Origin: Eledone cirrhosa
Lineage: Eukaryota
DNA: 64,000 bases
Reading direction: 5' to 3'
Assembly: GCA_964016885.1 (NCBI GenBank)
Contig: OZ024751.1
Coordinates: forward strand, 22,444,001-22,508,000
Shown: positions 1 to 64,000 of the stretch, piece by piece
How positions within the stretch are numbered: position 1 is the stretch's first letter
How the letters are laid out: every line of letters starts with the position of its first letter
Translations under genes and position numbers: made by a program
The notes under the pieces: model-generated
Told to the model about the DNA's origin: nothing
What the model saw: only the letters and a program-made list of their open reading frames with translations
Databases searched by the model: none

Positions 1-1354
1 CAACACAATCAACATCATAACCAGTATGACCACACATAACATAATCGACAATACCACGTACACCACAACCACCATCACCGTAACCAACACCATCACAACC
101 AGCAGCACCACTACAATGACCATCACCACCACAACTATCACCACCACAACCAACACCACCACAACCATTACCACTACAACCAACACTACCATAACCACCA
201 TCACCACCACAACCATCACCACGACAAACAATACCACCACAACCAACACCCCCCATTACCAACTCCACTACAACCAACGCCACCACAAACAACACCACCA
301 CAACCAACACCACCACAACCAACAACACCACCGCAACCAACACCACCACAACCAACAACACCACCACAACCAACACCACCACCTCAACCACCACCACAAC
401 CAACACCACCACCACAACCAACACCACCACCACAACCAACACCACCACCACCACAACCAACAACACCACCACAACCAACACCACCACCACAACCAACACC
501 ACCACCACAACCAACACCACCACCACCACAACCAACAACACCACCACAACCAACACCACCACCACAACCACCACCACCACAACCAACACCACCACCACAA
601 CCAACACCACCACCACCACAACCAACAACACCACCACAACCAACACCACCACCACAACCAACACCACCACAACCAACAACACCACCACAACCAACACCAC
701 CACAACCAACAACACCACCACAACCACCACAACCAACACCACCACAACCAACACCACCACCTCAACCACCACCACCACAACCAACACCACCACAACCACC
801 ACAACCAATACCACCACCACAACCAACACCACCACAACCAACAACACCACCACAACCAACACCACCACCACAACCAACACCACCACCACAACCAACACCA
901 CCACCACCACAACCAACACCACCACCACCACAACCAACACCACCACCACAACCAACACCACCACCACAACCAACACCACCACCACAACCAACACCACCAC
1001 CACAACCAACACCACCACCACCACAACCAACACCACCACCACAACCAACAACACCACCACAACCAACACCACCACCACAACCAACACCACCACCACAACC
1101 ACCACAACCAACACCACCACAACCAACACCACCACCACAACCAACACCACCACAACCAACACCACCACCTCAACCACCACCACCACAACCAACACCACCA
1201 CCACAACCAACAACACCACCACAACCACCACAACCACCACCACCACAACCAACACCACCACCACAACCAACACCACCACCACCACAACCAACACCACAAC
1301 CAACACCACCACCACAACCAACACCACCACCACCACAACCACCACCACCACAAT
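1..1354. repeat. Degenerate (CAC/CAA/AAC)n simple-repeat tract
   Basis: Mosaic of caccac/aaccaa units; the His/Gln/Asn and Trp/Cys ORFs are just its translations. Confidence 0.95.
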
Positions 1355-1399
1355 TAACAATGCCAATACTATCACACAACTAACCACATCCAATACCAT

Positions 1400-2200
1400 C
1401 TACCACTGCTACCCCACCACCACCACACTACCAATACCGCCCATCCCCCCACCACTACACTACCAATACTGACTCCACCACCACCACCACTACCACCAAT
1501 ACCGCCTCCCCCACCACCAATGCCACCTCCCCCACCACACTACCAATACTGCCTCCACCACCACCACACGACCAATACCGCCGCCTCCACCACCACCACC
1601 ACCACACTACCAATACCTCCACCACCACACTACCACAAATACCGCCTCCATCACCACCACCACCACACTACCACAAATACCGCCTCCACCACCACCACAC
1701 TACCACAAATACCGCCTCCACCACCACCACCACCACCACACTACCACAAATACCGCCTCCACCACCACCACCACCACCACACTACCACAAATACCGCCTC
1801 CACCACCACCACACTACCACAAATACCGCCTCCACCACCACCACCACCACCACACTACCGCAAATACCGCCTCCACCACCACCACCACCACCACACTACC
1901 ACAAATACCGCCTCCACCACCACCACCACCACCACACTACCGCAAATACCGCCTCCACCACCACCACCACCACCACACTACCACAAATACCGCCTCCACC
2001 ACCACCACCACCACCACACTACCACAAATACCGCCTCCACCACCACCACACTACCACAAATACCGCCTCCACCACCACCACCACCACCACACTACCGCAA
2101 ATACCTCCACTACCACCACACTAACAATACCGTCTCCACTACGACGACCACCACCACCACCACCACCACACTACCACCAATACCGCCTCCCTCCCCCCAC
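1400..2200. repeat. CAC-rich minisatellite (core cacactaccacaaataccgcctccaccacc)
   Basis: Repeated core separated by variable (CAC)n. Confidence 0.9.
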
Positions 2201-2446
2201 CACGAGCTAGTTAGTTCATAGCAATAGTAATAATCTTTCTCTATCCCCCCTCCCCCTTCCTCCCACTCTCTACCCCCCCTCTCTCTCTCCATCTCTCCAC
2301 TCAACCATGAGACACCCAACACAAGACATCATCTATTTATTGCTGTCCACGACACCGCAGTGTCTAATGAACCCTGACACAATCTCTGTCAAACAGCACA
2401 AGATTTTCTTTCACTGAACACTAAACTAGCCACATTCTAAGCTATT

Positions 2447-2498
2447 TATCATCACCAGCACCACCACCGCCACCACCATCATCATCATCATCATCACC

Positions 2499-2529
<31 letters not shown>

Positions 2530-2820
2530 CCACCACCACCGCCACCACCATCATCATCATCATCATCATCACCACCACGACCACGACCACCACCACCACC
2601 ACCACCATCATCATGATCACCAACATCGCCACCGCTACCATCATCATCATCATCATCACCACCAACACCGCCACCGCTACCATCATCATCACCGCCACCA
2701 CCACCACCACCAACGTCATCATCATCATCATCACCACCAGCACCGCCACCATCATCACCATCACCATCACCAGCACCGCCGCCACCACCACCATCATCAT
2801 CACCATCACCAGCACCGCTT

Positions 2821-2853
<33 letters not shown>

Positions 2854-2884
2854 TCACCATCACCAGCACCGCTTCCACCACCAC

Positions 2885-2931
<47 letters not shown>

Positions 2932-3086
2932 CCGGCACTGCCACCATCACCACCATCATCACCGCCACCACCACCACTACCGTCATCGTCATCGTCACCG
3001 CCACCGCCATCATCATCACCACCACCACCATCATGATCATCACCAGCACCGCCTCCACTACCACCATCATCATCATCACCATCACC
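2447..3086. repeat. (CAT)n/(CAC)n compound microsatellite
   Basis: Direct inspection. Confidence 0.95.
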
Positions 3087-3987
3087 GTATATGTGGGTGG
3101 TAGTTGTTGGGGTGGGGCATATATGGGTGGTAGTTGTTGGGGTGGGGTATATGTGGGTGGTAGTTGTTGGGGTGGGGTATATGTGGGTGGTAGTTGTTGG
3201 GGTGGGGTATATGTGGGTGGTAGTTGTTGGGGTGGGGTATATGTGGGTGGTAGTTGTTGGGGTGGGGTATATGTGGGTGGTAGTTGTTGGGGTGGGGTAT
3301 ATGTGGGTGGTAGTTGTTGGGGTGGGGTATATGTGGGTGGTAGTTGTTGGGGTGGGGTATATGTGGGTGGTAGTTGTTGGGGTGGGGCATATATGGGTGG
3401 TAGTTGTTGGGGTGGGGTATATGTGGGTGGTAGTTGTTGGGGTGGGGTATATGTGGGTGGTAGTTGTTGGGGTGGGGTATATGTGGGTGGTAGTTGTTGG
3501 GGTGGGGTATATGTGGGTGGTAGTTGTTGGGGTGGGGTATATGTGGGTGGTAGTTGTTGGGGTGGGGTATATGTGGGTGGTAGTTGTTGGGGTGGGGTAT
3601 ATATGGGTGGTAGTTGTTGGGGTGGGGTATATGTGGGTGGTAGTTGTTGGGGTGGGGTATATGTGGGTGGTAGTTGTTGGGGTGGGGTATATGTGGGTGG
3701 TAGTTGTTGGGGTGGGGTATATGTGGGTGGTAGTTGTTGGGGTGGGGTATATGTGGGTGGTAGTTGTTGGGGTGGGGTATATGTGGGTGGTAGTTGTTGG
3801 GGTGGGGTATATGTGGGTGGTAGTTGTTGGGGTGGGGCATATATGGGTGGTAGTTGTTGGGGTGGGGTATATATGGGTGGTAGTTGTTGGGGTGGGGTAT
3901 ATGTGGGTGGTAGTTGTTGGGGTGGGGTATATGTGGGTGGTAGTTGTTGGGGTGGGGTATATGTGGGTGGTAGTTGTTGGGGTGGGG
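3087..3987. repeat. 30-bp G-rich minisatellite, about 30 near-identical copies
   Basis: Unit gtatatgtgggtggtagttgttggggtggg in exact 30-bp register. Confidence 0.98.
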
Positions 3988-4307
3988 ATGTTTTTTTTCT
4001 TAAGCTTTAGTTTCTAGAATTTTAAATAGATTTTTCTCTTCGTTTAATTGTTTTTTGTTTTTATTTTAATTTCTATCTATTTTTCTGGGTATTTTTCTTA
4101 GTTAGTAATTAGTTAATTGATGAGTTACTTCCTCTTGCTTCCCGTGGAGCATCAGGTGAGGAGTGATCTCCACCTAAATGTTACAAGCTGTCATGTGCCT
4201 GCTCCTAGGCCAGGTCCTTCTCCACAAGCCTTAACTAGGTCTTGCTTGATAGGTCCGTCTTTGTTGGCCTTGTGCTTAAATCAGAAACCATTATTATTTT
4301 TAGGAAA

Positions 4308-4502
4308 GGGCGGTGGATTGGCAGTACCGGTAGAGGGTCGGACGCCATGCTTTGCAGCATAGAGTTACGGCCCTTTATGGTCTGAGTTCAAATCCCGCCG
4401 AGGTTAACTTTGCCTTTCATCCTTACGGGGGTCGATAAAATAAAGTACCAGTTATGCACTGGGATTATTGCTGGCCTTGTGCCAAAAGTAGAAACAATTA
4501 TT
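4308..4502 (+). mobile_element. tRNA-derived SINE family 1 (short type), full length, directly after the 3' tail of an older copy (4262-4298)
   Basis: A-box-like tggcagtaccggtag, B-box gagttcaaatccc, body ctttgcctttcatccttacgggggtcgataaaataaagtaccag, tail ccttgtgccaaaagtagaaacaattatt; many copies in the window. Confidence 0.9.
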
Positions 4503-4747
4503 ATGTTTAGGAAATAAATTGGCAGAACGGAAAGGCGGATTAAACACTGCAAGGTATTTCAGCCGACACACTAACAATTCTGCTAATGTACAACCTTGGA
4601 CTTGAACCCGGTTTATATTTATTGACCTCTGACCCTGAAAGGATGAAAAGGTAACGTTGGCTTAGTCTTAGATTTGAACTCATTGTGTAGAGTATTTAGC
4701 ATAATACTCTAACAACTCTGTCAATTCCCCACACTTGAGGTGAGTGT

Positions 4748-4802
<55 letters not shown>

Positions 4803-4835
4803 GTCAACGCTTATTTGTAAAACTGTTATATATTG

Positions 4836-4900
4836 TATTTTGTCTGATGAAGGCATACCATAATTTAATTTGGTATCCCTGAAATATGTATAATGAAATA
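4836..4900 (+). ncRNA. Minimal type I hammerhead ribozyme motif (family HH-A) in a (TA)n-flanked element of about 4801-4940
   Basis: Stem I tattttgt/atgaaata, core CTGATGA (4844-4850), stem II aggcatacca/tggtatccct, GAAA (4881), minimal stem III, AUA triplet ending at 4892; homologous to 56873-56938. Confidence 0.75.
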
Positions 4901-5226
4901 AATATGGTTTTATAAATATAGTTTCCATTTATTAATATCGTATATATATATATATATATATATCATAAAACATGTCTATAGAATCACCAGATAAAATATA
5001 TACCATTTCCTCTCCCAATTAGCATAATTAACCATATAAAAAGTCGAATAGACCAAGCTATAAGAATAAGGTTTCTATGAAGAAATCTCCAACAAATAAC
5101 CGAAACCAGCCCTTCGCGCCGGCTGCGACGGAATATTTATTGAGTATTTCGACAGCGTATATGAATCGCCCAGATATACAGTCAGTTAAACAGAATTAGG
5201 TGTAAAATAAACTAGGAGAAAAGTGA

Positions 5227-5286
<60 letters not shown>

Positions 5287-5349
5287 CTGTGTATGTATGT
5301 TATGTATGTATGGAGGCTTAACTCCCGTTTCAAGGAATTTTTTTAAAAA

Positions 5350-5610
5350 CCTGGTAGAGCCCATTTCCTCTCTTCAGGTGTGAATACAGCAGATTTCTTC
5401 CAGAGGAAAATAGAAAGTGATAGGAAGGAAGTATGAAATAGATATAGAGGAAGAATCAACTCCAGTACTTGACTGGTACTTTTTTTATTATCGACCTGAA
5501 AGGATAAAAGGCTAAGTTGAACTTGGCAGGATTTGAACTTAAAGAGCAGAGAGTCGGAACGAATACTGCAAAGCATTCTATCTGACTTTCTAATGACTCT
5601 ATCAATTCGT
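5350..5610 (-). mobile_element. Diverged SINE family 1 variant with an alternative 3' extension
   Basis: SINE body in reverse; the extension gaatacagc.gatttc.ttccagag is shared with 30870-31025. Confidence 0.65.
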
Positions 5611-6290
5611 CACCCTGAAATATATTCATGTACGACAAAGATGACCCCCCTGGGAGAGCAGAGAGCTGAAACGAATACAGCAAAGCATTCTATCTGACTT
5701 TCTAACGACTATCAATTCGTCACCCTGAAATATATTCATGTATGACAAAGATGACCCCCCCCCCCCCCCCTGGGAGAGCAGAGAGCTGAAACGAATACAG
5801 CAAAGCATTCTATCTGACTTTCTAACGACTCTATCAATTCGTCACCCTGATGAAATATATTCATGTATGACAAAGATGACCCCCCTGGGAGAGCAGAGAG
5901 CTGAAACGAATACTGCCAAACATTCTATCTGACTTTCTAACGACTCTATCAATTCGTCACCCTGAAATATATTCATGTATGACAAAGATGACCCCCCTGG
6001 GAGAGCAGAGAGCTGAAACGAATACTGCCAAACATTCTATCTGACTTTCTAACGACTCTATCAATTCGTCACCCTGAAATATATTCATGTATGACAAAGA
6101 TGACCCCCCTGGGAGAGCAGAGAGCTGAAACGAATACAGCAAAGCATTCTATCTGACTTTCTAACGACTCTATCAATTCGTCACCCTGAAATATATTCAT
6201 GTATGACAAAGATGACCCCCCTGGGAGAGCAGAGAGCTGAAACGAATACAGCAAAGCATTCTATCTGACTTTCTAATGACTCTATCAATT
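5545..6290. repeat. ~112-bp tandem repeat, about 6.5 copies, derived from a SINE head plus flank
   Basis: gagcagagagctgaaacgaatac recurs at about 5656, 5776, 5891, 6003, 6115, 6227. Confidence 0.92.
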
Positions 6291-6539
6291 CACACTTGAG
6301 GATATTCTCAGGAATTGATAAAAGTTCAGCCGAGGGGCTGGGTTCTTTTGCAATACAATCAGGCAAATACATTTGAAAAGTCATCAACAAAAATAGGATG
6401 AGTTTGTAATGGCAGATGAGGGGAGGTGGTAGTGGTGGAGATGGAAACAACCACCCAGTATAGTGGGGAAGAAAGGGGGGGGGGAGGGAGCAAAGACCAA
6501 CAAAACAAACAGAATTGTTCAACTGTAATCTGTAAATTA

Positions 6540-6596
6540 TGGTGATGATGATAACTATGGTGGTATGGTGGTGGTGGTGGTGGTAGGGATATTGAA

Positions 6597-6627
<31 letters not shown>

Positions 6628-7075
6628 GTAACTGTCGTGATGAGAATGTTACTGTTGATGATGGTGGTGGTGGTGGTGGTGGTTGAGGAGATAAACATAT
6701 GTTGATGATGATGATAATTGTAGTGAAGGGTGGGGTTAATGAAGATGATGATGATGATGATGATGATGATGGTGGTGGGTTTAATGATGACGATAGGGAT
6801 GATGATGATGGTGGTGGTGGAGATGCTTATGATGATGATGATGATGATGACGTCAATGATTACAATCAGGATTTGAGGTAAATTGTGATGAAAGTAGTGT
6901 TAGTAATGAAGATAATGATAGGGATAATTCTGACTGGCTCTGATGATGATGATGATGATGATGATGATACTTCTGACTGATGATGATGATGATGATGATG
7001 GTGATGTTGTTAATGATGGTGATGATGGTGATGTTGTTAATGATGGTGATGATGACAATGATGATGGTGATGATG

Positions 7076-7107
<32 letters not shown>

Positions 7108-7145
7108 GATGTTGTTAATGATGGTGATGATGACAATGATGATGG

Positions 7146-7177
<32 letters not shown>

Positions 7178-7219
7178 GTGATGTTGTTAATGATGGTGAT
7201 GTTGTTAATGATGATGGTG

Positions 7220-7251
<32 letters not shown>

Positions 7252-7459
7252 GATGATGATGATGTTGTTAATGATGGTGATGATGATAATGATGATGGTG
7301 ATGATGATGATGATGATGGTGATGATGATGGTGATGTTGTTAATGATGGTGATGTTGTTAATGATGATGGTGATGATGATGATGATGATGATGGTGATGA
7401 TGATGGTGATGTTGTTAATGATGGTGATGATGATAACGATGATGGTGATGATGATAATG

Positions 7460-7490
<31 letters not shown>

Positions 7491-7510
7491 CACTGATGAT
7501 GGTGATAGTG
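6540..7510. repeat. (GAT)n/(GGT)n compound microsatellite
   Basis: Direct inspection. Confidence 0.95.
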
Positions 7511-7587
7511 GCATTCTAGTCAAACACCCTTTTCTATTTTCCTCCACCTCTTCCCTGTCTTAGCTTTAAAAGAAAATTGAACCACGA

Positions 7588-7735
7588 CTGGTGTTGCCTT
7601 GTGGTTAAGATGTTGGACTCGCGGTCATAAGGTAGTCGTTTCAATTCCTGAACTGAGCAGCACATTACGTTCTTGAGCAAGATGATTCATTACACATTGC
7701 TCCAATACATTCAGCTGAAAACATTGAATACCAGC
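7588..7735 (+). mobile_element. Degenerate SINE family 2 5' half
   Basis: A-box-like gccttgtggttaag and ttcttgagcaag...ttgctcca...tcagctgaaaa, matching 44321-44460. Confidence 0.65.
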
Positions 7736-7989
7736 ATCAGCAACAGTAGCAGCAGTAGCTGTGGATTAACTCCTACAACTTACTGGAGTTTGGTTCATGA
7801 AGGACTAGGGGTGCTTTTCAAGATAGAACTAAGGCCCCTATGAGTAAAAAAACAAACAAACCCCAAATATCCAGAAATCTCCCATGAGATACAGCCTCGT
7901 AGAAGGCCAACTAAACGTGCATAGGTGTGAGCTGGAATAACAACAACAGCAATTACCGCTGAGTTATTAAAGTAGTTTTTTTTTAGTTA

Positions 7990-8590
7990 ATTAACATTTA
8001 GGATTCTGTCACCCTTATGACTCCGCCAGGAGTTGCGGGCTATATCATACCACGTCGTGAAATTACGATGGGAGGTGTTTAAATAAATATAAACATTTTA
8101 AAATAGCTTTGTTTTGTAGAACCATGCGTAGTGAACTTATATCAGATATTATCAAATATTTAAGCTGATGATTGGAGTATAGCTTAAAGGTTCTTACATG
8201 AAATTATGATGGAAGGTATATAAATAAATAGAAACATTTGAAACAGCTTTGTTTTGCAGATCCTGGGGCAGTGGTCTTAGGTGAATTGTTAACAAATAAT
8301 TAAGCTGATGTTTGAGGCATAGCTTAAAGGTTCTTACATAGAATTATGATGGAAGATTGTTAGATAAATATAAATGTTTAAATCATACGGTTTCGTGTTG
8401 TAGAACTAAGTGCAGAGGTCTTAGATGGGTTGTTATCAAATAGTTAAGCTGGTGTTTGGAGCATAGCTTAAAGGTTCTTACATAACATTATGACGGACGG
8501 TTCTTAGATAAATATAATCATTTAAAAGAAGCAGCATATTATGGTAGAACCATAGATAACATCAGTCAGTTCGGTACCAAAAGTGTTAGT
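7990..8590. mobile_element. Non-autonomous element with ~120-bp internal tandem units, related to 50690-51270
   Basis: Unit taagctgatgtttgg.gcatagcttaaaggttcttacat repeated; end ggtaccaaaagtgttag resembles gatatcgaaaaagttaa at about 51253-51269 (possible TTAA-type terminus). Confidence 0.55.
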
Positions 8591-9074
8591 TCTGTTGTCT
8601 ATGTGTTTATAGACATGGTGCAGTAATTTTGGAGCAAGGACATGTCACTGGCCCTTTGGATGTTCGTTCAGCCTTCTGCAACTCTCACAAGTTCTCTATT
8701 GTATACTAATTTTGACCGAAGGCAGGATGCATGCGATAGTTATCAACTAATTACTTATTGGTGTCAGGATGTGAGAAGTCATGGGAGAAACTGTTTGACT
8801 GGTTTTGAAGGAAGACAGGATGGATGTAATAACTATGCGATATATAATTAGATTTTGGTTTTGACTGAAGGAAAATTATGATGCTTATTCTACTTACAAA
8901 AGTATATGTAAGATAACAGAACTGATAAAAGCAGCCGGCTAAAATATTTTGAAATATAATGTCAGTGTTGTTTTAATATTTTCCAAGTTCAAATCTTGCC
9001 AGGGCTGACGTTACCTTTCATTGTTCTGGGGATTAGTGTGGGATTGGAAGAGTCGTTAGTCTAAAAAGTCTGTC

Positions 9075-9398
9075 TTGAGCCTGGAGACTCATCTGACCGA
9101 TGCTTATCCATGTTTCCGTGGCGTTAAGGGACTGAGATTATACGACTGCCCCCTGGACAGGATGGCAGTCCATCACAGGTTAAAGACTATCTCGAATCCG
9201 GAGGCTCATCGGGACGGTGCTTATCTTGGTTTCCGTGGCGTTAAGCGACTGAGAGTACAATATCCCCCCCCCCCTCCCCCAGGATAGGAAGCCAATCCGT
9301 CGTAGGGTTAACCCCCTAGCTATTGCTGGTAATAATGTTCAGCTAAGTATACTGGAACAACGTGAAATGAAGAGATTTGTTCAAGAACACAACACGCC
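9075..9398 (-). mobile_element. SINE family 2 with a duplicated 3' segment
   Basis: Reverse complement of 44385-44575; the tgcttatc...gtttccgtggcgttaag segment is present twice. Confidence 0.8.
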
Positions 9399-9399
9399 G

Positions 9400-9530
9400 A
9401 GTTTAGCGTTGTCTTTCATTCTTACGGGGTCGATAAAATAAAGTACCAGTGACACATTGGGGTTGATTTAATAGACTTTTCCCTTCCTCCTAAAATTGTT
9501 TCCCTTGTGCCTAACTCAGAAACCATTATT
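9400..9530 (+). mobile_element. SINE family 1 (long type), 5'-truncated
   Basis: ctttcattcttacggggtcgataaaataaagtaccag...ccttgtgcctaactcagaaaccattatt. Confidence 0.8.
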
Positions 9531-9709
9531 GTTGTTATTGTTATTATCAATATTCTGTTTTGTTGTTCTTAAAGCTAAAATACAAGCAATCTTCATATTT
9601 AAAGTCGTTTAGATCGTTAATATTGAACAATTCGAACAATGAAAATCAATAAAATATACTTGGAAAAATCAACAGAACTTCATTTTTTAAATTTTGATCA
9701 GGAAAGTGG

Positions 9710-9870
<161 letters not shown>

Positions 9871-10229
9871 CACACATGTATATATATATATATGAGAGAA
9901 AATAATTAGTAGAAACCAAATAATAATAATAACAATAATAATAATAATAATGATAATTGCAATGATGATGATGATCATACTAATAAAACACTTTAGGAAA
10001 TAATAAAAGTAAATGACTAATGAATAATAATGTCATTGTTATTTTGCGTTTAGTAGACTTTTTGAGGTAATTACTATTCTACTAGTTTACCAATCAAAAT
10101 AATATTTAAATAAGGGAGAAAAAAGAATTTCTTCTTTTCTGTCTATACTACAAAGTAATCAATTTACTTTGAGATTCACAGATGGCTTAAATTGAATGTG
10201 GGTGGATCAGAAAAAATTGCTAGCGTGTC

Positions 10230-11420
10230 CAACAACAGGAATAACAGCGCAGCCACAACAACGCAACAGCATCGTTTAACCAATAACATTAACAGCAACA
10301 ACATTGTTTAACCAAGAACAACGCTACAGTATAAAACAATACCACGGTAAGTAGAACAACACACCACCATATTTTAACCAACAATAACAATATCGTTTAA
10401 CTAACAACGAGAATGACACATCCCCGCCGTTTAACCAATAATAGCAACACCGTTTCTCCAACTACCGGTCTGTCTCTGACAGGTTTGCGGTCGTGCACTT
10501 GGCAGGGGAGACTTCTGGTGTCCTTGGCACCTAGGACTACCTCCCTACTCCCTACTATAGGCGCTGAGCTGGCCAGCCGCAGGTGTGAGCCTCGCCAGAT
10601 GGAATGGCTCTTGCAGCGCATCTCCCTTACCATCCTCCGGGGAAACGCCTTCTCCATTCTGTCCGTCGGGGCTGTGGGGCGACCAGCAAATAGGACCCGA
10701 TTTGCTTGCAATACAGAGCGATGGGGAGGGCGAGAGAGATGGAGGTGATGACGGTGGGAGTTCGGCTCTTCCGTGTTGGGACACATTGCATCTGTTATGT
10801 GGATCATGTGATATTTTTCCATATATACATTACGTAACAAAACCGTTTAACTAACAAACACTACAGCACAACACACCACCATCTTTTAACCAAGAATAAC
10901 AATACCGTTTAACTAACAACGACAACAGCAGCACTACAGTACAACACATCCCCGCCGTTTAACCAACAATAACAGCACCGTTTAACTAACAACAATGACA
11001 ACACTACAGCACAACACCCTACCGCCGTTTAACCAACAATAACAACATCGTTTAACTAACAACAAGAACAATTCTACTGTACAACACAACACAACACAAC
11101 TGTACAGCAACACATCACCACTGCTTAACTAACAACAACAACACCATCACAGTAGAACAACACATGATCTTTTAACCAACAATAACAACAGCGTTTAACT
11201 AACAACACGAACAACACTGCAGTAGAACACAACACAACTGTCCAGCAACACATCACCACCATTTAACCAACAACAAGAACAACAACAATACTACAGTACA
11301 AACCATGCTACAGTTTAACGAACAACACCACATTACAACACAACAGCAGAGTACAGCAACACATTCCCACCGATTAACGAACAACAACAAGAACACTACA
11401 GTGTAACACACCACAATCGT
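10230..11420. repeat. Degenerate AAC-rich minisatellite (gtttaactaacaac) interrupted by a LINE fragment
   Basis: The same motif lies on both sides of the 10455-10835 insertion. Confidence 0.8.
10455..10835 (+). mobile_element. 5'-truncated CRE-type (RLE-encoding) non-LTR retrotransposon 3' end, frameshifted
   Basis: Translates YRSVSDRFAVVHLAGETSGVLG then, after a frameshift, PRTTSLLPTIGAELASRRCEPRQMEWLLQRISLTILRGNAFSIL, matching the ETxGxxG...QRISxAIxRGNA C-terminus of CRE-like elements; 3' UTR shared with 62520-62675. Confidence 0.75.
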
Positions 11421-11497
11421 TTAAGTCATCACCATCATTAATATTATTATCACCCCACCATCATCATCATCATCATCATCCTTATCACCATCATACC

Positions 11498-11684
11498 TGG
11501 TGGATTGGCAGTATCGGTAGAGGGTCGGACGCCATGCTTTGACGCATAGAGTTACGGCTCTTGCCATTCTGAGCTCAAATCCCGCCGAGGTTAACTTTGC
11601 CTTTCATCCTTACGGATGTTAAAATAAAGTACCAGTAATACACTGAGATAATTGCTGGCCTTGTGCCAAAAGTAGAAACAATTA
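11498..11684 (+). mobile_element. SINE family 1 (short type), full length
   Basis: High identity to 4308-4502. Confidence 0.9.
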
Positions 11685-11726
11685 TGTTTATATCCGCTAT
11701 CATCATAACCATCATCATCATCATCA

Positions 11727-12510
11727 TGTATAATGTGAAAATAAAACAGGGTCTTTATAGTTGCGATCTGTAGGGGATGACCTCAGAAAATACAGATAGT
11801 AATATGGAAGGGCCACATTGTATAATGTTGTTGGGAAAATAAAACAGGGTCTTTATAGTTGTGATCTGTAGGGGATGACCTAAAAAAATACAGATAGTAA
11901 TATGGAAGGGCCACATTGTATAATGTTGTTGGGAAAATAAAGCAGGGTCTTTATAGTTGTGATCTGTAGGGGATGACCTCAAAAAATACAGATAGTAATA
12001 TGGAAGGGCCACATTGTATAATGTTGTTGGGAAAATAAAACAGGGTCTTTATAGTTGCGATCTATAGGGGATGACCTCAGAAAATACAGATAGTAATATG
12101 GAAGGGCCACATTGTATAATGTTGTTGGGAAAATAAAACAGGGTCTTTATATTTGTGATAAGTAGGGAGTTGACTACAACCACAGCAACTACATAGAGTA
12201 AAATGGAATGGCCACATTGTATAATGTGAAAATAAAACGGGGTCTTTATAGCTGTGATTACTAGGGGCTGACCTCAGTGACAGCATCTACAGAGAATAAA
12301 ATATAAGGGTCACATTGTATAATGTGAAAATAAAACGGGGTCTTTATAGCTGTGATTACTAGGGGCTGACCACAGTCACAGCATCTACAGAGAATAAAAT
12401 ATAAAGGTCACATTGTATAATGTGAAAATAAAACGGGGTCTTTATAGGTGGGGTCTGTAGAGGCTGACCGCAGCAAGGAAAAGGGGTTAAATGGGTCACA
12501 TTGTATAATG
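11727..12510. repeat. ~98-bp tandem repeat, about 8 copies, diverging toward the right
   Basis: aaataaaacagggtctttatag recurs every ~98 bp. Confidence 0.92.
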
Positions 12511-12619
12511 TTTTGACAATATAACAGAGTAAAATGTGATGTTCATGACTAGAACAGATTTGATAATAGCTGTGATGAATAATGGCTGACCTAGGATAAC
12601 AACAGATCAGAAACAGCAT

Positions 12620-12793
12620 AGAGATAGAGAGAGGGACGGGGAGAAAGAGAGGGCATGGTGAGAGAGGGACGGGGAGAAAGAGAGGGCATGGTGAGAGAGA
12701 GAGAGAGAGGGGGGAGAGAGTGAGAGGAGAGAGTGAGAGTGAGTGAGAGGCAGGCAGAGAGATATAGACAGAGGCAGAGAAAGATTGAGAGGG

Positions 12794-12877
<84 letters not shown>
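12620..12877. repeat. (GA)n microsatellite and degenerate flank
   Basis: Direct inspection. Confidence 0.95.
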
Positions 12878-12880
<3 letters not shown>

Positions 12881-13239
12881 GCCTGCCATTAAATGTTTAC
12901 AGAATCAAATGGAATTTTTGCACGAATTGGCTCTCATCTTCCTATCAGGTATGTCATGTATTGCAGATATCGAAGATCGATACAGCAAACATCATCAATG
13001 GATCATTACATTATTTATTGTTACATCCACCCCTTCTCCACCCCTACTGTCGCCCTTAAATCGATATATCAACAGAAAGTCATGTTATGATAGTTATTAG
13101 TGGTAGGCTGGGTGGCGTTGATGGGTGGGTGTGGGTTATTTATTGGCAAGAGAAAAAAAGAAACAAAAACACACGTGTAATTACTAGTGTACCTCCCCCA
13201 CTCCTTCACACACTCACTCTCAGCATCTACCATATTGGA

Positions 13240-13800
13240 AGAAGAAAAATAAAAGAAAGAAAAAGAGGTAAAAGAAGAAGAAGAAGAAGAAGAAGAAGAA
13301 GAAGAAGAAGAAGAAGAAGAAGAAGAATGGAAGACAAAAAAGAAAGGAAAAGAGGAAAAAAGAAAAAGGAGAAAGACGAAGAAGAAGAAGAATGGGAGAG
13401 AAAAAAGAAAGGAAAAGAGGAAAAAAGAAAAAGGACAAAGACGAAGAAGAAGACGAATGGGAGAGAAAAAAGAAAGGAAAAGAGGAAAAAAGAAAAAGGA
13501 CAAAGACGAAGAAGAAGAAGAATGGGAGAGAAAAAAGAAAGGAAAAGAGGAAAAAAGAAAAAAGGACAAAGACGAAGAAGAAGAAGAATGGGAGAGAAAA
13601 AAGAAAGGAAAAGAGGAAAAAAGAAAAAGGAGAAAGACGAAGAAGAAGAAGAATGGGAGAGAAAAAAGAAAGGAAAAGAGGAAAAAAGAAAAAGGACAAA
13701 GACGAAGAAGAAGAAGAATGGGAGAGAAAAAAGAAAGGAAAAGAGGAAAAAAGAAAAAGGACAAAGACGAAGAAGAAGAAGAATGGGAGAGAAAAAAATG
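13240..13800. repeat. (GAA)n plus ~64-bp purine-rich tandem repeat
   Basis: gaatgggagagaaaaaagaaaggaaaagaggaaaaaagaaaaaggacaaagacgaagaagaa repeated about 7 times. Confidence 0.92.
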
Positions 13801-13874
13801 CAGAAAGAAGAGGAATGGATAAAAAGGAAGATTATTGAGTAACGAAAAAAAAAGGATAAGAATGATAAAAGCTG

Positions 13875-14262
13875 CATCAGCAGCAGTAGTAACAACAATA
13901 ACAACAACAGCAGCAGTAACAGCAGCAGTAACAACAGCAGCATTAGCAGCAACAGTAATGACAATAACAATAACAACAATAACAACAATAGCAATAGTAA
14001 CAACAACAACAGCAATAACAGTAGCAGCAGTAATAACAACAACAACAATAACAATAACGGTAACAACAACATCAATAACAGCAGCAGCAGTAGTAACAAC
14101 AACAATAACAACAACAGTAACAACAGCAGCAGTAACAGCAACAACAGCAGTAACAACAGCATTACTAACAACAACAGTAGCAGTAATAACAACAACAATA
14201 ACAACAGCAACAACGGCATTAAAAGTAGCTGTAACAACAACTACAGCAGGAACAACAACAGC
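13875..14262. repeat. Degenerate (AAC/AGC/AGT)n
   Basis: Direct inspection. Confidence 0.9.
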
Positions 14263-14404
14263 GACAGATAAAATCAAAATGGTAGACAATGGAATCATTT
14301 CAGCATTAAATCGTTAATTCGGAGTGTATTTGAGTGAGGAAATATATATAATGATGATTTGTAAATGGTTTATAAATTAATTTAATTAATTAATTAAAAA
14401 TATT

Positions 14405-14596
14405 AACAACGACAGCTGCAGTAACACTACCACCACTACCACCACCACCATCATCATCATCATCACTGTGGTCAACAATGGTGGTAGTAATGACAACAGC
14501 TGCAGTAACAACACCACCACCATCATCATCATCATCATCATCATCATCACTGTGGTCAACAATGGTGGTAGTAATGACAACAGCTGCAGTAACAAC

Positions 14597-14630
<34 letters not shown>

Positions 14631-14758
14631 CTGTGGTCAACAATGGTGGTAGTAATGACAACAGCTGCAGTAATATCACCACCACCACCACTGTCATCAT
14701 CATCATCATCACTGTGGTCAACAATGGTGGTAGTAATGACAACAGCTGCAGTAACAAC

Positions 14759-14792
<34 letters not shown>

Positions 14793-14842
14793 CTGTGGTC
14801 AACAATGGTGGTAGTAATGACAACAGCTGCAGTAACAACACC

Positions 14843-14873
<31 letters not shown>

Positions 14874-14923
14874 CTGTGGTCAACAATGGTGGTAGTAATG
14901 ACAACAGCTGCAGTAACAACACC

Positions 14924-14954
<31 letters not shown>

Positions 14955-15075
14955 CTGTGGTCAACAATGGTGGTAGTAATGACAACAGCTGCAGTAATAT
15001 CACCACCACCACCACCACCATCATCATCACTGTGGTCAACAATGGTGGTAGTAATGACAACAGCTGCAGTAACAA

Positions 15076-15107
<32 letters not shown>

Positions 15108-15232
15108 TCACTGTGGTCAACAATGGTGGTAGTAATGACAACAGCTGCAGTAACAACACCACCACCATCATCATCATCATCATCACTGTGGTCAACAATG
15201 GTGGTAGTAATGACAACAGCTGCAGTAATATC

Positions 15233-15266
<34 letters not shown>

Positions 15267-15316
15267 TCACTGTGGTCAACAATGGTGGTAGTAATGACAA
15301 CAGCTGCAGTAATATC

Positions 15317-15350
<34 letters not shown>

Positions 15351-15403
15351 CTGTGGTCAACAATGGTGGTAGTAATGACAACAGCTGCAGTAACAACACC
15401 ACC

Positions 15404-15434
<31 letters not shown>

Positions 15435-15487
15435 CTGTGGTCAACAATGGTGGTAGTAATGACAACAGCTGCAGTAACAACACCACC

Positions 15488-15518
<31 letters not shown>

Positions 15519-15590
15519 CTGTGGTCAACAATGGTGGTAGTAATGACAACAGCTGCAGTAATATCACCACCACCACCACTGTCATCATCA
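14405..15590. repeat. 75-84-bp minisatellite, 14 copies: constant core plus variable (CAC)n(CAT)m
   Basis: Core cactgtggtcaacaatggtggtagtaatgacaacagctgcagtaa is invariant. Confidence 0.95.
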
Positions 15591-15614
15591 ACAACAGCAA
15601 CAATGGCAGTAGTG

Positions 15615-15657
<43 letters not shown>

Positions 15658-16162
15658 CGACGACGTAACAAATAACAGTAATAGATCCACCACCTCCACC
15701 ACAGTTGCCGACAGCCACAACAACAATAACAACAGCAATAACAGCAAAACGACGACGACGACATCAACGTCATGAAGAGCGACGTCAACAACAACAGCAT
15801 CGTTTTTAACAGCAACAACGTCAACAACGTCAAAGACGATGACCTATAGCAAAACATTAACGACGTTGACAACACCGTCAACGACGTCAACAACGACATT
15901 AAGAACGCCGTCAACAAAACCAGCAGGAATAACACCACCACTACCACACCATCGTTGCCAACAGCAACGACGTCAACAACAACAACGACAAAAGCAAAAC
16001 GTCAACGCCGTCAACAACAACAACATGAGTAACACCACCACCACCATCGTTGCCAATGGCAACGACAAAAGCAGAACGTCAATGCCGTCAACGACGTAAA
16101 CAACGACATTAAGAACGTCAACAAAAACAGCTGGAGTAACGCCACCACCACCATCGTTGCCG

Positions 16163-16210
<48 letters not shown>

Positions 16211-17431
16211 GCAGCAGCAGCAGCAACAGCAACAGCAACAACAAAATTATATTCCTTGAAAGTGATTTCTTTTAAAATTAAAATTTATTATTAAACATTA
16301 AAAAAAAAAATTTCACTTTGATGTCTTCAATTATTTAACAATGATTAATTCTTTAGTTTATTAATATCTAATTAACTGTTGTTGTTGGTGGTGGTGGTAA
16401 TGTTGGTGGTGGTAGTGTTGATGGTGGTGGTAGTGTTGGTGGTGGTGGTGTTGGTGGTGGTAGTGTTGGTGGTGGTAGTTTTGTTGTTGTTGTTGTTGGT
16501 GGTGGTAGTGTTGGTGGTGGTAGTGTTGGTGGTGGTAGTTTTGTTGGTGGTGGTGGTGGTGGTATTGGTGGTGGTGGTATTGGTGGTGGTAGTGTTGGTG
16601 GTGGTAGTGTTGGTGGTGGTATTGGTGGTGGTGGTGGTGGTGGTGGTGGTGGTATTGGTGGTGGTGTTGGTGGTGGTAGTGTTGGTGGTGGTAGTGTTGG
16701 TGGTGGTCTTGGTGGTAGTGGTGGTGGTGGTGGTGGTGTTGGTGTTGTTGCAGCAATAGTCAGTGTTGTTGTTACAGCTGTACTTATTTTTGCACCTCAA
16801 CCATACCATCACCACACCACACTTCACCACACCACCACTACACTGGAACCAGAGCACTACACCACATCACTACCGCCGCATCACCACTACAGTACACCGC
16901 CACACCATTGTAACCAGAGCACTACACCACACCACCACCACTACACACCACTGGAACCAAAACACTACACCACACCACCACTACACCACACTACACCACT
17001 GGAACCAGAGCACTACACCACATCACTACCGCCGCATCACCACTACAGTACACCGCCACACCATTGTAACCAGAGCACTACACCACACCACCACCACTAC
17101 ACACCACTGGAACCAAAACACTACACCACACCACCACTACACCACCACTACACCACACTACACCACTGGAACCAGAGCACTACACCACCACTGGAACCAG
17201 AGCACTACACCACACCACCACCACTACACTACACTACACCACTGGAACCAGAGCACTACACCACGCCACCACTACACCACACCACCACCACTAGACTACA
17301 CCACAGTGGAAGACCAACGATAAAATGCTAAGTACTAATAAGTCAATTGTCCTTTCAGACAATCAATTATTTCTGGCATTTCTTTTTACCATTTTTGTCC
17401 TGGCTGCCATTCTAACAACTAACAACACTCC

Positions 17432-17494
<63 letters not shown>

Positions 17495-17508
17495 GCACAG
17501 CTACTACC

Positions 17509-17567
<59 letters not shown>

Positions 17568-17690
17568 CACAGCCACCACCACTACGACAACCACCACCAC
17601 TACTACTACCCACAACTGCCACCACCACCACTACTACTACCACTACTACCTCCACCATTACTACTACTACTACTACTACTACACTATAGT
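15590..17690. repeat. Run of (AAC)n, (GGT)n, the cactggaaccagagcactacacc minisatellite and (CTA)n
   Basis: Direct inspection. Confidence 0.9.
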
Positions 17691-17965
17691 AGTACCAGTA
17701 ATTAACACACTGACCTTACATCTATACTAATATAACCCCACCACTACTACAAAGAATTCAACTATTTCGTGCTACCCAGGATCTCTTCTATATGAGTGTG
17801 TGTGTCTGTGTGTGCATATGTGCGTGTGCGTGTGTGTGTGTAAACACATAATCACACACACTTACACATACACACACACACACATACTTACACACTGAAA
17901 TGCTCGTTTAAACAAATATATACGTAATGATACTTCTGTGTGAAATTGTGTATACATATATATAT

Positions 17966-18152
17966 AATTGTTTCTACTTTTGGCACAAGGCCAGCAATTT
18001 CCCAGTACATTACTGGTACTTTATTTTATCGACCCCGTGAGGATGAAAGGCAAAGTTGACCTCGGCGGGATTTGAACTCAGAATGGAAAGGGCCGTAACT
18101 CTATGCGCCAAAGAATGACGTCCAACCCTCTACCGATACTGCCAATCCACCA
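17966..18152 (-). mobile_element. SINE family 1 (short type), full length
   Basis: Reverse complement of 4308-4502. Confidence 0.9.
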
Positions 18153-18179
18153 AAACACACGCACATGCATATGATATTA

Positions 18180-18210
<31 letters not shown>

Positions 18211-18218
18211 CATAGTTG

Positions 18219-18265
<47 letters not shown>

Positions 18266-18480
18266 GTATATGTGTGTATATGTGTGTATATGTGTCTGTG
18301 TGAGTGTGTGTGGCGTATATATATATGTATATATATATAGAGAGAGTGTGAGACATACACATAAGCATGTACATATACATTTGTATACAGGTAATTATAA
18401 ATGTGTATATATATATATATATGTATATATGTATATATATATATATATACCCTCGGGGTCCTGACTCTTTTCCTATATAT

Positions 18481-18514
<34 letters not shown>

Positions 18515-19173
18515 GTGTATTTCTTTGTATTGTTTATATATATATATATCACCAATATTCATTCGATGTGTGTATATGTTGTATGCACCTACAAATCTCT
18601 GCGTATAATATGTATATATACATTAATATGCATCTACACACACATACAACAACATGTACACACACATGTACATACACACACATCTACATATACACGTACA
18701 CTATCCTTGAAGACAATATACCCTATATATAACAACGTAGGTGTATTTAAAGGGTGTGAGTTTTATTTCTGTTCTGACTCATATGTTAGACTCATATGTT
18801 AGACTCTTCGCCCGCCACTACCCTCTTTACACACACACACACACACACACACATACACACACACACACACTATATATATATAAGCACGTACATGCATATA
18901 TATATTCACATACATGTACCTATACACACATATAGACATGCCCACCCGCATTTGTTTATATACACAAATATGAGTGCGCATGCACCAAACACAAGCACAT
19001 ATACAGGTACATATAGATGCAGACATGTCAATACACACACACACACACATACACACACACACGTATATATACATGCACTCACACACAAACCCACGTATTT
19101 CTCTGAATGGCTGAGTAAATGATTTTCCAGATTAACCATTTATACTTGTTGCAGTAAGAATGCCCTTTAAGAC

Positions 19174-19204
<31 letters not shown>

Positions 19205-19281
19205 ATGTGTGGTGTAGTGTGGTGTGGTGTGGTGAGGTGTGGTGTGGTGTGGTGGTGTGTGTGTGTATGTATGTGTGTGCA

Positions 19282-19418
19282 CAGGGTGGCGCAAAAGTAA
19301 TCCACCGCCATAATCATCATTTTACGAACATTTATCATATTTACTTACAAAAATAACAAATATAATGATATTATGGCAAAGTGTTATTTTATTGGTGCGT
19401 GACTTTTGAGCCACTCTG
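19282..19418. mobile_element. Tc1/mariner-type MITE
   Basis: TIRs cagggtggcgcaaaagt / acttttgagccactctg, with TA on the right and CA on the left. Confidence 0.7.
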
Positions 19419-19438
19419 TATATGTGTGTGTGTGTATG

Positions 19439-19534
19439 TATGAAAAAGAAGTTGGAAATGCAATTGGATTTTTTAAGAATTTATTGTAAGTACATCTTAA
19501 AGATTCCCATTGCATTTTCAACTTCTTTTTCATA
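19439..19534. repeat. Imperfect ~40-bp-arm inverted repeat
   Basis: tatgaaaaagaagttggaaatgcaat... / ...attgcattttcaacttctttttcata. Confidence 0.85.
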
Positions 19535-19718
19535 AATCTTTTATCCATGTGGGATATAAAAAAACATTATATATATATATATATATATACGTGTGTATGT
19601 GTGTGTATGCATTTGGCAGATTTTTCAGATTTTCTGAGACTTCGCCTGAAGAAAACATAGAATATTTCTCCTAAAGCCTGAGTAATAATTTGTATTTCAT
19701 ACCACCACCACCAACAGT

Positions 19719-19754
<36 letters not shown>

Positions 19755-19756
<2 letters not shown>

Positions 19757-20292
19757 GATGCAAGATCAGAACAGTGGTATATATTATATAATCTAGTATA
19801 GACTGTTTTTTATAGCTAGCTTGCAATATCAGAGCTTTGGTGTATGATATGATATAATACATATATTGTTTTATATAGCTGACTTGCAAGATCAGAGCTG
19901 TGGTATGATATAATATATACTGTTTTATATAGCTGGCTTGCAATATCAGATCTGAAACGTATGATATTATATAAAATATACTGCTTTGTAAAGCTTGTTT
20001 GGAAGATCAGATCCATGGTATACGATATTATATAATATATACTGTTTTGTAAAGCTTGTTTGCAATATCAGATCTGTGGTATATGATATAATATAATATA
20101 TATTGTCATTATAGCTGGCTTGGAAGGCTTAGTGTTGCAGTATATATTCGATATAGTATATATTGTTTTGTATAGTTGACTTGCAATACCAGAACTTTGC
20201 TCGCAAGATCATAACCGTAGTATCTATGATATAATATATACTGTTTTGTTTAACTGGTTAACTGGCATGCAATATCAGATCCGTGATATATA

Positions 20293-20339
<47 letters not shown>

Positions 20340-20460
20340 ATAGCTTGTTTGAGAAATCAGATCCATGGTATATATGATATAATATATACTGTTCTGTTTA
20401 GCTGGTTTGCAAGATCGATGGCTGTTGATGGTATCATATGATATAATACGTGCTGTTTTG
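19755..20460. repeat. Degenerate ~60-bp tandem repeat
   Basis: gcttgcaatatcaga...tatgatataatatatactgtttt recurs about 10 times. Confidence 0.85.
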
Positions 20461-20589
20461 TGCAGGCGAAGTTGATATAACTGGGCTATTATTTACACAA
20501 TAATTATACATTTGCAAACACTTTTCTACGTCTAATTTTCTTAGTTTATGTTTGAAGTTTTCACAATGTTCTCCATATTCTCGGTCATA

Positions 20590-20745
20590 GCCATCATTAT
20601 AGAGAGAACATTTATTTAACAGCTTAATAACTTCGCCAAATTTAGAGACTATTATTAACTGTTCAGCTATAATTTTTTTCCGTTCTGTCATAATCTACAT
20701 TTTATTTTCTCTTACTTTTATAATATCCATGCTACTGCGTTGGGA
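20590..20745 (-). pseudogene. Possible decayed Penelope-like GIY-YIG endonuclease C-terminus
   Basis: Across frameshifts it reads KCRL-TERKKII...KLLNKCS, resembling CxLCxxExxxI...LLNKRSE at PLE ORF ends; adjacent to (TA)n. Confidence 0.35.
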
Positions 20746-20797
20746 AAGAGACATTTAACACCTCACATATGTAATGTCCCCTTTTCATAAATTGCTG

Positions 20798-20803
20798 GTA
20801 TAT

Positions 20804-20897
<94 letters not shown>

Positions 20898-21009
20898 CAT
20901 ATATATATATAATTATATATATATATATAATCATATATATATATATATAATCATATATATATATAATCATATATATATATATATATATATATAATCATAT
21001 ATATATATA

Positions 21010-21045
<36 letters not shown>

Positions 21046-21081
21046 CATATATATATATATAATCATATATATATATATATA

Positions 21082-21121
<40 letters not shown>

Positions 21122-21205
21122 CATATATATATATATATATAATTATATATATGTTTGCAAAAAGTAAACAGACATAACAAAGCAAACGATACAGTACAAT
21201 AAAGA

Positions 21206-21238
<33 letters not shown>

Positions 21239-21264
21239 TCAATATGTATGTATATCAATATATG

Positions 21265-21310
<46 letters not shown>

Positions 21311-21461
21311 TATATATATTATAAATAAATATATATTTATAAATAAATAAATGTCAATATATATATATATATATATATGTATACATATTGATCATCATCA
21401 ACATCATCATATATAATACATATATATATATTGATATTTATATGTATACATATTGATGTAT

Positions 21462-21499
<38 letters not shown>

Positions 21500-21540
21500 C
21501 CATGTATATATATATATATATATAAATATATATATATATC

Positions 21541-21587
<47 letters not shown>
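20798..21587. repeat. (TA)n-based tract with aatc interruptions
   Basis: Direct inspection. Confidence 0.95.
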
Positions 21588-21589
<2 letters not shown>

Positions 21590-21690
21590 TTTACTCGATC
21601 CACTTAAAGGGCCTCTGATTAATTTTTTATGTTCAGAAAAAAATAGCTAAAGAGGTAAATAAAAATAAAAAGCTGAAGAAAGGGAGAGAA

Positions 21691-22021
21691 ATAATTGTTT
21701 CTACTTTAGACACAAGGCCAGCAATTATCAGTGCATTACTGGTACTTTATTTTATCGACCCCGTAAGGATGAAAGGCAAAGTTAACCTCGGTGGTATTCG
21801 AACTCAGAATGGCAAGGGCCGTAACTGTGCGTCAAAGCATAGCGTCCGACCCGCTACCGATACTGGCAATCCACCGCCCTTGGAGTAAATAATAAAGGTT
21901 TCTGACATAGGCACAAGGCCAGCAATCTTGAGAGAGGGGAAAGTCGATTAAATCGACCCCAGTGTGTTGCTGGTACTTTATTTTTATCGACACCGTAAGG
22001 ATGAAAGGCAAAGCTAACCTA
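21691..22021 (-). mobile_element. SINE family 1 tandem pair (short type 21691-21879; truncated long type 21890-22021)
   Basis: Two consecutive reverse copies. Confidence 0.88.
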
Positions 22022-22543
22022 GACATAATAATAATAATAATAAATTCTCTCTGCGTTAATTCTGTGTATTTACCGAATAAATCATCATCATCGTCATCAT
22101 CATTTAATGTCCGTTTTCCCATGATGGCGGAGAGTTAAACGCAGCAACAACAACAGTAACAATAGCAACGAGCGTAAATTCAATGCTCTTTATTTGTGTG
22201 TTAGTATTTCTCCAGAGTAAATAAATGTTTTATTAATAAAAAGAGAAAGATTCCCCCGAAATATAATTGGACCTTTCATAATAATATTTTCCAGTGAATC
22301 GGAAAGACAATATCTTCTTCTGGCTTAATGTTTTGATTACATGCAATAACTTCCACAACTAGCAGACTTGTGATGCGTGTGTATGTTGTATGTATGTGTT
22401 GTGTATGTGAGTGTATGTGTTGTGTCTATGTGTGCGTGCGTCTTGGTGTATGTATGCATGTTGCCATCTATATGTGCTTCCCTGTATGCATTTTATGATA
22501 TATATATATGTATATACATGAGTGTATCTGCGTACTTGTGTCC

Positions 22544-22635
<92 letters not shown>

Positions 22636-22844
22636 GTGTTTGCGTGTGTCTAGTATTACTGAAAGTGGCGCCATCTTTCTCCGCAGTTAATACCATTCTG
22701 TTCAGTTGGAATCAACATTTGACATAAGAACGTTCTAGAATCTGCTGTACTAGATTCTGTCGTTCTATATACATATACACACACATAACAACAACAATAG
22801 CTCACAGAAACACACACACATACAATTACATCGACTGACGTTTT

Positions 22845-22934
<90 letters not shown>

Positions 22935-23059
22935 AACAACAACAGCACACAAACACACACACAATTACATCAACTAATATTTACAAACACACTCACAACA
23001 GCAACAACGACACACAGAAAAACACACATATATAGATAGAAGTACACAGGCTGATATTC

Positions 23060-23558
23060 AATCGACCCCACTACATGACTGGTACTTTATAGTCTCTATT
23101 CCGAAAGGATGAAAAACCAGCCTGATGTTGATAGGGTCTGAACTCAAAACAAAGAAATTGAATAAATAAATACATCAACGACATATTGATATAATTGTTT
23201 CTACTTTAGGCACAAGGCCAGCAATTATCCCAGTACATCACTGGTACTTTATTTTATCGACCCCGTAAGGATGAAAGGCAAAGTTAACCTCAGCAAGATT
23301 TGAACTCAGAGCGCCAATACTGCCAATCCACTACCCGCACTCGCAATAATAATGGTTTCTTATATAGGCACAAGGCCAGCAATTTTAGGGGAGGGGATAG
23401 TCGATTAAATCGACCCCAGTGCATTACTGGTGCTTTATTTTATCGACCCAGTAAGGATGAAAGGCAAAGCTAACTAACCTTGGCAGGATTTGAACTCAGA
23501 ACGTAAAGGGCCATAACTATATGCTGAAAAGCATGGCGTCCGACGCTCTACCGATACT
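23060..23558 (-). mobile_element. SINE family 1 cluster (relic 23060-23150; short 23191-23335; long 23346-23558)
   Basis: Reverse-complement matches to family 1. Confidence 0.85.
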
Positions 23559-23751
23559 AACAATAAAAATAATAACACCATGCAAAATTTATTGATTGTC
23601 TAATGCTATCTCAACTGGCTGAAGAATTATTGTCAATGCAAAATAAACCAGATTTTATATCTGGAAATAAATGACATCGAAAAATAGTTAAGAGATTCTG
23701 ATACAGTTTTAATATGTTTTAGTTTAGAATATATTTCTTCTTTTTCACCAT

Positions 23752-23802
<51 letters not shown>

Positions 23803-24114
23803 AAAAATCAAATTCTTCTGGAAATGAAATCTTGATAAACTATTTCGATGATTTTATAGAAACCAGAGAGAGATCTTAAAAATGTTAAATATAAAATAAG
23901 TATAAAATAAATATAAAATAAATATAAAATAAATATAAAATAAATATAAAATAAATATAAAATAAATATAAAATAAATAAAAATTATAACCATTATTGAA
24001 GTTTTAGAAAATAAACTAAAATATATTTCTATCATGGGAGGTTGAAATGATTATATGTAGTTTTCATACAGATTAATCTCATCTTGGCAATAAATGAATA
24101 TATTTCAGTGCAGC

Positions 24115-24250
24115 GAAGGTTAGAAGGTTAGAACGTTGAGGTATTACTTCCGACTCTCTACTCATTGAGTTCAAATCCTGCCGAGGTCAACTTTGCCTTT
24201 CATCCAATCGAAGTCGATAAAAAGTATCAGTTTAGTACTGGGGATCGATT
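24115..24250 (+). mobile_element. Diverged SINE family 1
   Basis: gagttcaaatcctgccgaggtcaactttgcctttcatcc. Confidence 0.7.
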
Positions 24251-24395
24251 TTTACTCTGTATTTCTTTCTCATTTGTGTGACAATTGATTGCAAAATGTG
24301 TGTCTTATCAAATTTAGCTTCAGGTGCCAGGTTGACACTCGGCATGATTTGGAAAGAAGCAGAACTCAAAGGAAGTTTCAAATGATAATAATAAT

Positions 24396-24587
24396 AATTG
24401 TTCTACTTTTGACACAAGGTCAGCAATTACCCCAGTGCATTACTGGTGCTTTATTTTATCGACCCCGTAAAGATGAAAGCCAAAGTTAACGTGGGTGGGA
24501 TTTGAATTCAGATCGTAAAGGGCTGTAACTCTACGCTGAAAAGCATGGTGTCTGACGCTCTACCAATTCTGCCAAACCACCACCCTT
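24396..24587 (-). mobile_element. SINE family 1 (short type), full length, (AAT)n on both sides
   Basis: Reverse-complement match. Confidence 0.88.
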
Positions 24588-24592
24588 ATAAT

Positions 24593-24623
<31 letters not shown>

Positions 24624-25244
24624 TGTATCCGAGTGTAAACACCTAGCCCAGACTCACTATAAAGGCTGGAGACATGATGTGATGGGCAGGGTGATCCACT
24701 GGCACCTATGCAAAGTAAACAATTTACCACATTCTGGGAAGTGGTATGAGCATAAGCCAGAGTCGGTAATAGAAAACGATCAGGTGAAGGTGTTGTGGGA
24801 TTTCAGGATACAGACGGACAAGAAATTAGAACACAATAGACCTGACCTGGTGGTTTTTGACAAGGAAAAAAGATGGTGCCTGATTGTAGATGTAGCCTTC
24901 CCATTTGACACGAGAGTGGAAGAAAAGGAGAGGGAGATAATTAACAGATACCTGGATTTAAAGTGGGAGTTAAAAAGGATTTGGGACTGTCATGAGATCA
25001 AAGTCGTCCCGATTGTCATAGGTGCACTAGGTACTATCTCAAAGAGTTTCCAGGGCTGGTTAAAGAAGATTAGTCCAGTCCCGTTTTTTGGAACACTTCA
25101 AAAGGCATGCTTGCCGGGAACAGCAACAACCCTCCGATACGTCCTGAATATCTGAGGCTGCAGGTAGCGGCTTGATGTTCATTTGAACAAACTTTCCAAT
25201 TAAATAACATCAATGACTGAGACTCAAAGAATAATAATAATAAT
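24624..25244 (+). mobile_element. 5'-truncated R4/Dong-clade non-LTR retrotransposon (end of zinc knuckle, restriction-like endonuclease and 3' UTR) inserted in (TAA)n
   Basis: Frame 24625-25155 reads VSECKHLAQTHYKGWRHD...WYEHKPESVIEN...LWDFRIQTD...NRPDLVV...IVDVAFP...VPIVIGALG...LQKACLPGTA; (TAA)n on both flanks. Confidence 0.9.
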
Positions 25245-25265
25245 AGAAATGAATAGGAGACTTAC

Positions 25266-25547
25266 ACTCAAAACAAGCATATTCTATTGAATATTCTGCT
25301 GTATATGGAGTCAACCGATTACAGGCAGGAGTGTGTAATTGTAAAACACAATGATTAGTTCTGTTACACATTCTTCTAAGGTATTTAAGACAACCCTTGA
25401 CAAACGTCCGACGGACCCTAGATGTGATGGAGATGACTACTACCCATCCATTTCTCCAGCAGCCTATTGACGTACTGCTCAGTCCGGCTGAACATGTCGG
25501 TATCTTGAAATCGGGTCGAGGTTTGATGATCGGACATCGATGGTTAT
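25266..25547 (-). CDS. Internal coding exon (282 nt, phase 1-1) encoding a Cys-rich extracellular module, divergent SUEL/Gal_lectin-like
   Basis: Acceptor tctctctttccag, donor gtaagt, length divisible by 3, open frame NHRCPIIKPRPDFKIPTCSAGLSSTSIGCWRNGWVVVISITSRVRRTFVKGCLKYLRRMCNRTNHCVLQLHTPACNRLTPYTAEYSIEYACFE. Confidence 0.75.
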
Positions 25548-26084
25548 CTGGAAAGAGAGAGAAAGAGAGAGAGAGAAAGAGAGTGAGTGAGCAGAAAATA
25601 TGATTAAAATAATAATAATAAAAATGCAACCTATATGTAGTAAAGTTGCAGACGAAAGAAAAATGAAATACGTAGGAGGAATGTACACATGCATCTATTT
25701 TCCATCTCAGTCACTCCTGGGCAATGGAATTTCGTGCATAAGTGTGTTATTGCATAATATCAATACATATAAAGATATATACATATATACATATGTATGT
25801 ACTTACACACACACACATATATATACATATATATATATATGTGCGTAGAAATGTCTGTGATCTCCAGCAGACAACTGATGAAGGGAAATATTCCTCGTTC
25901 ATGCTTTCCTCTTATTTCTAAAGACACTTTATCTTCTAAAAATTATATATATATATATATATATATAGTAACAATAAGAATAAATGTGAAGACTAAAATC
26001 CGAAGAAGGCTCGATAAGGATAATATATATATATATATATATATAAATATTATAAAAACCGTAGAGCAAATATTCATTAGAATA

Positions 26085-26328
<244 letters not shown>

Positions 26329-26507
26329 ATACACAAACACACAGACAGACAGACACATATATATATTAAAAGGTTAAGAAAACGTTCTTTAAAATTTCTT
26401 TAAATCAGATTGACATTCGTACTGAATAAAATTTAATTTAAAGAGTAAACGCTTTTGTTGTTGAATCAACACTTCAGACTGACTTTTCGACTTTACTAAG
26501 CTTCGGC

Positions 26508-27575
26508 ATCACCACAGCAACCACGGCCACCACAACCATCATCATCATCATAATCATCATCATCATCATCATCTACGTGACTACCACTAACATTATTTCA
26601 ACCACCACTAAGACCATTTCAACCACCACCAACGCCACCTGTATTACTACCATTAACATAACCTCGACCACCAACATCACCACCATCACGCATTTTATCT
26701 TCATCACCACCAACACCAACACCATCATCTTTATCACTACCACCAACACCACCATCATCTTCATCTTTATCACTACCACCTCCACCACCATCATCTTCAT
26801 CGCTACCTGTAACACAACCTCAGCCACCAACATCACCACCACCATCCTCATCACTACTACCACTAACACTACCACCACCGCCATCGCCACCAACATCAAC
26901 ACCACCACTACCACTAACACTACCACCAACACCACCACCACAGCAATTTTTATAACTACCACTAACACCACCACCACAACCATCTGCATCACTACCAACA
27001 CCACCACCACAACCATTTTTATAACTACCACCAACACCACCACCACAACCATTTTTATAACTACCACCAACACCACCACCACAACCATTTTTATAACTAC
27101 CACCAACACCACCACCACAACCATTTTTATAACTACCACCAACACCACCACCACAACCATCTGCATCACTACCAACACCACCACCACAACCATTTTTATA
27201 ACTACCACCAACACCACCACCACAACCATCTGCATCACTACCACCACCACCACCACAACTATCTGTATCAATACCAACGCGACCACCACAAAAATTATCT
27301 GTATCACTACCACCACCACCACCACCACCACCACAACCGTGTTTATAACTACCACTAACTCCACCACCACCACCGCAACAACTATCTTTAACACCACCAC
27401 CACCACCACAATCTTTAACACCACCACCACGACCACCACCACAACTATCTTTAACACCACCACGACCACCACCACAACTATCTTTAACACCACCACCACC
27501 ACCACCACAACTATCTTTAACACCACCACCACCACCACCACCACAACTATCTGTAACACCACCACCACCACCACT
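26508..27575. repeat. CAC-rich degenerate minisatellite
   Basis: accatttttataactaccaccaacacc and actatctttaacaccacc units. Confidence 0.9.
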
Positions 27576-27804
27576 AGTCATCTGATCATTATATGTTATC
27601 AGCAGCTATGCCCTCTGACACATCTACCAATATTATTAATGAGAAATAGAAATGTTTCCTTTATAGAAACTTCTATCAGTTTCTCTGGAAATCAACAAAT
27701 ATTAATACTAAAGTAATTCCATTTTTATAATTAATAATTATATTTATGCAAATTTTTATTTATTTCTAAAAATGATTATAAATTTTTGAAAAAAGAACAA
27801 CACG

Positions 27805-27807
27805 CAC

Positions 27808-27839
<32 letters not shown>

Positions 27840-27862
27840 GCATACATATATATACATATGTG

Positions 27863-27907
<45 letters not shown>

Positions 27908-27934
27908 GCATACATATATATATATACATATGTG

Positions 27935-27991
<57 letters not shown>

Positions 27992-28014
27992 GCATACATA
28001 TATATACATATGTG

Positions 28015-28083
<69 letters not shown>

Positions 28084-28106
28084 GCATACATATATATACA
28101 TATGTG

Positions 28107-28168
<62 letters not shown>

Positions 28169-28191
28169 GCATACATATATATACATATGTG

Positions 28192-28246
<55 letters not shown>

Positions 28247-28272
28247 GCATACATATATATACATATGTGTAA

Positions 28273-28307
<35 letters not shown>
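27805..28307. repeat. (TA)n-based compound minisatellite (catatgcatacatatatatacatatgtgtaa)
   Basis: About 7 units separated by (TA)n. Confidence 0.92.
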
Positions 28308-28846
28308 GTCGGATCGTTGGCACCCCCACCAAGGTTTCTTGGTGAGGGGGGTGACTTTGGACATCCTGCAGGACTAAAAACAAAACCTGTCAAAGGGCAA
28401 AGGAGCTCGTAAGAGTCAATGGCCATCAAAAATCACCGGGAGAGATGACCCCTGAGCCTTTGTCAAGGCAGAATTCTAGGAGAAGGAAAACTCTGATATA
28501 ACACCTGCAACCCTGATGGTATCCAATGATGTTGACTTGTTCTTCTTTTTGGTAAATATCATCTTGGTTAAGAGAGTGGGACTGGCTTTGTGCAATGCTT
28601 TTGCTCACTATAAAAGCTTCACGGCACAGGCATTGCTTTATATCTGGAGATCTCTCTGCACTTGTCGTCACATGGTACCATGGGCCCAGCACTGTGTGTC
28701 AATAATTGTCACAAGTGTAGTGTTTGTACCAGAGCTTTCAAGTCGCTGGCTGGACTAAAAAGTCACACTCGTTCAGCGCATCGGTAGGGGTTCTCCTACA
28801 TGGATATAAAGTAGTGGCCGTACTCGAAAAAGAGTTGGCAGCCACC
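28308..28846. mobile_element. Unclassified GC-richer element embedded in (TA)n, possibly a LINE (RTE-like) 5' UTR relic
   Basis: Sharp compositional boundaries with (TA)n on both sides; ctaggagaaggaaaactctga resembles a motif I recall from RTE-type 5' UTRs; no coding motif seen. Confidence 0.35.
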
Positions 28847-29229
28847 ATATATATATATATACACATTTGTATGTAAACACATACACACAAATATAATATA
28901 TATATATAGTGTGTGTGTGTGTCCCAAAAATGTATACACAGCCGTACAGGCAATATTTACTAGAATGCCGTTGAAGTATGTATATATATTGGGGGAAGTA
29001 TGTATATAATATATGTGTCTGATTTACATACACCCAATGACTTAGTTGCACCAATCTCTTGGTTTGTGTTGTGTTTTGACCCTGAGTCAAATCGATTTAT
29101 TAAAATAATTGTATTTGTTAAATATAATACAATTTTTATAATATTTTTAAAATCCAGTTAATTAATTGAAAAATATGAGTCTGCCAACAGTCCTCGATAC
29201 ACCCGACCCCTCTCCCGCCATTGTTATTA

Positions 29230-29350
<121 letters not shown>

Positions 29351-29608
29351 TCATTGTATTATATCCTTCGATACGATCTAGGTTTGTTGTTTAATCTGAT
29401 TGTATTTTCGTTGTTGTGGTGGGTTCTGTGGCTTTGTCCCCTTAACCGCAGTTTCCAATTTGTCACACTATTTAACGTATGTTTATTACTCTAAGGTGTA
29501 ACCTATCAATTTATCGTTACATTCTTATTGAGTGGTTCGTGCAAACACCGAATTGTTTTTTCGCGGATGTTGGCCGACTGCCACAGCTTTGATTTTACTA
29601 ACCCACTC

Positions 29609-29677
<69 letters not shown>

Positions 29678-30252
29678 ATCATCCTCAGTTTTTCCATTTG
29701 TCTACGTAGCCTTTAACGGAACAGTGATGATTTTACTAGCATTGTTCTAAAGTTTCATGGCTTGTCAATTGCTAATTATCAACGGTTAAATTAAAACAAA
29801 ACCCTGCACCATGTTTATAGCTATTGTTCAATATATAGCTTAAATATATATATATATATATCTGTGAGTATATATATACATACATACATAAAGCACATAT
29901 ACAAACATACACACACAAACACAGATATACATATATATAGCACATATAGATATATATATACATACATATGTATATATATATATGTATATATGTATGTATA
30001 TACATACATATTTTTCTGTGTGTATCAATAAATGTTCAGCTATATCTGTTGATTCAGCAGAGAACAATTTACTAGATTTTTCTTATTTCTTGTTGTGGTT
30101 GCTGTTGTTGTTGTTGTTCTTGTCATGGTTACCATTGTTGTTGTTATCTTGGTTGCCATTATTGCCTTCTTCACTAATACCTTCCCCACCAACATCATTA
30201 TCACCAACAATGCCAATACCATCAACATGTTAGAATATAATAAATATTACTA

Positions 30253-30433
30253 CAATGAAATTCCGTTATAACGAAATGCACGGGGTATAAAAAAAGTTCG
30301 TGTAACGAAAAATTCTTTATAACGAGATCGACCGAAACAAATCGAGCGTTTGTTATTAACTCGAGGACTAAAAAAAATTTCGTTTACTGAAAAATTTGTT
30401 ATAATGGTATTCGTTATAACGGAAATTTACCTG
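30253..30433. mobile_element. pogo/Tigger-like MITE
   Basis: Ends caatgaaattccgttataacgaa / ttcgttataacggaaatttacctg, internal gttataacga repeats, TA on the left. Confidence 0.7.
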
Positions 30434-30486
30434 TGTAGAACGTTTAACTAGATTACCACCTTGCCGGTATAGCCAACACCCTAGAG

Positions 30487-30653
30487 CAGTGGTTCTGAAA
30501 GTGGGTTCCACAAAGGAATATCTGGGGTTTCGTGAAAAAAAGGTAGAGGAGTATATTTATATTATGACCATGTAACGGTATTAGACTTTGGGGCTCCCCC
30601 AGAAATTTCTGAACCAAAAAGGGTTCCGCGCTGAAAAAGTTTGGGAAACCCTG
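30487..30653. mobile_element. hAT (Charlie-like) MITE
   Basis: TIRs cagtggttctgaaagt / agtttgggaaaccctg; 8-bp flanks ccctagag and atctagag fit an NTCTAGAN-type target duplication. Confidence 0.78.
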
Positions 30654-30869
30654 ATCTAGAGTATCGGATTACAGTGGGTCTGGTGACGACATTGCAAATT
30701 AGAGGTGTCGACCACCGCTCAACTAACTCCCTGCAAATTAGAGGTGCCAACCACTCCTCAACTAACTCCCATTTCTCTGTTGATTCATACATATATGGTC
30801 CTGCAGCTCCTGTTAGGGAGTCGTAGGGGCACCGGATTATCATACAGCATTTCTTGGACATTTCAAACA

Positions 30870-31025
30870 CCTGGTGCAGCCCATCACCTCCCAGATCTGA
30901 ATACAGCTGATTTCTTTCCAGAGAAGGATAGAGAGAGTGAGAAAGAGATATAAAGGAAGAATCAACGCCAGTACTTGACTGGAACTTTTTTTATCGACCT
31001 TGAATGGATGAAAGCTAAAGTTAAC
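30870..31025 (-). mobile_element. SINE family 1 variant with an alternative 3' extension
   Basis: Homologous to 5365-5525. Confidence 0.6.
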
Positions 31026-31659
31026 AAAGAAATACAAAGTCTATAGATAGACTTTGTATTTCTTTTAACCCTCCTCCAATCCCCCCCACATTCCTTCTCC
31101 CCCCCCCCCCCTCAAAAGTGAAAATTTTTAGATGAAGTAACATAAATGTATTTCATTCATTCTCTCCTCCACCCACTACGCTCCACCCCGATACCATTAT
31201 TCTATATTAACAGCTCCACTGCCAAACCACAAATTCTTCAGTAGCCATCAAAATTCTATTTTCTCCACTCAAACAATCTACTTGATAGAATTTTCACTTA
31301 CAAATCCAATATCCTATTTCTGAAATAGCAACAACAACAACAGCAACAAAAACAAGAACAACAACAGCAATAACAACAACAATAACAAAAACGAGAAGAA
31401 GAAGAATGACAACTACAACGAAAATAACATCATCATCATCAGCAACAAGAACAACATCAACAGCAGCAGTAACAGCAACAACAACCACAGTATCAACAAC
31501 AGGAACAGCAATACCAATGATACAACAGCAACAGTATCAACAGCAACAACAGAAGCAACCAACGATATAACAACAACAACAGCAATACCAGTAATATCAG
31601 CAATATAACAGCAACAACAACAACAACAGTATCAACAACAACAAACCTATAACAATAAT

Positions 31660-31960
31660 AATTATTTCTACTTTTGGCACAAGGCCAGCAATAACCCCCC
31701 CAGTGCATTACTGGTGCTTTATTTTTATCGACCTCGTAAAGATGAAATGCAAAGTTAACCTCGGCGGGATTTGAACCCATGCCGTAAAGGGCCGTAACTC
31801 TATGCCGATACTGCCAATCCACCACTATAACAATAATTGTTTCTAATTTAGGCATAAGACAAGGAATATTTTTAAGGGGAGGGGGAAAGTCAATTAAATC
31901 GACCCCAGTACATCACCGTAAAGGGCCGTAACTCTATGCCAATACTACCAATCCACCGCT
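31660..31960 (-). mobile_element. SINE family 1 tandem pair (short type plus internally deleted long type)
   Basis: Reverse-complement matches. Confidence 0.82.
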
Positions 31961-32077
31961 ATAACAACAACAACAACGTCCTTTCCCCTTGTTAACATTG
32001 AATGTCCTGTTTTCCATCGAGAAGTAAAGTAAAACCAATATCTATTTTGGATAACTTAAACTTGATATTTTGTGTGA

Positions 32078-32081
<4 letters not shown>

Positions 32082-32150
<69 letters not shown>

Positions 32151-32335
32151 TACACACTCATATATACATTCATACATATACATACATGCACATACATATG
32201 TATACATATACATATACATACATATATACATACATATACATACATATACATACATATATACATACATATACATACATATACATATATATATATATACATA
32301 CATATATATATATATACATACATATATATATATAC

Positions 32336-32368
<33 letters not shown>

Positions 32369-32416
32369 CATACATACATATACATACATACATATACATA
32401 CATACATATACATACA

Positions 32417-32452
<36 letters not shown>

Positions 32453-32538
32453 CATACATATATACATACATACATATATATACATACATACATATATATA
32501 CATATATAAGTGTGTATATATATATGTTTGCAAGAGTA

Positions 32539-32573
<35 letters not shown>

Positions 32574-32716
32574 TTCTCTATGTATATTGAAAGAATCCAA
32601 TCCAATCCACTGATGGTTTATCTAAGTTGTCTGTAAGTAAATATAAATACATCTTCTAATGACGATGTAAGGTAAACAGCAACTTCTGCAGTGTGATGAT
32701 GCATATGATGTATGTA

Positions 32717-32759
<43 letters not shown>

Positions 32760-32882
32760 TGTGTGTGAGTGTGTGAGTGTGTGAGTGTGAGAGTGTGTGA
32801 GTGTGTGAGTGTGAGAGTGTGTGTGTGTGAGAGTGTGTGTGAGAGTGTGTGTGAGAGTGTGTGTGTGTGTGTGTGTGAGAGT

Positions 32883-32961
<79 letters not shown>

Positions 32962-33012
32962 AGTGTGTGAGAGTGTGTGAGAGTGTGTGAGAGTGTGTGA
33001 GAGTGTGTGAGA

Positions 33013-33058
<46 letters not shown>

Positions 33059-33263
33059 CATGTGCAGCCACCCTAAGCCTAATAGCTTGTTTACATGCAG
33101 GAAGTGAAGTCGGAAGAAAGCTACTTCATGTTACTAAAACAAACTATCGTATTTCGTTCCATTCGATGGTAGGAGCGGAGTAGGCATAAAATATTCAATC
33201 AGTGAGTATGGTTAACTATCTACACATACTCACACACACTCACCACATAGACACACAGACAAA

Positions 33264-33299
<36 letters not shown>

Positions 33300-33318
33300 C
33301 ATACATACATCGATAAAT

Positions 33319-33355
<37 letters not shown>

Positions 33356-33395
33356 CACAGACAAATATATTCATACACACACAGACAAATATATT

Positions 33396-33485
<90 letters not shown>

Positions 33486-33504
33486 CATACACCGATAAAT
33501 ACAT

Positions 33505-33539
<35 letters not shown>

Positions 33540-33612
33540 AACACACAGACAAATATATTCATACGCACACAGACAAATATATTCATACACACACACACAC
33601 ATATATATTCAT

Positions 33613-33663
<51 letters not shown>

Positions 33664-33826
33664 GACAAATATATTCATACACTCACACACACACACACAC
33701 ACATACACACACATATATATATATATATACACACACACAAATATATTCATACACTCACACACACATACACACATATATATATATATATACACACAGACAA
33801 ATATATTCATACACTCACACACACAT

Positions 33827-33875
<49 letters not shown>

Positions 33876-34065
33876 TAGACAAATATATTCATATATATAT
33901 GTATATATGCAGACAAATACATACATATATATGTATTCATATAATAATAATAATATTTATACTTATATATCATATCTATATACACACACACACATATATA
34001 TATATACACAGACAAATATATTCATACACACACACACATATATATATATATACACATACATATAC
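32082..34065. repeat. (TA)n/(CATA)n/(TG)n/(CA)n microsatellite mosaic with small unique islands
   Basis: Direct inspection. Confidence 0.9.
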
Positions 34066-34391
34066 GTGTGCAAAAATGTTAGTAAGTGTTGAAAAATGTG
34101 AGGAAATACGTTCAAATCCGACCTAGATTGCGATATACATGCTATCGATTTTTATATAGTTTGTAGGGGTGGGAGGACGCTTTTAATTAAATATACGTTT
34201 TCTACTTATTCTGACTAAAATCGCGGATGGGGTTAGCAGATCGGTAGGATAGGCAGATCGATACAGAAGCGGAAGACCAATCGAAAAGAGGAACATACGT
34301 ATTTTACTTATGTTTTTGGCTCCAAAACACGGACGAGTTCAAACACCCCTAACTAGGTTATTCCATTTAATGAGATTTTATGATAAACACC

Positions 34392-34960
34392 AATAATTGT
34401 TTCTACTTTAGGCACAAGGCCAGCAATTACCCAGTGCATTACTGGTACTTTATTTTATCGACCCCGTAAGGATGAAAGGCAAAGTCAACCTCGGCGGGAT
34501 TTGAACTCAGATCGTAAAGGGACGACCAATAATGGTTTCTGATTAGGCACATGGCAAACAATTTTGAGGGAAGGGAAGTTGATTAAATCGACCCCAGTGC
34601 GTTACTGGTACTTTATTTTATCGACCCTGTAAGAATGAAGACAACGCTAAGCTCGGCGTGATGTGTTCTTGATCAAGTCCCTTCATTTCCGGTTGCTCCA
34701 GTATACTTAGCTGAGAATTATTACTAGGTAAGAATGAAAGGGAAAACTAACCTCGGCGGGATTCCAAATCAGAAAGTAAAGAACCGTAACTCTAAACGCG
34801 AAGCTTGGTGTCCGACGCTCTACCGATACTGCTAATCCACTGAATTCTTCTTTCTAGCATTGGCCTGTCAGCAGCATTTAGGGGGACGAGGCATGTTGAT
34901 TATATCGACCCCAGTACCTAACTGGTACTCTATTTTATCGATCCCAGAAGGATGAAACGA
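34392..34960 (-). mobile_element. Nest of four family 1 SINE pieces plus a plus-strand family 2 fragment (about 34660-34725)
   Basis: Repeated ctggtactttattttatcgaccc motifs; tgtgttcttgatcaag...gttgctccagtatacttagctga. Confidence 0.8.
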
Positions 34961-35809
34961 TAAGTCTACACCCATCCACGCAAAATCTTATAAGTCATAA
35001 ACACCATAGGAACCTCTCCACCGCTTTAGATATTTCCACAACGCTGCTATTTGGTTATAATGTTAATCATTTATTAATTGATCGTAGGAAATTGTTATTA
35101 TATATTTAAGTTAATTATCGTATACAAATCTGTATAAAACTGAACCTGTAAACTACATAAAGCACCCTTCTGAAGAGTGTAGCTTAGGCGTTTGCCTAGT
35201 TTATCTTAATGGTAGCGCCAACTCTGACCACTTATGTCATTGAAAGTTTACATCTGTCAAGAACCTCGTGAATTATTGTCTTGACTATAATTATTTACCT
35301 CCTATTTTTGTTAATTACTTGCAAAAAAAACCAAAAAAAAAAAACCACCATGCCCATGCATATCGTAAACGATGGAAAATATTAGTGAACAGAAGAATAC
35401 ACTAATAGAAATATATATATATAAAAACATAATAATAAACAGGGAAAGAGAAAAATAGTAAAAAAAAAAAAAAATTGGGGCGGGGGGAATATAAAACGAC
35501 ACAAAAAAGGTTGTGAGGGGGGAGTTGCTCTTTCAGCTAGGATGTTGAATCCTTAGTTCTAGATCGATCTCTGTCAAGAATCACTTGTCCCAGGATGTTG
35601 AATCCTTAATTCTAGATCTATTTCTGTCAAGAAACACTTGTCCACTGTCAGTGAAACCAATTTCCTGACATGACGACCTTCCACTTCTCCAACCTCCTCC
35701 TCATCCACTTCAGTCAGGCAGGCAACAGCAACAGTGTTAAAAGGAATTCACCAACAAGAGTTGCTTCAGTTTGATGGACATTCCTAGTTAATGTCTACTG
35801 ACAAGGCAA

Positions 35810-36092
35810 GCCGGTCAGCCAGCAAGCCAGCTAACCTGCAAACCAGCCAGTAAGCCAGCAAGACAGTAAGCCAGCAAGCAAGCTAACTAGTCATCAAATC
35901 TACCAGCAAGCTAGCTAGCCAACCAGTCACCTAACCAGTTAACTAGCCAGCAAGTTAGCCAGCCAGCAAGCTAGCCAGCCAGCAAGTTAGCCAGCGAGCA
36001 AGCCTGCCAACCAACCAGCCAGTAAGCCAACTCGCCATCTAACCAGCCAGCCAAACAGCTACCAGCTAGCTAGCTTACCAGCTAGCCAGCAA
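35810..36092. repeat. Degenerate (AGCC/AGCT)n tetranucleotide tract
   Basis: Direct inspection. Confidence 0.85.
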
Positions 36093-36834
36093 ATAGAATC
36101 ATCAACTACACGTCGTTAACATCAACTTGTCTCGCAGGTAAATAACATTGATAACTAAATCACGGAGAGAAGAATGAAAAAGAGGAGAAGAGACGAAAAA
36201 ATAGGGAAAATTAAAAAAGGAAAATCAAAACCGAAGGTTTTAGGCTGTGTTAGTTGGTATAGAATGTTTATAGAAATTTATATAATTTATAGAGATTGAG
36301 AAATACAATTTCTTTTGTACAGATCTTTACCAAAAAAAGATTGATGTTTCCGTTAGGGTTAGCGCTACCATTAAGGCCAACTAGGCAACTGCCTAAGGCG
36401 CATTACAGAACCTTAAAGGTTCACCGTTTCATACACATTTATATAATTAAATATATAGGAAGGAATGTAAAGCAGGAAAAAATAGGAAAAAATAATTTTA
36501 AAAGGGGAAAAAAGCAACAAATTGTTAAGCTGAGCATTTGGCGTGATTTTTTTTTTATTGTGATGGATAAATATAATTTATAGTGATGGATAAATATAAT
36601 TTATAGTGATGGATAAATATAATTTCTCTTTTACAACACCCCACAAAAAAGATTGATAATTTCCGTTGACTAAACAGGATAACGCTGCAGTTATGTTTTA
36701 AAATAAAACAGGGTTTGTAGTCATTAGTTGCGTTTTTTAAAGTTTTAGAAGGGGGAGGAGGACGATTCGCGTAACGCTGCACTACATCGTGTTGGAATGT
36801 TGGGAGAACTGGATGAGGTTAATATGGCTGTGAA

Positions 36835-36945
36835 AGAATGTAACCTAGTGATTTGTAGTGTAAGGCTCACAATCATAAAACTGCGGGTTCGATTCCTAGA
36901 TCAGGCAAGACGTGTGATCTTTAGCAAAGACGCCTCATTTCACAT
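36835..36945 (+). mobile_element. Degenerate SINE family 2 head
   Basis: cctagtg A-box remnant, gggttcgattcc B-box, tttagcaaagacgcctcatttcac. Confidence 0.6.
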
Positions 36946-37307
36946 CACTTATCATATGAATGGATATGTGTGTGTTGGTGTGATCTAAAACACCAGAGAA
37001 ACCTCCTATGAGATGCACAGGTGTGAGATGTAATTTATTTTAGTCTCGCTAACGTTCAGTTTGAACTTTTCTAAGTTCGTTGTATTGGGTTGTCAAATAA
37101 GAAATTTGTAGAAATTTGTAGAAAAAAAAAAAAATGTCCTCAAATTTCATACTTGACGACCCTATAGATTTGTCGTTGTTGAGGTTTTGGTTATTTAGCC
37201 CCAAATCATGTTTGAATAGACCTATGACCAAAGCAAGCCTGAGACTCACACACCAGCTTTCCATACACTTACAATATGGAACAATTGCAATGCACGACAG
37301 TATACTA

Positions 37308-37483
37308 CAAGGGTCGGTTGAAAGGTTCATAGGTTGACTATGAAGGAATGATACTACAGCTGTGAAATCTCCTTATTAATAACTGCATTGTTTCTTTCCA
37401 GGAACAATGTTGAAAAATAAACCTCATTTGGTAATTATATGAGACTATCTAGGTCAACCTATGAACTTCTCAGTCGACTTTCG
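37308..37483. mobile_element. mariner-type MITE
   Basis: TIRs caagggtcggttgaaaggttcataggttgac / gtcaacctatgaacttctcagtcgactttcg with TA on both sides. Confidence 0.82.
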
Positions 37484-37589
37484 TATACAAGGCAACACAG
37501 AACAAACTAGACAGGAAAGCATTAATGGACATCATATCTATACAATACAGAATCCCCCACCCCGTAAGAACATACGATTATTAATTATT

Positions 37590-37860
37590 TATAACACAGG
37601 CACAGCTCCAGCAATTGGTGGAGGGTGGAAAAGTCGGTTATCCGACCCCAGTACTAGACTGGTACTTTTTTTTATCAACGCTGGAAGGATAAAAGGCAAA
37701 GCTGACCTCAGCAGGATTTGAACTCAGAATGTAAAAAAGGAGTAACTAAATGCTGCAAAGCACTTTGTCTGACGCTCTTCCGATTCTGCAAATATACCAC
37801 CCTACACCTACACATTTTTGTCTGACGCTCTACCGATTCTGCGAATCAACTACTACCCTA
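37590..37860 (-). mobile_element. Diverged SINE family 1 (long type) with a duplicated head
   Basis: aggataaaaggcaaagctgacctcagcaggatttgaactcag; tttgtctgacgctct.ccgattctgc occurs twice. Confidence 0.72.
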
Positions 37861-38152
37861 CAGACGGTTTATAATTAGTGAGGGGGAATAAAAGAGAGGA
37901 AAAATTGGAACGACAGGATAGAGGTAGGTGGGAGACATGGGGGGGGGGGGCACAGAATGAGGGCGATGGTGGTGGTGTGTAGTAGGGGGAGAGAGAGGTG
38001 CACAGAATGAGGACGGTGGCGGTGGCGTGTAGAATAATCAGAAGGGGTTTCGAAACATTGAAACATGCAAACGGGAGATGGAATAACAGAGGACGAAGGA
38101 AGACAGATTGTAAAACAAATAGAAAGAGAGTTGACAGACAGGCACAGAGGTA

Positions 38153-38200
<48 letters not shown>

Positions 38201-38229
38201 CATATATATATATATACACATACATATAC

Positions 38230-38292
<63 letters not shown>

Positions 38293-38652
38293 GGGGTGAA
38301 TAGGAAAGAAGGATTTTGTGATTACGTCAATGTGTAGAAGTAACAACAACAACAACAGCAACAATATTAACAACAAAACGTCGATGACAACCACCAACAC
38401 CACCACCACCACCACCACCACCACTAACAACAACACCAACAACACCACCAAGCAGAACAAGAACATATAAAAGATTAGCCCACAGCGTTTTGTGCAGTAA
38501 TATTATGACGAAGCTTTGATCTTGCAACTCATGTTGGAACATCAAACAAAGCACAACTTCCCTTCACTAGTAAAAGACCAGAAAGAGATTCACCAATGTT
38601 CTGACAGTTTAAAAACCTCCTGTTGTATTATACCAATGGTATCAACACGTAG

Positions 38653-40228
38653 ATGATGGTGGTGATGATGATGATGGTGGTGGTGGTGATGGTGGTGGTG
38701 GTGGTGGTGATGATGATGGTGGTGGTGGTGATAGTAGTAAGGTTGATGGCAGTGATGGTGGTGCTGATGGTAGTAAGGTTGATGGCAGTGATGGTGGTGA
38801 TGGTGATAGTGGTACTGTTGATGGTGCTGATGGTGATGGTGATAGTGGTAGTGGTGATGGTAGTAAGGTTGATGATGGTGATGGTGGTAGTGGTAATGTT
38901 GATGGTGCTGGTGGTGATGGTGATGGTGGTAGTGGTAGTGGTGATGGTAGTAGGGTTGATGATGGTTATGGTGGTGATGGTGATGGTGGTAGTGTAGTGG
39001 TAGTGGTGATGGTAGTAAGGTTGATGGTGATGGTGGTGATGGTGATGGTGGTAGTGTAGTGGTAGTGGTGATGGTAGTAAGGTTGATGGTGATGGTGGTG
39101 ATGGTGATGGTGGTAGTGTAGTGGTAGTGGTGATGGTAGTAAGGTTGATGGTGATGGTGGTGATGGTGATGGTGGTAGTGTAGTGGTAGTGGTGATGGTA
39201 GTAAGGTTGATGGTGATGGTTATGGTGGTGCTGGTGATGGTGGTAGTGTAGTGGTAGTGGTGATGGTAGTAAGGTTGATGGTGATGGTGGTGATGGTGAT
39301 GGTGGTAGTGTAGTGGTAGTGGTGATGGTAGTAAGGATGATGGTGATGGTTATGGTGGTGCTGGTGATGGTGGTAGTGTAGTGGTAGTGGTGATGGTAGT
39401 AAGGTTGATGGTGATGGTGGTGATGGTGATGGTGGTAGTGTAGTGGTAGTGGTGATGGTAGTAAGGATGATGGTGATGGTGGTGATGGTGATGGTGGTAG
39501 TGTAGTGGTAGTGGTGATGGTAGTAAGGTTGATGGTGATGGTGGTGATGGTGATGGTGGTAGTGTAGTGGTAGTGGTGATGGTAGTAAGGTTGATGGTGA
39601 TGGTGGTGATGGTGATGGTGGTAGTGTAGTGGTAGTGGTGATGGTAGTAAGGATGATGGTGATGGTGGTGATGGTGATGGTGGTAGTGTAGTGGTAGTGG
39701 TGATGGTAGTAAGGTTGATGGTGATGGTGGTGATGGTGATGGTGGTAGTGTAGTGGTAGTGGTGATGGTAGTAAGGTTGATGGTGATGGTGATGGTGGTG
39801 CAGGTGATGATGGTAGTATAGTGGTAGTGGTGATGGTAGTAAGGTTGATGGTGATGGTAGAGATGGTGATAGAAGTGATGGTGATGATGATGATGGTGAT
39901 GGTAGTAATAGTGATGATAGTAAGGTGGATTGTGGTGATGGTGATGGTGATGGTGATGGTAGTGATGGTGGTATCAATGGTGATGGTAGCAAGGTTGATT
40001 ATGGTGATGGTGATGATATCGGTATTGGTGGTGATGATAATGGTAGTGGTGTTGATGGCGATGATAGTAATGGTGGTGGTGGTGGTGGTGGTGGTGGTGG
40101 TAGTGGTGATGATGATGGTAGTGACGATGATGACGATAGTATAGAGGTTAATGGCAAAAATGATGATGATCATGGTAATGATGATGATGCTGTTGATGGT
40201 AGTAATGGTGATGGTGATGATGATGATG
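38653..40228. repeat. GGT/GAT-rich tract containing a 62-bp minisatellite (about 38990-39830)
   Basis: agtgtagtggtagtggtgatggtagtaagg recurs at about 62-bp spacing. Confidence 0.92.
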
Positions 40229-40408
40229 ATAATTGTTTCTACTTTTGGCACAAGGCCAGCAACTATCCCAGTGTATTACTGGTACTTTATTTTATCGACC
40301 CCCGTAAGGATGAAAGGCAAAGTTAACCTCGGCGGGATTTGAACTCAGATCATAAAGGGCCGTAACTCTATGCTACAAAGCATGGCGTCCGACACTCTAC
40401 CGATACTG
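40229..40408 (-). mobile_element. SINE family 1 (short type)
   Basis: Reverse-complement match. Confidence 0.9.
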
Positions 40409-40454
40409 TAATAATGATGCTCATGATGATGACTATTAACTGTAGTAAAAACGT

Positions 40455-42120
40455 AATGGTGGTGGTGGTGGTGGTGGTAGTAATGGTGGTGGTGGTGGTG
40501 GCGGTGGTAATGGTGGTGGTGGTGGTGGTGGTAGTAATGGTGGTGGTGGTGGTGGCGGTGGTAATGGTGGTGGTGGTGGTGGTGGTAGTAATGGTGGTGG
40601 TGGTGGTGGTGGTGGTAGTGGTGGTGGTGGTGGTGGTGGTAGTAATGGTGGTGGTGGTGGTGGTAGTAATGGTGGTGGTGGTGGTGGTGGTAGTAATGGT
40701 GGTGGTGGTGGCGGTGGTAGTAATGGTGGTGGTGGTGGTGGTGGTAGTAATGGTGGTGGTGGCGGTGGTGGTGGTAATGGTGGTGGTGGTGGTGGTGGTA
40801 GTAATGGTGGTGGTGGTGGTGGTAGTAATGGTGGTGGTGGTGGTGGTGGTAGTAATGGTGGTGGTGGTGGTGGTGGTGGTAGTAATGGTGGTGGTGGTGG
40901 TGGTGGTGGTAGTAATGGTGGTGGTGGTGGTGGTAGTAATGGTGGTGGTGGTGGTGGTGGTAGTAATGGTGGTGGTGGTGGTGGTGGTGGTAGTAATGGT
41001 GGTGGTGGTGGTGGTGGTGGTAGTAATGGTGGTGGTGGCGGTAGTTACTGATGACGATTTAGTACAAACTAAAACCTAATAATTCTACTTAGATTCTACT
41101 TTGCCTCTTCCTCCTCCTCATCTTTTTCTGCTTAGATACACTTTCTCTTTTTCCCTACCATCTCCATCTCTCTCCCTACCACCTCCCTCTCACTCTTTCT
41201 GCTACCATCTCCCTCTCTCTCTGACCCTGCCATCTCCCTCTCTCACTCACTACTATCTCTCCCTCTCAACCACCTCCCTCTCTCTCAACCACCTCCCTCT
41301 CTCTCTGACCCTGCCATCTCCCTCTCTCACCCTACCATCTCCCTCCCTACCATCTCCCTCTCTCTCTGACCCTGCCGTCTCCCTCTCTCACTCACTACTA
41401 TCTCCCCCTCTCAATCACCTCCCTCTCTCTCTGACCCTGCCATCTCCCTCTCTCACCCTACCATCTCCCTCCCTACCATCTCCCTCCCTACCATCTCCCT
41501 CTCTCACTCCCTTCTCCATTAACTAATTCCCTTTCCTCATTCCTTAGTCTTTGAACCAACGACATTGGTAGATAGTACATTCTAACTTATTTTCCTGTTA
41601 CTCCTCCCCCTTCATCTCCCCACTCCTCCCCTTCTTCTCCACCTTTTTATCCCCTCCTCTTCATCTATTCTCCATCTGTTACTTCCTGCCAATGGCTCAC
41701 ATATGTACATAGTGATGATGATCGTGATGACGGTGGGGACGATGGTGGTAATGACGATGATAGTGGGGGTGATGACGGCGGGGGTAATGATGACGATGAT
41801 GGTGGTGGAGATGACGTTGACGGTGGCGATGACGTTGACGGTGGCGATGACGTTGACGGTGGCGATGACGTTGATGGTGGCGATGACGTTGACGGTGGCG
41901 ATGACGTTGACGGTGGCGATGACGGTGGCGATGACGTTGATGGTGGCGATGACGTTGACGGTGGCGATTACGTTGACGTTGGCGATGACGTTAACGGTGG
42001 CGATGACGTTGACGGTGGCGATGACGTTGACGGTGGCGTGACGTTGACGGTGACGTTCACGGTGGCGATGACGTTCACGGTGGCGATGACGTTGACGGTG
42101 GCGATGACGTTGACGGTTAC
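40455..42120. repeat. (GGT)n tract, CT-rich minisatellite (41140-41520) and 18-bp gatgacgttgacggtggc minisatellite (41810-42118)
   Basis: Direct inspection. Confidence 0.9.
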
Positions 42121-42665
42121 AATGCCGGTGGTGATAATGTTTACGATGATGGTGATAATAATGGTTTTGATTATTGTAATGATCCTGTTTACGATGGTGA
42201 TGATGACGGCGTTTATGATAGTGGTGTTGATGGTAACGATGATGATGAATATGATGATGGTCATGATTGTGACGATGATGTTATATAGCAGCAACGACTC
42301 TAAAAACTCAATTTCTCATTGATACCCATCACCCCCACCCCTTCTCCTCCCCCTCCTCCAACTCCTCCGCTCTACCTCTTCCTTCCTCATCATCTATCTT
42401 TTTTCTTCTAAAATAATATAGCGCAATTTCCATTCTTTGGTTCCTCCTCACCGCGTCTCTTCTCCTATCGAACGATCATCAAAAGGAATGGAGCCGATTC
42501 GCTTTAAGTGGTTTAGAATCACACGAAATGTTCGATATTGGTCAGGTAGTATATTTAGTATGACTTAGTACTTAGAGTGCAACAAACTGAAGAAATGTAG
42601 TTTACATTGACATACATCCCACGTTCAATCCACAGATATTCTCGTTTAAACTTCAGATTTGATAT

Positions 42666-42703
<38 letters not shown>

Positions 42704-42706
<3 letters not shown>

Positions 42707-42829
42707 GGAAAATGTTCAGGACCCCAAGCGGCGGGTCCTGAACATTTTCCTATTACCCACTCTACTACCCTAAGTATTGAGTACTCTGGTGCGTTATGGT
42801 CTACCTGGTTCCTTACCACACTTCCTTCG

Positions 42830-42898
<69 letters not shown>

Positions 42899-43004
42899 AA
42901 CGAGTAGGACCCCGACGGCTGTTCCTATTACCCACTCTACTACCCTAAGTATTGAGTACTTTGGTGCGTTATGGTCTACCTGGTTCCTTACCACACTTCC
43001 TTCG

Positions 43005-43005
<1 letters not shown>
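42704..43005 (+). mobile_element. Two tandem copies of the (TA)n-embedded hairpin element (family HP)
   Basis: 5' hairpin ggaaaatgttcaggaccc/gggtcctgaacattttcc plus body cctattacccactctactaccctaagtattgagtact...ccttcgt(TA)n. Confidence 0.85.
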
Positions 43006-43071
<66 letters not shown>

Positions 43072-43111
43072 GAATCATGCATATGTGTGTGTGTGTTTGT
43101 GCATAGAACAA

Positions 43112-43240
43112 TTTAGGTTCCTGATTTAGGTACAAGACCAACAATTTTGAGGAGAGGGGAAAGTCGATTAAATCGACACCAGGGCGTTACTGGTACTTTA
43201 TCTTATCGACCCTGTAAGGATGAAAGGCAAAGCTAACCTG
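43112..43240 (-). mobile_element. SINE family 1 (long type), truncated
   Basis: Reverse-complement match. Confidence 0.8.
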
Positions 43241-44084
43241 GTGAAATATGGTTATATTACACCAGGGAGCAGAGTGGCGAAGCAAAATAAATAAAAAAAA
43301 CCCATGGAAATTGGAAAAGTGCTTGAGTACTGGAACAAAATGTCAAAGAATACTTTACTTCTTTATTGAGCATTCTACATTAAAACAATCAAGGTCAACG
43401 GTCAAACTTGGCTGCTTTCATCTCTTCCATGATTTTAATATAATAAGTACAAGCCCTATATAGGATTCCATTCTGTTGACGAAAGAGCCCTTCCCATATT
43501 TGTTTGGCAATGTGTCAAAAGTAAGAAATCCTATAATGGTGACCTTAATGTCAATAACTAAAGTTCTCTGTTTGCTTCAGATTGTTTTCAAGGGATTCTG
43601 AATGTTAAGGGCCAAATTATCTCCCTTTTGAATTTGTTTTTCTTCATTGAGACCGTAAAACACAAAGTATATTCATTTCATATTTTCAAAATAAGTTTAT
43701 AATATCAGAGATAAAATAAAGGGATAAAAGCCGAAAAAAAAAAAGAGAAAGAAGGTGCTGGTGGGTGTAATGAAAGGTCTCTAGTTGACTTTATGAAAGA
43801 AACGTTTGCAGAGAAAGTATTTCAAACGGTGGCTTAGACTGTGACCATGCTAACCTATAATTTGTTCTCCCCGTTGCGAAAAATGTTAAAAGCAAAGATA
43901 AAAAGACGTGATATTAGTAAATCTTTCGAACGTTCTCTTTGACAAAGAACTTCATACATAATTGAATATTAATATTAATATAGTGATATTTCCTCTGAAC
44001 AGATAACTTTAAAACAGCTGTTATATAAAGGGGTAAGTGAGTACGAGCTGTTTGACTGCTGATATTATTCTCAGATAATAAGCT

Positions 44085-44300
44085 AAGAATTTTGGTTTCA
44101 ATTCCGTCAAGACCTCAGGCGTACTCGGACCCCATACTGTCGAGCTCTTCCGCAAGACTGGAATGTTGGCAACCAGCCTGAGGAAGGAGCCTCGCGTGGT
44201 AGGGTGAATGTTACAGCGGGTGTCGTTGACCATTGTCCGCAGAAATGCTTTTGTGCCCTTCCCTTCAGGGCGCAGCCCTAACATCGCCGCACTCTAGGCC
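44085..44300 (+). mobile_element. Second, more diverged CRE-type LINE 3' fragment
   Basis: Frame reads SVKTSGVLGPHTVELFRKTGMLATSLRKEPRVVG*MLQRVSLTIVRRNAF, co-linear with the 10455-10835 peptide. Confidence 0.7.
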
Positions 44301-44318
44301 TAGAGCCCATCACCATCC

Positions 44319-44589
44319 CATGTGGCCTAGTGGTAAGGGCGTTGGACTAACGATCATAACTTCCTGGGTTCGATTCCTGGATTGCGTGTTGTGTTCTTGA
44401 GCAAAACACTTCATTTCACGTTGCTCCAGTATACTCAGCTGAAAATGAGTACCAGCTATACCTGGGGGTTCAACCCTGCGATGGACTGGCGTCATGCCCA
44501 GGAAGGGGTCTTGTACTTTCAGTCGCTTCACGCCATGAAACCGGGATAAGCACCGACCAAATGAGCCTTCTGGCCTACGATAGACTTTA
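44319..44589 (+). mobile_element. SINE family 2, full length (tRNA head plus conserved central domain of the Meta/V/CORE-SINE superfamily type)
   Basis: A box tggcctagtgg, B box gggttcgattcc, central gttgtgttcttgagcaaaacacttcatttcacgttgctccag, 3' aaccctgcgatggactggcg...gaaaccgggataagc...agacttta. Confidence 0.85.
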
Positions 44590-45069
44590 GACATATATAT
44601 ACATATTTAATGGTTCAAAGAACCCAGCCAGTATCGATGAGATACGGGGTTCGATTCCTCAGAGCTGCCGATGGCAAATAGTTTTTTTTCCATTTTTAAG
44701 AGTCTTCACACTATTTTAGAAGCTCTTTTGTAGCATCTCCACGCATGAGCTCACCACTCTTTATAATACCCCCCCACACACACACGCACACAAACGTGTG
44801 TGTGTGTGTGTGTGTGCGTGCGTGCGTGTGTGAGTGCGTGTGTGTGTAGCCAATGCTACTGCGTCATACGTTGAAGTGCTCAGGGTACGAAGGAAGTGGG
44901 ACTTTCCTTAGTTAAGCCTTATTGGTGTAGGTCTGGATACACATCATATGATTAAGTAATCGAGGGCAACTTTTTTTTTTACTGTCTTTAAGGGCGTTCG
45001 CCCAATTTTGTAATCTATTTTATAGCATCTCCGCGCATGAGCACACCACATACACACACACTCTCATTT

Positions 45070-45121
45070 ATGTAAATATACGTATGTGTATATATAAATA
45101 TATATATATATACGTGTGTAT

Positions 45122-45212
<91 letters not shown>

Positions 45213-45459
45213 ATGTGTGTGTGTATGTGCGGTGGCAGAATCATAAATGCATGGAAAATACATAAACAGTAAATCTAAGATCACTTCCAGGTTTATAGAT
45301 TTGAATTTCATTGGCATTTATATTTAAAGAGAAAATTAACATTTATCAATATTTTAACTGAATAAATATATAAATCAAATAGATTATTTAGATAAACGAC
45401 CTCAAAATAGAATTACACAATTTAATAGAGTAATACTGTATATGTGTTTATATATACAG

Positions 45460-45495
<36 letters not shown>

Positions 45496-45558
45496 TATAT
45501 ACACACACATACATACGTACATGAATATATACATAAATTATACAATATATATTTGACG

Positions 45559-45589
<31 letters not shown>

Positions 45590-45617
45590 TATATTCATAT
45601 ATATCTACACACATGGC

Positions 45618-45661
<44 letters not shown>

Positions 45662-45748
45662 GTACAAGCATATATACGTAAATTACACAATATATATTTG
45701 ACGATATTCATGTATGTATATATGTCTACACAAACACGCACACACACA

Positions 45749-45833
<85 letters not shown>

Positions 45834-46599
45834 ATATACATATATACAGCAGTAAAACGAAAATGAAACTAGAACTAATAAGTAATATATATTCGGCAAG
45901 TTTACATTTGGATGAGCGAAGGGAAATTTGAGGTTCATTGGAAGGCGACAAGAAACCACTACTCCACCCGCAGCACGGCACGCTAATATATTTCGTAAAC
46001 TGCAGATGAATTCCATGATGAAGACAGTAGCAGACTCAGAGGAATCCTTCCAATTTTTTCCTCTTTTCCTTTCCTTTTAAATTAGATGGTGAAACAGAGA
46101 AAAAATGAAAAAAAAAAAAAAAACTCAGAAAACAACCAAAAATTGCCCCTACTCGACCGCAGAAACATAACTCATAAACTTGATATAAAATCCACGAGCA
46201 ATATCGTAGGAGAGCTGGTGTAATTGTGGTAGATTAAAAGGAAATATAGTTCATGGTGTTACCGAGCAATATAATAGGGTTAAAGGGAGAATTATGGCGG
46301 ACATATTCACATATCAATATGGAACTTGTGGAACTTGTGGATAAAACATACATTTTATGTTGATATAACCTCAACATTTTGATATATATATATAGGATGA
46401 ACTGTAAATAAGGGGTCTTCTCAATTTATAGTCTGAATTGCTATAGAATAAGTATTTGGAAATATATATGTATGTATGTATGTATATAATATATATATAT
46501 ATACTTATATATACTCACACACATATGTATATACGTATACAAACACCCTCCTACATATATAGATGCACACACATACACATAAAATATATATATATATAT

Positions 46600-46643
<44 letters not shown>

Positions 46644-46946
46644 ATGCACTTATACATATATGCACATATACATATATACGCATGCATATATATACTTATA
46701 TATATATACATACATATGCACATATACATATATACGCATATATATATATATGCACATATACACGCATTCATATATATACTTATATATATATATATATATG
46801 CACATATACACGCATACATATATATACTTATATATATATATATATATACATATGCACATATACATATATACGCATACATATATATACTTATATATATATA
46901 TATATATGTACACACACACATACATATGGACCTATACATATATACT

Positions 46947-47001
<55 letters not shown>

Positions 47002-47020
47002 GCACATATACATATATACG

Positions 47021-47094
<74 letters not shown>

Positions 47095-47156
47095 CATACA
47101 TATGCACATATATACGTATACATATATATATATATATATATACATACATATACACG

Positions 47157-47187
<31 letters not shown>

Positions 47188-47347
47188 ATACACATACATA
47201 CATATACATATATACGTATACATATATATATATATATATACATACACATACATACACATATATACGTATACATACATATACATATATACGTATACATACA
47301 TATACATATATACGTATACATACATATACATATATACGTATACATAC

Positions 47348-47381
<34 letters not shown>

Positions 47382-47435
47382 ATATATATATATATACTTA
47401 AATTCACACACAGATATATGTCCGTGAAACTATGC

Positions 47436-47510
<75 letters not shown>
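45070..47510. repeat. (TG)n and (TA)n/(CATA)n mosaic with a unique island at about 45850-46450
   Basis: Direct inspection. Confidence 0.88.
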
Positions 47511-47513
<3 letters not shown>

Positions 47514-47549
47514 CACAAACAGACACGGATGTGCGTGACTATATGTGCT

Positions 47550-47768
47550 TCTAAGGAAATCAAAAATTATATTACACACAACAAGATCTTTGCTTTCTTT
47601 CAACGAAACCCCAAGGACGAAAATAATGACTGTGAATCCTTTGCTGTACCAATGGATGGCAATAATTCAGCTGAAACGTGTGACATCATAGGACTCTCCA
47701 TATTGCACAAACGATACTGGAATTTGTGTAACCTGAAACGTGGACTTTATCGAGGTAGCATGCTCGCT
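47550..47768 (+). pseudogene. Decayed Penelope-like reverse transcriptase fragment
   Basis: RSLLSFNET (shifted frame), then [24 protein letters not shown]...GLYRGSML, aligning by eye to the PLE RT pattern FDVTMGSYDGAExCELVGLYILxxL...GLYRDDGL; catalytic DD lost. Confidence 0.7.
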
Positions 47769-47769
47769 C

Positions 47770-47960
47770 ATAACTGTTTCTACTTTTGGCACAAGGCCAG
47801 CAAATACTCAGTACATTACTGGTACTTTATTTTATCGACCCTGTAAAGCTGAAAGGCAAAGTTAACCTCGGCGAGATTTGAACTCAGATCATAAGGGGAC
47901 GTAACTCTTTGCTTCAAAAGCATGGCGTCCGACTCTCTACCGATACTGCCGCCGCCAACC
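47770..47960 (-). mobile_element. SINE family 1 (short type)
   Basis: Reverse-complement match. Confidence 0.88.
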
Positions 47961-48026
47961 ACATCACAAAATATGAACAGACATCCATCCGTTCATATCA
48001 TGACCAGAAATTAATGTACAGCCGCG

Positions 48027-48027
<1 letters not shown>

Positions 48028-48080
<53 letters not shown>

Positions 48081-48431
48081 GCATGTTTATATACATATTC
48101 ATATATATATATATACACATATATATGCATGTTTATATGCATGTATATATATATATATATATATATGCACTCACACATACATATATAATCAGACATACAC
48201 ACACACGCACATATATATATACACACACGCACACACATACACACACACACACACACACGCACACATATATCCACACACATACACACACACACATACATAC
48301 ATACATACATACATACATACGCACACATACAAACACACACACATATAACCACATACAAACACACACACAAACATACATGCACACACATATACACACACAC
48401 ACACACATATATACACACACATACACACACA

Positions 48432-48462
<31 letters not shown>

Positions 48463-48721
48463 GCACACATACAAACACACACACATATAACCACATACAA
48501 ACACACACACAAACATACATGCACACACATATACACACACACACATACACACATATACACACACACATACACACACATACATACATACATACATACATAC
48601 ATACATACGCACACATACAAACACACACACATATAACCACATACAAACACACACACACAAACATACATGCACACACATATACACACACACACACACATAT
48701 ATACACACACATACACACACA

Positions 48722-48752
<31 letters not shown>

Positions 48753-50015
48753 GCACACATACAAACACACACACATATAACCACATACAAACACACACAC
48801 AAACATACATGCACACACATATACACACACACACATACACACATATACACACACACATACACATACATACAAACACACACACACACGCACACACACATAT
48901 ATACATACATATATATATCTCCACACACATACACAATTAAAATATTCCGCCAGCCAGGTGAATCCATTAGTTGTGAGATACCTTTCTCGTCTGTTGTTGT
49001 TCAGATCTGTTTCTGTTTTGTTTGGCAATTAAAAAGGATGTACCAATCATTTGATGAAAAGACATGTCAATCATACGATGACACATGAACTCACTCACAT
49101 ATATACATCATCACATACTTACACACACTCATATATATACACCATCACACACTCCACACACACACTCATATATATATATATACACGATCACACACTCTCA
49201 TATATATATATACACACCATTACACACTCACATATATACACCATCACACTTTACACACACTCACACACACTCACACATATATATACACCATCACACACCC
49301 ACATATATACACCATCACATACTTACACACATATATATATATATATATATATACACCATCACACACTTACACACACATATATACACCATCACACACTCAC
49401 ACACACTCACATATATATATATACCATTACACACCCACATATACACACCATCACATACTTACACACATATATATATATACACCATCACACACTCACATAT
49501 ATACACCATCACACTTTACACACACCCACACACACTCATATATATATATACACCATCACACACCCACATATATACACCATCACATACTTACACATATATA
49601 TATATATATACACACCATCACACACACACACACTCATATACACTCATATACACCATCCACACACATATATATACACCATTACACACTCACATATACACCA
49701 CCACACACTCATATATATATACACCATCACACACTCATATATATACACCATCACACACTCACACACACACATATAAATATATATATACACCATCACACAC
49801 ACACATATATATATATATATATACACCATAACACACTCGCTTATATACACTATAACACACACACACACCATAACTCACGTACACTCATACATCATAATAC
49901 ACACACATATACACACCATAACTCACGCACACTCATAATACATACACACACGATGAAACACACAAACATGCAAAAGTACTCAACATTTATATATATATAT
50001 ATACACACACACACA
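48028..50015. repeat. (CA)/(TA)-based compound minisatellites
   Basis: acatataaccacatacaaac and atatacaccatcacacac units. Confidence 0.9.
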
Positions 50016-50193
50016 GAGAGCAATAGACAGAAAGAAACACAGGAAAAGATTACCTCCCTTCCATACATATCATTCATACCTGATGGAACCCATTCCATGT
50101 CTAACCACAGCCAATTTATTTCAAAGGAAAAAATAGATTTAGATGAGGGGGCTGAGATAGGGGGCGGGGGTAGAAACAGAGTTAGATAGAAGA

Positions 50194-50615
50194 AATAATT
50201 GTTTCTACTTTTGACACAAGGTCAGCAATTATCCCAGTACATTACTGGTACTTTATTTTATCGATCCCGTAAGGATGAAAGGCAAAGTTAACCTCGCCCG
50301 GATTTGAACTCAGATAGAATAAATAATGATTTCTGATTTAGGCACAAGGCCAGCAATTTTTGGGGGAGGGGAAAGTCGATTAAATTGACACCAGTGTGCG
50401 ACTGGTACTTTATTTTACCGACCCCGAAACGATAAAAGACAAAGCTAACTTCGGCAGGATTTGAAATCAGAACGTAAACAGCCGTAACTCTATGCCGCGA
50501 AGCATGGTATCCGACGTTCTGACAGAAGAAATAATGAGGCCACTACTACACTGGCATTTTATTTATCGACGCCAAAATCATAAAATGGAAAGTTGACCTT
50601 ATTGGGATTTCAACA
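50194..50615 (-). mobile_element. SINE family 1 cluster (truncated short 50194-50313; long 50322-50520; relic to 50615)
   Basis: Reverse-complement matches. Confidence 0.85.
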
Positions 50616-50689
50616 AAATTTCAACAAAATTTTCAAATAAAACTATCAAAGAATTCCCCGCCCATTCATGGCAATATTTCTAATGAATA

Positions 50690-50827
50690 ACACTTAATTT
50701 ATTTTGAAAATAATCAAGAATTTGAAGTGAATTAGTAAAATAACTTACTTTCCGATTATTAAATTGGTGTTTGGAACATAACAAAGATTCTTACATAAAC
50801 ATTTAATGGAAGATTTGTAAATATACG

Positions 50828-50870
<43 letters not shown>

Positions 50871-51270
50871 ACTTTAAAACAAACAGTTCTGTATCGTAGA
50901 ATCAGGGGTGTTGATATTAAATATTTAAGTCGGTGTTTCGAACATAACTTACGAAAGGTACTTACCGTATTCTTCCGTGTATTGCACGCATTCGTGCATA
51001 ATTCTTACTACGCCCTTTTGACCAGAAAAATATCTGGAAAATCCTAGTTTTTGTGTATAACATTTAGTTATGGTGTATAACGCGCAGTCCCCTCCCTCCC
51101 AAAAAAGAAATCAAGGAAAAAAGTGAAAATATCTGCGTAGTATACACGGAAAAATACGGTATATATAATTTATAACGGGATTTAAAAAAAATAAACATAA
51201 ACACTAAATATACAGCTTAGTATCAAAGAATGGGGGCGGTTTCGGGTAGTTTGATATCGAAAAAGTTAAG
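50690..51270. mobile_element. Element related to 7990-8590, interrupted by a MITE
   Basis: ggtgtttggaacataa...ttcttacataa units. Confidence 0.55.
50965..51159. mobile_element. pogo-like MITE
   Basis: TIRs ccgtattcttccgtgtat / atacacggaaaaatacgg with TA on both sides. Confidence 0.82.
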
Positions 51271-51494
51271 CAACAGTACTTGCAATCTATGTAAGAATTT
51301 AAGACCCAAAAGCTCACCATATATATATATGAAGCTAACACGTGTTCAGTCTCACCACATAGTATATAGAATTTTACTATAGTATTGGATTATCTGCTTC
51401 CCCGAGAATGAAGTTTACTGAATAGAATTCTAGGAGAGAAATGAAATGGTTTGGCTTACTCTAATTCGAATTCTGATCCAAAATATTTGATAGG

Positions 51495-51806
51495 AATGTG
51501 ATACAGGAAATGAGGTCATATTCACACATGTGATGTGTTGGTTAGCAATGTGACACAGAAAGTGACTGACGTTATACACATATGTGATGGGTTGGTGAGC
51601 AATGTGACACAGGAAGTGACGTTATACACATATGTGATGTGTCGGTTAGCAATGTGACACAAGAAGTGACGTTATACACATATGTGATGTGTTGGTTAGC
51701 AATGCGACACAGGAAGTGACGTTATACACATATGTGATGTGTTGGTTAGCAATGTGACACAGGAAGTGAGGTCATATACACATGTGATGTGTTGGCTAGT
51801 AATGTA
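51495..51806. repeat. 50-bp tandem repeat (about 6 copies); related degenerate array at 52260-52520
   Basis: aatgtgacacaggaagtgacgttatacacatatgtgatgtgttggttagc at 51601, 51651, 51701, 51751. Confidence 0.92.
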
Positions 51807-51914
51807 ATTGTGATATTGTGTTCATGAACAGTTCGTGTAATTCATTTGACGACCTGTGTTGAAGTGGTTGTCACACAGTAAAGTCTGTAGACAAATACAA
51901 CCTATCTTCTCTAA

Positions 51915-52101
51915 ATAATTGTTTCTACTTTTGGCACAAGGCCAGCAATTATTCCCAGTGCATTACTGGTACTTTATTTTATCGACCCCGTAAGGATGAA
52001 AGGCAAAGTTAACCTCGGCGGGATTTGAACTCAGACCATAAAGGGCCGTAGCTCTTTGCTGCAAAGCATGGCGCCCGACCCTCTACCGATACTGCCAATT
52101 C
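51915..52101 (-). mobile_element. SINE family 1 (short type), full length
   Basis: Reverse-complement match. Confidence 0.9.
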
Positions 52102-52603
52102 ACGTTATCGAATAAGTTAAGTTAACGTCTGGGATTTTATTCAACAGTTCGATATGTATGGAACTACTCAAGAAGGGCCTTTTGGTTAAGGTGCAGAATT
52201 TACGTTTGATATCTCACTATTTTTACTTCAGTGAAGAAGGAATTGAAGCCATACATACAACTACAGGAAGTGAGGTCACACATGTAGTATATATTGATTA
52301 GCAAAGGCACAGGAAGTCGTGTCATAGACACATCTACAGGAAGTGAGGTCACACACATGGCGTGTGTTGGTTAGCAAAGACACAGGAAGTCATGTCATAG
52401 ATAGATCTAGAGGAAGTGAGGTCACACACATAACGTGTGTTGGTATACAAAGACACCGGAAGTGAGCTCACACACATGGCGTGTATTGGTTAGCAAGGAC
52501 TCAGGAAGTGATGTCACAGACACTTTTGTCTCTTCAGATGTCAACTAACTCTTCTTTCAGTAATTTTTATGAGACGGTGACTGTGTCATGGTTGTACGTC
52601 TAT

Positions 52604-52660
<57 letters not shown>

Positions 52661-53639
52661 TGTGTGTGTGAGTGTATGTGTGTGTGCGCGTGCGTGTGTA
52701 TCTAAGTGTGAGTTTGTTGGTGTGTTAGAATGTGTGTCTCAGTGTCTCTTTCTCTCTGTCGGTCTAAATATGTGTATGCAAGTGGGTGTATGTGTATGTA
52801 TCTGTGTGTGTGTGCCTAAGTCTGTGTGTATGTATGTGTGTCTAAGTCTGTGTGTGTAGGTGTGTTAGAATGTGTGGTTTTGTATGTGTGTTTGTATGTG
52901 TCTAAGTCTGTGTGTTTTTGAGTGTGTATCTACTGTTGTCCCAGGATTTTTGCTGGGCTGATGATTGGTTGATGGTTGGGTTAATAAGCGCGCACACGTA
53001 TAAGTATGAGTGTTTGTATATATGTGTATATATATATGTGTGTATCTGCATGTGTTTTTGTGTGTGATATGTGTGTATGTTATGTAATTGTTTGTTTGTG
53101 TGTGTGTATGTGTGTGTGTGTGTGTGTGTGTCTGTATTTATGTGTGTGTGATTATCTGCATTTCTCGCAGTTAATTTGTGTAGTAGATGGTATTGCGTTG
53201 ATGTAAGTCTGTGTGTGTGAGTATTTATCTTCTACCAGACAATTATTGCGGGTGGGAGCTGCTGGGTACATATGTGTAAGTGTGTGTGTGTTGTGTGTGT
53301 GTGTATGTGCGTGTATAAATATGTGTGTGAGTGTGTAAGTATGTGTGTGTGTAAGGGTAATTGTGTGAATGTGTTATGTGTGTGTAATTATGTGTGATAT
53401 ATCTAAATACGTGTGAGTGTGTGTGAGTGTGTGTGTTTTACGCTAGTTGCAGCAGGTTAGGTTTGGATTAGTGAGAATGCAAAGCTGTGGGTGAGTAATA
53501 TATTGCATACATGTGTCAGTGAGTGTGTATGTGTATGTATGTGTATGTGTGTGTATGTGTGTGCATGTGTGCATGTATATTTAATGTAAGAAACAAAACA
53601 GAGCTGGTTTTCACATTCACATTCCACTTACTTGTATAG

Positions 53640-53707
<68 letters not shown>

Positions 53708-53728
53708 ACTATATATATAATATATTAT

Positions 53729-53786
<58 letters not shown>

Positions 53787-53928
53787 CTTATGTGTGTGCA
53801 AATATATATAGATATATAAACACACAAATATATAATTGAGTGTGTGTGTGTTTGTGTGCACGCGTCACTATATTCCTCACAGGTGAGTTGAAAGCGATAT
53901 AGTTTAATACACACACACACCACGCACA

Positions 53929-54054
<126 letters not shown>

Positions 54055-54092
54055 TACATATATGTATATATACCTATACAAATATATATATA

Positions 54093-54127
<35 letters not shown>

Positions 54128-54164
54128 ATATATATATATATATATACCTATCTATATATCTATC

Positions 54165-54196
<32 letters not shown>

Positions 54197-55011
54197 ATAT
54201 ATACAGTTGATACGTATATGATGTTAAATCGTGTGGAATTTGTAGCTATAACTACGTTGACAGTTGAGACCATGTAAACTATGATAACATATCAAAAAGT
54301 TAATAATTCCACTGTCTTCAACATAACGCCATTCCTATTGATGTTGTTGTTGTTAGCTCAAGACACTTGGCAGACATTTTTGTTGTTGTTGGCTCAAGTC
54401 ACCAGCCAGAATGTTTGTGTTGTTGCTGTTGTTGTTGTTGTTGTTGTTGTTGTCACTTGCCAACAAGTACAACTCCGAGATTCTTACCTTTTGTTCACCC
54501 TTAAAATAACATAAAAGTACATGTATATATCACACACACACACAGACACACAGGCACATAGACACACACACACACACGCACACACTCACACACACACACA
54601 AAAGCACATACTGATATGGACAAATATGCATACACATGCACATACACATTCAGAATCAAACGTACACGTATAGACACTAACACAAGGTGATACAAGAAAA
54701 CACACGTACATACATAAATACATCAACATATACAAACATCACAGACATACACTAAACTAACCGCCATTGTCATAATAGACAGGCTTGTTTGACATTTCCT
54801 GTCTTCCATTGACATATTTTATTAAAGGCATAATTCGTACACACACACAAACTATATATATATATATATATATATTAGAAAGTGAGGTTTTTTTTACAAA
54901 ATGAAAAATAACCGAGGTGTCCTACACGAGTGGAAGTATAAAGAAAAAGGGATGAAATCGAAAATGCAACTGAAGTCTTATTTTTTTTTAAATATATATA
55001 TTTATTTGGTT

Positions 55012-55049
55012 CCTTTACCGGTTTCGCAGTTCTTCTGCTTTTCAAAAGG
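55012..55049 (-). ncRNA. Minimal type I hammerhead motif, U3-A8 variant (family HH-B), inverted copy
   Basis: Reverse complement of 55440-55477. Confidence 0.65.
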
Positions 55050-55439
55050 TGAGTTGAGATGGAGGGTCTGTGGTTTTTCTCACATCTGGTTGGTCTCTAA
55101 ATGTTACTTGTTTTATATGGAAAAACTGGCTCGAAAACCAGGTTTTTCGAGAAGTAATTTGATTGGTTTGTCAATAATTATAATAAATTTCGCGCCTGTT
55201 CGCGTTACAATAGTTCTTCAAATAATAGAGGGGGGGGGGGGGTTTGTCACAGGTTGTTTTTTCATATATGAGTGTTTGAATTTCTTTTTACTTGAAAAAA
55301 TGAGGCTCACGAAGGCTTTTTTTTTGGTTGGTTATAAATGAAATTTGGCTGTCACGTGAACTTGTTTTCCATATAAAACAAGTAACATTTAGAGACCAAC
55401 CAGATGTGAGAAAAACCACAGACCCTCCATCTCAACTCA

Positions 55440-55477
55440 CCTTTTGAAAAGCAGAAGAACTGCGAAACCGGTAAAGG
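55440..55477 (+). ncRNA. Minimal type I hammerhead motif, U3-A8 variant (family HH-B)
   Basis: cctt-TTGAAAA-gcag aagaa ctgc-GAA-accggt-A-aagg: stem I cctt/aagg, G-C-closed stem II, palindromic stem III, GUA triplet. Confidence 0.65.
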
Positions 55478-55573
55478 AACCAAATAAATATATATATTTA
55501 AAAAAAAATAAGACTTCAGTTGCATTTTCGATTTCATCCCTTTTTCTTTATATATATATATATATATATATAT

Positions 55574-56040
<467 letters not shown>

Positions 56041-56100
56041 CCAAAATTAAGATAAATTAAATTAAATTAAATTAAATTAAGGGTGTCATGCCGGATAGAC

Positions 56101-56287
56101 GTATGACTCCGACGGCAGAGCTCAAGCCGTTTCGACGGCTATTTCTGGACAGTCCAGAAATAGCCGTGGAAACGGCTTGAGCTCTGCCGTCGGGGTCATA
56201 CCTTTTCCTATTTCCCACTCTACTACTCTAAGTATTGAGTACTCTGGTGCGTTATGGTCCACCTGGTTCCTTACCACATTTCCTTCG

Positions 56288-56288
<1 letters not shown>
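56101..56288 (+). mobile_element. Family HP hairpin element (about 50-bp arms)
   Basis: gtatgactccgacggcagagctcaagccgtttcgacggctatttctggac a gtccagaaatagccgtggaaacggcttgagctctgccgtcggggtcatac plus body. Confidence 0.88.
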
Positions 56289-56368
<80 letters not shown>

Positions 56369-56548
56369 AATATTCTATGGCGGTTGGTAGCGAATAGATT
56401 GCTGTCGTTTATTTATCTACTATTTCTTCATAGGTGCCTTTTAATCTTATAGCCTGGTTTAATTGGTTTTATGTGTGGTTAATTATGCTAATTGGGAGAG
56501 GAAATGGTGTTTATATATTATCAAATGATTCTATGGACATACTTTATA

Positions 56549-56607
<59 letters not shown>

Positions 56608-56637
56608 ATATGGAAACTATATTTATAAAACCATATC

Positions 56638-56703
56638 TATTTCATTATATATATTTCAGGGATATCATATTAACAATATGCTATGCCTTCCTCAGACAAA
56701 ATA
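56638..56703 (-). ncRNA. Type I hammerhead motif (family HH-A), inverted copy
   Basis: Reverse complement of 56873-56938, here with an intact A-U pair closing stem II. Confidence 0.72.
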
Positions 56704-56872
56704 CAATATAAACAGTTTTATAGATAAATATATTCGACATACCTTAATAACACCGACTTGCATTTGGAGAGGTTCAAACAGGCAGTTTTAACCTCTGTTT
56801 TAACCTCTCCAAATGCAAGTCGGTGTTATTAAGGTATGTCGAATATATTTATCTATAAAACTGTTTATATTG

Positions 56873-56938
56873 TATTTTGTCTGAGGAAGGCATAGCATAT
56901 TGTTAATATGATATCCCCGAAATATATATAATGAAATA
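56873..56938 (+). ncRNA. Type I hammerhead motif (family HH-A)
   Basis: tattttgt-CTGAGGA-aggcatagcatatt gtt aatatgatatcccc-GAA-atatatat-A-atgaaata. Confidence 0.68.
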
Positions 56939-57134
56939 GATATGGTTTTATAAATATAGTTTCCATATATTGTAAATATACTCCAAATATTTGTCGAGTG
57001 CTTTTATATCAGTTATAAATATTTACTAGTTGTAACCCAACAATTTTAAATATAACTTTCCATATATATATATATATATATTTATGTCTGTGTGTATACA
57101 TATATATGTGTGTGTGTATATATATATGTCTGTG

Positions 57135-57212
<78 letters not shown>

Positions 57213-57269
57213 TTGGAGCTCTGAAATACATTAAGCATAAAGTGTATTGCAAAATACACTATATATACA

Positions 57270-57312
<43 letters not shown>

Positions 57313-57379
57313 ATAAGCACACAAGACGGACGTCTACAATTAACAATAACAAATTTCACTCCGGGGTACAAATCAACCC

Positions 57380-57478
57380 GAGTCTATAGGAGACATTTAT
57401 CCACGATGTCGCGTTGGGGCTAAATCGGAGACACACATGATTGGGAAACATTCCTTACCCCCACAGCCATACCTGCGA
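57380..57478 (-). mobile_element. Degenerate SINE family 3 head
   Basis: Reverse complement begins cgcaggtatggctgtgggggtaagg, similar to 60750-60830. Confidence 0.55.
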
Positions 57479-57512
57479 CTATTGGCTTTATTTCTATTAT
57501 TATCTTTTCACT

Positions 57513-57704
57513 AGGGCGGTGGATTGGCAGTATTGGTAGAGGGTCGGATGCCATGCTTTGACGCATAGAGTTACAGCCCTTGCCATTCTGAGTTCAAATC
57601 CCGCCGAGGTTAACTTTGCCTTTCATCCTTACTGGGTCGATAAAATAAAGTACCAGTAATACACTGGGTAATTGCTGGTCTTGTGCCTAACGTAGAAACA
57701 ATTA
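57513..57704 (+). mobile_element. SINE family 1 (short type), full length
   Basis: High identity to 4308-4502. Confidence 0.9.
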
Positions 57705-57942
57705 TCTTTTCACTTTATTTTTCTTACCTCATTACTAACTACGAAAATAATTGACTATTTCGAAATGTGTAAATTACAGCAACGAAACCGTTTTGTAAAT
57801 TGCAATTAGCAAATTACTGCTACGTAATATTATACTTAATTACAGCAATTAGTAGTGAATGACTAATTAAATTGGACTATTTTAAAAGGTTGTGTAGATA
57901 TTATATTGCATTTCTGCAGTCGCTGCACATATATAGAAACAT

Positions 57943-58004
<62 letters not shown>

Positions 58005-58010
<6 letters not shown>

Positions 58011-58051
58011 TGCTTCTATATATGTGCAGCAAATTCACACACATGTATATA

Positions 58052-58123
<72 letters not shown>

Positions 58124-58167
58124 TATATACATGTGTGTGAATTTGCTGCACATATATAGAAGCAGTG

Positions 58168-58170
<3 letters not shown>
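58005..58170. repeat. Palindrome with ~50-bp unique arms centred on (TA)n
   Basis: acactgcttctatatatgtgcagcaaattcacacacatgtatatactg / cagtatatacatgtgtgtgaatttgctgcacatatatagaagcagtgt. Confidence 0.93.
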
Positions 58171-58214
<44 letters not shown>

Positions 58215-58239
58215 GTATGTATATATATGTATATATATA

Positions 58240-58356
58240 ACGTTCTTGAGTTCTGCCGTCGGGGTCATACTTTTTCCTATTTCCCACTCTACTACCCTAA
58301 GTATTGAGTACTCTGGTGCGTTATGGTCCATCTGGTTCCCTACCACAACTCCTTCG

Positions 58357-58357
<1 letters not shown>
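58240..58357 (+). mobile_element. Family HP element without the left hairpin arm
   Basis: ttgagttctgccgtcggggtcatac plus conserved body and (TA)n. Confidence 0.85.
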
Positions 58358-58436
<79 letters not shown>

Positions 58437-58504
58437 GTATATACATGTATATGTGTGTATATATATATATATGTATATATATACATATATATGTATATAT
58501 ATAC

Positions 58505-58545
<41 letters not shown>

Positions 58546-58729
58546 GATAAATCTACCAAAGGTTTACGGTAGTGTCCAATCCGTATGAAGAACTCAATGT
58601 AATCCGGATATCATGGAAAGAAGAGATCACTTTCGGTGAAAGATAAACGGAATACAGAGTCAAGATAAAATATTAAAAAATAATGAATAAAACAATGAAA
58701 CAGTTCCTTATATTAAACAAAAAAAGTTC

Positions 58730-58866
58730 ATTATTTAACGATCGTTTCTAGGACATATATGTGTTAGAATTGGCATGCATATTCAAAAGATCTATGTACA
58801 AAATTATACAAACTATCAAAGAGAATATACATACCAACACATATATATGCTGTCTTCAGAAATAAT
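58730..58866 (-). ncRNA. Hammerhead-like motif with extended stem II (family HH-C), inverted copy
   Basis: Reverse complement of 58888-59024. Confidence 0.55.
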
Positions 58867-58887
58867 CTTATTAATATTAATATTAAT

Positions 58888-59024
58888 ATTATTTCTGAAG
58901 ACAGCATATATATGTGTTGGTATGTATATTCTCTTTGATAGTTTGTATAATTTTGTACATAGATCTTTTGAATATGCATGCCAATTCTAACACATATATG
59001 TCCTAGAAACGATCGTTAAATAAT
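58888..59024 (+). ncRNA. Hammerhead-like motif with ~100-nt stem II (family HH-C)
   Basis: attattt-CTGAAGA-[long hairpin: atatatgtgtt/aacacatatat and ggtatgtatattc/gaatatgcatgcc]-GAA-acgatcgt-T-aaataat; the closing pair of stem II is a C.A mismatch. Confidence 0.55.
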
Positions 59025-59081
59025 GAACTTTTTTTGTTTAATATAAGGAACTGTTTCATTGTTTTATTCATTATTTTTTAA

Positions 59082-59157
<76 letters not shown>

Positions 59158-59267
59158 TATATAGGGCAGGAGGCCACTGTTTCATGATGTTGCTATAGAA
59201 ACTTGCTACAGTTATTGTAGACTAAGTGAAGAATATTTACACTTGTGGGATTTGGGTTAAACATTTT

Positions 59268-59376
<109 letters not shown>

Positions 59377-59437
59377 GTGTGTGTGTGTGTGTCTAAACAG
59401 ATCTGCTAGAAATGGGAGTTTACCCTACGTGTATATA

Positions 59438-59507
<70 letters not shown>

Positions 59508-59530
59508 TATGTGTGTGTGTGTGTACATAT

Positions 59531-60403
59531 ACGGTAGGATGTAGGAATTGAGAAATATCTTAGCGTATAGGTCTTGGCCAGATGTGAAATATAGACCCAC
59601 GATACCAGTTGCAGATCTGGGCAAAATACGAAATGTATGTAAAGCCTTCTCTAGTCTTAGGCGAGATGTGAAATATAGACGGCAGAAACCAGGTTACATG
59701 TCTCTGCAGGATATGAAATGTATGTAAAGCCTTCTATAGTCTGAGGCGAGATGTGAAATATAGACGGCAGAAACCAGGTTACATGTCTGTGCAGGATATG
59801 AAATGTATGTAAAGCCTTCTCTAGTCTTAGGCGAGTTGTGAAATATAGACGGCAGAAGCCAGGTTACATGTCTGTGCAGGATATGAAATGAAGGCAGCAT
59901 TTCAAACTAATTATTTTAGTAGCCAATGCTAAGTACATATGATTTATGTATGGATTACGGGTACATGCATTTACATGTAATTTACAAGCTGTACTTAGAG
60001 CACAACAGAATTAAAAAACAAACAAACTAACTAAAACATAAGAAGAGTAGCCTCCCACCCCCAATCCCTTCATAATCATAGGCCCATGACAATACATCAC
60101 CCTATTGCTATCCATTTCCACCTTCGTTCTAGGCTGGTAGTCATTAGAAAACTATACAATGCCGGACTATAAAATGGCTTTATATACATTTTCTTTCCGA
60201 CCCTTTACACAATTTTGTGTTGCAGTTGTTGTAGGATAGATTTCGGGATTGAGTCAGTCGAATCGATTATAGATCATATCTTATACCCCCCTCCCCCTAT
60301 TCTACGGAAATATCGATCATGAACCTTACATGAAAATATTCAAAATATTTCACATCTGGCCTAGGCCTAGACGCTACAAATATTACCCAATTCACATCCT
60401 ACC

Positions 60404-60404
<1 letters not shown>
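59531..60404. mobile_element. Non-autonomous TIR element (~60-bp imperfect TIRs) with an internal ~85-bp tandem array (59581-59890)
   Basis: acggtaggatgt...ggccagatgtgaaatat versus atatttcacatctggcc...acatcctaccgt. Confidence 0.7.
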
Positions 60405-60461
<57 letters not shown>

Positions 60462-60462
<1 letters not shown>

Positions 60463-60616
60463 AGAAAAGAGACAGGACCCCGACGGCTGAGCTGCGGCCG
60501 TTTCGACAGCTAGATCCGAGTTGGGATCTAGCTGTCGAATCGGCCGGAGCTCAGCCGTCGGGGTCCTGACTCTTTTCCTATTATCGACTCTACAACCCTA
60601 AGTATCGAGTACTCTG

Positions 60617-60620
<4 letters not shown>
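60462..60620 (+). mobile_element. Family HP hairpin element, divergent subfamily
   Basis: caggaccccgacggctgagctgcggccgtttcgacagctagatcc gagttg ggatctagctgtcgaatcggccggagctcagccgtcggggtcctg plus body, between (TA)n tracts. Confidence 0.85.
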
Positions 60621-60662
<42 letters not shown>

Positions 60663-60675
60663 CACGATGTAGGAT

Positions 60676-60752
60676 GCCCAATGGAGGAATCGAACTTCGT
60701 ATCTCTCAGATACCGGCTTAGTGCTTTCTCAATTATTAAGCTACTTTGTGGC
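60676..60752 (-). pseudogene. tRNA-like sequence (pseudo-tRNA or repeat head); related fragment at about 44605-44665 (+)
   Basis: Reverse strand gives D arm gctt/aagc, anticodon-like loop ccggtat and T loop gttcgattc; acceptor and anticodon stems imperfect. Confidence 0.45.
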
Positions 60753-61170
60753 AGGCATGACTGTATGATTAAGGGGTTCGCTTCATAACCAACTGGTTTC
60801 GGGTTTAGTTCCAATGCCTGGAATATTTGGCATGTACGTGTATTCCACTAATGCCAAAGATTATCAGTGAACTCCGTAGACGGAAAACGCGACGCCTTCG
60901 TGTCTCTAGTATACATAAAAATACGTATGCGTGTATATGTGTGCATGTGTGTGCATGTGTGTGTGCATGTGCGTGTGTTTGTGTATGTGTGTATATGTCT
61001 GCATTTATATTTACTGCTTGTTTATATCTCGATACAAAGTAATCGATAACGTAAGAACTAGACTGGAATAAAAATGTATAGGGGTCGATATGAGGGACTA
61101 AAAATCTCTTCAAGGCGATGCCCCAGCATGATCGCAGTCTATGATTGAACCCGGCAAAAGAATAAATAAA
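60750..61170 (+). mobile_element. Degenerate long tRNA-derived SINE (family 3) with internal (TG)n
   Basis: Head gcaggcatgactgtatgattaag...gggtttagttcc; tail ggggtcgat...aaggcgatgccccagcatgatcgcagtc; resembles the octopus CORE-type SINE as I recall it. Confidence 0.55.
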
Positions 61171-61852
61171 TAAAAAGCATCCTGTATTCCCCCTCTCACA
61201 TATCGATCGTAAGCCTTAAATATAAAAAAAAAAAAATTCAATCCACTTTCTGCCGCTCCCCTCCTCATTCTCATCCTCCTTCTCACCGCCACAGAAATAT
61301 CGATTGTGAACCTTAAATAAAAATATATCAACCCCCACCCCATTTCATCATCCACCACCACACCCACACAACACACATGTATACAGATCCGGGCTAAGAC
61401 TAATCAATATATTACATTTAGATATGATCAGTTATCGTAAATATAGAAAAAAGGGGAAAGCGGATGTCTCCACACGTGTTTACAAATATAATTTAGTTTC
61501 CCTGTTTGTGCAACAATGCATGGCAATTAGAAATATACACAAAGCATTGCATGTTATTCCCCTTTTTTTGTATTTTTTTTTTGTTTTTTTTAAATGCATT
61601 TTCTTTGTAGCCATGATTGGATTTGTGTAGTGGTGGTTGGGGGCTTTTTTTGGTATTGTAATAATAAATACCATGTTAGTATATTTTGTTAGGGAGTTTT
61701 GCCTGACCCTTTTTATTTTAATTATTTTATTTTTATTTTATATAAAAATACACTTTGAACCAATATGTAGCGGGTTTGAAGTCTGGCTGGGAACAGTGTT
61801 TTTTTTGTATGTCTGACAGTTGATTATACATACATATATATTTTTTAATATG

Positions 61853-61891
<39 letters not shown>

Positions 61892-62519
61892 ATGTGTGTG
61901 TTTGGTGAGAAGGGTGGTGGTGGTGGTGGGTTAAAAGTATTTTATCTTTTATGTTTCAAAAATGGACTGAAATAGATAAATGAACAAAGCTGAATTTTGG
62001 AGATAGAAGTAGAGGCAGAGAGAAAGAGAGAGAGGTGGTGAGAGAGAGGGGTGAGAGAGAGGCGGTGGGAGAGAGGCGGTGGGAGGGAGAGGCAGGGAAG
62101 CTGAACCTTTATAAAAACATTTTTTTACAGATACGGAGAATTCTTTGCAAATTTCTAGTGAGGTATACATTAGATTTTATCGATCTCGAAAGGATAATAG
62201 GTAATGTTGATCTTGATGGGAATTGAACTCAGAGAAAAGAGAACTGGAACAGATTCCTCAAATATCGCCCCACCGTATTCTTATGGCCAGGAAGAGTAGG
62301 CAGTTATTTCCTCTATCAGATAGCTGTAGCGAAAGAGTATGGGGGACGCGGTTAAAAGCATTCTGTCCAACGTTCTAACGATTCTACCGATTAGTCTACT
62401 CATTTCTTCATAGAAAACCTCCAGAGGCTGACATCTGGTCACTGCAAGACAGGTTATATTGGATGATGTGTTATCCATATTAGGTAAAACTTGATCTGAC
62501 TATTAAAGACAAACCTAAC

Positions 62520-62720
62520 ACGCCTTCTCCATTCTGTCCGCCGGGGATGTGGGGCGGCCAGCACGTGGGGGTCCAATTTGCTCACTATAAAGAGAGATGG
62601 GGAGGGCGAGGCGAGAGAGATGGGGGTGATGGCGGTGGGAGTTCGACTCTTCAGTGTTCGGACACATTGCATACTTGTGACGAACAGTGTGAATTCCTAT
62701 TTGTAATATTGATTAATATT
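62520..62720 (+). mobile_element. CRE-type LINE extreme 3' end (last codons plus 3' UTR)
   Basis: Clear homology to 10646-10790 (cgccttctccattctgtccg...gatggggagggcgag...ggtgggagttcg...ggacacattgcat). Confidence 0.78.
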
Positions 62721-62983
62721 GATGTAATATTACTATAGTTATATACTAGGTGTATACGCCCCACTGGTTACTCACCACCACCCCGAGAGTATCAGGTAAA
62801 ATATAAATGACAAACTTAACTATGAATATATGGATTTAGGGCAGCTGGCTGAGAGAAATCCTTTAGAACATATAATCAACTCACTCCACATATCTATTTT
62901 GTATTGTTTAACTTTTCAACGAGACAAGAAGTCTGAAATTTTGACGTTCGAAGTAGGAATATAAACACACACACACACACACA

Positions 62984-63049
<66 letters not shown>

Positions 63050-63052
<3 letters not shown>

Positions 63053-63622
63053 TAAAGTTAGTCCTTTATACCTCCGGTTGGTGCGAGCAACGGCTAAAGA
63101 AAGTCGTTGGGACACGTAAATAAGGGGAACGAGCGAGGCTGTAAACAAACAAAGATGGTAATGCAACGGAAAATGAGGAAGAAAGAGTCAAGTCCCAGAT
63201 TTCCATGAATATAAGTTCAGTGAAATCGTGAACGAGAGAGAATAAAGACCATCAAACCTAGTCGAAATGTGAGCAAGGAAGGAATTCCGCACAGGTCAAC
63301 CTGGATGAAGAAGGAGTCCAGTCCGTGGATTCGGTGAACATAAGTTCTGTGAAATCGTAGACAAGAGAGAAAAAAGGAACAACCAGCCTGGTCAAGCGTG
63401 CGCGAGAAAAGAATTACGCACAGGTCAAACGGGAGGAAGTAGGAGAGGTAGTAGCAGAGAGTGAGTTAGTGAAAGGTGAGGGAGAGGCTAACAGAGAGAG
63501 TGACTGTTAGAGAGGGTAAAGATACAGAGAAAGAGGAAGCAGTAAGAACGAAATAGACGGGTCACAGCGGAGGAAAATATATATGTGAATATGAAAACAA
63601 ACGTGCTGCGTGGTTGCAAATG

Positions 63623-63624
<2 letters not shown>
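63050..63624. other. Unclassified purine-rich element between (TA)n tracts with a diverged ~129-bp internal duplication
   Basis: 63178-63300 versus 63307-63429 (gaagaa.gagtc...taagttc.gtgaaatcgt...gcacaggtcaa). Confidence 0.55.
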
Positions 63625-63713
<89 letters not shown>

Positions 63714-63904
63714 CTCAATATATACATATGTATACATATATGTATACATGTATATATTCATACACACACACACACACACAAATATATATATATATATGAA
63801 CACAAATCTATATATCTATAATTTTAATTAATTTTTCTTTAAATATCTGGCATTGATTACAATTTTAATTAGATCTTTGCTGAAATCATTAAATGTCGAG
63901 AAAG

Positions 63905-63939
<35 letters not shown>

Positions 63940-64000
63940 GAAGGGGGGGGGAGAAAATACTAAAGAGAAAAGAAGTTAGACAAAGAGAGTGTTTTGTGAC

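Follow-up and report, generated by a model that had tools for sequence, protein, structure and literature searches.

A candidate pseudo-LTR hammerhead with a U3-A8 core, carried by an abundant Penelope-like element and probably doubled by a truncated, inverted insertion

Minimal hammerhead ribozymes have been described in the pseudo-LTRs (pLTRs) of Penelope-like elements (PLEs) by Cervera and de la Pena (2014, PMC4209133), who report about 1,300 hits with a U3-A8 core in Schistosoma, motif pairs on opposite strands at distances of 100-700 bp, no activity for monomers and low activity for dimers; their consensus places an additional base between 9 and 10.1, which some of the published rows lack, and the dimer model is restated in a review (PMC6765202). 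The U3-A8 covariation is natural and active in vitro according to Perreault et al. (2011, PMC3088659). Within PLEs, a CX2-5CxxC linker marks the Neptune and Nematis clades (Craig 2021, PMC8557442), and inverted, 5'-truncated copies with a one-sided tail belong to the standard anatomy as these sources present it (PMC8557442; PMC3846280), head-to-head inverted pLTRs being the usual form (Arkhipova et al. 2013, PMC3846280) and the tail reflecting two internal start sites of reverse transcription (PMC11167929). Whether PLE hammerheads need to cut is called unclear by Craig 2021 (PMC8557442), and the hammerhead was unnecessary for insertion in the in vitro assays of Frangieh 2024 (PMC11167929).

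Here we analyze a 64,000-nt stretch of Eledone cirrhosa DNA (the window), in which a 38-nt motif of this kind occurs twice. We assign a probability of roughly 0.7 to the reading that the motif is the U3-A8 pseudo-LTR hammerhead of an abundant PLE, doubled at this locus by a truncated, inverted insertion, and that in the parent element it would act as a slow, dimer-dependent and probably protein-assisted ribozyme, by a route other than the head-to-head pair.

Motif, predicted structure and parent element

The motif described in an initial annotation of the window is present exactly as reported there, once on each strand (Table 1), with identical letters in two copies that lie 391 nt apart. The plus copy reads UUGAAAA, followed by a gcag/cugc stem II with a 5-nt loop, GAA, ACCGGU and A17; stem I (ccuu/aagg) and stem II comprise 4 bp each, and the core departs from CUGANGA at positions 3 and 8, again as described. 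Inspection of the motif reveals the elements of a minimal hammerhead, namely a YUGANRA...GAAA core with a Watson-Crick 3-8 pair (UUGAAAA / GAAA), a short helix I, a helix II closed by G10.1-C11.1, and a helix III formed by the palindrome ACCGGU and followed by an NUH cut site (A). The extra unpaired base of the consensus between 9 and 10.1 is absent, A9 directly preceding G10.1 both in the family of the window motif (A) and in its sister families (B-D).

A strict scan for U3-A8 minimal hammerheads found one match on each strand of the window and none in any of 100 Markov-resampled windows, and an Rfam search of the window returned no hammerhead at gathering score or at E<=10, bearing out the expectation that standard scans would miss the motif. 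An Rfam match to MIR2646 in the window was rejected, as it reflects the long hairpin only. In predicted folds, closure of stem III within a monomer costs energy (+0.7 versus -4.7 kcal/mol) and the dimeric hammerhead reaches -18.9 kcal/mol, in agreement with the earlier proposals that stem III cannot close intramolecularly and that its palindrome suggests a dimer. The assignment of the motif to the minimal hammerheads of type I, with U3 paired to A8 and a stem III whose palindrome predicts a dimer, is supported.

Table 1. Coordinates of the hammerhead motifs, the surrounding insertion and the family B reference loci (window positions unless a locus is named)
Feature	Position	Strand	Detail
Minimal hammerhead motif, U3-A8	55440-55477	+	predicted cut 55473/55474
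Stem I of plus copy	55440-43/55474-77	+	
Core of plus copy	55444-50	+	
Stem II of plus copy	55451-63	+	
GAA of plus copy	55464-66	+	
Palindrome of plus copy	55467-72	+	
A17 of plus copy	55473	+	
Minimal hammerhead motif, U3-A8, second copy	55012-55049	-	U3 at 55045, A17 at 55016
5'-truncated sense copy of the family A 3' region/pseudo-LTR, ending in tail	54876-55364	-	98% to L031; about -322 to +175 from U3
PLE tail, about 60 nt, one arm only	54876-54936	-	from comparison with L031
Inverted, tail-less partial pseudo-LTR; right arm of the 188-bp repeat	55365-55552	+	about -79 to +108 from U3
(TA)n microsatellite, left insertion target	54854-54875		from sequence
(TA)n microsatellite, right insertion target	55549-55574		from sequence
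TATAAAA, candidate TATA box of a putative internal promoter	55372-55378	+	mirror copy 55111-55117 (-); from sequence
Predicted hairpin just upstream of hammerhead	55402-55432	+	5' foot coincides with pile-up of copy 5' ends
Family B reference loci	L068 (G000:C1:14220500-14230499), L048-L067		

When the 3.0-Gb assembly was searched with a motif query in which positions 3, 7 and 8 were left free, 6,288 matches were recovered, against none for the reversed control. In the full-length element L031 the motif lies at 2681 and again at 7370, flanking a 409-aa ORF1 and a 775-aa ORF with RVT_1 and GIY-YIG domains, such that one copy stands about 200 nt before ORF1 and the other after the RT gene. The larger ORF matches RVT_1 at residues 295-441 (28.7 bits, just below the 29.6 cut-off) and GIY-YIG at its C-terminus (682-772), and a C-x4-C-x2-C linker (CxxxxCxxC, conforming to CX2-5CxxC) precedes GIY-YIG in families A and C. 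The motif occupies the same pseudo-LTR location in RT/GIY-YIG elements at L031, L068, L199 and L200. This placement around the RT/GIY-YIG ORFs, together with the linker, identifies the element as Penelope-like (family A) and the motif as the hammerhead of its pseudo-LTR.

Partial-tandem and inverted pLTRs, a one-sided tail and microsatellite targets are all found in this family, which we would class as an EN+ PLE of Neptune/Nematis type. Its copies have a median identity of 96% (29 copies), and the family is young and very abundant.

Two further observations concern the coding region. ORF1 overlaps the RT ORF of L031 in the -1 frame, accompanied by a slippery heptamer, U UUU UUA (L031:4012-4018), that recurs at the same place in L068 and L200 (3/3 families). 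Of 39 related loci examined, 10 combine UUUUUUA or UUUUUUG with a long ORF upstream; a programmed -1 frameshift between the two ORFs is likely, and Fig. 1 of Craig 2021 (PMC8557442) shows animal PLEs with an optional, frameshifted ORF1. PLE RT/GIY-YIG genes, several of them with pseudo-LTR hammerheads, also appear in contigs or proteins labeled as bacterial MAGs or symbionts (L181-L197; P0012, P0038, P0042, P0058), and are most likely host DNA in the bins.

Selection on the fold and the evidence on cutting

Pattern searches gave 6,332 matches for family B and 3,681 (178 for the control) among which families C and D fall. The RT ORFs of A, B and C are 56-58% identical and group in one clade (SH-aLRT 100, in a quick tree of 43 rows with unnamed relatives). 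All four families keep U3, G12, A14 and ACCGGU, and A8 as well except in a few old D copies, with N7 and H17 varying; stem I measures 4 bp in the window copy, 3 bp in an ACUU subfamily and 2-3 bp in families B and C and in most copies of D. Across six aligned copies, 91% of stem cells pair, six of the eight pairs show double changes and G10.1-C11.1 is invariant, with 0 of 500 shuffles pairing as well and slid controls reaching at most 48%, in a comparison whose rows are related, whose structure is taken from the window copy and in which one stem I pair hinges on an alignment gap. That the sister families retain the U3-A8 pair and the ACCGGU palindrome and covary in their stems indicates that the hammerhead fold is under selection.

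Positions 3 and 8 themselves change as a pair. Among 25 motifs from related PLE loci (chosen from 97 such loci in other collections as plus-strand, GAAA-bearing and situated at the ends of or between RT matches; the rows are not independent), 21 are C3-G8, 4 are U3-A8 and none is mixed, which argues that the U3-A8 swap is compensatory, as initially proposed. Dropped from the set were hits that fell within an RT match, lay on the minus strand or lacked GAAA (L105, L123-1551, L124, L131, L132, L185-938 and the minus-strand hit of L186), along with repeat copies (L159, L191 and the second hits of L151 and L187); relaxed scanning gave L107 as one possible case of U3.G8. When relatives combining C3-G8 with a palindrome of this kind were sought, 14 matches were returned against 140 for the control, and no such family was detected. 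Conservation within family A, put forward earlier as a check, proved less telling: among the 6,288 matches, position 3 is changed in 17 and position 8 in 8, so that both rarely vary, but the free position 7 varies as rarely (13), and this conservation is therefore uninformative and was rejected as evidence of selection. None of the 17 copies altered at position 3 carries G8.

Changes at A13 cripple hammerheads. In family B, GCAA replaces GAAA (A13C) in 6,250 of the 6,332 matches, with U3-A8 otherwise intact, stem II and ACCGGU kept and the stems covarying; median pairwise identity is 98.4% (20 copies). A search of an open-access library yielded no paper on a hammerhead A13C; Lunse et al. may already list A13 variants. 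One genome holds three young sister families, with A13/A17, C13/A17 and A13/C17, and an older fourth; U3 is combined with A17 in families A and B.

This combination bears on folding, as A17 is the predicted partner of U3 in both the lowest-energy monomer and the lowest-energy dimer (probability 0.46 in the 5' context), an arrangement that by analogy would correspond to the inhibitory C3-G17 trap proposed for minimal hammerheads (PMC3884650). Stem I is predicted with a probability of about 0.1 in the fold of the whole pseudo-LTR, and once more flank is included, an AU palindrome downstream takes the place of ACCGGU in the predicted dimer. Examination of genomic copies shows that 8,758 of the 9,884 with A17 have an intact palindrome directly upstream; among the first 100 of these A17 copies none begins at the cut, and all 14 palindrome exceptions still carry hammerhead sequence upstream. 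A base other than A precedes the cut in 136 copies, 14 of 30 examined having no ribozyme, so that copies starting at the cut would amount to about 0.6% of all (14/30 scaled to 136, against 9,884), a figure without a matched control. The cut-spanning copies indicate that genomic copies come from uncut RNA. Given the predicted U3-A17 pairing, the 0/100 copies starting at the cut and the A13C fixed in a young family, catalysis is in doubt, and the weak stem I and the missing 9/10.1 base also count against it. In favor of cutting stand the conserved core, the covarying stems, the predicted dimer fold (-18.9 kcal/mol, against +0.7 for a monomer with stem III closed) and the in vitro activity of U3-A8 hammerheads (PMC3088659).

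The same observations favor an alternative in which the hammerhead of this PLE lineage is structural, serving RNA dimerization or as a site for RT binding or folding, with stems and palindrome kept to that end and no useful cutting. Family B, as young as any, has lost A13 yet kept stem II and ACCGGU; U3 faces A17 in two families; copies span the cut; and hammerhead mutants had no effect on insertion of a lizard PLE in the in vitro experiments of PMC11167929. However, between families with RTs more than 40% different the rest of the core is conserved, and so is the paired exchange at 3 and 8, a conservation that is hard to explain without a catalytic fold; uncut templates are compatible with cutting of another RNA pool, and A13C may represent an isolated loss confined to family B. 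We consider a mainly structural role unlikely, if a serious contender. Slightly more doubtful is its extension, in which the lineage would be a natural experiment, the fold having been selected after loss of catalysis and the hammerhead having been first an RNA dimerization or RT-loading element. A structural or dimerization role, if true, bears on what PLE hammerheads are for, and the three young families with their older fourth relative offer a direct test of whether cutting is needed; the fixed A13C of family B is the sole part that a specialist might test.

The inverted pair in the window and its origin

Both motif copies lie within one inverted repeat of 188 bp that is 100% identical between its arms (54937-55124 and 55365-55552, with a 240-nt spacer), and for this reason they represent one event, not two. 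We read the locus as a TA microsatellite that received a truncated, inverted insertion; the window copy, which has no ORF, is probably inert. Its layout, a tailed copy joined to an inverted tail-less one, is the commonest paired layout of the family: the tail/no-tail asymmetry (+175/+108) recurs in 17 of 20 other fetched close head-to-head pairs, and neighbors within 2 kb among the first 100 genomic hits were head-to-head in 25 cases, tail-to-tail in 1 and on the same strand in 0 of 99. A stop-free frame of 151 aa runs antisense to the pseudo-LTR (54886-55341, plus strand) and is open in other copies too; it has no Pfam hit and is probably incidental.

The 5' ends of copies fall at -37 to -45 in 15 of 30 cases, about 30 nt after TATAAAA and at the foot of the predicted hairpin, and at -34 to -44 in 6 of 20 copies of family B. 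We infer that this pile-up marks the transcript start, with window positions 55372-55432 as a candidate internal promoter; alternatively, it may reflect stalling of the RT at the predicted hairpin. Family B has CATAAAAA at the place homologous to TATAAAA, with similar 5' ends. A drop in depth near 55080-55113, in contigs of unrecorded kind, fits a pile-up of 5' ends and gives no copy number.

The model that we favor builds on the motif, its pseudo-LTR placement in RT/GIY-YIG elements, the covariation of stems between families, the asymmetry of the tails and the copies that span the cut. Transcription from a pseudo-LTR promoter would begin about 42 nt before the core, and the hammerhead would fall within the first 80 nt of the RNA. 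Reverse transcription of the uncut RNA would initiate internally, at either of two places (about +105 or +170 from U3); the product would be inserted into (TA)n, where a switch to the other DNA end would often add an inverted second arm. Where two hammerheads of the same sense meet, either within a 4.7-kb tandem transcript carrying both pseudo-LTRs or between separate RNAs, ACCGGU would join them and cleavage after GUA would proceed slowly, probably with help from the element's protein, as in the Anolis PLE (PMC11167929).

It is very improbable, by comparison, that the two head-to-head copies of the locus are themselves an active dimer and the 616-bp unit a self-contained self-cleaving module, if that is how the initial annotation meant the pair. 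The copies are identical and close together, and a candidate promoter in each arm could give outward transcripts that come together in trans. Their strands are opposite, however, and either read-through RNA holds a single sense hammerhead, for which folding predicts complete pairing with the antisense copy (hairpin of about -360 to -380 kcal/mol); because of the opposite strands and the burial of the sense copy, the pair cannot be a cis dimer. Spacing and junctions also differ between pairs and the tail sits on one arm, as expected for insertion by-products. A non-LTR retrozyme, a class that a 2026 preprint ties to pLTRs (10.64898/2026.07.22.740005), was rejected as well: a direct tandem array, which in retrozymes consists of short non-coding units each with a type I hammerhead, was sought at the locus and none was found, and the same-strand count within 2 kb is zero. 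The least tenable reading, which takes the unit for a MITE or foldback DNA element with a chance likeness to a hammerhead, draws on the perfect inverted repeat in a TA context and on a monomer that folds no better than shuffles (z -0.94), but is already refuted by a tail on one arm only (MITEs having a fixed length and symmetric terminal inverted repeats, against unequal arms here), a spacer of PLE 3' sequence, variable lengths and the presence of the motif around RT/GIY-YIG ORFs, chance likeness being further opposed by covarying stems and by null scans with 0 in 100.

The window holds other repeats as well. Positions 56596-56980 hold a second head-to-head inverted repeat (186 bp, TA context) with a hammerhead-like CUGAGGA...GAAA motif (C3-G8), probably another PLE family, which has a relative with CUGAUGA at 4840-4896. 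A further TA-targeting repeat, in inverted truncated copies, lies at 55578-55763, 56101-56292, 58245-58361, 42742-43009 and 60476-60620; in L047 the same repeat sequence is preceded by CUGAAGA and has GAAA within, which suggests a third PLE pseudo-LTR. A near-perfect palindrome of 204 bp at 58673-59081, ending in (TA)n with CTGAAGA near its center, is possibly one more inverted PLE stub.

Comparison with described Penelope-like elements

The closest described system, the Cercyon-type PLEs of Schistosoma mansoni (PMC4209133), shares with family A the type I minimal motif with U3-A8 (the S. mansoni(4) row reads UUGAAAA), the short helix I, the palindromic helix III, the pLTR location, and thousands of mostly truncated copies with opposite-strand pairs 100-700 bp apart. 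Compared with the motifs presented there, helix II has 4 bp rather than 7-8 and the 9/10.1 extra base is missing, whereas the 6-nt palindrome ACCGGU, a cut-site A able to pair with U3 and the high uniformity of copies are features of family A. Natural U3-A8 variants from a broad hammerhead survey (PMC3088659) show the same compensatory swap, active in vitro there; that survey does not tie the swap to PLEs, and A13C is absent from the variants it names.

Neptune/Nematis-type PLEs, as described in PMC8557442 and PMC3846280, match family A in the RT with C-terminal GIY-YIG, the CX2-5CxxC linker, the partial tandem and inverted pLTRs, the one-sided tail and the (TA)n targets, but differ in having tails of 30-40 nt, against about 60 nt here, where the 3' region is about 1.2 kb long and rich in microsatellites. 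Poseidon PAc of Anolis carolinensis (Frangieh et al. 2024, PMC11167929) likewise carries its pLTR hammerhead close to where the ORF begins, defines its tail by a pair of internal RT starts and inserts from an uncut RNA template. Its core is C3-G8 and its single ORF overlaps the ribozyme, in contrast to the U3-A8 core lying about 200 nt before ORF1 here, and the protein-assisted cleavage shown for PAc may extend to family A.

The novelty implied by the initial annotation does not hold, as the U3-A8 variant, the dimer model and the opposite-strand pairs were all published for PLE hammerheads in 2014 (PMC4209133). Every highlighted trait of the motif is already published for PLE hammerheads, and what remains useful is the comparative set of families.
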